Positions 1-64,000 of a stretch of 64,000 nucleotides of DNA are shown one piece after another. Under the pieces are notes generated by a model. The model did no database searches. It was not told the origin of the DNA and saw only the letters and a program-made list of their open reading frames with translations. The translations under genes and the position numbers were made by a program. Every line of letters starts with the position of its first letter. Within the stretch, counting starts at the first letter, position 1. This DNA is from an uncultured delta proteobacterium (lineage in GTDB: Bacteria > Myxococcota_A > Polyangia > Polyangiales > B10-G4), in assembly GCA_963727445.1 (NCBI GenBank), contig CAVSGI010000014.1, positions 96,001 to 160,000 on the forward strand, given 5' to 3'.

Positions 1-1170
1 GCCGCGCCGTTGCGCCGCGCGTCATCGACGTCGATCAGGAAGACCGCACGGAGATCGTCCACCCAGCTCCGGTCGATCGGCGCCTCGGTGTCGGCAGAGA
101 GCGGTGCCACGAGCTGGCGAAAGACGCCCCGGCGAAATGCGCGCTGGTGAAACTCGAGCGACACGTCGAGGGGAAAGATCTCGTAGATGTTGTCGGAGCA
201 GAGGATCACCCCGGGAGCGGTGGCCACGAGCTCCACCCGCGAAGGCACCATGGCCACCACCAGATCGCGCTGGCGGTAACGCACCTCGGCCTTTTCGAGG
301 GTCGCCTGGACGTCTTCGAGGGCGTCGCCCATGTGCTGGCCGACGTCGATGCGGAGGAGGTCGTCGAGCCCCTCGAGGCCGGTGACCTCCGGTCCGGGCT
401 CCTGGTACAGGGGTGACGGCGAATAGATGGTGAGCCTGAGCCCGGCCCGCTCCACGACCTGGCGGTAGAGTGTGGGGGCTGCCACCACCGGCACGAAGGG
501 AACGTTCTTCTGGAGATAGCTGCCCGGCGCGACCCGCTCGCCGCCCACCAGCAGATCCAGCGGCGCCGTGGTGTCGATGCGAACGCGGTGGGGGACGTCG
601 AAGCGAAAGGCGTCGCCGTCGACGACCAGCGGATACCAGGGTGCGGTCATGGTGAGGCGATCGCCCACCGTTCCCATCCGCCCGAAGCGGTCCGGCAAGC
701 GGTTCACGAAGCGCATTCGAACCTGGACCGGACGCCTCGGACCCGCCCTCACCGGCACGATCGAGATCGGCCCCCATGAAGTCGCGGCCGCGTGCGCTGC
801 CCGGTGGGCTTCGCTCGATTCGCGTCTCGGTCGCCTGCCCATCGACGCGGACGTCGGACACTTCGATCCCTCCCTCGCTGACCTCGCCGGGATAGATCCA
901 CCGCCCGTTCATCTCGCTCATCGTGGTCGGGGGTACGGCATTGCGATCCGGATACAGCCAGAAGTGGATCTCCTCCTCGCCCTCCCCGACCCATACCTCG
1001 GTGTGCATCGCACCCACGACCACCCCGTCTTCCACGTGGATACGCGCGTTCACCGCGTAGGAAATCGGCTCGTTCGCGTACGAAACACCCACCTTCCCAA
1101 ACGTCACGACAATCGCGATCAGGAGTGTACGGATGACGCAGTGCGTTCGTTGCTGGGCTTTGGACCCCAT
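1..1170 (-). CDS. Exported protein with a possible M1-aminopeptidase-like N-terminal region; frameshift near 760; runs off the window start
   Basis: Signal-peptide-like N-terminus, then IHFWLYPDR. After the frameshift the frame continues MRFVNRLPDRFGRMG...APWYPLVV. No HExxH motif in the visible part. Confidence 0.45.
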
Positions 1171-1205
1171 GCTACCTTTTCGATAGCTCCGGACCGTTCC
1201 CCAAC

Positions 1206-1421
1206 ATGCCGTTCAACATCGACCCGAGCGCGGTGCTGGCGGTGGTGATCATCGGGGGCGGCGCGGTATTGATCGTTCGAATGGTCGCCGATTTCGCGCG
1301 ACGGCGCGTCCAAAAAAGGACGCGCGAGATTTTGACATCCACCCGAACGAAGAGCCGACCGGCCAGAGCACAGAGCGGCGCGAAGAGCGACGCGAAGACG
1401 ACGGCCGAGAGTGTGGAATGA
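1206..1421 (+). CDS. Small single-TM hypothetical protein
   Basis: 71-aa ORF with a hydrophobic segment (AVLAVVIIGGGAVLIV) followed by a basic tail. Confidence 0.35.
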   Translation: MPFNIDPSAVLAVVIIGGGAVLIVRMVADFARRRVQKRTREILTSTRTKSRPARAQSGAKSDAKTTAESVE

Positions 1422-1482
1422 GCCCACCTCCCCAATGGTCGTATGAGACACAGAGCGAGAAGGGAACCGGGACAACGAGAAC

Positions 1483-2283
1483 ATGGGACGTCTACTGGGA
1501 TACATGGCGAATCGGACCGACCGCCTGCGCGACGCGCTTCATCAGGAGCGTGACGTCATCCGGCTGCCTCCGTCCGACGCCCCCGCTGGCTGGGGTCTCG
1601 GGTTCTATCAAGGCGGTGAGGTGCTCCACAAAAAGCGCCCGCTCCTCGAGGGCAGCCTCGACTGGGCGACCGCCGCCGGCGACGTGCGCTCCGACTGCGT
1701 GGTCATTCACCAGCGGCACGCGACGGTAGGTGACTTCCGGGTCGAGAACACCCACCCCTTCCGGATGCGCTCCTGGCTCTTCGCGCATGCCGGCACCATC
1801 GACCGCTTCGACGCCATCCGGCCGCGTCTGCTCGAGACCATGCCGGACTTCATCCGGCGCAACGTCCGGGGTCAGACCGACAGCGAGCACTTCTTCCACG
1901 TGGTGCTCTCCTTCCTCCACGACGCGGGGCAGCTCGGGCGCTCCGACGCCAACGACAAGGCCGTCCTGAGCGCGCTGCGCTCCACGGTCCGCCTCGTCGA
2001 CCGCCTCTCCAAAGAGGTGGGCGCCCAGCCCGCGACGCTCAACAGCATCCTGACCAACGGCCGCTCGATGTTCGCGATCCGCCGGGGCCACCCGCTCAAG
2101 TACGTCGAGCGCTCGGGCATCCACGATCCCGCAGAAGACGACGAGCAGCGCAGCAAGGGGAACGTGCGCTACGTGCTCCTGGTGAGCGACGGGCCGGAAG
2201 TCCCCTCACCCTACGTCGAGGTCCCCGAGGATTCGGTCGCCCTCGTCGATCGAGACCTGTCGGTCACCGTCTACGCGCTCTGA
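1483..2283 (+). CDS. Class II glutamine amidotransferase (YafJ/EgtC-like Ntn fold); Cys2 replaced by Gly
   Basis: MGRLLG (family consensus MCRLLG), GWGLGFY, HQRHATVG, NTHPF, FAHAG, GQTDSE. Confidence 0.85.
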   Translation: MGRLLGYMANRTDRLRDALHQERDVIRLPPSDAPAGWGLGFYQGGEVLHKKRPLLEGSLDWATAAGDVRSDCVVIHQRHATVGDFRVENTHPFRMRSWLFAHAGTIDRFDAIRPRLLETMPDFIRRNVRGQTDSEHFFHVVLSFLHDAGQLGRSDANDKAVLSALRSTVRLVDRLSKEVGAQPATLNSILTNGRSMFAIRRGHPLKYVERSGIHDPAEDDEQRSKGNVRYVLLVSDGPEVPSPYVEVPEDSVALVDRDLSVTVYAL

Positions 2284-2287
2284 TTCC

Positions 2288-2914
2288 GTGCACCGCCCCC
2301 GGAGCTCGACGGCGGCCTGGGTCGCCTCTGTCGCCCTCTCTGTCGTGGGCGCGCTCGCATGTGGTGGGGCGGACGTCAGCGCGTCCGACGAGACGGCGGC
2401 GGGACCCGCGACTCAGAGCGACCCGCCACCCTATACCCCTCCGCCCGGGAGCGAGGCGCGCACCGGTGAGGTCTCCGCTCTGGCCACGGCGGGCGGATAC
2501 GACCAGGCGCGCGCCGTCGCCATCGAGCTCGTCACCGCGGTGCGCGACAGCGACGAGGAGACCCTCACTCGCCTGGTGACCGATCCGGTGGGGCGCGTCC
2601 TGCCGCGGCTCACCGCGCCGAACCGCGCGCGCGACACCGTGCTGCGTCAGATCCTGCACTCCCCCCGGCGAGCGGGCCTCGGACCGGACGTGGAGCTCGA
2701 CGCCTTGATCGATCCGACGCAGATGACGGTGACGCCGCTTTCCCGCCTGCCCAATGCGCCGGCGATCCCGGCCGGCCTGCTCGGCAGCGACCTGATGGTC
2801 CGCTTCCCGCTGGCCGCGACCGGGCGGCAGCAACTGCGCTTCGTGCTGAGCTGGGCGGTGGAGGGCGCGATCATCGTGCGACCGGGCAGCGAGCCGCGCG
2901 TCGTGGCCCTCTGA
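2288..2914 (+). CDS. Putative lipoprotein
   Basis: Lipobox-like GALACGG after a hydrophobic stretch; co-oriented between the amidotransferase and cutA. Confidence 0.6.
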   Translation: MHRPRSSTAAWVASVALSVVGALACGGADVSASDETAAGPATQSDPPPYTPPPGSEARTGEVSALATAGGYDQARAVAIELVTAVRDSDEETLTRLVTDPVGRVLPRLTAPNRARDTVLRQILHSPRRAGLGPDVELDALIDPTQMTVTPLSRLPNAPAIPAGLLGSDLMVRFPLAATGRQQLRFVLSWAVEGAIIVRPGSEPRVVAL

Positions 2915-2926
2915 TATCTTCGGCGC

Positions 2927-3256
2927 ATGATCGCCAGCGAAGACACATTCGTCGTGCTCTGTACGGCCCCGGACACCGAGGTCGCCGCGCGCCTGGCCAA
3001 AGGCCTGGTCGAGGCGAAGCTCGCCGCCTGCGTGAACGTCATCGGCGGCCTCCGCTCCTTCTACGTCTGGAAGGGCGAGCTGTCGGAGGACGGCGAAGTG
3101 CAGCTCCTGATCAAGACGCGCGCGAGCCTGCTCGAATCTCTGGAGGCGCACCTGAACGAGCACCACCCGTACGAGGTGCCCGAGATCCTCGCCCTCCCCG
3201 TCGCCCACGGCGGCGAGCCCTACCTCGCCTGGCTCCGCGACCAGACGTCGTCCTGA
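2927..3256 (+). CDS. cutA: Divalent-cation tolerance protein CutA
   Basis: LVEAKLAACVN, SFYVWKG, HPYEVPEILALPV. Confidence 0.95.
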   Translation: MIASEDTFVVLCTAPDTEVAARLAKGLVEAKLAACVNVIGGLRSFYVWKGELSEDGEVQLLIKTRASLLESLEAHLNEHHPYEVPEILALPVAHGGEPYLAWLRDQTSS

Positions 3257-3260
3257 CACG

Positions 3261-3606
3261 GGCGGCGGGCCTCAGTTGCGTCAGCCGCCGAGCGCCCCCG
3301 CAGGGACCGACTGAGAGGTACTGAGGTACCTCGCAGGGAGGGACCGAGGAGGTAAGCCGGCGGATGGCGTGACGTGCCCACCACACGGGCGGCGGGCCTC
3401 AGTTGCGTCAGCCGCCGAGCGCCCCCGCAGGGAGGCACCGAGGAGGTAAGCCGGCGGATGGCGTGAGGTGCCCACCACACGGCGGCGGGCCTCAGTTGCG
3501 TCAGCCGCCGAGCGCCCCCGCAGGGACCGACTGAGAGGTACTGAGGTACCTCGCAGGGAGGGACCGAGGAGGTAAGCCGGCGGATGGCGTGACTGAGGCC
3601 CGCCGC
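3261..3606. repeat. Three tandem copies of a ~125-bp palindromic REP/MITE-like element
   Basis: Copies start at 3261, 3388 and 3481. Copy 2 lacks 33 nt between two CGCAGGGA words. Copy 3 has 15-bp terminal inverted repeats (3482-3496 and 3592-3606). Confidence 0.9.
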
Positions 3607-4529
3607 TACGCTTTGCCGACGACGCGGACGTTACTCCGCACCTCGAACACGCCGCGCTGCTTCGCCGCGGCCAGCAGCCGCAGCGCTTCGCGGTAGCCGC
3701 GGGTGAGCAGCTTGCGGGCGTGGCGCCGGCTGGTGAAGGGGAACGCCCCGAGGTCGGCGGCGACGTTGAGCACCGTGACGTGGGGATGCAGGCGCTGGAT
3801 CAGGTCGATGCCGCGCTTCTCCTTTTCGCTCAAGATGATGTTGAGCGCCTGTCGGGCGACGGCGGGACCGCCCGCGTGTACGAGCGAGCGATCCTTGTGA
3901 CGCGTGACGTGGGGGCGATAGACGTTGGAGACGACGACCACGTCGGCGCCGGCCGACAGCGCGAGGTCGATGCTCAGCGTGCGCACCACCTCCCCGTCGA
4001 CGTAATAGCGATTGCCGATGCGGTAAGGACGGAAGAGGACCGGAACGCACGAAGAGGCCGCGATGGCTTGACTGATCGGGACCTCTTCTTCGTAGCCGCG
4101 TCCGAAGACGGCGCGCCCCTGTCCGTCCACGTCGCAGGCGGTCACGAGGAGCGTCCGGTCCAGGCGGCGGAAGTCGTTGATGGGCAGACGCTCCGCGAGG
4201 AACCGCTCGAAGCGATCGATCGACAGAAAGCCGCTCGTGAGGTACCCGGGGCTCGAGAGCTGCTCGAGGCTCGGCGCGCCCAGAAAGAAGCGGCCCTTGA
4301 GCGCGCGTGCGTCGCGACGGAGCCAGAACGGGCGCAGCCAATCCACCATCTGGTCGGGCGTGAAGCCCTGCGAAAAGAAGGCGCCGGCGATGGCGCCCGC
4401 GGAGGCCCCGACGTAGACGTCGGGCGCGAGGCCCAGCTCCTCCATCGCCTTCATGACGCCGAGGTGTGCAATCCCTTTCGTGGCCCCTCCGGACCCGACG
4501 AATGCGATGCGCGGCTTGTCAGTCCCCAT
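3606..4529 (-). CDS. Patatin-like phospholipase
   Basis: GSGGATKG glycine loop, GASAG nucleophile motif, YVDGE. Confidence 0.9.
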   Translation of the reverse strand: MGTDKPRIAFVGSGGATKGIAHLGVMKAMEELGLAPDVYVGASAGAIAGAFFSQGFTPDQMVDWLRPFWLRRDARALKGRFFLGAPSLEQLSSPGYLTSGFLSIDRFERFLAERLPINDFRRLDRTLLVTACDVDGQGRAVFGRGYEEEVPISQAIAASSCVPVLFRPYRIGNRYYVDGEVVRTLSIDLALSAGADVVVVSNVYRPHVTRHKDRSLVHAGGPAVARQALNIILSEKEKRGIDLIQRLHPHVTVLNVAADLGAFPFTSRRHARKLLTRGYREALRLLAAAKQRGVFEVRSNVRVVGKA

Positions 4530-4597
4530 GCGGTGAGCACATCGTAGCAGGGCCGCGGCCTCGCCGCCGAAAATCGAACCAGGAATGTCTCCGGGCG

Positions 4598-5482
4598 CTA
4601 CTCCTCGGAGCGTCCACCGCGGATGACACGCAGGTTCAGCTCGCCCAGATGGCGTCGCGCCGGCGGTGTGAGCGCCGAGCGCGGCCAACGCCGGGTGAGG
4701 GTACGGAGTGCGTTGCGGGCCTCGTCGATGCGCTCGAGCTCCTCCGCGCACTGACTCAGAAGCCACATCGCGTCGGGCTGGAGCTCGCGGTCGATGTTCT
4801 GCTCCACCACCGCCTGCGCGAGCACGATGGCCTCGCTCTGACGCCCGAGGCGCCTCAGCGCGCGCGCCAGCTGATACTTCACGCTCGGGATGTGGGCGCC
4901 CGAATCCTCGAGGTCGATCGCTTCCTGGAACTTCTCGGCGGCCTCGGCGTACCGCCCGGTGCGCATCAGATCGAGGCCCTGCTGGTACGCCTGCACGCTG
5001 AGGTCGAGCCGGAACTCTTCGACCGTGTCCCGGAAGAACGCGGCCTCGGCGCGGGTCACGGGCGCCTGCCGGATGGTGTCGTATCCATCGACCACCTCGC
5101 GCCGCTTCTGCTGACGGATGAGATCGTAGTAAGCCGCGGCCTCGGACTCCGCCCTCCCCTGCGCCTCGACCCGATCGGTCTGCTCCTCGAGCTCCTCGGT
5201 GAGCTGGCGGGCGCGCTCGCGAAGGTCCGCCTGCTCCGCCTCGATCTCGCGGATCCGCGCGTCCGAAGCGAGCTTGAGACCGACGAAGGAGATGGTCGCG
5301 AACAGGACATAGGCCACCGCGCTGTTCCAGTTGAAGCGGCGCTCGTAGCCGGCCTGGCGCTTGGCGATGTGCTTGATGTCCGCCGAGAGGGAGTTGACCA
5401 GGTTGTTGGTCTTGATGGTCAGGCCGCGAGATTCGATGATCTCCTTCTTGATCTCGCGGATTTCCTCGTCGGCCTCGCGCAT
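4598..5482 (-). CDS. Membrane-anchored coiled-coil/TPR protein (YbgF/CpoB-like C-terminus)
   Basis: Coiled coil, one TM, then TPR-like helices (AYQQGLDLMRTGRYAEAAEKF; LTRRWPRS). Confidence 0.7.
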   Translation of the reverse strand: MREADEEIREIKKEIIESRGLTIKTNNLVNSLSADIKHIAKRQAGYERRFNWNSAVAYVLFATISFVGLKLASDARIREIEAEQADLRERARQLTEELEEQTDRVEAQGRAESEAAAYYDLIRQQKRREVVDGYDTIRQAPVTRAEAAFFRDTVEEFRLDLSVQAYQQGLDLMRTGRYAEAAEKFQEAIDLEDSGAHIPSVKYQLARALRRLGRQSEAIVLAQAVVEQNIDRELQPDAMWLLSQCAEELERIDEARNALRTLTRRWPRSALTPPARRHLGELNLRVIRGGRSEE

Positions 5483-5553
5483 GGAAGCAGGCGGATTAGC
5501 CGACAACCTCGGGCTTTTCAAGGCGACGTGGGCTATATACAGTCCCCGCCAAA

Positions 5554-6114
5554 ATGTACGAGACCTCCGACATCCGCAAAGGCCTGAAGATCCTCATCGA
5601 TGGCCAGCCCTACAACATCGTCGAGTTCCAATTCGTCAAGCCCGGCAAGGGCCAGGCGTTCACGCGAACGAAGCTGAAGAACCTGATCAACGGGTCGGTC
5701 ATCGAGCGCACCTTCAAGAGCGGTGAGAAGCTCGACAAGGCGGACGTCGAGTTCAAGGAGATGCAGTACCTCTATCCCGAAGGCGACATGTTCGTCTTCA
5801 TGGACACCAAGAACTACGACCAGACGTCGCTCACCTCGGAGCTCGTGGGCGACGACAAGTACTACCTCCTCGACGGAACCGTGGTGGAGGTGCAGTTCTT
5901 CGACGGCCGCGCCATCGGCGTGTCCCTGCCCACCTTCGTCGAGCTCGTCGTGGCCGAGACCGAGCCGGGCCACAAGGGCGACACCACCAGCAACGTCCAG
6001 AAGCCGGCGACGATGGAGACCGGCCTTCAGACGTCGGTGCCCCTCTTCGTCGAAGCCGGCGAGAAGCTCAAGATCGACACGCGGACCGGCGCCTACGTCG
6101 AACGCGTCAAGTAG
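5554..6114 (+). CDS. efp: Translation elongation factor P
   Basis: VKPGKGQAF, PGHKGDT, KPATMETG, VPLFV, DTRTGAYVERV. Confidence 0.98.
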   Translation: MYETSDIRKGLKILIDGQPYNIVEFQFVKPGKGQAFTRTKLKNLINGSVIERTFKSGEKLDKADVEFKEMQYLYPEGDMFVFMDTKNYDQTSLTSELVGDDKYYLLDGTVVEVQFFDGRAIGVSLPTFVELVVAETEPGHKGDTTSNVQKPATMETGLQTSVPLFVEAGEKLKIDTRTGAYVERVK

Positions 6115-6121
6115 GACGGCC

Positions 6122-7336
6122 TTGGAGCGCGCGCGCCCCGCCGCGATCGTGCGCCGCCTTCCGCCGGGATCGCGCGTCACCCTCGCGGGCCGACTCGTGC
6201 GTCGTGATGGCGCGCGCGCCGTCCTCGCGGACGAGACCGGCAAGGTGACGCTCGCCTCCGCGCCGGAGGGCTGGCCCGAGCTCGGCACCCTCCTCGAGGT
6301 GGAAGGCCTCTGGGACGGCGAGCTGCTCTCTGTCGAAACGCTGGCCGCGGGCGAGTCTCCGCGCGCGAGCTTCCCGCGCCCCGACGGCGACTACGCCTGG
6401 CTCACGGCCGACGGTGGTCGGCGCGCCAACAACCTGCGCACGCGCGCCGCCGTCCTGGGCGCCATCCGCGCCTTCTTCGACGCACGCGGTTTCGTGGAGG
6501 TGCAGACGCCGCTCCTCGTGCGCAGCCCCGGCACCGAGCCGCACCTCGAAGCCTTCCGCGTCGAGACCGGGGGCGACCCACGCTTTCTGATCACCAGCCC
6601 CGAGCTCCACATGAAGCGCCTGCTCGGAGGCGGGCTCTCACGCATCTACCAGCTCTGCCGCGTCTTTCGGCGCGACGAGGCGGGACACCTCCACGAGCCG
6701 GAGTTTTCGATGCTCGAGTGGTATCGCGCCTTCGCCGGCTCAGAGGAGGTGATGCGCGACACCGAGAGTCTGGTGGCCGCGGTCGCCGGGGAGATCTCCG
6801 GGACGGCGACCCTCGCAGTGAACGGACAGGCGGTGGACGTGGCGGAGCCCTGGGAACGGATCCGCGTCGACGACGCGCTCCGCCAGCACACCGGCCTCGT
6901 CTCGAGCGAGGTTCTGCCCGACGAGGAGCGCTTCTTCCGGGCCTGGGTGGACGGCGTCGAGCCGAAGCTCGGGCGAGAGCGGGCCACCTTCGTCACGCAC
7001 TGGCCCGCGTCGATGGCCTCGCTCGCGCGCCTCTTGCCGGAAGCGCCCGGCTTCGCGGATCGCTTCGAGGCGTACGTGGGCGGGGTCGAGCTCTGCAACG
7101 GCTTCGGCGAGCTGGTCGACGCGGCCGAGCAGCGGCGCCGGATGGAGGCCGAGGCGGAGACCCGCCGCGCGCAGGGGATGGCGGAGTATCCCATCGACGA
7201 ACGTTTCCTCGGCGCCCTCGAGGAAGGCCTGCCGCGCAGCGGGGGCAACGCCCTCGGCGTCGACCGGCTGGTCATGATGATCTGCGGCGAGACCAGCGTC
7301 GGCGAGGTGACCGCGTTTCCTCGGGAGCGACTCTGA
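6122..7336 (+). CDS. epmA: EF-P lysine aminoacylase EpmA/GenX with an N-terminal OB-fold-like extension (start uncertain)
   Basis: FVEVQTP, LITSPELHMKRLL, FRRDE..HEPEFSMLEWY, ELCNGFGEL, GGNALGVDRL; directly after efp. Confidence 0.9.
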   Translation: MERARPAAIVRRLPPGSRVTLAGRLVRRDGARAVLADETGKVTLASAPEGWPELGTLLEVEGLWDGELLSVETLAAGESPRASFPRPDGDYAWLTADGGRRANNLRTRAAVLGAIRAFFDARGFVEVQTPLLVRSPGTEPHLEAFRVETGGDPRFLITSPELHMKRLLGGGLSRIYQLCRVFRRDEAGHLHEPEFSMLEWYRAFAGSEEVMRDTESLVAAVAGEISGTATLAVNGQAVDVAEPWERIRVDDALRQHTGLVSSEVLPDEERFFRAWVDGVEPKLGRERATFVTHWPASMASLARLLPEAPGFADRFEAYVGGVELCNGFGELVDAAEQRRRMEAEAETRRAQGMAEYPIDERFLGALEEGLPRSGGNALGVDRLVMMICGETSVGEVTAFPRERL

Positions 7337-7387
7337 TGGACTTCGCCGAGCTCTGGGTCAGCAGCGGGGGCGCCTCGTGGTGAACCC

Positions 7388-8404
7388 TCAGGGCGCCGGC
7401 GGCGCGCCGAGCGCTTCGGGCGAAGCCTCGCGATAGGCGGCCGGCGGCTCGGGGATCCCCTCCCCCACGCGGTAGTTGTGCTCCCGCGCCTGGTCCTGAC
7501 GCTGGACGGCCAAGAACCGCTTGCGGTGCGCTTCCACCTCGAAGAGCGCCTGGCGGTAGCGCGGCTGTGGGTCGAGCTCCCGGGCCTCGAGCGCGGCCGC
7601 GCGGGCCGAGGCGAAGTGACGCGCCGGGTGGTCGAGAGTCGAGCAATCGTAGAGGCGCGCCATCGAAAGGTCGTAGAGCACCCGCGCGTGGTCCTCCGGG
7701 AGCAGGCGGTCCAGCGCGCCCCTGTCCTTCAGCGCTTCGAGCGCCCGGCGGCCCCCCGCCCAGTCGCCGTCGTCAATCGCGTCGAGCGCACGCTCCACCT
7801 CGGGGTCGTCGACCTCGAGGAGCTCCACGCTCACGACCTCCACGCGCTGGTCGAGCTTCTGCGAGAGCCTCTGCGAGAGGGTCTCGACCGCTCGATTCTC
7901 CATCACGTCGTAGTCGCGCCCCTCGTCCGACACCTCGGACCTCGCCTCCTGGAGGACGGTCGCGCTCGGCCCGTCGTAGACGGTCAACGTCGCCCGAGCG
8001 ACGAGCGTCGGCACGTCGTATTGATAGGAGCGCCGCGTGCGATAGCACCCGACCGAGCCACAGATGGTCTGCGGACGGCTGGTCCAGCGGCTCTCGACCC
8101 CGCGCACGAACGCGAGGCGCGGCAGCACCACCACCGTCGCCGGGGGGATCCGATGGGCGAAGCGCAGGGGCTCGAGGTCGCGAAGCTCGACGAGCTCGAC
8201 GTCGGCCTCGCCGTCGAGGTGCTGGGCGAGCGCCGTCGCGAGCGAGCGCTCCTGAGGCGTAGTCGAGAGCACCAGCCAGATGCGGGGAAATGCGCGCACC
8301 GGGATCTCGGCCGGGTGCACGACCTCGCCGCGGACCCGCATCACACCGGTGCACCCGGCGAGGCAGACCAACAGAGCCAGAGATGTGGCGAGAGCGCCCC
8401 GCAC
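7388..8404 (-). CDS. Putative lipoprotein with a helical/TPR-like C-terminus
   Basis: Lipobox LAGC, then a helical C-terminal half. Confidence 0.6.
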   Translation of the reverse strand: MRGALATSLALLVCLAGCTGVMRVRGEVVHPAEIPVRAFPRIWLVLSTTPQERSLATALAQHLDGEADVELVELRDLEPLRFAHRIPPATVVVLPRLAFVRGVESRWTSRPQTICGSVGCYRTRRSYQYDVPTLVARATLTVYDGPSATVLQEARSEVSDEGRDYDVMENRAVETLSQRLSQKLDQRVEVVSVELLEVDDPEVERALDAIDDGDWAGGRRALEALKDRGALDRLLPEDHARVLYDLSMARLYDCSTLDHPARHFASARAAALEARELDPQPRYRQALFEVEAHRKRFLAVQRQDQAREHNYRVGEGIPEPPAAYREASPEALGAPPAP

Positions 8405-8514
8405 CGAAGAGAGAATGCGACCGTCTCGGGGCGAGCGCTAGAGAAGCCAACCGCATACGCTCGCGGCGCCCCGGGCGGGCACATCCCCGACCTCCGCGCG
8501 GGGATCTCGGAGCG

Positions 8515-9294
8515 CTACACGCGAGACTTCGCGCGCTCCCAGAGCGCGTCCAGCGCCTCGTGGCTCATCTCGTCGAGAGCGAGCCCCTCGTCGCGCGCGA
8601 TGGACTCCGCCTCGGAGAAGCGCCGGGAAAAGCGGTCGAGCGTCCCGCGGAGGGCGGCCTCCGGATCGAGGCCGCGCTTGCGCGCCAGGCTGCTCAGCGC
8701 GAAGAGGACGTCGCCGAGCTCCTCCTCCGCACGCGGCAGGTCTTCGGCGTCGAGGGCCTCGTCGAGCTCGGCGAGCTCCTCGTCGACCTTGTGACGCGCG
8801 CCCGCCACGTCCGGCCAGTCGTAGCCGACGGCGGCGGCCTTCTCGCCGACCCGCACCGCGCGCAGGAGCGCGGGCAATGCGACCGGCACGCCGTCGAGGG
8901 CGCCCCGCCCGGCCTTCTCCTGCTTCTTGAGGCGCTCCCAGTTGCCGAGGGCCGAGGCCGCGTCGTCGGCTTTCTCGTCGCCGAAGACGTGAGGATGCCT
9001 GCGCACGAGCTTTTCGCAGATGCCGTCGACCACGTCGTTCGGACCGAACCAGCCGGCCGCACGGGCGAGCTCGGCTTGAAAGACGATCTGCAGGAGCAGG
9101 TCGCCCAGCTCTTCCCGCAGGAGCGAGGGCTCGCCGCAATCGATGGCGTCGACGACCTCGAACGCTTCTTCGATGACGTAGGGGCGGAGGGTCTCGAGAG
9201 TCTGCTCCCGGTCCCAGGGACAGCCGTCGGGGGCTAGCAGGGACTGCATCACCTCCACGAGTCGGGGCAGGTTCTGTCCGCGCTGCTCATCCAT
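8515..9294 (-). CDS. mazG: Nucleoside triphosphate pyrophosphohydrolase MazG
   Basis: GCPWDREQT, EELGDLLLQ, KLVRRHPHVFG, second EELGDVLF domain. Confidence 0.95.
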   Translation of the reverse strand: MDEQRGQNLPRLVEVMQSLLAPDGCPWDREQTLETLRPYVIEEAFEVVDAIDCGEPSLLREELGDLLLQIVFQAELARAAGWFGPNDVVDGICEKLVRRHPHVFGDEKADDAASALGNWERLKKQEKAGRGALDGVPVALPALLRAVRVGEKAAAVGYDWPDVAGARHKVDEELAELDEALDAEDLPRAEEELGDVLFALSSLARKRGLDPEAALRGTLDRFSRRFSEAESIARDEGLALDEMSHEALDALWERAKSRV

Positions 9295-9395
9295 GGCGCT
9301 CGGTTTAGTGCCTGGCCCGATCTTTGTCGAATGTGGGCGTCCTTCGCCCTGTGATATACATCGCGCCCTGCTGTTTCGGGAGGGAAGGGAAAAAC

Positions 9396-10632
9396 ATGAG
9401 GGGAATCATCAAGGCGTTGGGGACGCTCTCTGCGCTCCTGCTCGTCAGTTGCGCGGGTGGTCTGGGTCAAGGCCGCGGCGGCGGCGGTGGTCAGGCCGGC
9501 GGTGGGGGAAGCGCCAGCATCGGCGCGCAGTGTCAGGGCGGCTTCGGCGCCACGGCAGCTGCGAAGAAGTTCTCGGGCTTCATCAGCGCGGCGGTGGCGT
9601 TTTCGAGCGCGGCCAACGACATCGCGATGACGATGCAGAACACGTGCACCGACATGGGACGCACGCTCGGCATTCCGGACGCGGAGATGCAGCCGATGGG
9701 CGACACGCCCCCGGTGAAGGCTGCATGTGATGCGGTCGCGGCGAAGGTCCGCTCCGAGATGCAGGCGTTCCGCGCGGCGAACGTCACGGTGTCGGTTCAG
9801 CACACGCCGCCGCACTGCGAGGTCAGCGTCGACGCCTACGCGAACTGCATGGCGGAGTGCGACGTCAACTACGACCCGGGTGAGGCGAACATCCAGTGCG
9901 AGGGCGGCGAGAATCCGCGGCACCTGCACCGCCGAGTGCACCGGCACCTGCGCGGTGGAGGTCGAAGCGCACTGCGCGGGAAGCTGCGAGGGCACCTGCT
10001 CCGGCGGCTGCCGTGGCACCTGTCAGGGCGCCTGCGACGGCGAGTGCTCGGCCACGGACAGCGAAGGCAACTGCAACGGCTCGTGCAGCGGCACCTGCCA
10101 CGGCACCTGCTCCGCGAACTGCCAGGGCTCGTGCGAAGGCGAGTGCGTCGCGCAGGCCAACGGCCAGTGCTCCGGCGAGTGCCGCGGCGGCTGCTCGGTC
10201 GAGTGGCAGGAGCCACAGTGCACCGGCACCGTGCGCGCGCCCAGCGCGAGCGCCGACTGTCAGGCCGACTGTGACGCCCGCATCGACGCCCGTGCCGAGT
10301 GCACCTCCGGCTCCACCGAGGTGGCGATCGACGGCAACCTCGGCGACCTCGAGGAGCGTGCGGCGCGCATGACACAGGCGCTCGGCGCGGGTATGCCCGC
10401 GATCTTGAGCATGGGAGCCAAGGTACGACGTCTGACGGAGTCGGGCCGGGTGCTCGTCCAGCGCGCGCGCGACGTGCCGAACGCCATCGGCGATCTCGGT
10501 GTGACCGCGGTGGCCTGCGCGACGGAGTCGGCAGCCGTGGTGGCTCAGTCCTTCGCGAGCGTCAGCGTGAGCGTGGACGTCTCGGTGTCGGTCTCGGCCT
10601 CCGCTTCGGCCTCGGCCTCCGCCGGCAAGTAA
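9396..10632 (+). CDS. Cysteine-rich (CxGxC repeat) lipoprotein; frameshift near 9911
   Basis: GGGAAGGGA RBS and lipobox LVSC. GAGaATCCGC has one extra base joining the 9324 and 9727 ORFs. Many CxGxC units; ends SVSVSVDVSVSVSASASASASAGK. Confidence 0.8.
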
Positions 10633-10647
10633 CCCGAGCAAACGCTC

Positions 10648-11721
10648 GTGGCTCGTGGGGAGCAGGGGGCGCGGGAGCGCGGCGCTGGGCTAGCCATCGC
10701 CGCCGCCTTCGGCGTCCTCTGCCTCCTCGTCCTCTTCGGCGTGCTGGCCGTGACGCGCGCCTGCGAGCCCGGCGGCACTCCGCCACCGCCGTACATGACG
10801 ACGGCGCCCGAGCCCTTCAGCGGCGCCTTCGCTGCGGCCGCGCGCATCGGCACCCCGGCCTGCCGGCAGCTCGGCCCCGGGCTGACTCCGTCGAGCTACC
10901 GCAGCGATCTGGGCCACGAGCTCGAGGAGCGCGGCTACGTGGCGGAAGGCGAATGGAGCCCACCGACGGCGATGCCCGCCGAGGTGCAAGCGAGCGGATG
11001 TGGCTACGTGGCGGCCGTCGCCGACGGTGGCTTCATCGCCAGCGCCCTCGAAGACGCGACGCGGCAAGAGGTTCAGTGCGGCGGCGAACGGGCGCTCTTT
11101 TCGACGTGCGGCCAGCAGCCGATGTCGATCCAGGGTCAGGGCGACCTTCTGAGTCGCGTGTACCTCGCACCGGGTATGACCGCGGCGGACGTCGCCGCCA
11201 GTGACTTCGATCTCCCGGTGCTCCTCGCTCACGCGGAGGCCGAGGTGACGCTGGGCGAGCTCGGCTTCTCGCCGTCCGAGGAGCTGGTCGTCGAGGATCT
11301 CGGCGTCGTGGTCGCGAGCTACTACCACACCACCCGCCCGCCGGCCGTTCCCGACGAAGGATGCGTGCTCTGGGTGGGTGTCGCCTCGGGCCTCGGCAAC
11401 GCCACCGCGACGTGGAGCGGTGAACCGGGGGCCGGCTTCATGCCAGCGACGACGAGCTCCGACCAAGCGAGGCGAACCGCCAGCTTCGCGGCCTTCGCTT
11501 GCGGGGCGGACGCCGGCGCCTTGCGCGCCACGTCGGAGGTGTCGCTCCTCGCACCGGAAGCGGGGCCCGCCCGCATCGTCTACCGCGCCTACGCCCCACC
11601 GGCGCATCCCGGCCCGGGCGTCACGCCCGCTTCCACCACGATTGCCCGCGCGCGCAAAGTCGACGCCGGACGCGCCACGCTCCCGGATACGGTGCCCTTC
11701 GTCCGGCCCGAGGTGGACTGA
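10648..11721 (+). CDS. Membrane-anchored hypothetical protein
   Basis: N-terminal TM helix; fills the gap between co-oriented genes. Confidence 0.55.
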   Translation: MARGEQGARERGAGLAIAAAFGVLCLLVLFGVLAVTRACEPGGTPPPPYMTTAPEPFSGAFAAAARIGTPACRQLGPGLTPSSYRSDLGHELEERGYVAEGEWSPPTAMPAEVQASGCGYVAAVADGGFIASALEDATRQEVQCGGERALFSTCGQQPMSIQGQGDLLSRVYLAPGMTAADVAASDFDLPVLLAHAEAEVTLGELGFSPSEELVVEDLGVVVASYYHTTRPPAVPDEGCVLWVGVASGLGNATATWSGEPGAGFMPATTSSDQARRTASFAAFACGADAGALRATSEVSLLAPEAGPARIVYRAYAPPAHPGPGVTPASTTIARARKVDAGRATLPDTVPFVRPEVD

Positions 11722-11767
11722 GGGGCGGTTGACGACGGCGGGGGTGGCCGGCATCGTGCGAAGCCCC

Positions 11768-12376
11768 ATGCGCTACAAGAAGAGCGAGATCAGCGCCTCT
11801 CAGATCGTCTCGGCGGCGATCCGCATTCTCGCCAAGCAGGGGTATGCACGCACCAGCTTGATGGACATCGCCCGTGAAGCGGGGATGAGCAAGGGCGCGG
11901 TCCACTACCACTTCCCCACGAAGGACGCGTTGATCCAGGAGGTGCTGGAGCGCGCCTGCGACGTGGTCGCCCAGCGGACCCTCGCCGCCTGGCAGGCGGG
12001 CGCGAGCCCCTTCGAGTCGATCCGCTCGTCGCTGCTCGAGCTGTGGAAGGTGCGCGCGGAGCGGACGGACGAGGCGTTGGTGATCGCCGACCTCCTCGCC
12101 CAGAGCCAGTACGACGACGTGCTCCGGCCCAAGCTCGCCGCCTATTACCGCTACGCCGCTTCACAGGTGCACGAGGCGATCACCCCCACCCTCCTCGCCG
12201 CCGGCCTCTCCCCGAAGGTTCCGCCCGAAGTCCTGCCGCGGATCCTCCTCGGGCTCCTCGACGGGCTGGTGATGCAGATCTTCGTCGACCCTGACGCCTT
12301 GAGCCCCGACGACGTGGTGGACGCCCTGGTCACCGTCGCGCAGTCCATGTTCCAGCTCGCCCCCGCGAAGAACTGA
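11768..12376 (+). CDS. TetR/AcrR family transcriptional regulator
   Basis: HTH: IVSAAIRILAKQGYARTSLMDIAREAGMSKGAVHYHFPTKDAL. Confidence 0.93.
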   Translation: MRYKKSEISASQIVSAAIRILAKQGYARTSLMDIAREAGMSKGAVHYHFPTKDALIQEVLERACDVVAQRTLAAWQAGASPFESIRSSLLELWKVRAERTDEALVIADLLAQSQYDDVLRPKLAAYYRYAASQVHEAITPTLLAAGLSPKVPPEVLPRILLGLLDGLVMQIFVDPDALSPDDVVDALVTVAQSMFQLAPAKN

Positions 12377-12378
12377 CG

Positions 12379-13384
12379 ATGTCCAGCGCCTTCGACTCGA
12401 TCATCGCCCAGCCCGTCGCCGTTCGCGTGCTCACGCGTGCCGTGCAGAGCGGCCGCATCGCCAACAGCTACCTCTTCGAAGGGCCGAGCGGGGTGGGCAA
12501 GTCGATGGCCGCCCTGGCCCTGGCGCAGGCGGTCTTGTGCCCGAAGGCCAAGGGGCGGGGGTGCGGCGAGTGCGACGTCTGCCGCCGAGCGCGGGAGGGG
12601 AGCCACCCCGACGTCCGCACCTTCGGCCCCCGCGACGAGGGCAACCGCAACATCCAGGTCGAGTTCCTCCGCAACGAGATCCTCCCGGTCGCTCAGTTCG
12701 CCCCCTTCGAGGCGGAGGCCGCGTTTCTGATCTTCCCCGAAGCGGACGTCTCCTTTCCGGAGGTCCATCCGGAGTCGGCGAACGCCCTGCTCAAGACCCT
12801 CGAAGAGCCCCGCCCCGGGGTCCACTTCCTCCTGCTCTCGGAGCGGCCGGATCGCCTCCTGCCCACGATCCGCAGCCGCTGCCAGAACGTGCGCTTCTCG
12901 CGCCTGCCAGCCACGGTTCTCGAGCGGATCCTCTCGGAACACGGGGTCCCCGAGGCCGATCGGGGGCCTGCGGCGGCCCTGGCGGACGGGCGCGCCGACC
13001 GGGCGCTGGCCATGGCCGAGAGCGGCACCAGCCAGGAGGTGCTCGAGCGCGCCCTGGCCATCGACGCCTCCGTGGCCAGCCGCAAGCCCGGGTCGCTGGT
13101 CTCGATCGCCGAGGAGCTGGCGCGGAGCGACGATTCTCGAGCTGACGCTGGAGACCCTGTCGACTTTCTACCGGGACGTGGCGGCCGCGGGCCTCCGCGC
13201 TCCCGACCAGGCGCTCGCCTTCCGGCATCGGGCCGACGCGATCCGCGAGCGGGCGCGGGTGGTCAGCCCGGCCCAGGCGGCCGCGCGGGTGGAGCTCATC
13301 CGCGGCGCGATGGACACTTTCGAGCGAAACGCCAATCGCCAGAGTGCTTTGGACGCGCTCCTCTTCGGCCTCGGGCAGGCGTGA
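12379..13384 (+). CDS. holB: DNA polymerase III delta' subunit; frameshift near 13135
   Basis: YLFEGPSGVGK, zinc module CGECDVC, HPDV, ANALLKTLEEP, LLPTIRSRC. The C-terminus continues in the 13178 frame. Confidence 0.9.
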
Positions 13385-13398
13385 AAAAATCGTACTCG

Positions 13399-13523
13399 GG
13401 CGAAGAACCTCAGCGTGTTGCGGGATTGTGGACCCTTCGGGAAGGCCCTCGTTAGTGAGTTGACGCCGGGCGGGGGATGCGTGACATGCTGTCCTCGGTT
13501 TCAGGTGATTTCCCGCCGTTTTT
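13399..13523 (+). ncRNA. Candidate structured non-coding RNA (family not recognised)
   Basis: 12-bp stem 13411-13422/13480-13491, cUUCGg hairpin 13433-13441, stem 13446-13453/13469-13476, outer 5'/3' pairing and a T-tract at 13519-13523. Confidence 0.55.
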
Positions 13524-13598
13524 GGTCGGAATGATCGTTGCTGAGGAGACAGACGCGCACCAGGTGGTTGGGAGGTGCGGATCTCCAGGGAGGAACGA

Positions 13599-14147
13599 AT
13601 GGCTCGCATCGCAATCGCGCTCACCGCTCTGGCCGTGCTCGGCGCATGCACGGCGGACACGGGCAACTCTTCGACGTCCAGCGCTCTCGCGCTCGCCGAC
13701 AAGGCAGCCGTGGAGTCGCAGGTCTATTACATCGACAGGGGCATCAGTGATGCTCCACTCAGAGCTGACCAGCTCGACGACTCGGGATGCGCCGTCCCGG
13801 TTCGCATCACCTTCGACGCGGACTTCGCGGTCGCGCACTACGCGCCCGACGGTGAGCCGCTCCTCGACGAGGATCACATCGTCGCGATGTGGCAGATCGC
13901 CGAACACGTGACACCCGCCGACGGCGAGCTCGACGAGGGTGGCGCCGACCTGCCGGTCGCCGTCCCGGAGCCGAACTACCCGACGCCGGCGCTCGACGGC
14001 CGGCTCGATTTGAACCCGGTCTCCGACATCGCCCGCCGGCTGATGAAGACGGGCATCAACGCGCCCTACGCGCGCATCGATTGGCTCCGCCAGTACTTCG
14101 AGGACATGCTCCGGCTCCCGCCGGGCGCACACCCCGGCTGCAGCTGA
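13599..14147 (+). CDS. Putative lipoprotein
   Basis: GGAGGA RBS, signal peptide with lipobox LGAC, downstream terminator. Confidence 0.75.
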   Translation: MARIAIALTALAVLGACTADTGNSSTSSALALADKAAVESQVYYIDRGISDAPLRADQLDDSGCAVPVRITFDADFAVAHYAPDGEPLLDEDHIVAMWQIAEHVTPADGELDEGGADLPVAVPEPNYPTPALDGRLDLNPVSDIARRLMKTGINAPYARIDWLRQYFEDMLRLPPGAHPGCS

Positions 14148-14169
14148 GCACCACCCCCATCACATGATG

Positions 14170-14201
14170 AAGGCCCGCGTTCTATTAGACGCGGGCCTTT
14201 T
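14170..14201 (+). terminator. Intrinsic terminator
   Basis: AAGGCCCGCGT-loop-ACGCGGGCCTT followed by T residues. Confidence 0.85.
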
Positions 14202-14221
14202 CGTTTAAGCTACGCGAGTCG

Positions 14222-15172
14222 ATGAATCGACCCCTCCTCCTCTCCGCCGCTGCCGCCCTCTGGCTGACGGCGGCCCCCGTCGCGCATGCACACGACCACA
14301 GCATCGGCGTGGGCTATCGCTACGGGCACCTGAATACCGGCAGCGATCAGGTCTACGACTTCCACTCGGCCACCGTGCAGTACGCCATGTCCATCGGCGG
14401 CTGGCTGCGCTTCTTCAGCGTCCTCGAGGTCATGATCCCGGCAGTGGGCGTGCAGAACGGGACGAGCTACGACCTGAACAGCACCTACCGCAGCAAGTTC
14501 GGCGCGGACGTCTCCTTCGGCGGAGCGCTCCACTTCCAGCCGCTCGAACGTCTCTTCGTCCTGACCGGCATCGGCCCCCACATGAACGCGATGACCCTCT
14601 CGCACGAGGAGCTGGTCACCTTCAACAGCCTCACCCTCGGCATCACCTCCTTCTCGACGGCGCGCTACGCCATCAACGACTGGCTCGAGACCGGCGCCAA
14701 CCTGACGGTCTCGGTGGACTTCGCCGATCCCCTTCACACCGTCGCCCCGCTCGACTGGGGCGTGCACTTCGCGGTCACGGCGATCGTGGGTGTGCGGCTG
14801 GGTGAAGGGGACGCGCCGGATCTGTCGGAGGACTTGAGAGGGGGGCCGCGGCGAGGGGGGCGGCGGCGGTCGGAGGCGGAGACAGAGACGGAGACGGACG
14901 AGACGGGGACTGAACCGAGCGAGTTGAATGAGGGGAACGGCGCCACCACCGACCGGCCGATGACCGGCGACGGCGCGGGCGCGGGAACGGGAACGGGCGC
15001 GGGAACGGGCGCGGGAACGGGAACGGTTCCTGCGGACCAGGTGGACGAACCCCACGGGGGTGAAGGGCCACGGCCGGATATCCAACGAGAGGGGCCTGCG
15101 CCGACTGCGTCCCCGCCGAACACGACAGCGGGAGCGGGAACGGGCGCGGGCGCGGGCGAGGACGCACCGTGA
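14222..15172 (+). CDS. Putative outer-membrane beta-barrel protein with a low-complexity C-tail carrying an inserted repeat
   Basis: Signal peptide ending AHA, alternating aromatic beta-strands, GT/GA-rich tail. Confidence 0.65.
   Translation: MNRPLLLSAAAALWLTAAPVAHAHDHSIGVGYRYGHLNTGSDQVYDFHSATVQYAMSIGGWLRFFSVLEVMIPAVGVQNGTSYDLNSTYRSKFGADVSFGGALHFQPLERLFVLTGIGPHMNAMTLSHEELVTFNSLTLGITSFSTARYAINDWLETGANLTVSVDFADPLHTVAPLDWGVHFAVTAIVGVRLGEGDAPDLSEDLRGGPRRGGRRRSEAETETETDETGTEPSELNEGNGATTDRPMTGDGAGAGTGTGAGTGAGTGTVPADQVDEPHGGEGPRPDIQREGPAPTASPPNTTAGAGTGAGAGEDAP
15013..15133 (+). repeat. Dispersed ~120-bp intragenic element, copy 1
   Basis: Nearly identical to the reverse complement of 59484-59612 (4 substitutions plus a 3-nt indel in the core); GGGAAC/GGGCGC hexamer flanks. 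Confidence 0.9.
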
Positions 15173-16125
15173 GACGCCTTCTCTTCCTCCTCTTGCTCCC
15201 CCTCCTCCTCGCTTGCGAGCCCGTCTACGGCGACCTCGCGACGCCCATCGATCGGAGCATGCCTTTTCGGGCGGCGGCCGAGACCTTCATGGCGGGAGAC
15301 GCGGAGATGACCGCGATGGTGATCTTCGGTGATCAGGACGCGGACAACATCGGCGACATCGCCTATGGCGAGGTGCTCGCGAACGGTGAGACGCGCCTCT
15401 ACACCGGGACCTACGTCGCGCCCGAAGAGGACATGGTGGAGGCGACCTTCGACGTGCTCTTCTTCATCCCCTACGAATACGACGTGGGGGCCACCGAGCG
15501 CGTGGGCGCGCAGACCATGGTCCTCGACGAGCCCATCGTCTACACGGCCACGCTGATGGCGGGCGCGGACGAAGCGATGGTCGACACCGGCAGCGGCGCC
15601 CGCACCTTCGCTCGCCTCGGAACGCTGCTCCCGAACATCGACCTGTCCACGATGGACGGGCAGTGGACCCTGTCACGCCTCTACAACTACGCCTACGTGA
15701 TCTCGCTCAGCCGCGTCATCGGCTGGGGCAGCGCCGGGCTCACCATGTACATCGGGCGCGCGGGCGTCTTCGACGGCCTGCAGCGCGGACGACAGGAGGT
15801 GCAGCTCCGCGACCTCCTCTCGCCCAAGTCCTCTTTCACGTACTTCGACTACACGGACCTGACCGGCTTCCGCTACGACGGCACCTACGAGAGCCACACC
15901 GACATCTCGGCGACCGGGATGCTGCTCGGCTCGGTCGAGTTCAGCATGGCGGGCGAGAACGACGGAACGCCGATCTTCTCCGGACGCATCGAGTACGACA
16001 ACCTCATCGTGAACGACGGCATCCCCAACGAGGGCTTCTACCGCTTCGTCATGGACGACGGACAGACCTGGGACATCGCAGCCGCCGATTTCCACCACGT
16101 GGATCTGAGCGGCTTGTTTCCGTGA
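15169..16125 (+). CDS. Putative lipoprotein
   Basis: MRRLLFLLLLPLLLAC lipobox; GTGA overlap with the upstream gene. Confidence 0.75.
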   Translation: MRRLLFLLLLPLLLACEPVYGDLATPIDRSMPFRAAAETFMAGDAEMTAMVIFGDQDADNIGDIAYGEVLANGETRLYTGTYVAPEEDMVEATFDVLFFIPYEYDVGATERVGAQTMVLDEPIVYTATLMAGADEAMVDTGSGARTFARLGTLLPNIDLSTMDGQWTLSRLYNYAYVISLSRVIGWGSAGLTMYIGRAGVFDGLQRGRQEVQLRDLLSPKSSFTYFDYTDLTGFRYDGTYESHTDISATGMLLGSVEFSMAGENDGTPIFSGRIEYDNLIVNDGIPNEGFYRFVMDDGQTWDIAAADFHHVDLSGLFP

Positions 16126-16134
16126 TGGGCCGCC

Positions 16135-18128
16135 TCAGCTGACGCGGCTGCCGACAGGGATGTCCTCGTCCACCGTGAGCACGCCGAGGGTGGAGTCGTC
16201 GGAAGCGGCGAGGACCATCCCCTGGCTCTCCATGCCCATGATCTTGCGCGGCGCGAGGTTGCACACCACGACGACCTTCTTCCCCACCAGCGCTTCGGCG
16301 TCGTAGTGCTCGAGAGATCCCGGCGAGGATCTGCCGGGGCGCGTCCTCACCGAGGTCGACCGAGAGCTTGAGGAGCTTCTTGCTCTTTTCGATCCTGTCG
16401 GCGCTGAGCACCTTGCCGAGGCGCATCTCCACTTTGGCGAAGTCGTCGTAGACGATGGTCCCGGTGTCGCTCGCGTTCTTCTTCGGAGCGGCCTGCTTCT
16501 TCGCCGGCTTCTGGTCCTCGTGGCCGGCTGACGCCTCCGCCGCGCCGAGGCGCTCGAGCATCTCGGCCTGGGCCGCATCGTCGAGGCGCGGAAAGAGCGC
16601 CGCCCCCGGGGCGGTCTTGGTACCGGCGGCGAGCCCGCCCCATTCCGCGGGCCACACGTCTTCACCTTCGGTCACCTTCACCGGCCCGAGACCCAGCTGC
16701 CCCATCAGCGCATCGCATTTTTCGGGCATGTAGGGCCAGAGCATCACGCCCAGCCAGCGGAGCGACTCGAGGACGGCGTAGGCGACGACCGCGAGGCGCG
16801 CGTCGTCCCCCTCCTTGGCGAGCTTCCAGGGCGCCGTCTGATCGACGTACTTGTTCGCCGCCGCCACCAGCTCCCAGGCCGCGTCGAGGGCGCGGTGCGG
16901 CGCCACGTCGTCGAGGTGCGCCGCGGCCGAGGCGGCCGCTTGCTTCGCCGTCGCGATCAGCTCCCGGTCGAGGTCCGTCATCGCCGCCGCGTCCACCGCG
17001 GGCACCTCGCCGCCCAGGTTCTTCTTCACGATCGAAGAGACGATGCGGTTCAGGAGATTGCCGAGCCCGTTGCCGAGCTCCCCGTTGTAGCGAGCGAGAA
17101 GATTCTTGTGGCTGAAGTCGCCGTCCTGACCGAAGGCGACCTCGCGCATCAGGTAGTAGCGCACGACGTCGGCGCCGAGCTCTTTCACCAGCGGCCCCGG
17201 CGGGATGAAGTTACCGAGGCGCTTGCTCATCTTCTGACCGTCGACGGTGAGCCAGCCGTGAGCCCAGATCTGCGAGGGCGGCTCGATCCCCGCGCTCATC
17301 AGGAAGGCGGGCCAGTAGACGGCGTGAAAGCGCAGGATGTCCTTGCCGACGATGTGCACCACGTCCGCCGAGGGCGGCCAGAACCGATCGAAGAGGGGCG
17401 ACTCACCCGGTGCCGCCGGCCCGCCGAGGGCGCTGATGTAGTTGGTGAGCGCGTCGAGCCAGACGTACATCACGTGGGCGTCGTCCCCGGGAACGGGCAC
17501 GCCCCACTGGAAGGTGGTGCGCGAGATGCTGAGGTCGCGCAGGCCTGATTTGACGAAGCTCTTCACCTCGTTGAAGCGGCTCTCGGGCTGCACGAAGCGC
17601 GGGGTTGTTCTCGAGGTGCGTCAGGAGTCGGTCGCCGTAGGCGCTGAGCCGGAAGAAGTAGCTCTTCTCCTTGACGCGCTGGACCTTGCTCCGCGTGACC
17701 TCGTCCAGCTCGGCGAGCTCGGTCTCGGTGATGAAGGCCTCGTCGGCGACCGAGTACCAGCCCTCGTACTCGCCCAGGTAGATGTCGCCCTTGTCGACGA
17801 GGATCTGCCAGAGCTTCTGCACGCGCGACTCGTGTCGCTCCTCGGTGGTGCGGATGTAGTCGTCGAAGGTGCAGGAGAGCTCCTCGAAGGCCTGCTTGAA
17901 GGGCGGCGACATCTCGTCGACGAAGGCCTGGGGCTTCTTGCCCAGCTCGTCGGCCTTCTGCTCGATCTTCTGGCCGTGCTCGTCGGTGCCGGTCAGGAAG
18001 CGGACCGGACGGCCGCGCAGGCGCTGGTATCGCGCGAGGACGTCGGCGGCGACCGTCGAATACGCGTGACCGATGTGCGGCCGGTCGTTGACGTAGTAGA
18101 TGGGGGTCGTGACGTAGAAGGGCTTCAT
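16135..18128 (-). CDS. metG: Methionine--tRNA ligase with C-terminal tRNA-binding domain; frameshifts near 17600 and 16315
   Basis: [38 protein letters not shown] domain ([19 protein letters not shown]). Confidence 0.95.
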
Positions 18129-18211
18129 GAGGAGGGGGCGAGGATAGTGCCTCAGCCCGGTGGTGTCAGGGCGGCTTTACTCGCGCCCTCCCCTGCGCTA
18201 CCTCGCAGCCG

Positions 18212-19273
18212 ATGCTGGCGACGCTCATCCCCATGCAGCGGCCCACCTTCGAGGCGGCGATCCGCGATGCGGGCTCGCGCAAGCGGGAGGCGCGGCTGGC
18301 GGCGGCGGACCGCCTCGGGAGCCCACCGACTGGGCTCGAGGCCGAGGCCGCCGAGGCGCTGGCCATCCTCGCCGACGACCCCGACCCGGCCATCCGCCGG
18401 ACGGCGCTCCTCGCGCTCGGTGGGCTCGAGGACGCGGGACGGGCGCACCTCGCGCTGGTGCTGCTGCGCTTCGACGACGGCGACCCCGCCGTTCGACAGG
18501 CGGCGGTGATCGCGGCGGGAAGTCTCGGCGGCGACGAGGCCGCCGGAGCGATTCGCGACGCGCTCGAGAGCCCGCATCCGGACATGCGCTTTCAGGCGGT
18601 GATGAGCGTCGTCGAGCTGGATCTCGAAGACACCGCTCACCTCGTTCGGGCACGCCTCTCGGACGACGATGCCGAGGTCCGGGCGCATGCCGCCGAAGCG
18701 CTCGGCAAGAAGGGCGACGAGGAGGCGAGCGAGGCGCTGGCGAAGGCGCTCGACGACGAGGCGCCGCTCGTGCGCTACGAAGCCGCGCTGGCCCTGGCCT
18801 CCCTGGGCGACGACCGCGGAGCGGCGGTGCTCCGCGAAGCGCTCCACGTGCCCGAGACCGCGATCGCGGCCGCGATGGCGCTCGGGGACGTGAGGGCCGA
18901 GTCGGCGCGCGAGGACCTCGCCGCCATCGCCAAGCGCAAGCTGCTCTCGCCGCTGATGCGCGCCGCGGTGGGAGGTGCGCTCTGTCGCCTCGATGACGCG
19001 CGCGGCGTGGCAGCCCTGCGCGCAGCGATGCACGCCCTGCGCGCGGACGGCCGGGGTCTCGCGGTGCAGCTCGCGGGCGAGCTCGCGCTCTTCGAGCTCG
19101 CCAAAGACCTCGCGACCCTCGCGCGACGCCCGCGCGGCACCGATCCCGTCACCCTGGCCGAGGCGCTGGGGCGCCTCGCCCACGAGAGCGACGTGGCCCG
19201 ATCCGCGCTCGAGGAGATGGCACAGAGCGGCGACGAGGAGAGCGCCGCGGCGGCGCGGGAGGCGCTCTCGTGA
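18212..19273 (+). CDS. HEAT/PBS-lyase repeat protein
   Basis: Repeated L.DD.dp.VR..AA.ALG units. Confidence 0.85.
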   Translation: MLATLIPMQRPTFEAAIRDAGSRKREARLAAADRLGSPPTGLEAEAAEALAILADDPDPAIRRTALLALGGLEDAGRAHLALVLLRFDDGDPAVRQAAVIAAGSLGGDEAAGAIRDALESPHPDMRFQAVMSVVELDLEDTAHLVRARLSDDDAEVRAHAAEALGKKGDEEASEALAKALDDEAPLVRYEAALALASLGDDRGAAVLREALHVPETAIAAAMALGDVRAESAREDLAAIAKRKLLSPLMRAAVGGALCRLDDARGVAALRAAMHALRADGRGLAVQLAGELALFELAKDLATLARRPRGTDPVTLAEALGRLAHESDVARSALEEMAQSGDEESAAAAREALS

Positions 19274-20061
19274 CGGTCGAGCTCATCGATACCCACTGCC
19301 ACCTCGACTTCGATCGCTACGACGAGGACCGCGAGGCGGTCTTCGAGCGGGCCGCGGCAGAGGGCGTGACGCGGATGATGACCATCGGCTGCGCGCAGTC
19401 GGTACAGGACGCGGACGCCGCCCTCCGGATGGCCCAGGCGCGACCCGACCGCCTCCGCGCGAGCGTCGGCATCCATCCGCACGACGCCGCCAATGCCGAC
19501 CAGGCCCTGCTCGACGCCATCGAGCGTCTCTCGGCCGACCCGCTCGTGCTCGCCATCGGCGAGATGGGTCTCGACTTCTTCTACGACAACTCGCCGCGGG
19601 ATGCGCAACGCGAGGCTTTCCGCGCGCAGATCGCCATCGCGCGGCGCGCGAAGAAGCCCATCGTCATCCACACGCGCAACGCCCCCGCCGAGACCCTCGA
19701 CATCCTGCGCGAGGAGAACGCGAAGGACGTCGGCGGCATCATCCACTGCTTCAGCGAGGATGCGCCCTTCGCGCGCGCCGCCCTGGACCTCGGCTTCGTC
19801 TCCTCCTTCAGTGGCCTGGTCACTTTCAACAAGAAGGTCGACGGCATTCGCGAGGCCGCGAAGGCGCAGCCCGCCGACGCGATCCTGGTCGAGACGGACG
19901 CGCCCTTCCTCGCCCCGCACCCGAAGCGCGGCAAGCGCAACGAGCCTTCCTACGTCGCGCACACGGCGCGCTTCCTCGCGGAGCTTCGCGGGGTGAGCTT
20001 CGAAGAGATTGCCCGCGTCACCACCGACAACGCCGAGCGCGTGCTCGGCTGGAAGCGCTGA
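19270..20061 (+). CDS. tatD: TatD family nuclease
   Basis: IDTHCHL, VGIHPH, AIGEMGLD, IHTR, IHCFS, LVETDAPFLAP. Confidence 0.95.
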   Translation: MTVELIDTHCHLDFDRYDEDREAVFERAAAEGVTRMMTIGCAQSVQDADAALRMAQARPDRLRASVGIHPHDAANADQALLDAIERLSADPLVLAIGEMGLDFFYDNSPRDAQREAFRAQIAIARRAKKPIVIHTRNAPAETLDILREENAKDVGGIIHCFSEDAPFARAALDLGFVSSFSGLVTFNKKVDGIREAAKAQPADAILVETDAPFLAPHPKRGKRNEPSYVAHTARFLAELRGVSFEEIARVTTDNAERVLGWKR

Positions 20062-20069
20062 CGCTGGGC

Positions 20070-20588
20070 CTACAGAAGCGCGAGGAGGCCCCCGGCGAGC
20101 GCCCCGAGCCAAACGACGGCGATGTGGAGCGCGAGCTCGTAGTCGAAGGGGCGCTTCGGCGCGGGGGGCGGCGTCGATATGTAGAAATACGCCGGGATAC
20201 CGGGCACCGAAGGATAGGCGTCGCTGTTGCGGGCGTAGCCCGCGAGCTTCGGAGGACAGGACTTGGCGACGAGATCGAAGTCGACGAGGGAGATGCCGTC
20301 GTCGTCGTAGTCCTCGTCCTCGACCGCGGGAGCTGGCGGGGCGAGCCTCGCCTTGTCGAGCTTCGCGGACTTCCTGCCAGGCTCGGCCTTTCGCCAGAGC
20401 GCCGCGGCGGGGATCGGAGGCGGAGCGGACGTCCGTCGCTTCGGCGGCGCGTCCGAGAGCTCTCGCAGCTCCTCGGTGAAGTCCGGAAGGTCGTCCGCGG
20501 TCGGGACGCGGCGAATGCCGCTCTCGTCGGGGTCGGACGCGTATGGAACAGGCGCGGAGGGCCGCTTCACTTCTTTCAAAGCACTCAT
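20070..20588 (-). CDS. Hypothetical Pro-rich protein with a C-terminal TM anchor
   Basis: C-terminal hydrophobic helix; upstream sigma54-type promoter. Confidence 0.6.
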   Translation of the reverse strand: MSALKEVKRPSAPVPYASDPDESGIRRVPTADDLPDFTEELRELSDAPPKRRTSAPPPIPAAALWRKAEPGRKSAKLDKARLAPPAPAVEDEDYDDDGISLVDFDLVAKSCPPKLAGYARNSDAYPSVPGIPAYFYISTPPPAPKRPFDYELALHIAVVWLGALAGGLLALL

Positions 20589-20623
20589 GGTTCGAATCCC
20601 CTGCTCTCTCTACAGCACACTCC

Positions 20624-20640
20624 AGCACGCCGTGTGCCAG
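20624..20640 (-). promoter_or_regulatory. Sigma54 -24/-12 promoter for the gene at 20070-20588
   Basis: Reverse strand reads CTGGCAC-ACGGC-GTGCT (GG-N10-GC). Confidence 0.65.
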
Positions 20641-20781
20641 GGGTTGATACGTCGGGGTGACAGAATTTTTCCCAGATCACTTAATTCAGGTGGCCGATCC
20701 GCCTTCCACTTCGGGTGGGGACAGCCGGCAAGGCGAGTAGCCACGTGGCGCGGATCGGGCGCCGTTCGGGGGTCCCGGACC

Positions 20782-20798
20782 TTGGCGTGACGATTGCT
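20782..20798 (+). promoter_or_regulatory. Sigma54 -24/-12 promoter for the gene at 20847-21116
   Basis: TTGGCGT-GACGA-TTGCT (GG-N10-GC). Confidence 0.65.
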
Positions 20799-20846
20799 CA
20801 GGGCCGCACTGCCCCGACGGGGCGCTTTCCTTCCGGAGCGACCATC

Positions 20847-21116
20847 ATGTCATCGCAGGACCCCAACGACATTCGCGTAGGCACTTTCGCCCTCTTCCAC
20901 CCCGACGCGATCAAGCGGATGCTGGATATCGGCATCGATCTGACCCTCGAGCACGACCGCTCGCTCTTCGATGCCTGTGCGATGCGGAACGTCGACCCGC
21001 GCTACTTCCTGATGGATGCCCTCGACGACGATCGCGAAGGGGCCCCGGGTCTCGACTGGGACGTGGTGCGGCCAGCGAAGGGTCGCTGGGAGCCCGCCGC
21101 CTTCCTCACCGTTTGA
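20847..21116 (+). CDS. Small protein resembling a degenerate ScdA_N/DUF542 domain
   Basis: GGAG RBS. VGTFALFHPDAIKRMLDIGID...RSLFDACAMRNVDP follows the ScdA_N pattern but lacks DFCCGG. Confidence 0.5.
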   Translation: MSSQDPNDIRVGTFALFHPDAIKRMLDIGIDLTLEHDRSLFDACAMRNVDPRYFLMDALDDDREGAPGLDWDVVRPAKGRWEPAAFLTV

Positions 21117-21711
21117 GCGGTCGCTCGAGCTCGTAGAGCACCACCTCGGAGTCCGCAGGTAGGAACACGCCACCACCCATGTTGACGAAGCGAGGCGCGA
21201 GGGCCTGCCGGTACCAATCGGCGGGCCTGAGGTGCACCTCGCCGTCGGTGCGCTCCTGGTCGCAGTTCTCCTCCCAATCCTCGCGGGTCAGCGCCTGGAG
21301 GTAGAGCAGGCCCCGGGTCAGACGGCTGAGATTCCCGATCGCCTTCTTCGCGTCGCGGGCACCGAGGTATTGCAGGACGCCCTGGCAGATGACGAGATTG
21401 GCGGGTCGTCCCGACCAGTCCACCACCGACCCGCGCCGCCAACCCAGCTCCCGGCAGAGGTGGGCGCTGAGCTCGACGCCCTGGTAGCGGAGCCCCTGAA
21501 AGTGGCTCTGCAAAGGCGCCTTCCAGGGCCCCAGACCGCAGCCGAGGTCGAGGGCGGTCCGAACGGGGATCTCCAGGTATTTCGCGTAGCTCGCCACGAA
21601 GCCGACCAGCCGCTCCATCTCCTCGGCCTCCGCCACCCGGCTGTCGGGATCCCGGTAGAAGCGGTCGTAATAGGCCTGGTCGAAGCGGGTTTTCGGAGCA
21701 CCCATGGCCAC
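21106..21711 (-). CDS. Class I SAM-dependent methyltransferase
   Basis: ALDLGCGLG motif I, GVELS, LVICQGVLQYL. Confidence 0.85.
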   Translation of the reverse strand: MAMGAPKTRFDQAYYDRFYRDPDSRVAEAEEMERLVGFVASYAKYLEIPVRTALDLGCGLGPWKAPLQSHFQGLRYQGVELSAHLCRELGWRRGSVVDWSGRPANLVICQGVLQYLGARDAKKAIGNLSRLTRGLLYLQALTREDWEENCDQERTDGEVHLRPADWYRQALAPRFVNMGGGVFLPADSEVVLYELERPLKR

Positions 21712-21779
21712 CCAAGATAGCCCAATCTCAGGCTGCCCCGAGGCCCCCGGAAATTGGCCGGGGCGCGGAGAATTGCTGC

Positions 21780-21807
21780 TTGACTTGGGGCCGACCCAAC
21801 GTAGGCT
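21780..21807 (+). promoter_or_regulatory. Sigma70-type promoter upstream of rplC
   Basis: TTGACT-N16-TAGGCT about 30 nt before the start codon. Confidence 0.45.
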
Positions 21808-21836
21808 TCGCTCCCTTTTCGCAGTAGGCGTTAATC

Positions 21837-22511
21837 ATGAATGAAAACCTCGGCCTCATCGGCAAGAAGCTCGGCTGTACGCAGATTTTCAACGACGACG
21901 GCAGCGTCACCAGCGTGACGGTGATCGAAGCGGGGCCGTGCGTCGTGCTCGGCAAGCGCACCGCAGACAAGCACGGGTACACCGCGCTGCAGCTCGGCTT
22001 CGGCGAGAAGCGCAAGAAGCTCGTGAGCAAGCCCGAAGCCGGCTTCTTCGACAAGCTGGGCCTCGACAAGGCGCCGCGGGTCGTTCGTGAGTTCCGCGTG
22101 CCGAGCGACATCGCCGACAAGTACGAGGTCGGTTCGACCATCAGCGTCGCGGACATCTTCACCGAGGGCGAGAAGGTCGACATCACCGGCACCAGCAAGG
22201 GACGCGGCTTCGCCGGCGTCATCAAGCGCCACAACTTCCACGGCGCGGGCTCGCTCGGTCACGGCACGCACGAGGCGAAGCGTCACGGTGGATCCATCGG
22301 TCAGAACATGACCCCCGGCCGCACATTCCCTGGCATGAAGATGGCCGGCCGTTACGGCGGCAAGCGCGCCACCATCATGAGCGTGAAGATCGCCAAGGTG
22401 ATGGCTGACGAAGGCCTGGTCCTCGTGGCGGGCGGCGTGCCCGGCCCGAAGAACGGTGTGGTCACCGTTCGCAACGCGGCCAAGGGCAAGCGCGCCGCGG
22501 TCGAGGCCTGA
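21837..22511 (+). CDS. rplC: 50S ribosomal protein L3
   Basis: [59 protein letters not shown]. Confidence 0.97.
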
Positions 22512-22518
22512 GGCCGAG

Positions 22519-23112
22519 GTGGCCAAGCGGCGCCGGCCGCAGGATCGTTTCGGCAAGCAAGCACGCCGCGACGGTTATCCGGCGCGCTCCGTCTACAAGC
22601 TCGAGGAGATCGACAAGAAGGTCCGTCTCTTGTCGAAGGGTCAGCGCGTGCTCGACCTCGGCGCTTACCCCGGCTCGTGGACGATGTACGCCGCCGAGCG
22701 CGTCGGTCCGAAAGGCCGCGTGCTGGGCTTCGACCTGACGAAGTTCGAGGGAGTGCTTCCGCCGCAGGCGGAGATCCGCCAGGGCGACGCCTTCGCCATC
22801 AGCCTCGACGAGCTGGACGAGGAGCCCTTCGACCTGGTGATCAGCGACATGGCCCCCAAGACCAGCGGCCAGAAGAGCGCCGACCAGTACCGGAGCTTCG
22901 AGCTCGCCATGCGCGCCCTCGAGCTCGCCGAGAAGGTCCTCAAGCCCGGTGGCGGCTTCGTCGCCAAGATCTTCCAGGGCGGCGACTTCCCGGAAGCGAA
23001 GAAGCGCGTCAAGGACGCCTTCGACCAGGTGAAGATCGTCAAACCCCAGGCCGTCCGCTCGGAGAGCTACGAGGTGTTCCTGGTGGGGCTCGGGCGCAAG
23101 ACAGCCGGGTAA
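22519..23112 (+). CDS. rlmE: 23S rRNA Um2552 methyltransferase RlmE/FtsJ
   Basis: GYPARSVYKLEEI, LDLGAYPGSW, VISDMAP, FVAKIFQG, KPQAVRSESYEVF. Confidence 0.93.
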   Translation: MAKRRRPQDRFGKQARRDGYPARSVYKLEEIDKKVRLLSKGQRVLDLGAYPGSWTMYAAERVGPKGRVLGFDLTKFEGVLPPQAEIRQGDAFAISLDELDEEPFDLVISDMAPKTSGQKSADQYRSFELAMRALELAEKVLKPGGGFVAKIFQGGDFPEAKKRVKDAFDQVKIVKPQAVRSESYEVFLVGLGRKTAG

Positions 23113-24142
23113 CTACTGCGCCCGGCGCGCGGCCTCGATCCGCTCTCTGGCGCGCGCGGCCATCGGGCCGCCCGGCTCGAGGGCGAGGTAGCGGCGGTAG
23201 TGGCGGATGGCTTCGGCGAATTCTCCGTCGCCGGCGAGCATGTTGCCGAGGAGATAGTGGGCGGTGGCGTAGCGGGGCTCGCGCTCGATGATCTCGCGCA
23301 GGGTGCTCTTCGCGGCGTCGCGGTCGCCGGCGGCGCGCTGCGCGAGGGCGAGCTCGCTGGAGAGCGCGGCGGTGGGGCCGCCGTTCGCCTCGATCGCCAT
23401 GGTGAGCGCGCGGACCGCCGCCTCGGCCTCCCCGACACGCCTCAGGCCGTTGCCCGCCGCCGAGAGCGCAGCGGCGTTGCCGCGCGCGAGGGGAAGTCCG
23501 CGCCGCAGCTCGATAGCCGCGTTGTGCGCGTCGCCCGCCTTGATCAGCGCCAGTCCGAAGTTGATGCGGGTCATCGGATCGCGCGGCGCCTCTCGCACCG
23601 CATCTCGGTAGACCTCGATCGCCTCGCGCAAGCGGTCCGCCTCCTCGAGGGCGAGCGCCAGGTTCACGTAGGCGGAGGCGAAGTCCCGCCGCGCTTCGAT
23701 CGCACGACGCAGCTGCTCGATGGCCTCGTCGGTTCGGCCCTCACTCCTGAGCAGGAGGCCGAGGTTGTTGAGCGCCTCCGGGAAGCGCGGGTCGATCGCG
23801 AGCGCGCGACGATAGCTCTCCTCGGCCGGGCGCGGATGATCCTGAAGCTCGTGTGCGAGGCCGAGGTCGAGCAGCGCCCGAACGTCCTCGGGGGACTCTT
23901 CGAGCGCTCCCTCGAGCACCGCCTGTGCTTCGGCCGCCTTTCCTTCGGCGAGCAGCTGCTCGGCTTCCTGTACCGCCGGGGTGGCCTCGGGAGCGCTCTG
24001 CGCCGCCTCGTGCGCCGCCGCCTCGTCCGGGAACGTCACGTCCTCGCCACCGCTCGATTCGATCGCCCTCGGCCTCTTCGGCCCCTGGCGGGCATGCCGC
24101 CAGCAGCGCCGCCAGGACGAGCGCCGAGATCCCCCGCCTCAT
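23113..24142 (-). CDS. TPR-repeat lipoprotein; frameshift near 24050
   Basis: MRRGISALVLAALLAAC in one frame, then multiple TPR units (EALNNLGLLL, AYVNLALAL) in the 23113-24039 frame. Confidence 0.8.
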
Positions 24143-24147
24143 GCCGT

Positions 24148-26829
24148 TCACTCCTCTTCGAACCTCTGATGGAACGCGTCGATGGCGTCCTCGACCAAGC
24201 GCCTGAGGCCCTCGAGCCGCGCCGGCTCGCGGATCTTCTCGCCGCCTTCCTGGACGTAGAAGACGTCGGTCGCCCGCGCTCCCTCGGTGCCGATCTTGGA
24301 AAAGGCGATCGAGAGCCCCGCCTCGTGAATCGTCTCCGCGATCTCGTGCAAGAGGCCGATCCGATCGCGCGTGAAGACGTCCACCACCGTGAAGCGCGGC
24401 GAGATGGCGTTGTCGACGATCACCTCGGTGGGAACCTCCGGCACCTTGCGCTCCGCCCACCACGGCGTGCGCCGAATCTGTCCCATCAGCTCCGAGGTGC
24501 TCACCGCGCCCCCGATCACCTGCCGCAGATCCGCCGCGACCGCCGCGGCCACCGCGTCATCGACCCGATGACCGCGTTCACCGTGCCGCCGCACGTAGAA
24601 GATGTCGAAGGCCTCGGCGCCACCACCCTCGTGGAGGCGAGTGTAGATCTCGGCGGAGACGATGCTCAGCCGATGGCTCGCGAGGACCGCGGTGACCGCC
24701 GCCAGGAGCCCTTCCTGGTCGTCCGCCATCACCAACAGCTCCGCCAGGTCCTCGCTCGGCCCCGGCCCGGTGACCACGTGCACGGACTTGTCGCCACGCT
24801 GGCGCGCCGCCCGGGCGTGAGCGGCGATGGAGGCAGGGGCGGAGCCGAGGATGTAACGGTCCGGCATCTCGGCGAGGAACTGGGTGAGCGCGAGCGCCAC
24901 CCCGTCCTTGTAATCGCGCAGCACCTCGGCGCGGATGTCCGCCGCGCGCGCCGAGCCTTGCGCTTCGCCGTCCAGCGCCGCGGCGACCGCCAGATAGAGG
25001 TCCTCGAGCATCCGCGCCTTCCAGGAGGTCATCGCGGTGGGGTTGGTGGTGGAGACGTCGGCGATGGTCAGCAGATAGAGATCGCGGAGACGCTCCACGC
25101 TGCGCACCGTCTTGGCCACCTCGGCGATGGTCTCCGGATCGCTGGTGTCGCGACGCGTCGCCCACTTGTAGAGGCTCAGGTGCTCACGGACGAGCCACTC
25201 GACGTGGTCGACATCGACGCTCGACAGCCCCAGGCGCTCGGCGATGGGGCGAGCCATCTCGGCGCCCTTCTGGGAGTGATCGTTTCCGCGCGCCTTGCCG
25301 ATGTCGTGCAGGAGAAGCCCCAGGAAGAGCGGCTCCTTTCGCGGCGCCTCGCCGGCGAGCCGCGTCGCGCGCGGCAGTTCCTTGCGGAGGTCGCCACGCA
25401 CCAGCGCATGCAGCCGATCCACCGCGCGCACCGAGTGAACGTCCACGGTGTAGACGTGATAGACGTCGTGCTGCACGCGTCCCATGAGCGGCTCGAACTC
25501 CGGGATCATCGCGGTCATCAGCCCCACCTCGTGAAGCTCCGAGAAGATGCTTCGACGCATGCCGGCGATGGGGTCGATGGTGCGCGTGAGCAAGCGGCGG
25601 AAGAGCGCCTGTGCTTCCTCCGACGCGCGAAGCGCCTCGCACCACTCCGGGTGGGCGGTCGCGTTGGCGATGGCGTCTCGCGCAAACGGATAGGGCGGGA
25701 GGTGGAGCTCGCTGACGCGCTCGTAGAGCCGCAGCGCGAGAGCGGGATCGTCGACGAGCGCCGAGCTGTCGCTGAGCGTGATGTGGTCGTCGAAGCGCTG
25801 CGTGCCGTCGCCGAGATCCACGGGCGTCTTGGGACGCGACTTCTTGTAGGGGCGCGCCCGCGCGATCACCCGCTCCGCCGTCTGCGCGACCAGCCGCGCG
25901 TGGCGGTAGTACGCCTGCATGAACTGTTCGACGCCGAGGGTCACGCCGTCGACGAAGCCCAGCTGCTCGGCGACGTCCTCCTGGTCGGCGAAGGTGAGCC
26001 GGTCCTGGCGCCGTCCGGCGCGGAGATGGAGGAGGTTTCGCACCTTCCACAGGAACTCGCGCGCGGCCTCGAAGCCCTCCGCCTCACGGGCGAGGAGCGC
26101 GCCCGTACGCACGTAGTTTTCCGCTCCGCGCGTATTCCAGCGCGCGCCCATGGCCCACTCCGCGACGTCCATGTCGCGCAGGCCGCCCCGGCCCAGCTTC
26201 ACCTCGGGCTCGAGGAGATAGAGCGAGTCGCCGAAGCGCTCGTGGCGGCGCGTGGTGTCCTCGGCGAGCATGTCGAGGAACTGGGCGAGGCGCGGCTCGA
26301 AGATGCGGCGTCGCGCACCCTTGTGGAGCTCTTGGACGATGGCTTGATCGCCCGCGACGCGGCGCAGATCGAGCAGCGTGGTGGCCGTGCGGATGTCCTC
26401 GCGCGCGAGGGTGAGAGTGTCCTCGACGCTCCGCACCGCGTGACCGATCTGCACGCCCAGATCCCAGAGAGGATAGAGCAGCCCCTCCGCGATGGAGCGC
26501 ACGCGCTCGTCGCCGTCGTCGTCGCAGAGGAAGAGGACGTCGATGTCGCTCTCGACCCCCACCACACCGCGGCCGTAGCCGCCGACGGCGACCAGCGCGA
26601 AGCGGCCGTCCTCACCAGCGCTCGCCGCCTCGCATGCGCAGCAGAGCGCGGACAGGAGCCCGTCGAGGCTCTTGGCGTTCTTGCGGGCCACTTCGACCCC
26701 GCCGTCCCCTCGCCGCACGGCGTCCTCGATGCGCGCCCGATACTGGGAGAGATAGTCCCCACAGGTGCTCTCGAGGGCCGGAGCGAGGCGCGCGAGCTCG
26801 ATGGGAGACGACGGGGCGGGCTCCGGCAT
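24148..26829 (-). CDS. glnD: [Protein-PII] uridylyltransferase
   Basis: AVGGYGRG..SDIDVL, LEPEVKLGRGGLRD, HVYTVDVHS, LLHDIGK (HD domain), two ACT domains. Confidence 0.95.
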   Translation of the reverse strand: MPEPAPSSPIELARLAPALESTCGDYLSQYRARIEDAVRRGDGGVEVARKNAKSLDGLLSALCCACEAASAGEDGRFALVAVGGYGRGVVGVESDIDVLFLCDDDGDERVRSIAEGLLYPLWDLGVQIGHAVRSVEDTLTLAREDIRTATTLLDLRRVAGDQAIVQELHKGARRRIFEPRLAQFLDMLAEDTTRRHERFGDSLYLLEPEVKLGRGGLRDMDVAEWAMGARWNTRGAENYVRTGALLAREAEGFEAAREFLWKVRNLLHLRAGRRQDRLTFADQEDVAEQLGFVDGVTLGVEQFMQAYYRHARLVAQTAERVIARARPYKKSRPKTPVDLGDGTQRFDDHITLSDSSALVDDPALALRLYERVSELHLPPYPFARDAIANATAHPEWCEALRASEEAQALFRRLLTRTIDPIAGMRRSIFSELHEVGLMTAMIPEFEPLMGRVQHDVYHVYTVDVHSVRAVDRLHALVRGDLRKELPRATRLAGEAPRKEPLFLGLLLHDIGKARGNDHSQKGAEMARPIAERLGLSSVDVDHVEWLVREHLSLYKWATRRDTSDPETIAEVAKTVRSVERLRDLYLLTIADVSTTNPTAMTSWKARMLEDLYLAVAAALDGEAQGSARAADIRAEVLRDYKDGVALALTQFLAEMPDRYILGSAPASIAAHARAARQRGDKSVHVVTGPGPSEDLAELLVMADDQEGLLAAVTAVLASHRLSIVSAEIYTRLHEGGGAEAFDIFYVRRHGERGHRVDDAVAAAVAADLRQVIGGAVSTSELMGQIRRTPWWAERKVPEVPTEVIVDNAISPRFTVVDVFTRDRIGLLHEIAETIHEAGLSIAFSKIGTEGARATDVFYVQEGGEKIREPARLEGLRRLVEDAIDAFHQRFEEE

Positions 26830-26925
26830 GACGGCGGAGTATGGGTCGGGGTCGGAGGGGCCGCAAGGTGCGGGAAGGCTCCGTAAGGTCGAAGAAAATC
26901 GGCGCGAGCCGGGGTCCGTGACGCC

Positions 26926-28669
26926 TCAGGGCGCCCCGGGTGGCGGCCCCTCTCCGTGAGCGTAGCGAGCGATCCCTTCGGCGATGCCCTCGCTCAGCGC
27001 CTGACGATAGGCCTCGGTCGCGAGGGCGTGGTTCTCCTCCTCCTGATTGAGGAAGGAAGCCTCGACCAGAACCGCGGGCATGCGGGCGCCGACAAGCACG
27101 TAGAACATCGCGCTCTTCACCCCGCGGTCGGGGAGCTCGGGCAGGATGGTGCGCCCCCCGATCAAGGTGCCGCGCTGCACCAGGGCGGCGAGGGTTCGCG
27201 ACTCGGCGCTCTGCCCGGCGCGATGGAGATCCGCGAGGGTGTGGGCGAGCTCGCTCACCTGGCCGGAGGTGGTGTTGTTCTCGCGCGCGGCGAGGCGGAG
27301 CGCCTGCCGGTCGTTGGTGGTGTCGAGGACGAAGGTGGCGACGCCCCCGCGTTCCACGTCGTCGTCGGCAGCGTTGAGGTGAATCGACACGAAGAGGTCC
27401 GCCTGCACCGCGTTGGCGAAGGCGACGCGCTCTTCGAGGGATACGATCTCGTCGCGCTCACGGGTGAGGAGCACCCGCGCTCCGGGAAGCCGGCGACGGA
27501 GCGCAGCCAGAACGCGTCGCGACATGTCGAGGGTCAGGATCGACTCCTTGAGGCCGCCGTGACGCGCGCCGAACTCGTCCCCACCATGACCGGGATCGAG
27601 GACGATGACGCTGGCCCGGCGCGGCCCACCCTCGATCATCGCTGGCCCGCTCGTTCGGTCGAAGTCGACCACCACGCGATACGGATCGGGCAGCACGAAG
27701 AGGCGGTGCCGGGGCGTCCCGTCGAGATCGAAGACCACTCGAGTCACGCCCGGCTCGAAGGGTGAGGCGCGGACGCGGGTCACGCCGCCGCCTTCCACCG
27801 TCAGCGCCCGGGGCACGTCCGAGCCCATCTGGGTGTCCGCGAAATCGAGGAAGAGCCGATGGGGGAGCGGCCCTTCGGCGTCGAGCTCACCGCGCCGGAA
27901 GACCGCGACTCCGTCGAAGCGCAGCACCGCACGCACCACGTCGGAGCCCGCCTCGCCGTCCGCCGCGCCGCCGTAGACCGCGATGTTGCTGAGCGTCGCC
28001 GTGCCCTCGCCATGCGCCTCGGCCCAGCGATCGACCTGCGCCTCGGGCGAGTCCGGGCTCGCTTCGGGACGCGCGACCAGAATCGACGCTCGGATCGTCG
28101 GCGTCGGGATCGGCGTCGATGGCGGCGAGACGCGCCGGCGATGGACGATGGTGGTCCAGGGTGGCGGTGATGCGGCGCGCCTCGGCGACGCAGTCAGCGT
28201 GCGAGTCGGCGTCGAAACGGCGCGCCGTCCGGTAGGCGACCACGAACGCTTCGGTGGGCTCGTCGCGGTCGCGCGCATCGAGACGCGCGAGCTCGAGCGC
28301 GGCGGTGCACGCGCCCTCGAGCGCCTTGCGGCGCGAGGCCTCTCGCAAGTGCTCCCTCGCGTGATCGAGGTGGGCCTCCTCGTGCTCGGGATCCCTCAAC
28401 GCCAACACGCGCGCGAGCTCCGCGGCCGACCGCGACTCGGCCACCCCATCCACGGTCCCCTCGTCCTCGGCGGCCTGGGCGGCCAGCGCCCGGTAACGCG
28501 CCTCGAGGTCGTCGAGGCTCATGGTCATCGACTCCTCGGGAGTCGGCACCTGGACGCTCGCCAGGCCCGGATCCGGCCCTTCGGGCTCGGTGCCGGCGTC
28601 CTCTTCACCGCCGCAGGCGGTCAGCAGGATCGCCAGGACGCACGACGCGCAAAAGCTGGTAGGATGCAC
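26926..28669 (-). CDS. Lipoprotein N-acetylmuramoyl-L-alanine amidase with AMIN-like domain; frameshift near 28080
   Basis: Lipobox LTAC, IVLDPGHGG, LTRERD..SLEER, FVSIHLNA, MPAVLVEASFL. Confidence 0.88.
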
Positions 28670-28692
28670 AACTCTTCTCGGAGGGAGGGGAT

Positions 28693-29151
28693 GTGAGCGA
28701 AAACCCCATCTACCAGGACCGCCAGACGGGCAAGGTCTATCGCGACGCTCAGGAGATGGTCAACGACTACATCCGACGCTTCGGCGAGGCCGTCGGTGTG
28801 GGCATGGAGCCGTTGGACGAGGACGGATACACCGACGTCCGCCGGGGCTCCGCGACCGTCGGGATCAACGTGCTCACCGAGCACGGGATCCTTCTCTTTC
28901 TGTCGCGCATCATGGACGTGCCCGCCGAGGACAAAGAGTCCTTCTACCGCCGGCTCCTCGAGCTGAACTTCCTGGTCACCAGCGACGGCGCATTCGCCAT
29001 CGACAAGGACCGCAACGCCGTCTACCTGCGGGGCCTCCGGCGTTTGTCCGGGCTCGACTACGAGGAGTTCGAGGATCTTCTCCACACCATCGCCACCGTC
29101 GCGGACGAGTGGGACGATCGCCTCGCCGAGCTCTTTCCAGCCAAGGGTTAG
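28693..29151 (+). CDS. CesT/YbjN-type (type III secretion chaperone-like) domain protein
   Basis: FYRRLLELNFL..GAFAID...; acidic, about 150 aa. Confidence 0.7.
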   Translation: MSENPIYQDRQTGKVYRDAQEMVNDYIRRFGEAVGVGMEPLDEDGYTDVRRGSATVGINVLTEHGILLFLSRIMDVPAEDKESFYRRLLELNFLVTSDGAFAIDKDRNAVYLRGLRRLSGLDYEEFEDLLHTIATVADEWDDRLAELFPAKG

Positions 29152-29262
29152 GCAGGCGTCGCTGTCCCACATCCCACTGCACGCACCGCCCGTGTGGGAC
29201 CCCCCGTCGAGCCAGGCTGGCCCGTGGGCGGGCCCAGTGATACCTTTTGCAAGAGCTCCTAG

Positions 29263-30312
29263 ATGACCGCCAGCGCCCAATCGAAGCGCGCCGACGAGGC
29301 CAACGAGGAAAACGACACCTCCACCGATGGTGAGGGGGAGTGGGGCGAGGGGCGTCTGTCCATCGACGACGCCGACCGCTTCGCCGCCCAGTTCCGCCCG
29401 AGCTGGGAGTCCATGGACGACGCAGGTGGGGGCTGGGGAGCCGGACCGGCCGAGACCCCGGCCGCGGCGGACGCGCCAGCCGCCGAGGCGCCGGCCGCTG
29501 CCGCTGCCCCCGAGCCGGCGTCGCCAGCGCCGGAGCCCCCGAAAGCCGAAAAGAAGCCCGTGGGGGAAGAGCCCTCCATCGTCGTCGCGGACGAGCTGAC
29601 CGCCGCCGCGACGGCGGCCGCCGCCCCCGTCCCGCCGAAGCCCAAGCCCAAGCCGAAGCCCAAGGTGACCAACCCGTCGGCCTTCGACGCGGTGCCCGAC
29701 CCGGTGCAAATCCCGTCGGGGGGAAATCGCAACATGCTCTTCGCCGCCGGCGGCGCGGTCGTGCTGCTCGTCGTGGTGATCGGCGCGGTGATGGCGAGCG
29801 GAGGCGATCCCGAGCCGCCGGCCACGGCGGCCGCCGCTCCGGAGACGAGCGCCGCGGAAGAGGCCGCGCAAGCGTCGGCCGAGCCTGCCGCGAGCGCCAG
29901 CGCCGCGGCCGCGACGAGCGCGCCCGCAGAAGAAGCAGAGGCGCCGAGCGAGATCGCGATCGCGATTCGCACCGAGCCCGCGGACGCCCAGCTCACCCTC
30001 GACGGTCGCCGGGTCGAAAATCCCTACCAGGCATCGGCCTTGCCGAGCGGCACGCACATCGTGCTGGCGACGGCGGAGGGCTTCGAGGGTCGGCGCGAGG
30101 AAGTGCGCTTCGACGGCGACGTCGAGCTCACGCTCAGCCTCGAAGCCCTTTCGCCCGAGCCTGAGCCGGCCCCTGTCGCCGCGGCGACCCCGCGCCCATC
30201 GCCCATGCGCGCTCCGCGGATGACCGTGCGGAGACGACCGCCGATGCGCCGCGCCGCGGCCATGTCCAGCGGCCGAATGACCGCCGGTTTCTCCACCGCC
30301 AATCCCTACTAG
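29263..30312 (+). CDS. Single-TM PEGA-domain protein with a C-terminal NPY motif
   Basis: Pro/Ala-rich, one [24 protein letters not shown]-like domain, ends GFSTANPY. Confidence 0.7.
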
Positions 30313-30332
30313 GCTGCGGTACCGTTCGCGCC

Positions 30333-30751
30333 ATGAGGTATCTCCACACCATGGTGCGGGTGAAGGACGTCGATGCATCCCTTCACTTCTATTGCGATCT
30401 CCTCGGCCTCGAAGAGGTCCGAAGGCGCGACAGCGAAAGAGGTCGCTTCACGCTGATCTTCCTCGCGGCGCCGGGCGATCACGAGGCGCAGATCGAGCTC
30501 ACCTACAACTGGGATCCCGAGGACTACGGAAGCGGGCGCAACTTCGGCCACATCGCCTACGCGGTCGACGACATCTACGCGCTCTGCGAGCGCCTCGCGA
30601 AGGGTGGCGTGACCATCAACCGCCCGCCGCGCGACGGCCACATGGCCTTCGTGCGATCCCCGACGGGATCAGCATCGAGCTGCTGCAGCGAGGCGAGGCC
30701 CTGGCCCCGAAGGAGCCCTGGGCGAGCATGGAAAACACGGGGACCTGGTGA
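30333..30751 (+). CDS. gloA: Lactoylglutathione lyase (glyoxalase I); frameshift near 30660
   Basis: [44 protein letters not shown]. Confidence 0.9.
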
Positions 30752-31335
30752 ACGATCGCGCACGGCGTCTGGTGGTGGTGCACCGCTGGAGCGGTCGGCC
30801 CGACGTCGCGTTCTATCCGTGGCTCAGGCGCCGGCTCACCCGCATGCGTCCAGCGCTCTTCGACGAGGTGCGCGTGCCGGTCATGCCCAACCCCGACAAG
30901 CCCACCATCGACGAATGGGTGAAGGCCGTCGGCGACGTCGTCGGGCGACCGACCCAGGCGCTGGCTCGCACCGTGCTCGTTGGGCATAGCGTCGGCGCCC
31001 AGGCGGTGCTGCGCTGGCTCGCGACGCTGCCGCCGGGCGCGCAGGTGCAGGGCGTCCTGCTGGTGGCCGGGTGGTTCACGGTCGACGAGCCGTGGGAGGA
31101 CATTCGCCCGTGGTGCGAGACGCCTCTCGACCTGCCTCGCATTCGTCGCGCCGCGCCGCGCATCCACACGCTGCTCTCGGACGACGATCCCTTCACCGCC
31201 GATCACGCCGCGGCGGCCGCCCTCTTCCGGGAGCGGCTGGGCGCGGAGGTGACGGTGGTGCCCGGCGCGGCGCACTTCAACCGCGAGGAGGAGCCCGCGG
31301 TGCTCGAAGCGCTCTCGGAGATGCTCGGCCGATGA
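30748..31335 (+). CDS. RBBP9/YdeN-family alpha/beta hydrolase
   Basis: FYPWL, MPNPDKP, VGHSVG, SDDDPF, AHFN. Confidence 0.85.
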
Positions 31336-31523
31336 GCTCTCGCGGCGCCGGGGCCCTCCTCGTGGTCCTCGTCGCGCTCGCGATCCTCTCTTGCTTCTCC
31401 TGGGCCTGCGGCGCCGCGTTCAGCCCGGGCCACGGCGATTCGATGTACGACTTCGCCGCGGACGACGAGGACGCAGGCGTGGACGCGGGACGCCAGCCCC
31501 TCGCGCTCGACGGCGGCTCCTGA
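31332..31523 (+). CDS. Small exported/membrane protein
   Basis: ATGA overlap with the upstream gene; hydrophobic N-terminus, acidic tail. Confidence 0.45.
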   Translation: MSSRGAGALLVVLVALAILSCFSWACGAAFSPGHGDSMYDFAADDEDAGVDAGRQPLALDGGS

Positions 31524-31569
31524 GGCTCGTCGACGCAATCGGGGGTAGTCCGGTGCGTGTTGGCGACTG

Positions 31570-31826
31570 CGGGAGCGGGGGCGGGAGCGGGAACGGGAAC
31601 GGGAACGGGAACGGGAACGGGAACGGGAACGGGAATGGGAATGGGAGCGGGAACGGGAATGGGAGCGGGAGCGGGAATGGGAGCGGGAACGGGAACGGGA
31701 ATGGGTGCGGGAATGGGAGCGGGAACGGGAATGGGAGCGGGAACGGGAATGGGTGCGGGAATGGGAATGGGTGCGGGAATGGGAATGGGTGCGGGAATGG
31801 GAATGGGTGCGGGAATGGGTGCGGGG
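31570..31826 (+). repeat. G-rich hexamer microsatellite (GGGAAC/GGGAAT/GGGAGC/GGGTGC), about 43 units
   Basis: Directly visible tandem array; units keep the GGG. Confidence 0.95.
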
Positions 31827-31845
31827 TGAGTCCTTTTGAGCGTGT

Positions 31846-31906
31846 TTCTTGGTCATCGCTGAGACCCCTTCTTGGTTGGGAAAGGGGTCTCAGCGATGAC
31901 CAAGAA
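31846..31906. repeat. 25-bp perfect inverted repeat covering the RBS and start of four-helix-bundle gene A
   Basis: TTCTTGGTCATCGCTGAGACCCCTT (31846-31870) and AAGGGGTCTCAGCGATGACCAAGAA (31882-31906). Confidence 0.95.
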
Positions 31907-32235
31907 CACTCTAATCAGATGATTCATCACAGACTTCGAGTCTGGCAGCGGGCGCATGCGCTCGTAGGGCTCGTGTACGCGAACTTGCCGAAGGATGCGG
32001 AGCTGCGGTCGCAGGTGAAGCGGTCGTCCACCTCGGTCGGGGCGAACATCGCCGAGGGGTGCACGCAGAGCTCACGGGCGATGCGGCGCAAGCACTACGA
32101 GATCGCCCGGGGGTCGGCGGTCGAGACGGTTGCTTGCTCGAACTGGCCGAAGCGACGGGGGATCGCCTGCCCGTCGAGGAGGTCCGGAGCCACGGCGCAG
32201 CCATCGCCGCGATGCTCACGAGAATGCTGCGGTAG
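31896..32235 (+). CDS. Four-helix bundle protein A (23S rRNA IVS protein / Avd-like); indels near 31905 and 32137
   Basis: HRLRVWQRA..L...LP....LRSQVKRSSTSVGANIAEG.....YEIARGSAVE, continuing LELAEATG...AAMLTRMLR*. Confidence 0.85.
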
Positions 32236-32241
32236 ACATTT

Positions 32242-32276
32242 GAGAGCCGGGAGGGTCCTTCGCCCTCCCGGCTCTC
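32242..32276. terminator. 14-bp hairpin between the convergent four-helix-bundle genes
   Basis: GAGAGCCGGGAGGG-TCCTTCG-CCCTCCCGGCTCTC. Confidence 0.7.
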
Positions 32277-32280
32277 GCAC

Positions 32281-33943
<1,663 letters not shown>

Positions 33944-33947
<4 letters not shown>

Positions 33948-34586
33948 GCACCTTCGACGTCGTCGTCCTGGCTTCCGGCCGAGGATCGAACCTCGCCGCG
34001 CTCCTGGATGCCATCGACCAGGGGCGTTGCCAGGCGCGTGTGGTGGCGCTCGTCACCGACCGCCCGAAGGCCGGCGCGCGCGACATCGCCGCCGCGCGTG
34101 GGATCGAGAGCCGCGTCGTCTCCCCTCGGGACCACGAGAGCCGCGAGGCCTGGAACGAAGCGCTCTCGGACCAGATCGCCAAGAGCGACCCAGCGCTGGT
34201 GGTGCTGGCCGGCTTCATGCGCCTCGTCGCCGCGCCGCTGTTGACCCGCTTCGAGGGGCGGATCATCAACATCCACCCCTCGCTCCTTCCGGCGTTCCCC
34301 GGCATCGACGGCCCGGGGCAAGCGATCGCCGCGGGGGTGCGGAATCAGTGGCTGCACCGTCCACCGCGTCGATGCAGGCGTCGACAGCGGTCAGATCCTC
34401 GCGCAAGCCGCCGTCCCCGTGTTCCCGGACGACGACGCGGCGCGTCTGCACGCGCGGATCCAGAAACAAGAGCATCGCCTCCTTCCAGCGGTCGTGGATC
34501 ACATCGCCCGCGGCACGCTCGATGCCGCTGCCGGGCGCGACCGCGACGCCCTGCTCTCCCTCGAGCCGCGAGAGCCGACCTCGTGA
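33944..34586 (+). CDS. purN: Phosphoribosylglycinamide formyltransferase; frameshift near 34343
   Basis: LASGRGSNL, LAGFMR, INIHPSLLPAFPG, then SGCTVHRVDAGVDSGQILAQ and EHRLLP. Confidence 0.93.
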
Positions 34587-36115
34587 GCGGGAGCTACTTC
34601 GACGCCATCGTGATCGGCGACCGTCTCGGACCGCTGGTCTGTGCGGGGCTCCTGGCCAAGCGGGGCTTCCGCGTGCTCCTCGTCACGGGCGACACGCCGC
34701 CGCCTTCGTACGAGGTCGAGGGGGTCACGCTCCCCGCGAGCCCTTCACCTTCCTCGGAGCGGACACCCCCATCGCGCGCCGCGTCTTCTCCGAGCTGGCG
34801 CTCGGCCAGCGCTTTCGCCGGCGCGCAAGAACGGCCGACCCGCCCTTTGGCGTTGCCCTACCAGGACACCGCTTCGACGTCCCGTCCCAGGAAGCGCTTC
34901 TCGAGCGCGAGATCGAACGCGAGTTCCCGAACGTGCGGCGTCCAATCGAAGAGTTCTTCAAGAACCTCCGCGCCGAAAATGAAGCGCTCGACGCCTTCTT
35001 CGGCCGTGACCTGCCCTGGTCTCCCCGCGGCTTCCTCGAGCGGCGCGAGCTGACCCGCGCGAGCGCTCACCTGCCCTTCAATCAGACCGGCAGAGGCAAG
35101 AGCCCCCTCGCCGAGCTCCCTCGGTCGCACCCCTTCCGCATGGCGGTGCTGGCGCCCGTGACCCTGGCGAGCCATCTCGACCAATCGCCACCGACCGAGC
35201 TCGCCGTCTCGCGTCTGCTCGCGAGCTGGTGGCGGGGACCCGCCATCATCGAAGGCGGCTGGGCGCGGTTGTCGGCCATGCTCATCGAGAAGATCCGCAC
35301 CCTCGGCGGCGAGGTGCGCGAACGCGAGCGCTCGACCCGGGTCACCACGTCGCGCGGCGCGGTGAGCGGCGTCCTGCTCTCGAGCTCCGACGAGCCGCTC
35401 GGCGCCGGCTTCGTCATCTGCGGCCACGACCTGTCGCGCACGCTGCGTCTCTTCGAGGATCGCCGCGCCTTCGAGCGCACCTTCGAGACCAAGGGCGAGC
35501 CTCAGACCCGCTACTACCGATTCACGCTGAACCTCGTCCTGCCGAAGAGCGCCATTCCTCAGGGCCTCGCCCGCGACACGCTCTACGTTCGCGATCTGGA
35601 AGGACAGCTCTGGGGGGAAGACCTGCTGCGCATCCATCGAGCCCCGGTGGGCGAGAGCGACCACGGCGTGCTCTCCGTGGAGTCGCTGCTCCCGCGACGC
35701 GGCGTGGAGGAGGTGACCGGCTACCTCGACGGCGCGCGAGAGCGGGTCCTCGCGTCGCTCTCGGAGCTGATGCCCTTCCTGCCCGAGAGCGTCACCCTCG
35801 TCGACTCCCCCCACGACGGCCGTCCACCGACCGACGGGCAGGGCAACGAGAATCTCCGACGCCGAGCCCTGGGGTCGCGGCCCCCGCTCCATGCGCGCCG
35901 TGCACGGCTATCCGGTCCCGGGGGTGCTCGGCGTCAGCGCCCTTCCCTCGCGCACGCCGATCAAACGCTTCCTCTGGGCCAACACCCAGGTCCTTCCCGG
36001 TCTGGGCCTGGAGGGCGAGCTCCTGAGCGCGTGGGAGGCCGCCCGCATCGTCACCAAGAGCGACCGGCGCAAAGACAAGATGCGCCGTGGCCTGTGGACC
36101 AAGGCCGAGATCTGA
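34583..36115 (+). CDS. FAD-dependent oxidoreductase-like protein (phytoene dehydrogenase/GDI fold); frameshifts near 34740 and 35855
   Basis: FDAIVIGDRLGPLVCAGLLAKRGFRVL Rossmann-like start, GGWARL, terminal PGLGLEGELLSAW. Confidence 0.7.
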
Positions 36116-36151
36116 CGGCTACCAGCGCTCGGAGTAGTTTAGACTCGCTGA

Positions 36152-37249
36152 ATGCAAGCCGAGGAACGCCCGCGCATCACCCTCCACCAGCTCTTGCGCG
36201 TGATGATCGAGCGCGGAGCCTCGGACCTCCACGTGACCGCGGGCACACCGCCGCAGCTGAGGCTCGACGGCAGCCTGGTGCCGCTCAAGACGGCGCCCTT
36301 GTCGCCGATCGAGACCAAGCAGCTCTGTTACTCGGTGCTGACCGAAGAGCAGAAGGTGAAGTTCGAAAAGGACAACGAGCTCGACCTCTCCTTCGGGGTG
36401 AAGGGGCTGAGCCGTTTCCGAGCGAACGTGTACATGCAGCGCGGCGCGGTGGCGGGCGCCTTCCGCGCCATCCCGTTCAAGATCTCCACCTTCGAAGATC
36501 TGGGTCTTCCGCCGGTGGTGCAGGAGCTCTGCGGCCTGCCCCGCGGCCTGGTGCTGGTCACCGGACCCACCGGCTCGGGGAAGTCGACGACCCTCGCGTC
36601 GATGATCGACAAGATCAACAGCGAGACGCGCCAGCACATCATCACCATCGAAGATCCGATCGAGTTCCTCCATCCGAACAAGCTCTGCGTGGTGAACCAA
36701 CGCGAGATCGGCATGGACACCTCGAGCTTCTCCCAAGCCCTCAAGTACGTCCTACGTCAGGATCCGGATGTGGTGCTGGTCGGCGAGATGCGCGACCTGG
36801 AGACCATCCAATCCGCGCTGACCATCAGCGAGACGGGTCACCTGGTCTTCGCCACCCTGCACACCAACGGCGCCATCCAGTCGATCAACCGCATCATCGA
36901 CGTCTTCCCACCGCACTCCCAGTCGCAGGTCCGGGCCCAGCTCTCCTTCGTGCTTCAGGCGGTGATCAGTCAGATCCTGGTGGCGCGCACCGACGCCCCG
37001 GGCCGGGCGATGGCCTGCGAGGTCATGATCCCGAACGCCGCCATCCGAAACCTCATCCGCGAGGACAAGGTCCACCAGATCTACTCCGCGATGCAGACCG
37101 GTCAGGGACGCAGCGGCATGCAGACCCTCAACCAATCCCTGCTCCTGCTCTTCCAGCGGGGGATGATCAGCCTCGAAGACGCCCTCGGCCGCTCTCCCGA
37201 GCCCATCGAGCTCCAAACCATGATCGAAGGGGGCCGGCGGCGCCGCTGA
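36152..37249 (+). CDS. pilT: Type IV pilus retraction ATPase PilT
   Basis: GASDLH, VTGPTGSGKSTT, TIEDPIEF, LRQDPDVVLVGEMRD, ETGHLVFATLHT, AIRNLIRE. Confidence 0.97.
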   Translation: MQAEERPRITLHQLLRVMIERGASDLHVTAGTPPQLRLDGSLVPLKTAPLSPIETKQLCYSVLTEEQKVKFEKDNELDLSFGVKGLSRFRANVYMQRGAVAGAFRAIPFKISTFEDLGLPPVVQELCGLPRGLVLVTGPTGSGKSTTLASMIDKINSETRQHIITIEDPIEFLHPNKLCVVNQREIGMDTSSFSQALKYVLRQDPDVVLVGEMRDLETIQSALTISETGHLVFATLHTNGAIQSINRIIDVFPPHSQSQVRAQLSFVLQAVISQILVARTDAPGRAMACEVMIPNAAIRNLIREDKVHQIYSAMQTGQGRSGMQTLNQSLLLLFQRGMISLEDALGRSPEPIELQTMIEGGRRRR

Positions 37250-37395
37250 TGTAGGCTCTGCGCCTACACGCCCAAGTCCGGGGGCCATCCGCGGGTCCAA
37301 GAGCACCGGATCGGCGAGCTCCGCGACGGCGCGGGCAGGTCCGACTCCTTGACGATGATTGTCCCAAGCCGCCAAGATTTCGCAGGGGTTCGTCC

Positions 37396-38367
37396 GTGAC
37401 GCGCGGCATCTTCACCTGGGTCTTCCTCGCGCTCTTGCTCAGCGCCGTCTGGGCACCGTTCGCCTGCGCCCAGAACGCCGAGGAAAGGCGGGCGGCCGGA
37501 CGCGCATACAACCGCGGCTCCACCGCCTACCTCGCCGAGAACTGGGCGGAGGCGGCCCGCTGGTTCGAGACGGCGCACCGACTGGCCCCTGCGGCCCCCG
37601 CGCTCATCCAGGCGGTGCGCTCTCACCGCCTGGCCGATCACCGCCTGCGCGCCGCGACCCTCTCCCTCAGGCTGCTCGCCCTCTACCCGAACGACGAGAG
37701 CGCCACCGCCACCGCGGAAGAGGTGCTGGGCGAAGACGCCGACCGCTTCTTTCGCGTGGACGTCGTCTGCGACGGCTGCACGGTGGACCTCGACGGAACG
37801 CTCCAGGAGCATCCGTCCTTCTTCGTGACGCCGGACGAGCCCCACACCATCACCGCGACCTTCGAGACCGGCCCGGTGAGCGAGACCATCCACGGTGAAG
37901 CGGGTGAGCGCCGGGAGCTCACCTTCGACGCGCCGCCCCCGAGCATCGGCGAAGAGCTGGGGACGATTGAGACGCCGACGGGCGGGGGCAACGCAGACGA
38001 CCAGGTCGTGATACAGCCACCCGACGACGAGGTGGACTCGGGCGGCGGTGGGCTCAATCCGCTCTTCTTCATCAGCTCGGTGGTCCTGACCGCCGGCGCC
38101 GGCGGCCTCCTCATCTGGTCCGGCGTCGACGCCCTCTCCGGAGTCGACGCCTACGAGGCGGATCCGACCGACGCTCGCCTCGCCGAAGGGCAGAGCAAGG
38201 AGCTCCGCACCAACATCCTGATCGGTGTGACCGGCGGCCTCGGCATCGTCAGCGCGGTCCTGCTCTTCCTCACGGATTGGGGCGGCAGCGACGACGAGGA
38301 GGAGCTCGACGTCGCCCTCGCCCCGATCGCCGGCGGCGGCGCGGCCTTCGTCGGAGGGCGCTTCTGA
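37396..38367 (+). CDS. Exported TPR/PEGA-like protein with a hydrophobic hairpin and C-terminal GGRF
   Basis: Signal peptide, TPR-like helices, beta domain, two hydrophobic segments, terminal Phe. Confidence 0.7.
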   Translation: MTRGIFTWVFLALLLSAVWAPFACAQNAEERRAAGRAYNRGSTAYLAENWAEAARWFETAHRLAPAAPALIQAVRSHRLADHRLRAATLSLRLLALYPNDESATATAEEVLGEDADRFFRVDVVCDGCTVDLDGTLQEHPSFFVTPDEPHTITATFETGPVSETIHGEAGERRELTFDAPPPSIGEELGTIETPTGGGNADDQVVIQPPDDEVDSGGGGLNPLFFISSVVLTAGAGGLLIWSGVDALSGVDAYEADPTDARLAEGQSKELRTNILIGVTGGLGIVSAVLLFLTDWGGSDDEEELDVALAPIAGGGAAFVGGRF

Positions 38368-39989
38368 TGGCCCAGCCGGCCCCCATGGGCGACGTCATGT
38401 CCCTCGCGGGCCAGCGGCTCGGGCGCTACGAGATCCTCACGCAACTGGCGTCGGGCGGCATGGCGAGCGTCTACATCGCGCGCGCGCAGGGGGTGGCCGG
38501 CTTCGAGCGCCTGGTCGCCGTCAAGGTGATGCATCCCCACCTCGCCCACGAGGAGGAGTTCATCCAGATGTTCCTCGACGAGGCGCGGCTGGCGGCGCGC
38601 ATCCGCCACCCGAACGTCGTGCCCACCCTCGACATCTCCGACACCGACGGGCGCGGGTTCTACCTGGTGATGGACTACGTCGAAGGCGATCACCTGGGCG
38701 CGCTCCTGCGTGGGGCGGTCACCAAGCGAGAGCGCCTCGATCCTGGCGTCGCGGTCCGCGTGGTCCTGGACGCGCTCGCTGGGTTGGCCGCCGCGCACAC
38801 GCTCACCGGTGTGGACGGCAATCCGCTCAACCTCGTCCACCGCGACATCTCACCGCACAACATCCTCGTCGGCGCCGACGGCGTCTCGCGGCTGACGGAC
38901 TTCGGCGTCGCGAAAGCAGAGGTGCGCCTGTCCTCCACGCGCGATGGGCAGTTCAAGGGAAAGCTCGGCTACATGGCGCCGGAGCACGCCTCGACCGGCC
39001 TCGCCGACCAGCGCTCTGACATCTTCTCGATGGGTATCGTCCTGTGGGAGTGCCTCGCGTCGAAGCGCCTCTTCCGCGGCGAGAACAACGCGGCGACGCT
39101 GAGCAAGATCCTCAGCATGCCGGTGCCGATCCTGGCGGAGCTCTCCCCCGTCCTCGCTCCCTTCGACGACGTGTTGGCGCGTGCGCTCGCGCGGCCGCCG
39201 GAGGAGCGCTTCCAGACCGCCGACGCCTTCCTCGAGGCGCTCGAGGAAGCCTGCGCTTCGGGGAACATCTCCCCCGCGAGCCCGCGGCAGGTCGCCAAGG
39301 CGGTGATGGAGCACGCCGGCGAGAAGGTCGACGCCGAACGCGCGCGCATCAAGGAAGCCATCGCGACCTACGGCGCGAGCTCGCTGACCGAGACGCCGCT
39401 GCCCCGCCCCTCCGATGGCTCGTCCTCGAAGACCTACCGCAAGGACGGCGTCGACCACGGCCAAGACGTGGTCACGATGGCCGCTCGGCCCTCTGCCGTC
39501 ACCGGAGAGCAGGAGCAGCAAGCGCCGAAGCGGGGATGGGTGCTCCCGGTCGCGGTCGTGGGCGGCCTCTTGCTGGTGGGTGGTGCGATCGCGGCCGCGG
39601 TGATCCTGATCCAGCGTGCCGACGCGCCCCCACCCGACGCCCAACCGACCTTCCACGTGATCGAGGGCAACGCGCCCAGCGCGGGAGCGGAGCCGGAGGC
39701 CGAGCCGCCCGAGGGGACGACCCCGCCCCACCTGGACGAGATCGCCCCCGAGCTGGAAGCGGCCGACTCCGAGGGCACGGAGGGACAGCCGAGCGAGGGC
39801 GGGCCCGAGGAGGCCAGGGAGGGGCAGAGCGGCGAGGAATCGGTGGCCCAGACCTCTGCCCGCCGGCGCGCCCACGGCATGCGCCGCACCGCCATGGCCC
39901 AGCACGACATGGGCATGGCCGAAACCGAGCCTCCCGCGATGGGGATGAGCCCGGGCGGCGATCTCATCGCCAACCCCTACACCCAGTGA
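38367..39989 (+). CDS. Hanks-type Ser/Thr protein kinase with TM segment and NPY-containing tail
   Basis: LASGGMASVY, VAVK, HPNVV, HRDISPHN, DFGVAK, YMAPE, DIFSMG. Confidence 0.95.
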   Translation: MAQPAPMGDVMSLAGQRLGRYEILTQLASGGMASVYIARAQGVAGFERLVAVKVMHPHLAHEEEFIQMFLDEARLAARIRHPNVVPTLDISDTDGRGFYLVMDYVEGDHLGALLRGAVTKRERLDPGVAVRVVLDALAGLAAAHTLTGVDGNPLNLVHRDISPHNILVGADGVSRLTDFGVAKAEVRLSSTRDGQFKGKLGYMAPEHASTGLADQRSDIFSMGIVLWECLASKRLFRGENNAATLSKILSMPVPILAELSPVLAPFDDVLARALARPPEERFQTADAFLEALEEACASGNISPASPRQVAKAVMEHAGEKVDAERARIKEAIATYGASSLTETPLPRPSDGSSSKTYRKDGVDHGQDVVTMAARPSAVTGEQEQQAPKRGWVLPVAVVGGLLLVGGAIAAAVILIQRADAPPPDAQPTFHVIEGNAPSAGAEPEAEPPEGTTPPHLDEIAPELEAADSEGTEGQPSEGGPEEAREGQSGEESVAQTSARRRAHGMRRTAMAQHDMGMAETEPPAMGMSPGGDLIANPYTQ

Positions 39990-40075
39990 AGCCACCCCAT
40001 CTGGACGGTGGTCCAGGGCACGTTCTGCTCCGCTTTTGACCGCGTGCTCGGCCCTGGCTTAGGATCGGCGGGACG

Positions 40076-41287
<1,212 letters not shown>

Positions 41288-41318
41288 CGGCGAGACGCGG
41301 CGCCGGGACACGACCCGA

Positions 41319-42979
41319 GTGAGCACCGCAGTCGACACCACCGGTGGTCTCGCCCCCGGCCTCGACGACCGCGCGGTCGTCCGGCGTCGCCTGCAATGGC
41401 TGATGCTGGCGCGCCTGCTCTCCGCCAGCATCCTGCTCGGGGGCACCATGGTGCTCGCCGTCGCCGAGCGACGGCAGCTTCGCGCGCTTCACGCCCCAGG
41501 TGCTCCTGTGGCTGATCGTCAGCACCTTCGCAGCGTCCCTCGGGTTCGCCATCTGGCTGCCGCGGGCGGCCTCTCTGAGGCGGCTGGCAGCGGTACAGAT
41601 CGTCACCGACCTCCTGGTGGTGACCGGGTTGGTCTTCGTCTCGGGGGGCGTGGCGAGCGTCTTCACCTTCCTCTACGGCGTGGTGATCCTGATGGCCGCG
41701 CTCCTCATCGGGCCGAGCGCGAGCCAGAAGGTCGCGGTGGTCGCGGTGCTCGGCTACACGGTGATGGGCGTCTCGATGGCGACCGGATGGCTGCCCCACC
41801 CTCCCGATCAGGCCGCCGACCGCTACCTCCTCGACCTCGAGGACATCGGCTTCTCCCTGGTATCCAACATCGTCGGCCTCAGCCTGGTCGCGGCGCTCGC
41901 CGGCAACCTGTCGCAGCGGCTGCGTGCCGCAGGCGGTGAGCTGCGCCGCGCCACCGAGAGCGCCACGCGCCTGCAGCGACTCAACGACGACATCGTCCGC
42001 TCCATCAGCTCGGGCCTGTTCACCGTCGACGCCGACGGCCTCGTCGTCTCCGCCAACCCAGCGGCGGCGATCATCTATCGCACCAGCGCCGACGCGCTCG
42101 TGGGGAGGAAGGTGGACGGGCTCCTGCCCCTCGACGGAGACGCGCGCAGGGGCGAAGGCGAAGGGTCCCGTCCCGATGGAAGCGTCTTCATGGTCGGTTG
42201 GAACAGTGCGCCGCTCGTCGACGAGGCAGGAGAGTCGACCGGAACGCTCTACTCCTTCCAAGACCTGACGGAAATCGTGGAGCTGCGCAACGCGGCGCGC
42301 AAAGCGGAGCGCCTGGCCACCCTCGGCGGCCTCTCCGCCGGCCTCGCCCACGAGATCCGCAACCCACTCAGCTCGATCTCGGGCTCGGTGGAGCTCGTCC
42401 GCGAAGCCGAGGGGCTGTCGGAGGTGGACCGGCGGCTGCTGAGCACCGTGATCAGCGAGGTCGATCGCCTCGAGGATCTGGTGACCACCATGCTCTCCGT
42501 CGGGCGCCCGCGGCCCCTCGACCGCGCGAACCACGACCTGTCGGAGATCGCGGCGCAGGTGGCGACCATGGCCGAGCAGGGGCCGGCGCCAGCGCGGGAC
42601 GTCGCCATCGCGCTCGAGACGCCCGACGAGCCCGTGCACGCCTTCGTCGACGGGGCCCAGGTGCGGCAGGTGATTCTGGAACCTCCTCAAGAACGCGCTC
42701 AGCGCCACACAGCCGGGCGGCACGGTCACCCTCGGTGTGGCGAGCCTTCCGGACGGGCGCGCCGAGATTCGGGTGCAGGACCAAGGCGCCGGGATCGACG
42801 AAGAGGCTCGAGGACGTCTCTTCGAATCGTTCTATTCCGGCCGCCCCCACGGCGTGGGCCTCGGCCTCGCGCTGGTGAAACAGATCATCGATGCACACGA
42901 AGCGGAGATCCAGGTCGACAGTGAGCCCGGGAAAGGCTCGCGCTTCGTGGTGGTCTTTCCCGCTGTTCGCGAACGCTAG
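41319..42979 (+). CDS. pilS: PilS-like membrane PAS histidine kinase; frameshifts near 41465 and 42675
   Basis: Multi-TM N-terminus, PAS domain, AHEIRNPL H-box, NLLKNA, DQGAGI, GVGLGLA; follows pilC. Confidence 0.85.
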
Positions 42980-43662
42980 CGCAAGTGACGCGTGATCAGG
43001 TCGTGAACGCGCGGATGAAAGAGAATCTCGTTGTGCCCCACGCCCTCGACGCGGTGCACCTCGGCGCCTGCGAGGGCGCCGGCGCTCTCGGGTGGATTGC
43101 AGAGGCGGTCGGCGCCGGCGACGATCGCGACGTGTCTCAGATCCGGCCGCTCGGCGTGGCGCGCGTCGAGGCGCCGCAGCACCGCTCCCCCGGGCCGGAG
43201 GACGGTGGCCGGACCAGCGGGGAGATGCCGAACGGCGGTGGTCCCGGCGTGCGGGGTCGCGATGGTCAGGACGCGGTCTACCCGGTCCCCGAAGGGCGTT
43301 TCGTGAACGAAGGCGCGCGCCACGATGCCGCCCAGGGAGTGCCCGACGAGAGAGATCTTCGCGTCTTTCGGAACGTGGGCATCGACGTGCGCGACGAAGC
43401 GCTCGAGCACCGCCTCGAAACGACCCAGGGGCCCGTAGGTGAAGTCGAGGGTGACGACGCCCAGCTCCCGCTCCACCCGCTCGCGCAGCGGATCGAAGAC
43501 GGGCCCGGCGGCGAGGTAGCCGTGCACGAAGACCGCGACGCGCTCGGCCTCGATGGCCTTCGGACGGCGCAACAGGCCTCGCGCGATCAGGGATCCCTGT
43601 CGCGCGAGTGCGGCGAGCTCACGTCGGCGTTCACCGTACATCGGGCCAATGGAGGCTAGCAT
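42976..43662 (-). CDS. Lipase-family alpha/beta hydrolase
   Basis: FVHGY, VGHSLGG, IATPHAGT, GHNEIL. Confidence 0.85.
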   Translation of the reverse strand: MLASIGPMYGERRRELAALARQGSLIARGLLRRPKAIEAERVAVFVHGYLAAGPVFDPLRERVERELGVVTLDFTYGPLGRFEAVLERFVAHVDAHVPKDAKISLVGHSLGGIVARAFVHETPFGDRVDRVLTIATPHAGTTAVRHLPAGPATVLRPGGAVLRRLDARHAERPDLRHVAIVAGADRLCNPPESAGALAGAEVHRVEGVGHNEILFHPRVHDLITRHLR

Positions 43663-43692
43663 CGTCGGTGCGGAACGGCACCTGAGGCGCCT

Positions 43693-44514
43693 TCAGCCGC
43701 TCAGGAGCGCCCTCAGCGCCGCCCCAGGATCGGAAGCCCGCATCAGCCCCTCGCCGATCAGCACCGCGTCGGCTCTTCCCTCGGCCGCGTGCAGGAGATC
43801 CGCCCGCGTCTTGATCCCGCTCATGAAGACCGCGACGCGACCGATGGGCACCGCCGCGAGCGCTTCGCGCGCCTTTTGAGGATCGACCTCGAAGGTCATG
43901 AGGTCGCGCGCGTTGACGCCCACGATCTTCGCCTTCGTCTCGAGCGCCAACTCGACCTCCTCGGGGTCGGCGGCCTCGACCACCGGCTCCATCCCCGCCG
44001 CCTGCACCGCGGCGACCAGCGCAGCCAGCTGCTCCGCCTCGAGCGCGCGCACCAGGAGCAGGACCAGCGACGCGCCGCAGGCGCGCGCCAGCTCGACCTG
44101 GGTCTCGTCGAGGACGAAGCCCTTGAAGAGCACCGGACGTCGGACGACCTGCGCGACGCGTCGCACGTCGAGAGGGCTCCCGCAAAAACCGAGTCGATCG
44201 GCCAGCACGCTGATCGCCGATGCGCCGCTGTCTTCGTAAGCGCGCGCGACACGCACCGCTTCCCCCGGCGTACGCTCGCGGATGATGCCGCGGCTGGGAC
44301 TGGCGAATTTCACCTCGGCGATGACGCGTGGCATCTCACCTTCGGGTCGGCTGAGCGCAGAGAGCGCGTAGCGCCCGCGCTCCGGGTCGTGGGTGACCTC
44401 GGCGAAGATCGCCGCCGACGCAGCGACGTGCGCGCGCCGCCGGCGCACCTCTTCGCGCTTTCGCACCAGGATCTCCGAAAGATAGGTCTTCTTCTCGCCC
44501 GAGGAGTCGCTCAT
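43693..44514 (-). CDS. trpC: Indole-3-glycerol-phosphate synthase
   Basis: VIAEVKFASPSRG, AISVL, VGVNARDL, SGI, AVLIGEGLM. Confidence 0.92.
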   Translation of the reverse strand: MSDSSGEKKTYLSEILVRKREEVRRRRAHVAASAAIFAEVTHDPERGRYALSALSRPEGEMPRVIAEVKFASPSRGIIRERTPGEAVRVARAYEDSGASAISVLADRLGFCGSPLDVRRVAQVVRRPVLFKGFVLDETQVELARACGASLVLLLVRALEAEQLAALVAAVQAAGMEPVVEAADPEEVELALETKAKIVGVNARDLMTFEVDPQKAREALAAVPIGRVAVFMSGIKTRADLLHAAEGRADAVLIGEGLMRASDPGAALRALLSG

Positions 44515-45542
44515 GTGCTCTGGCCGTGCGCGATGAAGCGCTCCAGCACGCGCAAGGCGTCGCCCTCGTCGAGGACCCTCGCGGTGCGAGCCGCGGCGGC
44601 GCGCGCATCCGTTTCGACGCCGGCAGCGAGGAGGGCCGCCGCTGCGTTGAGGATCACCGCGGCGCGCTGCGGGACGTCTCGTCCTTCGAGCACCTGGCGC
44701 GCGATGGCCGCATTGTGCGCTGCATCGCCCCCGGCGATCGACTCCGGCCCTCGCCGCGCCACGCCGAAATCCTCCGGGGTCACCTCGCGCTCTTCGACGA
44801 TCCCGTCGCGAAGCTGCGCCACACGCGTCGGACCCATCGGCGAGATCTCGTCGAGCCCGCCCTCCCCGTGTACGACCCATGCTCCCTCGACACCGAGGCG
44901 TCCCAGGACCTCCGCCACCTGTGAGAGGCGCGCCGGGTCGTAGACACCGACCAGTTGGTGCGTGGCGGCCGCAGGGTTCGACAGCGGTCCCAGCAGGTTG
45001 AAGAAGGTCCGCATGCCCAGAGACCTTCGCACCGGGGCGGCGTGGCGCATGGCGCCGTGGTACGCGGGCGCGAAGAAGAAACCGATCCCGTGCTCCTCCA
45101 CCGAGCGGGCTACGACCTCGGGCGGCAGCGCGAGGTTGGCGCCGAGCGCTTCGAGGACGTCGGCGCTCCCGGAGCGCGAGGAGACAGCACGGTTGCCGTG
45201 CTTGGCGACCTTCAGACCCGCGCCGGCCACGACGAAGGCCACCACCGTCGACACGTTGAAGGACCCGGCGCCGTCGCCCCCGGTGCCGCAGGTGTCGATC
45301 AGCACCTCGCCCTCGGCCCTGACGAGGGGCACCCTCAGCGACCGCCGCCGCATGACCCGCGCCGCCGCCGCGATCTCGGTCGCCGTCTCGCCCTTCATCC
45401 GAAGCGCGATCGCCAGGCCCGCGATCTGCGCCTCGGGCGCCTCACCGCCCAGGATCGCCTCCATGGCGGCCTCCATGGTCGGCGCGTCGAGATCACGACC
45501 CTCGACCACCGCGGCGAGCGCCGCGCGAAGCGCCTCGCTCAT
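44511..45542 (-). CDS. trpD: Anthranilate phosphoribosyltransferase
   Basis: IDTCGTGGDG, FNVST, KHGNRAVSSRSGSAD, RTFFNLLGPLSNP, GLDEI. Confidence 0.96.
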   Translation of the reverse strand: MSEALRAALAAVVEGRDLDAPTMEAAMEAILGGEAPEAQIAGLAIALRMKGETATEIAAAARVMRRRSLRVPLVRAEGEVLIDTCGTGGDGAGSFNVSTVVAFVVAGAGLKVAKHGNRAVSSRSGSADVLEALGANLALPPEVVARSVEEHGIGFFFAPAYHGAMRHAAPVRRSLGMRTFFNLLGPLSNPAAATHQLVGVYDPARLSQVAEVLGRLGVEGAWVVHGEGGLDEISPMGPTRVAQLRDGIVEEREVTPEDFGVARRGPESIAGGDAAHNAAIARQVLEGRDVPQRAAVILNAAAALLAAGVETDARAAAARTARVLDEGDALRVLERFIAHGQST

Positions 45543-46141
45543 GCGGCGCGTTCTCCCGGACGGCGCCCGCGCTCGGGGAGCTTCTCGAGGAAGCGCTCGA
45601 GCAGCGCGTGACCGTGCTCGGTCAAGAAGGACTCGGGGTGGAACTGCACGCCGAAGGTCGGGTGCTCGCGGTGCCTCAGGCCCATGAGCTCGCCCTCTTC
45701 GGTCCACGCGGTCTCGACCAGGGCCTCGGGCATCGAGTCGCGCTCGACAATCAACGAGTGATAGCGGGTCGCGGTGAAAGGCGAAGGGAGCCCCTCGAAG
45801 AGGCCTTCGCCGTCGTGCTCCACCTTCGACGTGCGCCCGTGCATCAAGCGCTCGGCGCGCACCACGCGGGCTCCGAAGGCTTGCGCGATCGCTTGATGGC
45901 CGAGGCACACGCCGAGGAGCGGCAGCTCGCCGCTCAGCTGCTTCGCGCACGCGAGCGTGATGCCGGCGTTCTCTGGCCGTCCGGGCCCGGGAGACAGCAG
46001 CACTCCCTCCGGGGCTCGTGCGCGGAGCGCGTCGACGCTGATCTCGTCGTTCCGATACACCTCGACGACGGCATCCAGCTCCAAGAGGTACTGGACCAGG
46101 TTGTAGGTAAAGGAGTCGTAGTTGTCGACGACGGCGATCAT
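45539..46141 (-). CDS. trpG: Anthranilate/aminodeoxychorismate synthase component II
   Basis: DNYDSFTYNL, SPGPG, GVCLGHQ, TRYHSL, GVQFHPES. Confidence 0.93.
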   Translation of the reverse strand: MIAVVDNYDSFTYNLVQYLLELDAVVEVYRNDEISVDALRARAPEGVLLSPGPGRPENAGITLACAKQLSGELPLLGVCLGHQAIAQAFGARVVRAERLMHGRTSKVEHDGEGLFEGLPSPFTATRYHSLIVERDSMPEALVETAWTEEGELMGLRHREHPTFGVQFHPESFLTEHGHALLERFLEKLPERGRRPGERAA

Positions 46142-46208
46142 CGGGTCAGAGCGCGTAGGCTAGTGCCTGGTCCAATGACGTGGAAGGGGAGATCGCGACG
46201 GGCGTCGG

Positions 46209-46856
46209 TCACGTCGCAAGGAGGGAAACCGAAGGACGTGCAGCGTACATTCGAGGTCTCCCGACGCCGCGAGGCGGCCGACGAACGAGCGACAACCCTT
46301 CGACGTCATTGGACCAGGCACTGGCAGCGATCAGCGCATGTCGGGCGGCGAACGGCGCCGCCTGCCCTCCTCTGCCTCGGTTTCGGGGAGCGGATCGGAT
46401 CTCCGCGATCTCGTCGTCGACCTCGGTGATGGCGTTGATGGCCTCGCGCAGGCCGCCCATCGCCTCGACCAGCGCGAGGTCCTCCATGAAGCCGCGGCTC
46501 AGCACCTCCTGATAGCGTTCGAGCGCTTCGACCCGCTGCTCGTAGGCGCGCGCCAGACGGCGACGCAAGAGCCGTCCTCTTCGCGTCGACAGCTCGACCG
46601 CCCGCACCGCCTCGACCTGCCGCTCCGCGGCGGGAATGCCTCCCTGCTCGAGGAGCTCGGCGGCCAGGGCGTGCCGTTCGTCGTCCACCATGGCCTCGGC
46701 ATCCTCGATGGGCCCGAGCGCGGGATCGGCGGTCACCGCGTCCTGCAGCCTGACGGCATCCGCGACGAGGTCCGGCGGCGGTCCCGCCTCTTCGGCGTCG
46801 TCGCCGCACGCCACGAGCAGCGACAGGGCGATGACCACCGCGAAGATGCGCCTCAA
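46209..46856 (-). CDS. Putative helical lipoprotein (3' end uncertain)
   Basis: TTG start overlapping the upstream stop; lipobox LLVAC. Confidence 0.6.
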   Translation of the reverse strand: MRRIFAVVIALSLLVACGDDAEEAGPPPDLVADAVRLQDAVTADPALGPIEDAEAMVDDERHALAAELLEQGGIPAAERQVEAVRAVELSTRRGRLLRRRLARAYEQRVEALERYQEVLSRGFMEDLALVEAMGGLREAINAITEVDDEIAEIRSAPRNRGRGGQAAPFAARHALIAASAWSNDVEGLSLVRRPPRGVGRPRMYAARPSVSLLAT

Positions 46857-47755
46857 GCTTCCTCGCCGCCGAGATCGCCGCCGGTGTACCCGCGCTCGCG
46901 CAAGAACTTCTCGATGCGGAGGTTCACGAGCTCCGGATACTCGACCGCCACGTAGTGGGTTCCGCCGGGGACGACCATCAGCTCGGCGCCGTCGATGCGA
47001 CGCACCATCGCCTCCGCAGCCCGGCGCGGCGTCATGACGTCGCGATCGCCGGCCACGACCAGGGTGGGCACGTCCACGTCGGCGAGCACGTCCCACGCGT
47101 CGTGCTCACCGAGGAGCTCGAGCATGTGAACGTAGAGGTCCATGTCGAGATCCTCGAAGGAGCCCGCGAGCTCGGCCCACAGCTCCTCGTCGAGGGTGTT
47201 GCTCGCGAGCCCGAGGCGCTTCGCCCAGGTCACGGTCTCGGGCCACCGCACCATTCTTCGCGTCAACCCCTGGACGACGGAGGGAATGCTTCGCGCGCCG
47301 CGCAGCACCGGTGGGACGACGCGCTGCATCACGGGCAGCCCCAGCACCGACTCGTAGGGCCGACCGGCGACGCCGTTGATCAGCACCATCAGCGCGAGTC
47401 GCTCGGGGGCTTTTCGGAAGAGCTCCAGGCTCAGCTGCACACCCATCGACCAGCCGAAGATCGCCGTCTGCTCGATCTCCTCCGCCTCCATGATCGTGAG
47501 CGCGTCGCGCACCTGGTCCTCGATGCGGAGCGCGTCGCGATCGACGGGCGGCCCCGAACGGTAGAGCCCCCGGTAGTCCCAGGAGATGAAGCGGTAGCGG
47601 TCCGAGAGGTAGCCGATCTGGTGCTTCCAGGCGCGCCAGCTCCCCCCGAGCCCGTTCGCCAGCAGGATGGGCGGCCCCTCGCCCACCACGTGGTACGCGA
47701 GGTCCGTTCCGTCGAAGGCGACCGCGCGCCTCTCTTCCACACGAAAGGGCTTCAT
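46853..47755 (-). CDS. Alpha/beta fold hydrolase
   Basis: ANGLGG, WDYRG, GWSMG nucleophile, AGDRD, GGTH. Confidence 0.9.
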   Translation of the reverse strand: MKPFRVEERRAVAFDGTDLAYHVVGEGPPILLANGLGGSWRAWKHQIGYLSDRYRFISWDYRGLYRSGPPVDRDALRIEDQVRDALTIMEAEEIEQTAIFGWSMGVQLSLELFRKAPERLALMVLINGVAGRPYESVLGLPVMQRVVPPVLRGARSIPSVVQGLTRRMVRWPETVTWAKRLGLASNTLDEELWAELAGSFEDLDMDLYVHMLELLGEHDAWDVLADVDVPTLVVAGDRDVMTPRRAAEAMVRRIDGAELMVVPGGTHYVAVEYPELVNLRIEKFLRERGYTGGDLGGEEA

Positions 47756-47909
47756 GGCCGGCGGGAAGTGTACTTGAGCCTGGACGATTGGAGGCCAACC
47801 CCCGCGAATTTCCGCGCCTTGACGAAGAGAGCCCCCCCCGGATATTTTGCCCGCCCAGCGCCGCTCCTCCCCTCGGATGGGGGCACTTGGCGGCGGCCGA
47901 GGCCCGTAC

Positions 47910-49109
47910 ATGGCACAAAAGAAGAAAAAGAGAGATCTGAAGGCACGTCTAGGCAAGACGATCTCACCCGGCGGCGCCAAGGGTGGCGCTGTCGTCCCGC
48001 CGCCCTCTGGCGGAGGCGTGGTTCCTCCCCCGTCCGTTGGAGGCGCTGCCCCCGGAGGCGGAGGCGTCGTACCGCCTCCCTCGATCGGCGGCGCGCCCGC
48101 TGGTGGCGGCGCGGTCCCTGCCCCGCCCTTCGGTAAGAAAGAGGAGCCCAAGAAGAAGTCGGCGGATCCCTTCGGCCCGAAGTCGCCGGCCGCGGATGGC
48201 CCCCGTGAGGTTCGCCTCGTCATCGACGACAAGACCGCCGTCGACGACAAGGAAGTCGGACGCAAGAAGAGCGGCCGCAACTTCATCCTGATCGCCATCG
48301 GCCTGGTGGTCGGCCTCCTCGTTGGCTACGGCGGCGGCAACATGATGAGCGACCGCCAGCTCTACAACCTGGCGGTCCGAGACGGTAAGGACATCTACGA
48401 GGCCGTCCGCAACGCGTCGGACGTGGTCACCAAGGCGCAGCGCTACGTCGACACCGCCACGAGCGCGGCGCGCGGCGGGCCGGGCAAGCAGCCTTCGGTC
48501 GACTACGAGGCCATCGAGGGCCTTCGCGCGCTCGAGAAGCCCCTCGACGCCAACGCCTTCGCACGCAAGCGTTACGGTGCGTTCCAGCCGCAGACCGTCG
48601 ACGCGCTCTTCGAGTACTACAACAACGTCAATCTGCTCTGGGATCACTTCGAGCGGATCGCGAACCGGACTTTGCCCGAGGCACGAAGAGCCGCCCTGAA
48701 CGACGCCGCGCAGGCCACACAGGGCATGACGAACCCGACGGGGTGCGTCCCGGCGATCGTGGAAGACAAGCTCGTCTGCGGCCTGGTCTTCCTGAGAGCG
48801 CACGACGAAGATCCTGCGCTGATGATGGTGCGTTCCAGCCTGACGACGACGCACGAGTTCGAAAAGACGCTCTTCCTCGGGCAGGAAGACGCGCAGTCAG
48901 CCTTCTTCGAGTCTCCGGACAACTTCGTGATCCTCGTCCACCCCGAACGTAGCCAGGGGGTGCTGGGCGAACAGGCCAGCCTCTTCGCCAACTACGTCGG
49001 CTCTCTGTCGGAGACCAAGGGCCTCCTCGACCGGACGGTCGAGCTCCAAGGCCGCCTCGAGACGGATCTGGGCCAAATCGCGCGCCTCGAAGAGGTCATG
49101 GCCTTCTAG
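47910..49109 (+). CDS. Single-TM hypothetical protein with a Pro/Gly-rich (GGVVPPPS) N-terminus
   Basis: Long ORF with GC-biased codons and one TM segment (FILIAIGLVVGLLVGYGGG). Confidence 0.75.
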   Translation: MAQKKKKRDLKARLGKTISPGGAKGGAVVPPPSGGGVVPPPSVGGAAPGGGGVVPPPSIGGAPAGGGAVPAPPFGKKEEPKKKSADPFGPKSPAADGPREVRLVIDDKTAVDDKEVGRKKSGRNFILIAIGLVVGLLVGYGGGNMMSDRQLYNLAVRDGKDIYEAVRNASDVVTKAQRYVDTATSAARGGPGKQPSVDYEAIEGLRALEKPLDANAFARKRYGAFQPQTVDALFEYYNNVNLLWDHFERIANRTLPEARRAALNDAAQATQGMTNPTGCVPAIVEDKLVCGLVFLRAHDEDPALMMVRSSLTTTHEFEKTLFLGQEDAQSAFFESPDNFVILVHPERSQGVLGEQASLFANYVGSLSETKGLLDRTVELQGRLETDLGQIARLEEVMAF

Positions 49110-49187
49110 GGTCCTCCAACCGGCCCCACCACGCCGCCTCGGTACGGTCTACCGGGCGGCGTCTTTCAATTGTGCAGGCGGGCGGTG

Positions 49188-50105
49188 ATGGCCCATCATC
49201 CGGTCAGCGCCGTGCCCAAGTACCGGCTTCGTTACCAGTCGACCGACCTCGAGCTCACAGCGGGCGACTTCGTCATTGGACGGAGCTCTTCGTGCAGCCT
49301 GTCGCTCGACGATGGGTTGGTGTCGCGCAAGCACGCCCTCATCCACACGACGCCCGATCGTGTGACGCTGGAGGATCTCGGCAGCCGCAACGGCGTGCTG
49401 CTCAACGGTGAGAAGATCAAAGGCCTCGTGCAGCTCAAGCACGGCGACCGCGTCTCCATCGGCGGTCAGCAGATGACGCTGATGGAGGTCGGCAAGAACC
49501 TGAAGATGCCGCGGGACACCTCGATGCTGACCCGTTGCCACAAGTGCAACGAGTTGCTCGATCCGTCCGACTCCTTCTGCAAGGGCTGCGGCGCGCCGGT
49601 CGTCTCGGCGTCGGCGACCTTGCCGGGCGCTACCCTCGAGCTGAAGCTCAACCAGCTCTCTCCTGACGAGGAGACGCGCCAGGCGAGCGGCTTCTCCCTG
49701 CTCACCGGCATCGCCGACAAGGCGCTCGCCCTGAACCGCTTCTCCGAAGCGGAGCGCATCCTCGGCACCCACCTCGATCGGATGCTCGACAAGGCCGTTC
49801 GCGGCAAGAAGATCAGCACCGATCAGGCGAGAAAGGGAACGACCTACGCCCTGAAGCTCGCGCGCGGGCTCAAGGCCGGCAAGTGGGTGGACTGGGTCTT
49901 CAAGCTCAACGGGGCGCTTCGCTTCGTTCCCTCCAGCGAGACCGTCGACGAGCTCCACGCGGTGGTGCGCGACATCTCCCATCGCGATCCGCGCGCGCTC
50001 CGCGCGTACCTCGAAGAGATCAGGGTGAGTCGGAGTGACCTCGGTCCCGCCGAGCGCTTCGTCATCTCCCGGCTGGAGAGCCTCGAGCGCGTGATCAGCG
50101 CGTGA
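49188..50105 (+). CDS. FHA domain + zinc-ribbon protein
   Basis: IGRSSSC, VSRKHA, DLGSRNG, then CHKC...CKGCG. Confidence 0.9.
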   Translation: MAHHPVSAVPKYRLRYQSTDLELTAGDFVIGRSSSCSLSLDDGLVSRKHALIHTTPDRVTLEDLGSRNGVLLNGEKIKGLVQLKHGDRVSIGGQQMTLMEVGKNLKMPRDTSMLTRCHKCNELLDPSDSFCKGCGAPVVSASATLPGATLELKLNQLSPDEETRQASGFSLLTGIADKALALNRFSEAERILGTHLDRMLDKAVRGKKISTDQARKGTTYALKLARGLKAGKWVDWVFKLNGALRFVPSSETVDELHAVVRDISHRDPRALRAYLEEIRVSRSDLGPAERFVISRLESLERVISA

Positions 50106-50946
50106 GCGCTTCGAGCCGGGACAGGCCGGCGAGATCGGCGTCCGGTTTGCTCGCCGCGGTGTCGCGGAAGAACTCCACGAACTCCGAGACGGTCGCCTTG
50201 AACGTGTCCGAAGGCTCGATCTCCTCGAGCCGATCGATGACCGTCGTCGTGGGCATCAGCGACTGCTGACGGTGCACGTCCAGCGACCAACGCACCCACT
50301 CCTCGCCGTTGGACAGCCGCGCCAGCCGTAGCGCGAAGCCGGTGATCATCGCGACCTGGTTCGGATCGAGCTTCTCGCCCTGCGCCAGGCGCTCGTCGAT
50401 CTCGCGGACCGCGCGACGCATCAGGCGATCCGCCTCGGTGCCGCGCCCGGCGGCGATGGCGCGCTCGATCACCTCGCCGAGGAGCTGGAAGGTCCAGCTG
50501 CGCTTTGGCTCGACCACCAGTCCGCTGATGGTGTCTTCCTCGGAGTCCGGACCGTTGTCGACATGTCCACAGTGCGGGCACTGAGGCGACTTCTCCGGGT
50601 ACGGCGTGTTGCACTCTTTGCAGACCTTCATGAAGCCGGTGGGCCGCGCCTCGCGCGCCCGCTGCTTCACCACGGAAAACACCAGCTCCTGCGTACCGAG
50701 GCGAATGCGATCGCCGTCTTCGAGCGGATGTTCGCCTTCCGTCTGCCGACCGTTGATGCGCACACCGTTGCGGCTTCCGAGATCGCTGATGCGCGCTTGC
50801 GTCCCCTCGATCACGATGCGGGCGTGGCGTCGGGACACCAGCGGGTCCTCGATCGTGATCTGACAGTCCGGGCTCCGACCGAGGACGACCTCGGGTCCGG
50901 ACAAATCGAATTCCTGCAGCAGGAATCGCAGGCGAAATCGCGCCAA
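50095..50946 (-). CDS. FHA domain + zinc-ribbon protein (paralog of 49188-50105)
   Basis: LGRSPDC, VSRRHA, DLGSRNG, then CKEC...CPHCG. Confidence 0.9.
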   Translation of the reverse strand: MARFRLRFLLQEFDLSGPEVVLGRSPDCQITIEDPLVSRRHARIVIEGTQARISDLGSRNGVRINGRQTEGEHPLEDGDRIRLGTQELVFSVVKQRAREARPTGFMKVCKECNTPYPEKSPQCPHCGHVDNGPDSEEDTISGLVVEPKRSWTFQLLGEVIERAIAAGRGTEADRLMRRAVREIDERLAQGEKLDPNQVAMITGFALRLARLSNGEEWVRWSLDVHRQQSLMPTTTVIDRLEEIEPSDTFKATVSEFVEFFRDTAASKPDADLAGLSRLEALTR

Positions 50947-51038
50947 AATTCTACCTCTTCCGGCGGCTCGCCGGTCGATGGAAGCATAGCAACCCACGGG
51001 GCTGGAAATCGACCTTTGTGCGAGCTAGCGTGACGGCG

Positions 51039-51284
51039 ATGACCATGGAAGAGGTCGAGGGTGTCCTCGAGCAGGTGGTGCGCCCCGTCGTGGAGGCGGA
51101 CGGCGGGACGATCGAGCTCGTGGCCGTCGAGGACCTGCGGGTGGTCGTCCACCTCGAGGGCGCCTGCGCGGGCTGCCCTGGCCGCCCCTACACCCGCGCC
51201 GGCCTCATCGAGCCGGCCCTGAGGCAGGCCCTCGGCAAGCGGGTGGAGGTGGATATCGCGCCTCGTAGGACCAGCCAGGTCTGA
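51039..51284 (+). CDS. NifU-like (Nfu) domain protein
   Basis: VRPVVEADGGTIEL, LEGACAGCP. Confidence 0.88.
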   Translation: MTMEEVEGVLEQVVRPVVEADGGTIELVAVEDLRVVVHLEGACAGCPGRPYTRAGLIEPALRQALGKRVEVDIAPRRTSQV

Positions 51285-51323
51285 AAAAAGAAGATCGGGC
51301 GTGGGATTTCCACCCACGCCCGA
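51285..51323 (-). terminator. Intrinsic terminator, possibly bidirectional
   Basis: TCGGGCGTGGG-loop-CCCACGCCCGA with an adjacent A-tract (U-tract on the minus strand), between convergent genes. Confidence 0.75.
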
Positions 51324-51355
51324 ATCTCGCGCTGGAAACCGCGTCTAGGCGGCCC

Positions 51356-52324
51356 TCAGAAGTCCAACCCTCTGAGCGGGTCCTCGTCGTTCGAGGAGCT
51401 CATCGAGGAGGAGGAGCCGCTGCTGCTCGACGAGGAAGACGAGGAGCCACTGCTGCTGCCCCCCATCATCCCGTCGTCGGGCGCCTGCGTGCGTCGGCGG
51501 ATCATGCCCGTGAGCCGGTCGACGATGTCCTGGTTGGCCGTGGACGCCTCGCTGTCGTCGTTGACCACGGCGTCGACGAGCGCGTGGCCATCGTCGTCTC
51601 GGTTCTGGGTGTTGGTCCGAAGCTGGTCCAGCTGCCCGAGCGTGTTCTTGTCTTCGAAGACCATGCAGTAGAAACCGTAGAAACGGTTTTCGTCGATGGC
51701 TCTGAGGCGCGTGGACTGGTCCTGCCATTCGAGCCATTGCTTCTCCTGCCCGCGTTCGGTCATGCGGCCGGTGCGTTGGAGCGCGCGTCCGAAGCGGCCC
51801 TGCAGAGCGCCGGCGAACTGGTCGAAGCTCTGCCCCGCGAAGACGTCGGCGTCGAAGGCCTTGTACCACTTCCACAGGCGGTTCCTGATGAAGAAGTAGA
51901 AGTTCTGCGAGTTGGAATCACGGTAGACGAGCATCGCCTCGCCGTTGCCGTGGGTGAACTCGTCGCGCAGGAAGCTCACGTCCCAGCCGGTGGTCTGACC
52001 ACGGAACCGGACGTAGCTCCGCCGGATCCGCTGGATCTCCTCCCGCTCCTGGTGGCGCAGCTGGTCCTCGCGCATGGCATCCCGCGCCTTCGCGATCCGA
52101 GGGCGATACCGATCGCGGATCTGCTTCACGAAGTGGTCGTAGACCTCGTCGCGCGTCATCCCCCAATGCAGGTCGCCGAGCGCTGGCGCGATCTCCGCGC
52201 TCATGGGCGCCGCCTGCTGTCGTGGCTGACGATGCCGCCGGCGGCGTCGCTGCGCATCCGCGTTCACGACCAATGCCCCGACGACGAAGGTCGATAAGAG
52301 TACGCCGATGATCACCCGCTTCAT
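51356..52324 (-). CDS. Exported hypothetical protein
   Basis: Signal peptide, GGAGG RBS, Ser-rich tail ending DPLRGLDF. Confidence 0.75.
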   Translation of the reverse strand: MKRVIIGVLLSTFVVGALVVNADAQRRRRRHRQPRQQAAPMSAEIAPALGDLHWGMTRDEVYDHFVKQIRDRYRPRIAKARDAMREDQLRHQEREEIQRIRRSYVRFRGQTTGWDVSFLRDEFTHGNGEAMLVYRDSNSQNFYFFIRNRLWKWYKAFDADVFAGQSFDQFAGALQGRFGRALQRTGRMTERGQEKQWLEWQDQSTRLRAIDENRFYGFYCMVFEDKNTLGQLDQLRTNTQNRDDDGHALVDAVVNDDSEASTANQDIVDRLTGMIRRRTQAPDDGMMGGSSSGSSSSSSSSSGSSSSMSSSNDEDPLRGLDF

Positions 52325-52449
52325 TTAGGCCTCCGTCCCGATTTTACTCACATTTCCGGGCCTCCGGGACGATAACACCCCCCGGACACTGGCAACAAGA
52401 GTGAGAGGTGAGGTCTGACGAAGACAGACCCTCATCCATTCAAGATGCC

Positions 52450-53292
52450 TCAGGAAGAGGCTTTCTTGGCTTCTGCCTCCCCTTCGAGGTCCAAGAAGAG
52501 AAGCGTGCCACCGGCGACGGCTGCCGGCATGAAGAGCAGATTGAGGAGCGGGACGAAGAGGAAGAGCCACACCCCGGTGCCGAAGCCCAGCATCGGGAGG
52601 AAGTGCTCGCGAAGCAGGGAGAATCGGTAGGCGATCCCGCGATTGCGACGCGCGGCGGGCCAGTCGACGTAGTCGATGGACCAGTAGGCCGCGGTGAAGA
52701 AGAAGCCGAAGATGGTGTAGATGATCTGGCCCGCCACCGGCAGGACGAGGCTGAGCACGAAGAGCGGCAGCATCACCACCGCCCAGAGCCCGAGCTTGGC
52801 CATCTCGATGAGCACGGTGCGCACGGCGTCACGGGCGACCGCCGCCCAGGAAAAGGGCGGCCCCTCTCGCCCGGTGGCGAGCCGCTCCACCTCTTCGGAG
52901 AGGGCGTCGTTGAAGGGGGCGGCGAAGATCGGCGACAGGAACGTGACCACCACCAGGCCGACGATCAGCAGCAGCACCGCCACCAGCACCTCGACGAAGC
53001 CGTGGAGGAAGCGGAGCACCGAGTCCCAGAAGCTCTCCCCGGCTGGCTCGGACCAGAAGGCGTCGACCGCCGCGCCGTGAAAGTGCCACACCCCGGCGAG
53101 CACGAAGCCGATCACGACCAGGGTGATGAAGATGGGGAACACCCAGTACCGAACGAGACCGGGCTCCTTCAGGTAGACGAGCTTCGCGCCGCGGAAGGGA
53201 TAGGTGAGCCCGCGCCAGTAGCCCACCACCACCTTCTTGGGCGCCCCCGCAATCGCCCCGGCGGCCTTCTTGGCCGTGTCACCCACGCTCAC
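52450..53292 (-). CDS. EI24/CysZ-like membrane protein
   Basis: IFAAPFNDALSEEVE, YVDWPAARR, VPLLNLLFMPAAVAGGT. Confidence 0.85.
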   Translation of the reverse strand: MSVGDTAKKAAGAIAGAPKKVVVGYWRGLTYPFRGAKLVYLKEPGLVRYWVFPIFITLVVIGFVLAGVWHFHGAAVDAFWSEPAGESFWDSVLRFLHGFVEVLVAVLLLIVGLVVVTFLSPIFAAPFNDALSEEVERLATGREGPPFSWAAVARDAVRTVLIEMAKLGLWAVVMLPLFVLSLVLPVAGQIIYTIFGFFFTAAYWSIDYVDWPAARRNRGIAYRFSLLREHFLPMLGFGTGVWLFLFVPLLNLLFMPAAVAGGTLLFLDLEGEAEAKKASS

Positions 53293-53299
53293 GACGACC

Positions 53300-54778
53300 T
53301 CAGAGGCTGCTGCCCGACGGGGCGAAGGGAAGGATGCTCTTGAGGTCCTCGTCGTTGAAGCGCAGCTGCGCGCCGAGGAAGAAGTCCGCCGTCTCGTTGA
53401 AGGCGTCGTCGATGCCGCCGAGGATCCACAGACGCGAGACGACCTCGTAGGCGACGCGGGCGCGGAAACGCGGGTAGGTGTTGTCGCCGAAGGCGAAGAG
53501 GTCGAGGTTGGCTTCGAGGTCGTCGTCGAAGAGGTGCAGGTCGACGCCGATGCCGCCCGTCGACTCGAGAACGCCGAAGCGGAAGGTGGCGAAAGCGATG
53601 CGCTTGGCGAACTGCAGGGAGAAGCGGAAATCGTCCGTGGTGCTGATGCGGGTCTCGGTATACGAAGCCGGCTCTCCGTCGGCCGGCGGGCTGCGGCGCA
53701 CGGTCGTCTGCGAGAACTGGGTGAAGCCGCGCGGATCGTCGATGAGCTGGATCAGGTAGTAGCGGTCCTCGCGTGGCTGCAGGCGCAGCGAGACGTAGTT
53801 CTTGAAGGTGTTGGCGAGCATGTTGTACTCGCTGCGCAGCTCGACGATGGTCTGAAGGCGCGCGATGGGCCCGACGATGTCTCCCACCCCCTCGGCGATC
53901 CCCTCGATCTCGTCGATGAGCTGCTCGTCCGAGGTCAGCCGCCCGATGGTGCCTTCCCCCGCGGCCGTGCGTCCGGTGATCTCCTCGAGATCACCCATCA
54001 CGCCCTCGAGCTGGTGCGCGGCGCGGTTGATGGAGGCCACCGTGTCGTTGACCTGTCCGCCCGCCTCTGTCAGCCCGTCGCGGTTCTCGCCCACGATCTC
54101 CCGGACGTCGGAGGTGACCGTCTCGACGTTGTCGAGGATGCGGACGATCTGCGGGCCGGCGACGTCGGTGGTCTGCTCGATGTCGCGCAGGGTCGCGGCG
54201 ATCACCTGCTCGTTCTGCTGAATGGTTCGGTTGACGCCCTCCAGCGCCTCGCTGAGGTTCTGCAGGGCGCTCGCCATCTGGTCGCCGCCCTCGTCGGTGC
54301 CGAAGACCCGCTCCACCTGCGCGGCGACCCGCTCCACCGACCGGGCGGTCTGGCCGACGCTCCGCAGGATGTCGTCCGTGGAGGGCGCGTCCTCCAGCAC
54401 CATGATCTGCTCGCCGTCCTCGACGACCCGGTTGCCCTCCGTCCCGGGGAGGATCGCCAAGAGGGATTCGCCGAGGATGCTGGCGGTGCGCTTCGCCACC
54501 CGCGCGTCCTCGTAGAGCGTGATCCCCTCGTCGATGTGGATGTCGACCCGAGCCTGGTCGCCCCAGAGGCGGATGCTGTCGATGTAGCCCACGTCGATGC
54601 CGGCGATGTGGACCCGCGACTTCGGGACCAGCCCCTGGGCGTCGTCGAAAACGGCCCAGACCCGGTAGCCCCCGTCGCCGCCCGCCCGCTCGTCGACGAA
54701 GCGCCAGACCCCATAGGTCGCGCCCACGGCGAGGGCGACCAGGAGGCCGACCTTGGCTGCTTTGACAGAGTCGCGCAT
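53300..54778 (-). CDS. mlaD: MCE/MlaD family protein with long helical region and C-terminal beta domain
   Basis: FDDAQGLVPKSRVHIAGIDVGYI, ASILGE, GTIGRL. Confidence 0.85.
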   Translation of the reverse strand: MRDSVKAAKVGLLVALAVGATYGVWRFVDERAGGDGGYRVWAVFDDAQGLVPKSRVHIAGIDVGYIDSIRLWGDQARVDIHIDEGITLYEDARVAKRTASILGESLLAILPGTEGNRVVEDGEQIMVLEDAPSTDDILRSVGQTARSVERVAAQVERVFGTDEGGDQMASALQNLSEALEGVNRTIQQNEQVIAATLRDIEQTTDVAGPQIVRILDNVETVTSDVREIVGENRDGLTEAGGQVNDTVASINRAAHQLEGVMGDLEEITGRTAAGEGTIGRLTSDEQLIDEIEGIAEGVGDIVGPIARLQTIVELRSEYNMLANTFKNYVSLRLQPREDRYYLIQLIDDPRGFTQFSQTTVRRSPPADGEPASYTETRISTTDDFRFSLQFAKRIAFATFRFGVLESTGGIGVDLHLFDDDLEANLDLFAFGDNTYPRFRARVAYEVVSRLWILGGIDDAFNETADFFLGAQLRFNDEDLKSILPFAPSGSSL

Positions 54779-54916
54779 GCGGGGGCTTTTCGATCGTAGC
54801 GGGTCAGCCCTGAGGGGCGCCACCAACCGACATGGAACGGCACAATTGTGGAGCGAAATTGCGGCCCCCGGGAGCGACGTCACGATTGACCGGACGCGCG
54901 CCCAGAGGGCACTCTG

Positions 54917-55381
54917 ATGCCCGTGCGAGGTCCGTATCTGTTCAGTTGTTTCGCGGTGCTGGTCGGCCTGGGCTGCGGCACCGTCGACCCGGGCGACAAC
55001 TTCGTGAGCCCCACCCTCATGCTCGACGAGGATTTCTTCTACTGCCGGATCCAGCCGGAGGTCATCACCCCCCAGAGCTGCGCCTCGGGTGCGGCTGGCG
55101 AAGGGGGTGATTGCCACTCCGCCCGTTCGGCTCTCCGCCTCGACCCCATGGCCGAGATGGACGCGCCCCCCGAATGCGACGGGAACTTCCTCGTGGGCAC
55201 ACCGCCCGCGAGCTACCGCGACAACTTCCAGAGCGTGCAGTTCACGGTGCAGACCGACCCGCTCTCCAGTCCCTTCTATCGCCGCCCGGTGGGCCTCGAC
55301 TCCCACCCGCGTCAAATCTTCCCCGAAGGCAGTCCGGAAGCAGACCTGATCATCGAATGGATCGGGGCCGGAGGGATGTGA
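54917..55381 (+). CDS. Lipoprotein with an atypical CX(n)CH motif
   Basis: Lipobox GLGC, FFYCRIQPEVI..SCASGAAGEGGDCHS, later HP. Confidence 0.7.
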   Translation: MPVRGPYLFSCFAVLVGLGCGTVDPGDNFVSPTLMLDEDFFYCRIQPEVITPQSCASGAAGEGGDCHSARSALRLDPMAEMDAPPECDGNFLVGTPPASYRDNFQSVQFTVQTDPLSSPFYRRPVGLDSHPRQIFPEGSPEADLIIEWIGAGGM

Positions 55382-56172
55382 AGCCGCGACTCCTCATCCT
55401 CGCCCTCGCCTGGGGGCTCAGCATCACGAGCATCTCTTCTTCGGCCGCGGCTGACGACGACGTGGAGCCCTACGCGCGCGTCATCGTCGATCGCACCATC
55501 CTCCGCTCGGGCCCAGGCGCGAGCTACCGGCGGGTCTACGTCGCGGAACGCAACGAGGTGTTCCCGGTGCACGCCCGCTCGACCCGCGGGGGCTACTGGT
55601 TTCAGGTCGAGCTCCCCGACGCGACGCTCGGTTCGATCCTCGGCGACACCGTCTACGTTCACGAGGTCACGGACGAGGAGGCGAGCGGGGGCCGCTTCTT
55701 GCCGGGTCTCTTCGCGCCCCCTCCCCTGCCCGACGCGGTAGGCGAGCTGGCGGTGGTCGGGGGCGCCCTCGGTACGCGCTTCGGTTTTGGCGGCGGCGGC
55801 GGCTTCATGGCCATCCGCCCCACCATCTACCTGGTCCCGCAGTTCGGCTTCGAGGCCACCCTGTCGGCGACCGTGTCGCAACAAGGGCGCATCTACATGG
55901 GCACGCTCGGCGCGATCATCAATCTCTTCCCGCGCTCACCCATCGTCCCCTACCTCGTGGTCGGCGGCGGCGGCTCCATCAGCGACCCGAACGCCGACAC
56001 CTTCCTCCTCGAAGGAGGCACCACGGCGGTCGCCTATGGCGGCGGCGGACTGCGCTTCGGCTTCCTCTATCGAATCACGCTCCGTATCGAGGCGCGTGCG
56101 TACGCCTTCTTCACCCCCGACCTCTACGTCCCTCAGGAGGAGTTCAGCGGTGGCTTCACTGTTTTCTTCTAG
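55378..56172 (+). CDS. SH3-like domain + small outer-membrane beta-barrel protein
   Basis: LRSGPGASYR and YWFQVEL (SH3b-like), IVPYLVVGGG, terminal Phe. Confidence 0.7.
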   Translation: MKPRLLILALAWGLSITSISSSAAADDDVEPYARVIVDRTILRSGPGASYRRVYVAERNEVFPVHARSTRGGYWFQVELPDATLGSILGDTVYVHEVTDEEASGGRFLPGLFAPPPLPDAVGELAVVGGALGTRFGFGGGGGFMAIRPTIYLVPQFGFEATLSATVSQQGRIYMGTLGAIINLFPRSPIVPYLVVGGGGSISDPNADTFLLEGGTTAVAYGGGGLRFGFLYRITLRIEARAYAFFTPDLYVPQEEFSGGFTVFF

Positions 56173-56383
56173 AACGCTCGCATCGGCAGTGCTCGTCGTC
56201 GTCTCCCTGTTCGGCATCACCGGCTGCGTCACCGTGCGCCCCGAGGACAAGGAGTTCCTCGCGCAGCCCTCCATGACCTTCGGCGGCGGACCCACCAAGG
56301 CCCACGACGAGCACATCTTCTCGAACCGCGAGGGTTCCTACGGCGCCGGCGGCGTGACGGGAGGCGGCTGCGGATGCAACTGA
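56150..56383 (+). CDS. DUF4266 family lipoprotein
   Basis: AGGAGG RBS, GCVTVRP.DKEFLA.PSM, REGS, C-terminal GGGCGCN. Confidence 0.85.
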   Translation: MASLFSSRTLASAVLVVVSLFGITGCVTVRPEDKEFLAQPSMTFGGGPTKAHDEHIFSNREGSYGAGGVTGGGCGCN

Positions 56384-57648
56384 GCACCCGGAAAGCTCCG
56401 GGTCGCCACGCTCCCACGCGCTCACCCGGGCGCTGGCCGTGGACGAACGCCCTCGCGCTGTGGGCCGTGGCCGCCCTGGCCGCGGTGCCGGCGTCCGCGC
56501 GCGCGCAGAGCTCGGCCGACGTCACGGGCACGGTCTTCTACGAGTCCGGCGGACCGCTCAACATGCTCGTCATCAACCCCGGGGTGGACGTCAACGGCAA
56601 TCTCGGGCCGGTGGACGTCTCGGTCGGCTACGAGGCGGACATCGTCAGCGGCGCGAGCGTGGCGGTGGTCGACGCACCCGCGCCCGAGGTCGACGCCATC
56701 TCCACCGCCACCCAGCTCAACGACGTTCGCCACACGGCCAAGGGCGCCCTCACCCTCGAGTCCGACTTCGCCACCCTCACCGGTGGGTACAGCTTCGGTC
56801 GTGAGAACGATTACCGGTCGCACAGTATGTTCCTGGCGGCCCGGGCCGAGATGTTCGAGCGCGACACGGCCTTCGACATCAGCTACGCGCGCGGCTGGGA
56901 TTCGGTCTGCAACATGCCGATCTCGGACAACCCCGAGGCCGTGGACCGACCCCGCATGCCGAACTCCCAGGGGTGTTTCGACGACAGCGATCCCACGCGC
57001 GTCGAGCTCCCACTGAACCTGCAGACCTTCCAGGGTGGGTGGACCCAGGCCTGGACGCCCATCTTCACCACCCAGGCGACCTTCACCGCGCAGGTCCTCG
57101 AGGGCTATCAAGGCAATCCCTACCGCGCGGTCTGGCTCGGAAGATCGGCAGCTCAGGAGCACCACCCCGACAACCGAACGCGCTACGCCATCGGCATCGA
57201 CTCGCGCCTCTACCTCGAGCCACTCGCAGGCACACTGTCGGCGACGGTGCGCGGTTATCGCGACACCTGGGACATCCTCAGCATCACCGCCGAGCTCGGC
57301 TACTACCAGCAGATCGGTGAAAACCTGAGCCTCAAGGTGCGCGGTCGCTACTACAACCAGACGAGCGCCATCTTCTTCTCGGACAATTACGCGCTCATGC
57401 CGCGCGGCGAATACTTCACGGGCGACCGTGAGCTGTCGGCGATGAGCAGCTGGGTCATCGGCGGCACTCTGAAGCTGGACATCCCTGCCAGCGACGGAGG
57501 CGCGGTTCTCGGATTCATGGAGACCTTCGCGTTGGTCGGCAAAGCAGACGTGATGTTGATGGACTTCCCCGACTTCCACTACGGGCGCGTCGCGGTCCCG
57601 AACACCACGGCCATCACCGGCACCCTGTCCCTGGAGTCGACCTTCTGA
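56374..57648 (+). CDS. DUF3570 family outer-membrane protein
   Basis: Overlaps DUF4266 with the typical MQLS start; DIVSGAS, ENDYRS, NPYR, YRDTWDI, TGDRELS. Confidence 0.8.
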   Translation: MQLSTRKAPGRHAPTRSPGRWPWTNALALWAVAALAAVPASARAQSSADVTGTVFYESGGPLNMLVINPGVDVNGNLGPVDVSVGYEADIVSGASVAVVDAPAPEVDAISTATQLNDVRHTAKGALTLESDFATLTGGYSFGRENDYRSHSMFLAARAEMFERDTAFDISYARGWDSVCNMPISDNPEAVDRPRMPNSQGCFDDSDPTRVELPLNLQTFQGGWTQAWTPIFTTQATFTAQVLEGYQGNPYRAVWLGRSAAQEHHPDNRTRYAIGIDSRLYLEPLAGTLSATVRGYRDTWDILSITAELGYYQQIGENLSLKVRGRYYNQTSAIFFSDNYALMPRGEYFTGDRELSAMSSWVIGGTLKLDIPASDGGAVLGFMETFALVGKADVMLMDFPDFHYGRVAVPNTTAITGTLSLESTF

Positions 57649-58580
57649 TGCGTGCGCGCGCCGCTCTCCTCGCCGCCGTGCTCGCCGCCGGCTGTGGAAA
57701 CCAGGTCAACGGTCAGGCGCCGGCGCAGGAGACAATCGACGAGGGGCCGCCGCCACCGGCAGGCTCCACCTGCACCGACCGCTGCCCGCACGGCCAGCTC
57801 TGCGTCGAAGGCCACTGTCGCTATCGCCAGAGCAGCACGGCCGGCGAGATCCAGGCGGCGGGCGCCGCGGCTCAGCTGGCGGTGGGCGACGCCGCCGGCG
57901 CGCTCGCGAGCTACGAGCTGGCGCTCGAAGCCTTCGCCGCCGCCGAGGTCGCCGTGCCACCCGAGGTGCTCTGCGGCGCGGCCAAGGCAGCCCTCCGCGT
58001 GGCGACCAATCAGGAGACGAAAGAAGCCGCCGCGCGGCGCGCGGACGCGTGCTTCCGGGGCTCGCTCCCGGGCGACCCGCTCCGCGTGGAGGTGGAGGCC
58101 ATGATCTCGCGGCTGCGCTTCGACGGGCTCGACATGGGCGCCTTCGATCGCGCCGAGCCCGCCGATGCGTTCTTCACCCAGGCCCCGAGCCGCCCCACTC
58201 TCGATGCGGTCGAGGTCGCGCTCTCGATCGGCGACAGCGAGGAGCGCGGCTTCACCGAGCTGAGCGAGCGTCTGCTGGGCGAGTCCGCTCACCACGCCAT
58301 CGCCGGCTGCTTCGTCGAGGAGTGGGAGCGGACGCACGAGCGCCAACAGCACGCGAACTTGCTCCTGAAGTTCCAGACGCATCTGCGCGACATGGGTGAC
58401 TACGACCTCTACACGCCGGAGGTCGAAGTGGTGGCCGGCTCCGGTGAAGGCGAATCCGAGGCAGACGCCTTCGCGACCTGCCTGGCCGAGCACCTCGCGA
58501 CGGCGGTCGGCGCCGATCTGTCGAGCTTCCGCGGCAGCGTGAGCGCCTGGGAAGAACCTTCGAGATCACGGCTCGCGTGA
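57648..58580 (+). CDS. Putative lipoprotein (3' end uncertain)
   Basis: Lipobox AAGC, small Cys cluster (CPHGQLCVEGHC). Confidence 0.6.
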   Translation: MRARAALLAAVLAAGCGNQVNGQAPAQETIDEGPPPPAGSTCTDRCPHGQLCVEGHCRYRQSSTAGEIQAAGAAAQLAVGDAAGALASYELALEAFAAAEVAVPPEVLCGAAKAALRVATNQETKEAAARRADACFRGSLPGDPLRVEVEAMISRLRFDGLDMGAFDRAEPADAFFTQAPSRPTLDAVEVALSIGDSEERGFTELSERLLGESAHHAIAGCFVEEWERTHERQQHANLLLKFQTHLRDMGDYDLYTPEVEVVAGSGEGESEADAFATCLAEHLATAVGADLSSFRGSVSAWEEPSRSRLA

Positions 58581-58597
58581 ACTGAGCGGTCTGTCCG

Positions 58598-59689
58598 TCA
58601 GAGGCCGCCGAGGCGGTACTGAGTGATCAGCCCTGCCAGGACGCTGAAGCTTCCCGTGCGGAACTCGTGGGCGAAGTAGAGACCCGAGCGGACGAAGAGG
58701 GTGAAGTCCCACACCGCGGGAAAGGGTTTGGGCCACCAGGCCATCACGAAGAGCCCCGCCTGGTGCCCGGTGTAGCCCGCGTTCGGGACGTGACGGTACG
58801 AGTCGAACAAGCCGTAGCGAAAGGCGAAGGCATCGGTGACGCGTGTCTCGACTCCGAGGAAAGCCTCGTTGGCGATGATCCAATCCTGCTTACGCATGAT
58901 CGCATCCCATCGCATGTTGAAGTAGTAGCTCGCGTCGCCGATGTCGTAGTAGCTGACGTTGAGGATGCTCAGAAGCAGGATGGCCCAGATGGGGCTCAGC
59001 GCGACCTTCGCGCGAAGGACGGCGTAGAGGTTGAGATTGAAGCCCGTCGCGGTGGTTCCCGCGCCGGCGGGCAGGTCCTCGTTCCGAAAGCCCCCGTGAT
59101 AATCGGTGCGGGGATAGTAGCCGGCGCGGTTGGTGGGAAGCGGCCAGTAGACGAGACCGCTCGCCTCTGCGCGGAACATCAGAAACGACAGCGGTGAGAT
59201 CTGCGCGTAGCCGCCGAGGTGGCTGAAGGCCGGCGAGGTCTCGTTGAGGATCCCGATCTCGACGTTCGTGTAGTCGAAGAGCACGCCCGGCTTTCGGACG
59301 AGCGGAAAGCACATGCCCAGACGCAGCTGGCTGAGCGCCCCGGTCGGATTCGTCTGCACCGCAAAGAGCTGGCTCAACACCCACTGCTCTTTGTATTGCC
59401 CCGCGCAATGACGCCCGTTCTCGCGCAGATACTCAGCGGCGCTGAGATTCTCGCGGCGCAGCACCACGACGTCCTCACCGGATCCCGTTCCCGCTGTCGT
59501 GTTCGGCGTGGACGCAGTCGGCGCGGGCCCCTCTCGTTGGGTATCCGGTGGCCCTTCACCCCCGTGGGGTTCGTCCCCCTGGTCCGCAGGAACCGTTCCC
59601 GTTCCCGTTCCCCTCGGCCCCTCCTGCGCGCGGGCGTTGGTCGCGACCATCAGAGCCAACGAAAGACAGAGTCCCAGCGTCCGAACCAC
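58598..59689 (-). CDS. Putative outer-membrane beta-barrel protein with a repeat inserted after the signal peptide
   Basis: Signal peptide ending ARA-Q, aromatic beta-strands, in-frame repeat near the N-terminus. Confidence 0.65.
   Translation of the reverse strand: MVRTLGLCLSLALMVATNARAQEGPRGTGTGTVPADQGDEPHGGEGPPDTQREGPAPTASTPNTTAGTGSGEDVVVLRRENLSAAEYLRENGRHCAGQYKEQWVLSQLFAVQTNPTGALSQLRLGMCFPLVRKPGVLFDYTNVEIGILNETSPAFSHLGGYAQISPLSFLMFRAEASGLVYWPLPTNRAGYYPRTDYHGGFRNEDLPAGAGTTATGFNLNLYAVLRAKVALSPIWAILLLSILNVSYYDIGDASYYFNMRWDAIMRKQDWIIANEAFLGVETRVTDAFAFRYGLFDSYRHVPNAGYTGHQAGLFVMAWWPKPFPAVWDFTLFVRSGLYFAHEFRTGSFSVLAGLITQYRLGGL
59484..59612 (-). repeat. Dispersed ~120-bp intragenic element, copy 2
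   Basis: Reverse complement matches 15013-15133; GGGAAC flanks. Confidence 0.9.
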
Positions 59690-59746
59690 CGCGCGAGTCT
59701 ACATGGGCATGGACGGGGCGTCGCCGCCTGATATGGTCCGCGCGCG

Positions 59747-60544
59747 ATGCATCCCGCTCTCGCCGCCGCCCTGGGAGCGGTCCAAGGTCTGACCGAGTTC
59801 CTGCCGGTCTCCAGCAGCGGCCACGTCTCGGTCATGGCCCTGTTCTTCGGCATTCCGGACATGCCGCTGTCGATGGTGATCGTCGTCCACGCCGGTACCC
59901 TGGTCGCGACGCTCCTGGTCGTGGGGCGGGACGTGGGGCAGCTGACGTCGCAGAGCCTGCGGTCCTTCACCCGGCCCAAGGCGTTCCTCGCGACCGACCA
60001 GGGCCGCCTGGTGGCCGGCGTGGTGATCGCCACCCTTCCGACCGCGGTCATCGGCCTCGCGATCAAGGACCTGGTCGAGTCCTGGTCCCACGTGCCCTGG
60101 ATCGTGGCCCTCTGCTTTCTCGGCACAGCCGGCATCCTCTGGACGACACGCGGCACACAAGCGGGCCAGAAGGTCACCCTCTCCTACGGCGCGTACTTCC
60201 TCATCGGCCTGGCCCAGGGTCTGGCGGTGCTGCCGGGCATCAGCCGGAGCGGCACCACCATCGCGGTGGCGATGCTCCTCGGGATGAAGCCCGGAGAGGC
60301 CTTTCGCTTCTCCTTCCTCCTGTCCCTGCCCGCCGTCTTCGGCGCGGTGGTCCTCGAGCTGCGCGACCCCGCGGTGCTCGCCCAGCTCGGCAACGCGGCG
60401 TGGATCGCGGGCACCGTCGCGTGCGTCGTGGGTTGGGGCTGCCTCCTGCTGCTCCGGCGAGTGGTCGACAGCGGACGGCTGTGGATCTTCTCGCTCTATC
60501 TGGTACCCGTCGCGACGGGCCTGCTCATCTGGGACCTCCTCTGA
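59747..60544 (+). CDS. uppP: Undecaprenyl-diphosphate phosphatase
   Basis: VQGLTEFLPVSSSGH, PGISRSGTT, FSFLLSLP. Confidence 0.95.
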   Translation: MHPALAAALGAVQGLTEFLPVSSSGHVSVMALFFGIPDMPLSMVIVVHAGTLVATLLVVGRDVGQLTSQSLRSFTRPKAFLATDQGRLVAGVVIATLPTAVIGLAIKDLVESWSHVPWIVALCFLGTAGILWTTRGTQAGQKVTLSYGAYFLIGLAQGLAVLPGISRSGTTIAVAMLLGMKPGEAFRFSFLLSLPAVFGAVVLELRDPAVLAQLGNAAWIAGTVACVVGWGCLLLLRRVVDSGRLWIFSLYLVPVATGLLIWDLL

Positions 60545-60554
60545 AGATCACGAC

Positions 60555-61634
60555 ATGGCAAACGACGACGCACACACCCACGCGGTGATCATGGCCGGCG
60601 GCTCGGGCAAGCGCTTCTGGCCCGCATCCCGCCGCGCCCGCCCCAAACAGCTCCTCCCCCTCGCGGGGGGAGACGAGCCGTTGATCGCCGCCACGCTCCG
60701 GCGCCTCGAGGGCCTCGCGACGGCGGAGCACAGCTGGATCGTCACCAGCGAGCTCCTCGCCGAGGCCACCGCGAAGGCCGTTCCCTCCCTGCCGCGCGAC
60801 AACGTCCTGGCGGAGCCGGTGGGACGCAACACCGCGCCGTGCGTGGGCTGGGCCGCTTCGATCATCGCGCGCACCGATCCCGAAGCGGTGATCGCGGTTC
60901 TGCCCGCCGACCATCACATCGGTGATGAGGAGGGCTACCGGGCGGTGCTCGCGCGCGCCATCGCCGCCGCGCGACAGGGCGACGTCGTCACCGTCGGCAT
61001 CACCCCCACCCGCCCCGAGACCGGCTACGGCTACATCGAGGTCGGCGAAGAGATCGCCGCCGGCGTGAACCGCGCCCAGCGCTTCGTCGAGAAGCCGGAC
61101 CGGGCGCGCGCCGAGGAGTATCTCGCCCAGGGACGCTTCCTCTGGAACAGCGGGATGTTCTTCTTCCGCGCCGACGTGATCCTCGCTGCCATCCGCGAGC
61201 ACCTGCCGGAGCTCGGAAGCGCCCTCGCCGACTTCGATGCGGCGGCCGCGGAAGGCAAGGAGACAGCGGTCGTGACCGAGCGCTACTCCTCGCTTCCCTC
61301 GATCTCGATCGATCACGGCGTGATGGAGAAGGCGGAGCGCGTGGCTGTGGTGCCCGGCGACTTCGGCTGGTCCGATCTCGGCAGCTGGACCACCGCCTGG
61401 GAGCTCGCCGACAAAGACCAGCATGACGACGCCGGGCCCGAGGACGCGATCTTCATCGACGCCTCCGGCAGCTACGTCCGCGCGCCCGCCGGCAAGCTCG
61501 TCGCCCTGGTGGGCGTGAAGGATCTGGTGATCGTCGATACCGAAGACGCCCTGCTGGTGGTGCCGCGTGACCAGGCGCAGCGGGTCCGCGAGGTGGTCGA
61601 GGCCCTCGAGGCGCGAGGCGACCGCCGGCTCTGA
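60555..61634 (+). CDS. manC: Mannose-1-phosphate guanylyltransferase
   Basis: AGGSGKRFWPASR..PKQ, EPVGRNTAP, PADH, ETGYGYI, FVEKP, WNSGMF, WSDLGSW. Confidence 0.93.
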   Translation: MANDDAHTHAVIMAGGSGKRFWPASRRARPKQLLPLAGGDEPLIAATLRRLEGLATAEHSWIVTSELLAEATAKAVPSLPRDNVLAEPVGRNTAPCVGWAASIIARTDPEAVIAVLPADHHIGDEEGYRAVLARAIAAARQGDVVTVGITPTRPETGYGYIEVGEEIAAGVNRAQRFVEKPDRARAEEYLAQGRFLWNSGMFFFRADVILAAIREHLPELGSALADFDAAAAEGKETAVVTERYSSLPSISIDHGVMEKAERVAVVPGDFGWSDLGSWTTAWELADKDQHDDAGPEDAIFIDASGSYVRAPAGKLVALVGVKDLVIVDTEDALLVVPRDQAQRVREVVEALEARGDRRL

Positions 61635-61692
61635 TCCGATCGCGCCGTCGTCCGCGTCGACAGGGGTGGGTCTGTGGGGGTAAATAGCCGCC

Positions 61693-63060
61693 ATGACCGC
61701 CCACATCTTTCGCCAGTACGACATCCGGGGGGTCGCCGAGCGCGACATGCCGAGCGAGCTCGTCACCGATCTCGGCCGCGCCATCGGCACCTTCCTCTCG
61801 CGAAAGGGCGCGGAGCCCGGACGGCCGCCCCGCATCGCTGTCGGCCGCGATTGCCGGCTGAGCTCGCCCCGGCTGCACGAGGCGCTCACCGAGGGTCTGC
61901 TCGAGACCGGCGTGAGGCTGGTGGACATCGGCGTGACCCCCACCCCGCTCATGTACTTCAGCGTCTTTCAGCGCGAGCTCGACGGAGGCGTGCAGATCAC
62001 CGGAAGCCACAATCCGCCCGAGGACAACGGCTTCAAGATGATGGCCGGCAAGGGCACCCTCCACGGCGAAGACATCCAGCGCCTGCGCGAGATGATCGAC
62101 GCCCGCGACTTCGATCTCTTGGGCGGCGGCACGGTGGAGACGGTCGATCCCCTCCCGGCCTACGAGGGCTTCGTCCGCGGCAACGTGCGCCTTCGTCGGC
62201 GCGACATCCGCTTCGCCATCGACGCGGGCAACGGCGCCGCGGGTCCGGCGGCGGTCGCGGCTCTGCGCGCAGCGGGTCTGGACCCCATCACGCTGCTCTG
62301 TGAGATGGACGGCGCCTTCCCAGTGCACCACCCCGACCCCTCGCTCCCCGAGAACCTCGAGCTCCTCAAGAAGAAGGTCCTCGACGAGAACCTCGAGCTG
62401 GGCGTTGCCTACGACGGCGACGGTGACCGCATCGGCGTGATCGACGCGAAGGGCAACGTGATGTGGGGCGACAAGCTGATGGTCGTCTACTCACGCGCGC
62501 TTCTACGCGAGCGTCCCGGTGCGCCGATCCTCGGCGAGGTGAAGTGCTCGCAGACGATGTACGACGACATCGCCGCGCACGGCGGCCGCCCCATTCTCTG
62601 GAAGACCGGCCACTCCCTCATCAAGTCGAAGATGAAGGAGGAGAAGGCGCTCCTCGCGGGCGAGATGAGCGGACACGTCTTCTTCGCCGACCGGTACTTC
62701 GGTTTCGACGACGCGATCTACGCCACGCTCCGCCTCCTGGAGATCATCGCCGCCGAGGACCGCCCGCTCCACGAACTGATCGCGGATCTCCCCGATACCC
62801 ACGTCACCCCGGAGATCCGCGTGCCCTGCGCGGACGAGGCCAAGTTCCAGGTCGTCGACGAGGTCCTCGCGCACTATCGAAAGTCGCACGACGTGGTGGA
62901 CGTCGACGGCGCCCGGGTGCGTTTCGACGGTGGTTGGGGCCTGGTGCGCGCCAGCAACACCCAGCCCGTGCTGGTGATGCGCTTCGAAGCCGAGAGCGCC
63001 GAGCGACTCGACGCCATCAAGAAGGAAGTGGAACAGGTCGTCGACCGCGCGCAGGGATGA
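61693..63060 (+). CDS. Phosphomannomutase/phosphoglucomutase
   Basis: IFRQYDIRG, TGSHNP, DGDGDR, GEMSGH, RASNT. Confidence 0.95.
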   Translation: MTAHIFRQYDIRGVAERDMPSELVTDLGRAIGTFLSRKGAEPGRPPRIAVGRDCRLSSPRLHEALTEGLLETGVRLVDIGVTPTPLMYFSVFQRELDGGVQITGSHNPPEDNGFKMMAGKGTLHGEDIQRLREMIDARDFDLLGGGTVETVDPLPAYEGFVRGNVRLRRRDIRFAIDAGNGAAGPAAVAALRAAGLDPITLLCEMDGAFPVHHPDPSLPENLELLKKKVLDENLELGVAYDGDGDRIGVIDAKGNVMWGDKLMVVYSRALLRERPGAPILGEVKCSQTMYDDIAAHGGRPILWKTGHSLIKSKMKEEKALLAGEMSGHVFFADRYFGFDDAIYATLRLLEIIAAEDRPLHELIADLPDTHVTPEIRVPCADEAKFQVVDEVLAHYRKSHDVVDVDGARVRFDGGWGLVRASNTQPVLVMRFEAESAERLDAIKKEVEQVVDRAQG

Positions 63061-64000
63061 ATGGCGAGACGGCAGAGGAGCGAGCGGCGGGCGCAAAGGC
63101 CCCCGTGAGATCACGCGCGCGCGCATTCTTCCGCGCATGCGCCCTCGCCTTTTTCCGCGCGCTCGGCGCCTTGCTCCTCGTGGTGGGCGCGTTCTGGCTC
63201 TCGGACCTCTTCGTCATCCTCGCCATGCACGGCGCTAGCGTCCGCAGCGCTCACGGGCTCATCGCCGCGCTCGGCGCCGCCTCCATCGTCGCCGTGCTCC
63301 TGGCGCTCGTCGCCACGCCGGTGAACGTGCTGCTCCCGGCGCCCCCTGGTCCCACCGTCCTTGCGCGCGTGCGGGGCTGGTTGGCGGAGGGAGACGCCGA
63401 GATGCGTCGCGCGCGCGCCACCGAGGCCGTCGCGTGGCTTGGCCTGTCGGGAGTCTTCTGCGCCGCGCTCTTCGTGATGGAGAGCCAGATCCTCGAGCGG
63501 GTGGTGACCGACCGCTTCCGCGCCGTGACGACCGCCCTCGGCGCGCTCGGGCTCTCGGTGATCGTCCTCTCGCTCCGGCGGCAGGCCATCCGCGTCGCCA
63601 CCCTCTTGCTCTCCCCGCTGCGTCGCATTCCGCGGCTCGGGCGCCTCTTCGACACGCCCAACCGTGCGCTCGGCACCCTGGTCGGTGTCGCGCTGATCGG
63701 GATCGCCATCTTCCTCGCGCTCGGCTGGGCGGTGTATCGCGCCCTTCCTTGGCTCGTCGTCAGCCGCCTCGCGGGAGCGGCGCTCGCGGGGCTCGGGCTC
63801 TTCTGGCTCTCTCGCAGGCTCTGGGACCGCGCTCGCAGGAGCCGGATCGTCACGCTCGGCGCCGCGGCGGCGCTCCTCCTCGCGAGCGTGCTCACGGCGT
63901 TCCTCCTCGAGCCCGACGCGTACACCGTCCGGCGCATCGCCTCCGAGGACACCCTCAGCGGCGAGATCGCGTACGGGTCACTGCGCTACGCCTTCGACTT
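63057..64000 (+). CDS. Multi-TM membrane protein, possibly a sulfatase-family N-terminus; runs off the window end
   Basis: ATGA overlap with the mutase stop; open frame with many TM helices (FFRALGALLLVVGAFWLSDL...). Absent from the ORF track because it has no stop. The sulfatase guess is inference. Confidence 0.55.
   Translation, partial: MNGETAEERAAGAKAPVRSRARAFFRACALAFFRALGALLLVVGAFWLSDLFVILAMHGASVRSAHGLIAALGAASIVAVLLALVATPVNVLLPAPPGPTVLARVRGWLAEGDAEMRRARATEAVAWLGLSGVFCAALFVMESQILERVVTDRFRAVTTALGALGLSVIVLSLRRQAIRVATLLLSPLRRIPRLGRLFDTPNRALGTLVGVALIGIAIFLALGWAVYRALPWLVVSRLAGAALAGLGLFWLSRRLWDRARRSRIVTLGAAAALLLASVLTAFLLEPDAYTVRRIASEDTLSGEIAYGSLRYAFD

Follow-up and report, generated by a model that had tools for sequence, protein, structure and literature searches.

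A small coding repeat, nested in six-base tandem tracts, in polar linkers of unrelated proteins from one uncultured lineage

The window, the whole stretch of 64,000 nucleotides under analysis, carries two copies of a repeat whose 90-base core recurs, always in the same frame, in genes that are otherwise unrelated. Judged from sequence comparison, the family is real, small and restricted to one uncultured lineage, and the same comparisons show that it has multiple copies in unrelated hosts, all in one frame, that orthologs lack it, that tracts of six-base units lie at the matching empty sites and that selection on the encoded peptide is weak. The reading that best accounts for this, to which I give about an even chance, is that the element is passenger DNA copied between hexamer tracts by recombination. 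The features of the two window copies are as follows.

14222..15172, plus strand: host gene A (316 aa), with a signal peptide, a predicted outer-membrane beta-barrel and a long acidic/Gly-Thr tail that contains the element
14972..15025, plus strand: 5' hexamer tract of copy A, encoding Gly-Ala/Gly-Thr and keeping register with the core
15023..15112, plus strand: element core, copy A, 90 bases or 30 codons, in frame
15113..15133, plus strand: 3' tail of copy A, running into a hexamer tract; the same form occurs in copy B only
15128..15157, plus strand: 3' hexamer tract of copy A
58598..59689, minus strand: host gene B (363 aa), with a signal peptide, then the element, then a predicted outer-membrane beta-barrel
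59489..59509, minus strand: 3' tail of copy B, 21 bases, common to copy A
59510..59596, minus strand: core of the element in copy B, 87 bases, short of copy A by one codon
59594..59611, minus strand: 5' hexamer tract of copy B, three Gly-Thr units

Over 121 aligned bases the two copies are 94.2% identical (E 1.6e-47), with four substitutions and one 3-base gap between them, just as the preliminary description had reported, and the ORF translations confirm that both are sense to their host gene, share one frame and encode the peptide GTGTVPADQ(V/G)DEPHGGEGP(R)PD(I/T)QREGPAPTAS(P/T)PNTTAG. The dimensions first given for the element need trimming. The roughly 120 bases hold for the pair A/B, but the core common to all copies is 90 bases, and the donated peptide of about 40 residues, although a common peptide exists, comes to about 30 residues plus Gly-Thr filler with little sign of selection. 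Similarly, the flanks described as GGGAAC/GGGAGC are indeed hexamers, but the in-frame unit is GGA-ACG (Gly-Thr), a member of a degenerate family that also includes GAG-ACG, GAG-GCG and GAT-TCG. Two DNA runs, neither of which bridges the copy A site, showed no empty allele; a variant of the element's 3' end occurs on one low-depth contig of run X2.

Both host ORFs are long and GC3-rich. Copy A lies in a C-terminal tail and copy B after a signal-peptide-like N-terminus, as previously claimed, and the assignment of both hosts as putative beta-barrels also stands: the model of host B is a beta-barrel of low confidence (mean pLDDT 55, with residues 16-81, which include the insert, below 50) whose top Foldseek matches are all outer-membrane barrels, and residues 20-200 of host A match outer-membrane barrel clusters of the ESM Atlas at 0.96. 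The hosts were correctly called unrelated, since BLASTP finds the insert to be the sole segment that they have in common.

The genome that holds the window, G000 (85.6% complete, 9.5 Mb, 69% GC, more than 250 kinase hits), contains further copies, the two from the window lying on its contig C14; its size, GC content and kinase hits point to a myxobacterium. The same seven full copies emerge from BLASTN, a covariance model and profiles of two kinds, peptide and iterated nucleotide, and a motif search added an eighth.

Full copies: C14:111023 and C14:155596 (the window pair), C15:228539, C9:881215, C10:228880, C13:409618 and C8:565690
Copy with a 39-base internal deletion: C13:400034

None of the eight, the full copies and the deleted one alike, is intergenic, which answers the question of copy number and location that the preliminary description had left to BLASTN. 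All eight are sense and in one frame inside GC3-rich ORFs, three for Ser/Thr kinases, three for predicted outer-membrane proteins, and one each for a TonB-dependent receptor and a DUF2330 protein. Core identities between copies range from 0.97 to 0.70, indicating that copying went on over a long time, and the tree of nine copies is star-like, with five of its six inner branches lacking support. The 5' boundary is sharp in nine of ten DNA copies. The 3' end is ragged: A and B have one tail in common, the C15 and C9 copies another, and the remaining copies differ. Strand bias with respect to GC skew was not found (five of eight G000 copies on the G-rich strand, the skew itself being weak). A faint match at C19:20099 (E 0.07), inside an HNH-like ORF, was left out of the count; this long ORF (C19:21602-19599, minus strand) has a paralog on C20, and its faintly element-like, Pro-rich stretch is mostly missing from that paralog.

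Outside G000, neither a DNA search of 60 relatives (two marginal matches) nor an RNA model (none) produced a true copy, and neither did a peptide profile run against 400 genomes of the order (two marginal matches); on inspection, all four marginal loci were chance. No copy was found in the same-genus genome G001 (86% complete, 590 contigs), though tracts and four-helix genes are present there. A pattern scan of metagenome_contigs gave five matches, two of them real (L014 and L017), both in-frame inserts on contigs that are syntenic with G000 and 77-82% identical to it. The corresponding scan of genome_contigs gave two matches, both chance, and that of viral_contigs none, the pattern being one of 23 fixed positions and therefore blind to diverged copies. 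A peptide search of the viral contigs returned no relative, phages gave no match, and plasmids gave one 33-base match only (E 0.07). Protein searches added five hosts, namely the TPR proteins P0008 (which carries three partial tandem copies) and P0011, the kinases P0003 and P0012, and P0027, while three of seven representative-library matches (P0004, P0005, P0007) were unrelated repeats and were dropped. The DNA copies thus number ten (eight in G000, plus L014 and L017) and the host genes 15 (eight in G000 and seven in related metagenome sequences). By eye, the element lies in frame in a polar linker in all 15, following a signal-peptide-like or transmembrane-like segment or preceding a C-terminal anchor, and such segments suggest that the inserts are extracytoplasmic.

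The tracts are degenerate six-base tandem arrays with units G-N-N-N-C-G, and by this analysis's own definition G000 has 97 of them, 26 labelled non-coding and 71 coding under a crude scheme that calls some cassette arms coding. The largest class of coding-labelled tracts (35 of 71) is in the element's frame and strand, and 19 of these 35 follow a hydrophobic segment, against a background of 17%. GGAACG is the commonest perfect hexamer array in the genome, with 33 loci. At least two tract units occur within about 36 bases of eight of the ten DNA copies, whereas the same test is passed at 0.44% of random sites, at 3.1% of positions in 403 disordered linkers that follow a hydrophobic segment, and at 7.0% in 77 kinase linkers (binomial P at most 2.4e-8, with copies treated as independent). 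Two of the eight G000 copies, C13:409618 and C8, fail the test on both sides; the C15 copy has a unique 5' flank without a tract; and A and B have only about 12 tract bases in common 5' of the core. Among the flanks of all 97 tracts, the element is the sole high-identity cargo common to unrelated genes. No copy lies in a non-coding tract (0 of 10, against 26 of 97 tracts labelled non-coding; about 0.04 by hand calculation).

Some further tracts and repeats deserve mention in their own right. In G001, four perfect hexamer units were matched 249 times, often at contig ends, and there are nine four-helix hits. The flank (C14:205796-205850) of a 48-unit tract at C14:205796 shares a short repeated motif with the region upstream of a Y1-like gene at C9, about 567500-567750. 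In G000, C15:196141-196787 and C9:580625-581065 show 14-base matches that recur about every 211 and 147 bases, a hint of spaced repeat arrays.

Proximity alone does not show that the tract came first, as the arms may travel with the element, and here the empty sites are informative. Orthologs of both window hosts exist without the element, as the preliminary description's mobile repeat would predict. Six homologous rows for host B (two of them nearly identical), 48-63% identical to it, have a gap of 34-44 residues at the element, and the one homolog of host A, 73% identical, ends before the element-bearing tail; a search of G001 with host A did not find this gene. The homologs of host B have acidic linkers with no Gly-Thr tract, so the arms there may have come with the element. 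In the reciprocal direction, six of the relatives' seven hosts have a counterpart in G000 (none is clear for P0012, and that of L017, whose contig holds only the gene's last codons, was assigned by synteny). None of these six counterparts carries the element. Five have a hexamer tract at the matching place, a long one in the cases of P0008, P0003, L014 and L017 and a degenerate one in that of P0011, and the counterpart of P0027 has none. This suggests that at the reciprocal empty sites the tract preceded the element, and the suspected tie between element and tracts now rests on both counts, eight of ten DNA copies adjoining a tract and five of six empty sites holding one. At 48-86% identity between orthologs, the junctions are not readable to the base. 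No filled site is common to different organisms, which fits repeated independent arrival. Apart from the element, the gene at G000 C26, about 12300-12150 (minus strand), and its ortholog L014 have linkers with tracts of the same family in different frames (Gly-Asp/Gly-Asn and Glu-Ala/Glu-Thr), which suggests that the tracts are DNA-level units.

If the element is indeed passenger DNA, it would be a lineage-specific, non-autonomous 90-base segment residing inside six-base tandem tracts. Such tracts are scattered through the genome: between genes they flank the four-helix-bundle cassettes and, at two loci, Y1-transposase genes, and within genes they code for linkers of exported and membrane proteins (Gly-Thr, Glu-Thr, Glu-Ala or Asp-Ser). 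A tract-flanked copy would enter a second tract, or a linker in which a few units match, the units acting as homology arms, presumably through ectopic recombination or gene conversion. Because the element's length is divisible by three, both its ends keep register with the units and most coding tracts are read in one frame, arrival would tend to be sense and in frame; and as one of the other sense frames has a stop (in six of seven full copies) and the other is Arg-rich, wrong-frame arrivals would probably be removed, so that the frame bias would call for no special mechanism. The 30-residue peptide, presumably translated, would then be a tolerated passenger in disordered extracytoplasmic linkers. 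What speaks for recombination is the tract arms in register, the ragged 3' ends with pair-private tails, such as variable crossover points would give, the deletion and duplication derivatives, and the lack of any sign of transposon ends. Against it, the arms are short for RecA-type recombination and two copies have no tracts; passive copying should move any inter-tract segment, yet the element is the sole such cargo; and the element is better kept between organisms than neutral DNA, with no copy in a non-coding tract.

Several of these objections would be met by a miniature non-autonomous element, moved in trans by a sequence-recognising enzyme that inserts it at a tract-unit boundary, a reading that I consider possible, if rather unlikely. 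It would explain the sharp 5' boundary, the fixed rare codons and low divergence between organisms described below, and the element's position as the only cargo of its kind. The enzyme could possibly be the four-helix-bundle system, a RAYT-like Y1 transposase or the product of a gene missing from the assembly, and G000 has 16 four-helix (PF05635) hits and four Y1 transposase hits, with hexamer tracts beside two of the Y1 genes. One such cassette lies in the window.

31572..32833: two-gene four-helix-bundle (PF05635) cassette between tracts of the same hexamer, the tracts being all that it has in common with the element

The suggestion that the element belongs to this four-helix system (31570-32854 in the preliminary description) was not borne out. 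Beyond the tracts, a sensitive profile search found no internal similarity between the element and 11 cassette and transposase regions (best E 0.99, with nothing more than stray 11-mer matches), no copy is present at any of the four Y1 loci examined, and no partner gene with similar ends turned up among the cassette and Y1 loci compared. Only one gene gave a reverse transcriptase hit, and G001, as noted above, has tracts and four-helix genes with no copy found. The anatomy of the element also argues against a dedicated enzyme. Terminal inverted repeats were not found, the only complementary match being of 4 bp and set inside the ends. Neither single copies (z +0.37 to +1.44) nor the alignment (z +0.34 sense, +0.36 antisense) fold better than shuffles, none of the 21 pairs of the consensus fold shows a compensatory change, and the covariation score of that fold was reached by 431 of 500 shuffles. 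The folding and covariation check that had been proposed for the element thus revealed no palindrome, fold signal or covariation. Hairpins are likewise lacking, the 3' end is ragged and strand bias is absent.

At least five copies of a convergent two-gene four-helix cassette, with a perfect hairpin before the plus-strand gene, lie between tracts (window 31572-32833; C14:395910-397231, C25:75640-76943, C6:404841-406734 and C27:289258-291335), and single-gene cassette types on C9 and C12 use other hexamers. Closely related Y1 (RAYT-like) genes at C9:167700-170100 and C10:984900-987000 lie beside degenerate tracts; the C9 gene is bracketed by them and also has two REP-like repeats in inverted orientation. 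More speculatively, and with real doubt, the tracts that arm the cassettes may be the recognition and landing sites of a mobility system of which the element is the minimal non-autonomous passenger, selected at the nucleotide level for movement, the system incidentally shuffling peptides among the linkers of exported proteins and receptor kinases. Were this true, the element would be a natural reporter of the activity of the four-helix-bundle family.

A further reading, an improbable one, takes the element for a short peptide with a function, such as a glycosylation or spacer motif of exported proteins, which recombination spreads and selection on the protein retains. This would account for the 15 of 15 hosts with the element in frame in apparently extracytoplasmic linkers and for the failure to find a non-coding copy, and in older copy pairs pN is somewhat below pS. 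However, six ordinary ortholog pairs taken from the same contigs have pN/pS of 0.18-0.33, whereas the value pooled over 36 copy pairs is 0.74. For the four youngest copies the ranges are 0-0.04 (pS) and 0.03-0.09 (pN), with pN at least equal to pS in five of six pairs. Changes at codon positions 1, 2 and 3 number 18, 17 and 24. Of the 13 residues that are invariant in the nine aligned copies, most vary in the five further proteins, the orthologs do without the element altogether, and the tracts by themselves favour such linkers, as the 19 of 35 in-frame tracts behind hydrophobic segments attest. Rare codons, at 3-18% genome use, have been kept in the nine copies (GTT in 8, CCT in 8, GAA in 9 and in 8 at two positions, CCA in 7 and ACT in 7), which indicates that the segment did not originate as coding sequence of its hosts; together with the pN/pS of 0.74, they indicate that the element behaves as DNA and not as a selected peptide. 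Comparison between organisms shows differences at 31 of 177 four-fold sites (0.18, from non-independent pairs and with pattern columns excluded), against an ortholog pS of 0.33-0.46 in six pairs. Although the numbers are small, this hints at nucleotide-level constraint, in which the sequence matters for spreading, or at horizontal transfer.

There is a slim chance that a constrained source locus outside the assembly, be it a non-coding RNA, the leader of a cassette or a gene in a different frame, keeps reseeding the copies. The assembly is incomplete, the tree is star-like and conservation is at the nucleotide level, as such a source would predict, but changes are spread over all codon positions with no preference for any frame, both true metagenome matches are again in-frame inserts, and Rfam models matched nothing on the element at E up to 10 (nine weak matches at seven loci, and none within 59450-59650). 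A by-eye likeness to the c-di-AMP riboswitch was discarded when its model, RF00379, had no match in G000, and two candidate structures were rejected for want of covariation support. Finally, an assembly chimera, or descent of the segment within paralogs, is barely conceivable: frameshifts in nearby genes do mean that the assembly has errors, but the copies differ by 3-30%, independent datasets hold copies in other genes, and the preliminary description's fear of only two copies in paralogous hosts falls before more than two copies in host families as unrelated as a TonB-dependent receptor, DUF2330, kinases, TPR proteins and barrels. Frameshifts occur in a four-helix gene (window 31919-32233), in a C26 gene at about 12050 and in an OmpA-like gene of C15 at about 226550, and may be assembly errors or broken genes.

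How, then, does the element compare with known repeats? The preliminary description likened it to Rickettsia palindromic elements (RPEs), and as a mobile coding repeat it is indeed dispersed, in frame, in unrelated genes and absent from orthologs, but without a palindrome, fold signal or covariation the likeness stops at the outcome. Both are dispersed repeats (RPEs of about 100-150 bases) that lie in frame in unrelated genes, encode a common peptide, are lineage-restricted and have no known mover nearby (PMC10969869, PMC3733652). RPEs are palindromic and only about half of them are in ORFs (PMC10969869). Unlike RPEs, all ten DNA copies of the element are in ORFs, in one strand and frame, and none is intergenic; the peptide is rich in Pro, Gly and acidic residues, and the sites are hexamer tracts in linkers.

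Small repeats inside ORFs that encode 20-80 residues also include the intragenic REPs (GTAG and CGTC families; PMC3733652) and repeats fused to ORFs, among them BRE, BOX, RUP and REP2 (PMC3184786). REPs, however, are 20-40-base stem-loops, mostly intergenic, whereas the element has no shuffle-supported stem-loop; the intragenic REP list in Additional file 3 of PMC3733652 could bear on precedent. The element's 3' end does contain CGTC, but inside a predicted stem and not as the unpaired tag of REPs. Unlike the REP/RAYT system, the element shows no tie to RAYT-like genes, the four Y1 loci being without a copy, and unlike a MITE it has no terminal inverted repeats. As to target-site duplication, none is visible at the C15 copy with its unique 5' flank, and elsewhere one or more duplicated hexamer units would escape notice in the tract.

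Work by Elhai et al. in 2008 reportedly placed some families of the small dispersed repeats (SDRs) of Nostoc, said to be of 21-27 bases with a common fold, within tandem repeats. Both these and the element are very small repeats residing in another repeat, but the element is 90 bases long, has no supported fold and is so far found only in coding linkers. One of them, SDR5 of Nostoc, inserts precisely into HIP1 (PMC4390886), a precedent for the insertion of one repeat into another. The four-helix (PF05635) cassettes resemble the element in using the same tract units as flanks and in being multi-copy in G000, but they carry genes and perfect hairpins between genes, whereas the element has neither and shows no similarity to them. 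The literature searched, mainly open papers, contained no account of the element or of any coding repeat set within hexamer tracts.

The reach of these findings is limited by the size of the family and its confinement to a single uncultured lineage, with mover and function at candidate level. Nevertheless, the filled and empty orthologous sites offer a direct way to test the movement of the tracts, and perhaps of the four-helix cassettes. If the tracts act as portable homology arms, low-complexity linkers would be sites of exchange between unrelated surface proteins and not products of slippage alone. In-frame intragenic repeats are known, but as hairpins that are mostly intergenic, whereas the element described here is unstructured, is found only in coding sequence and has its position predicted by a tandem-repeat family.
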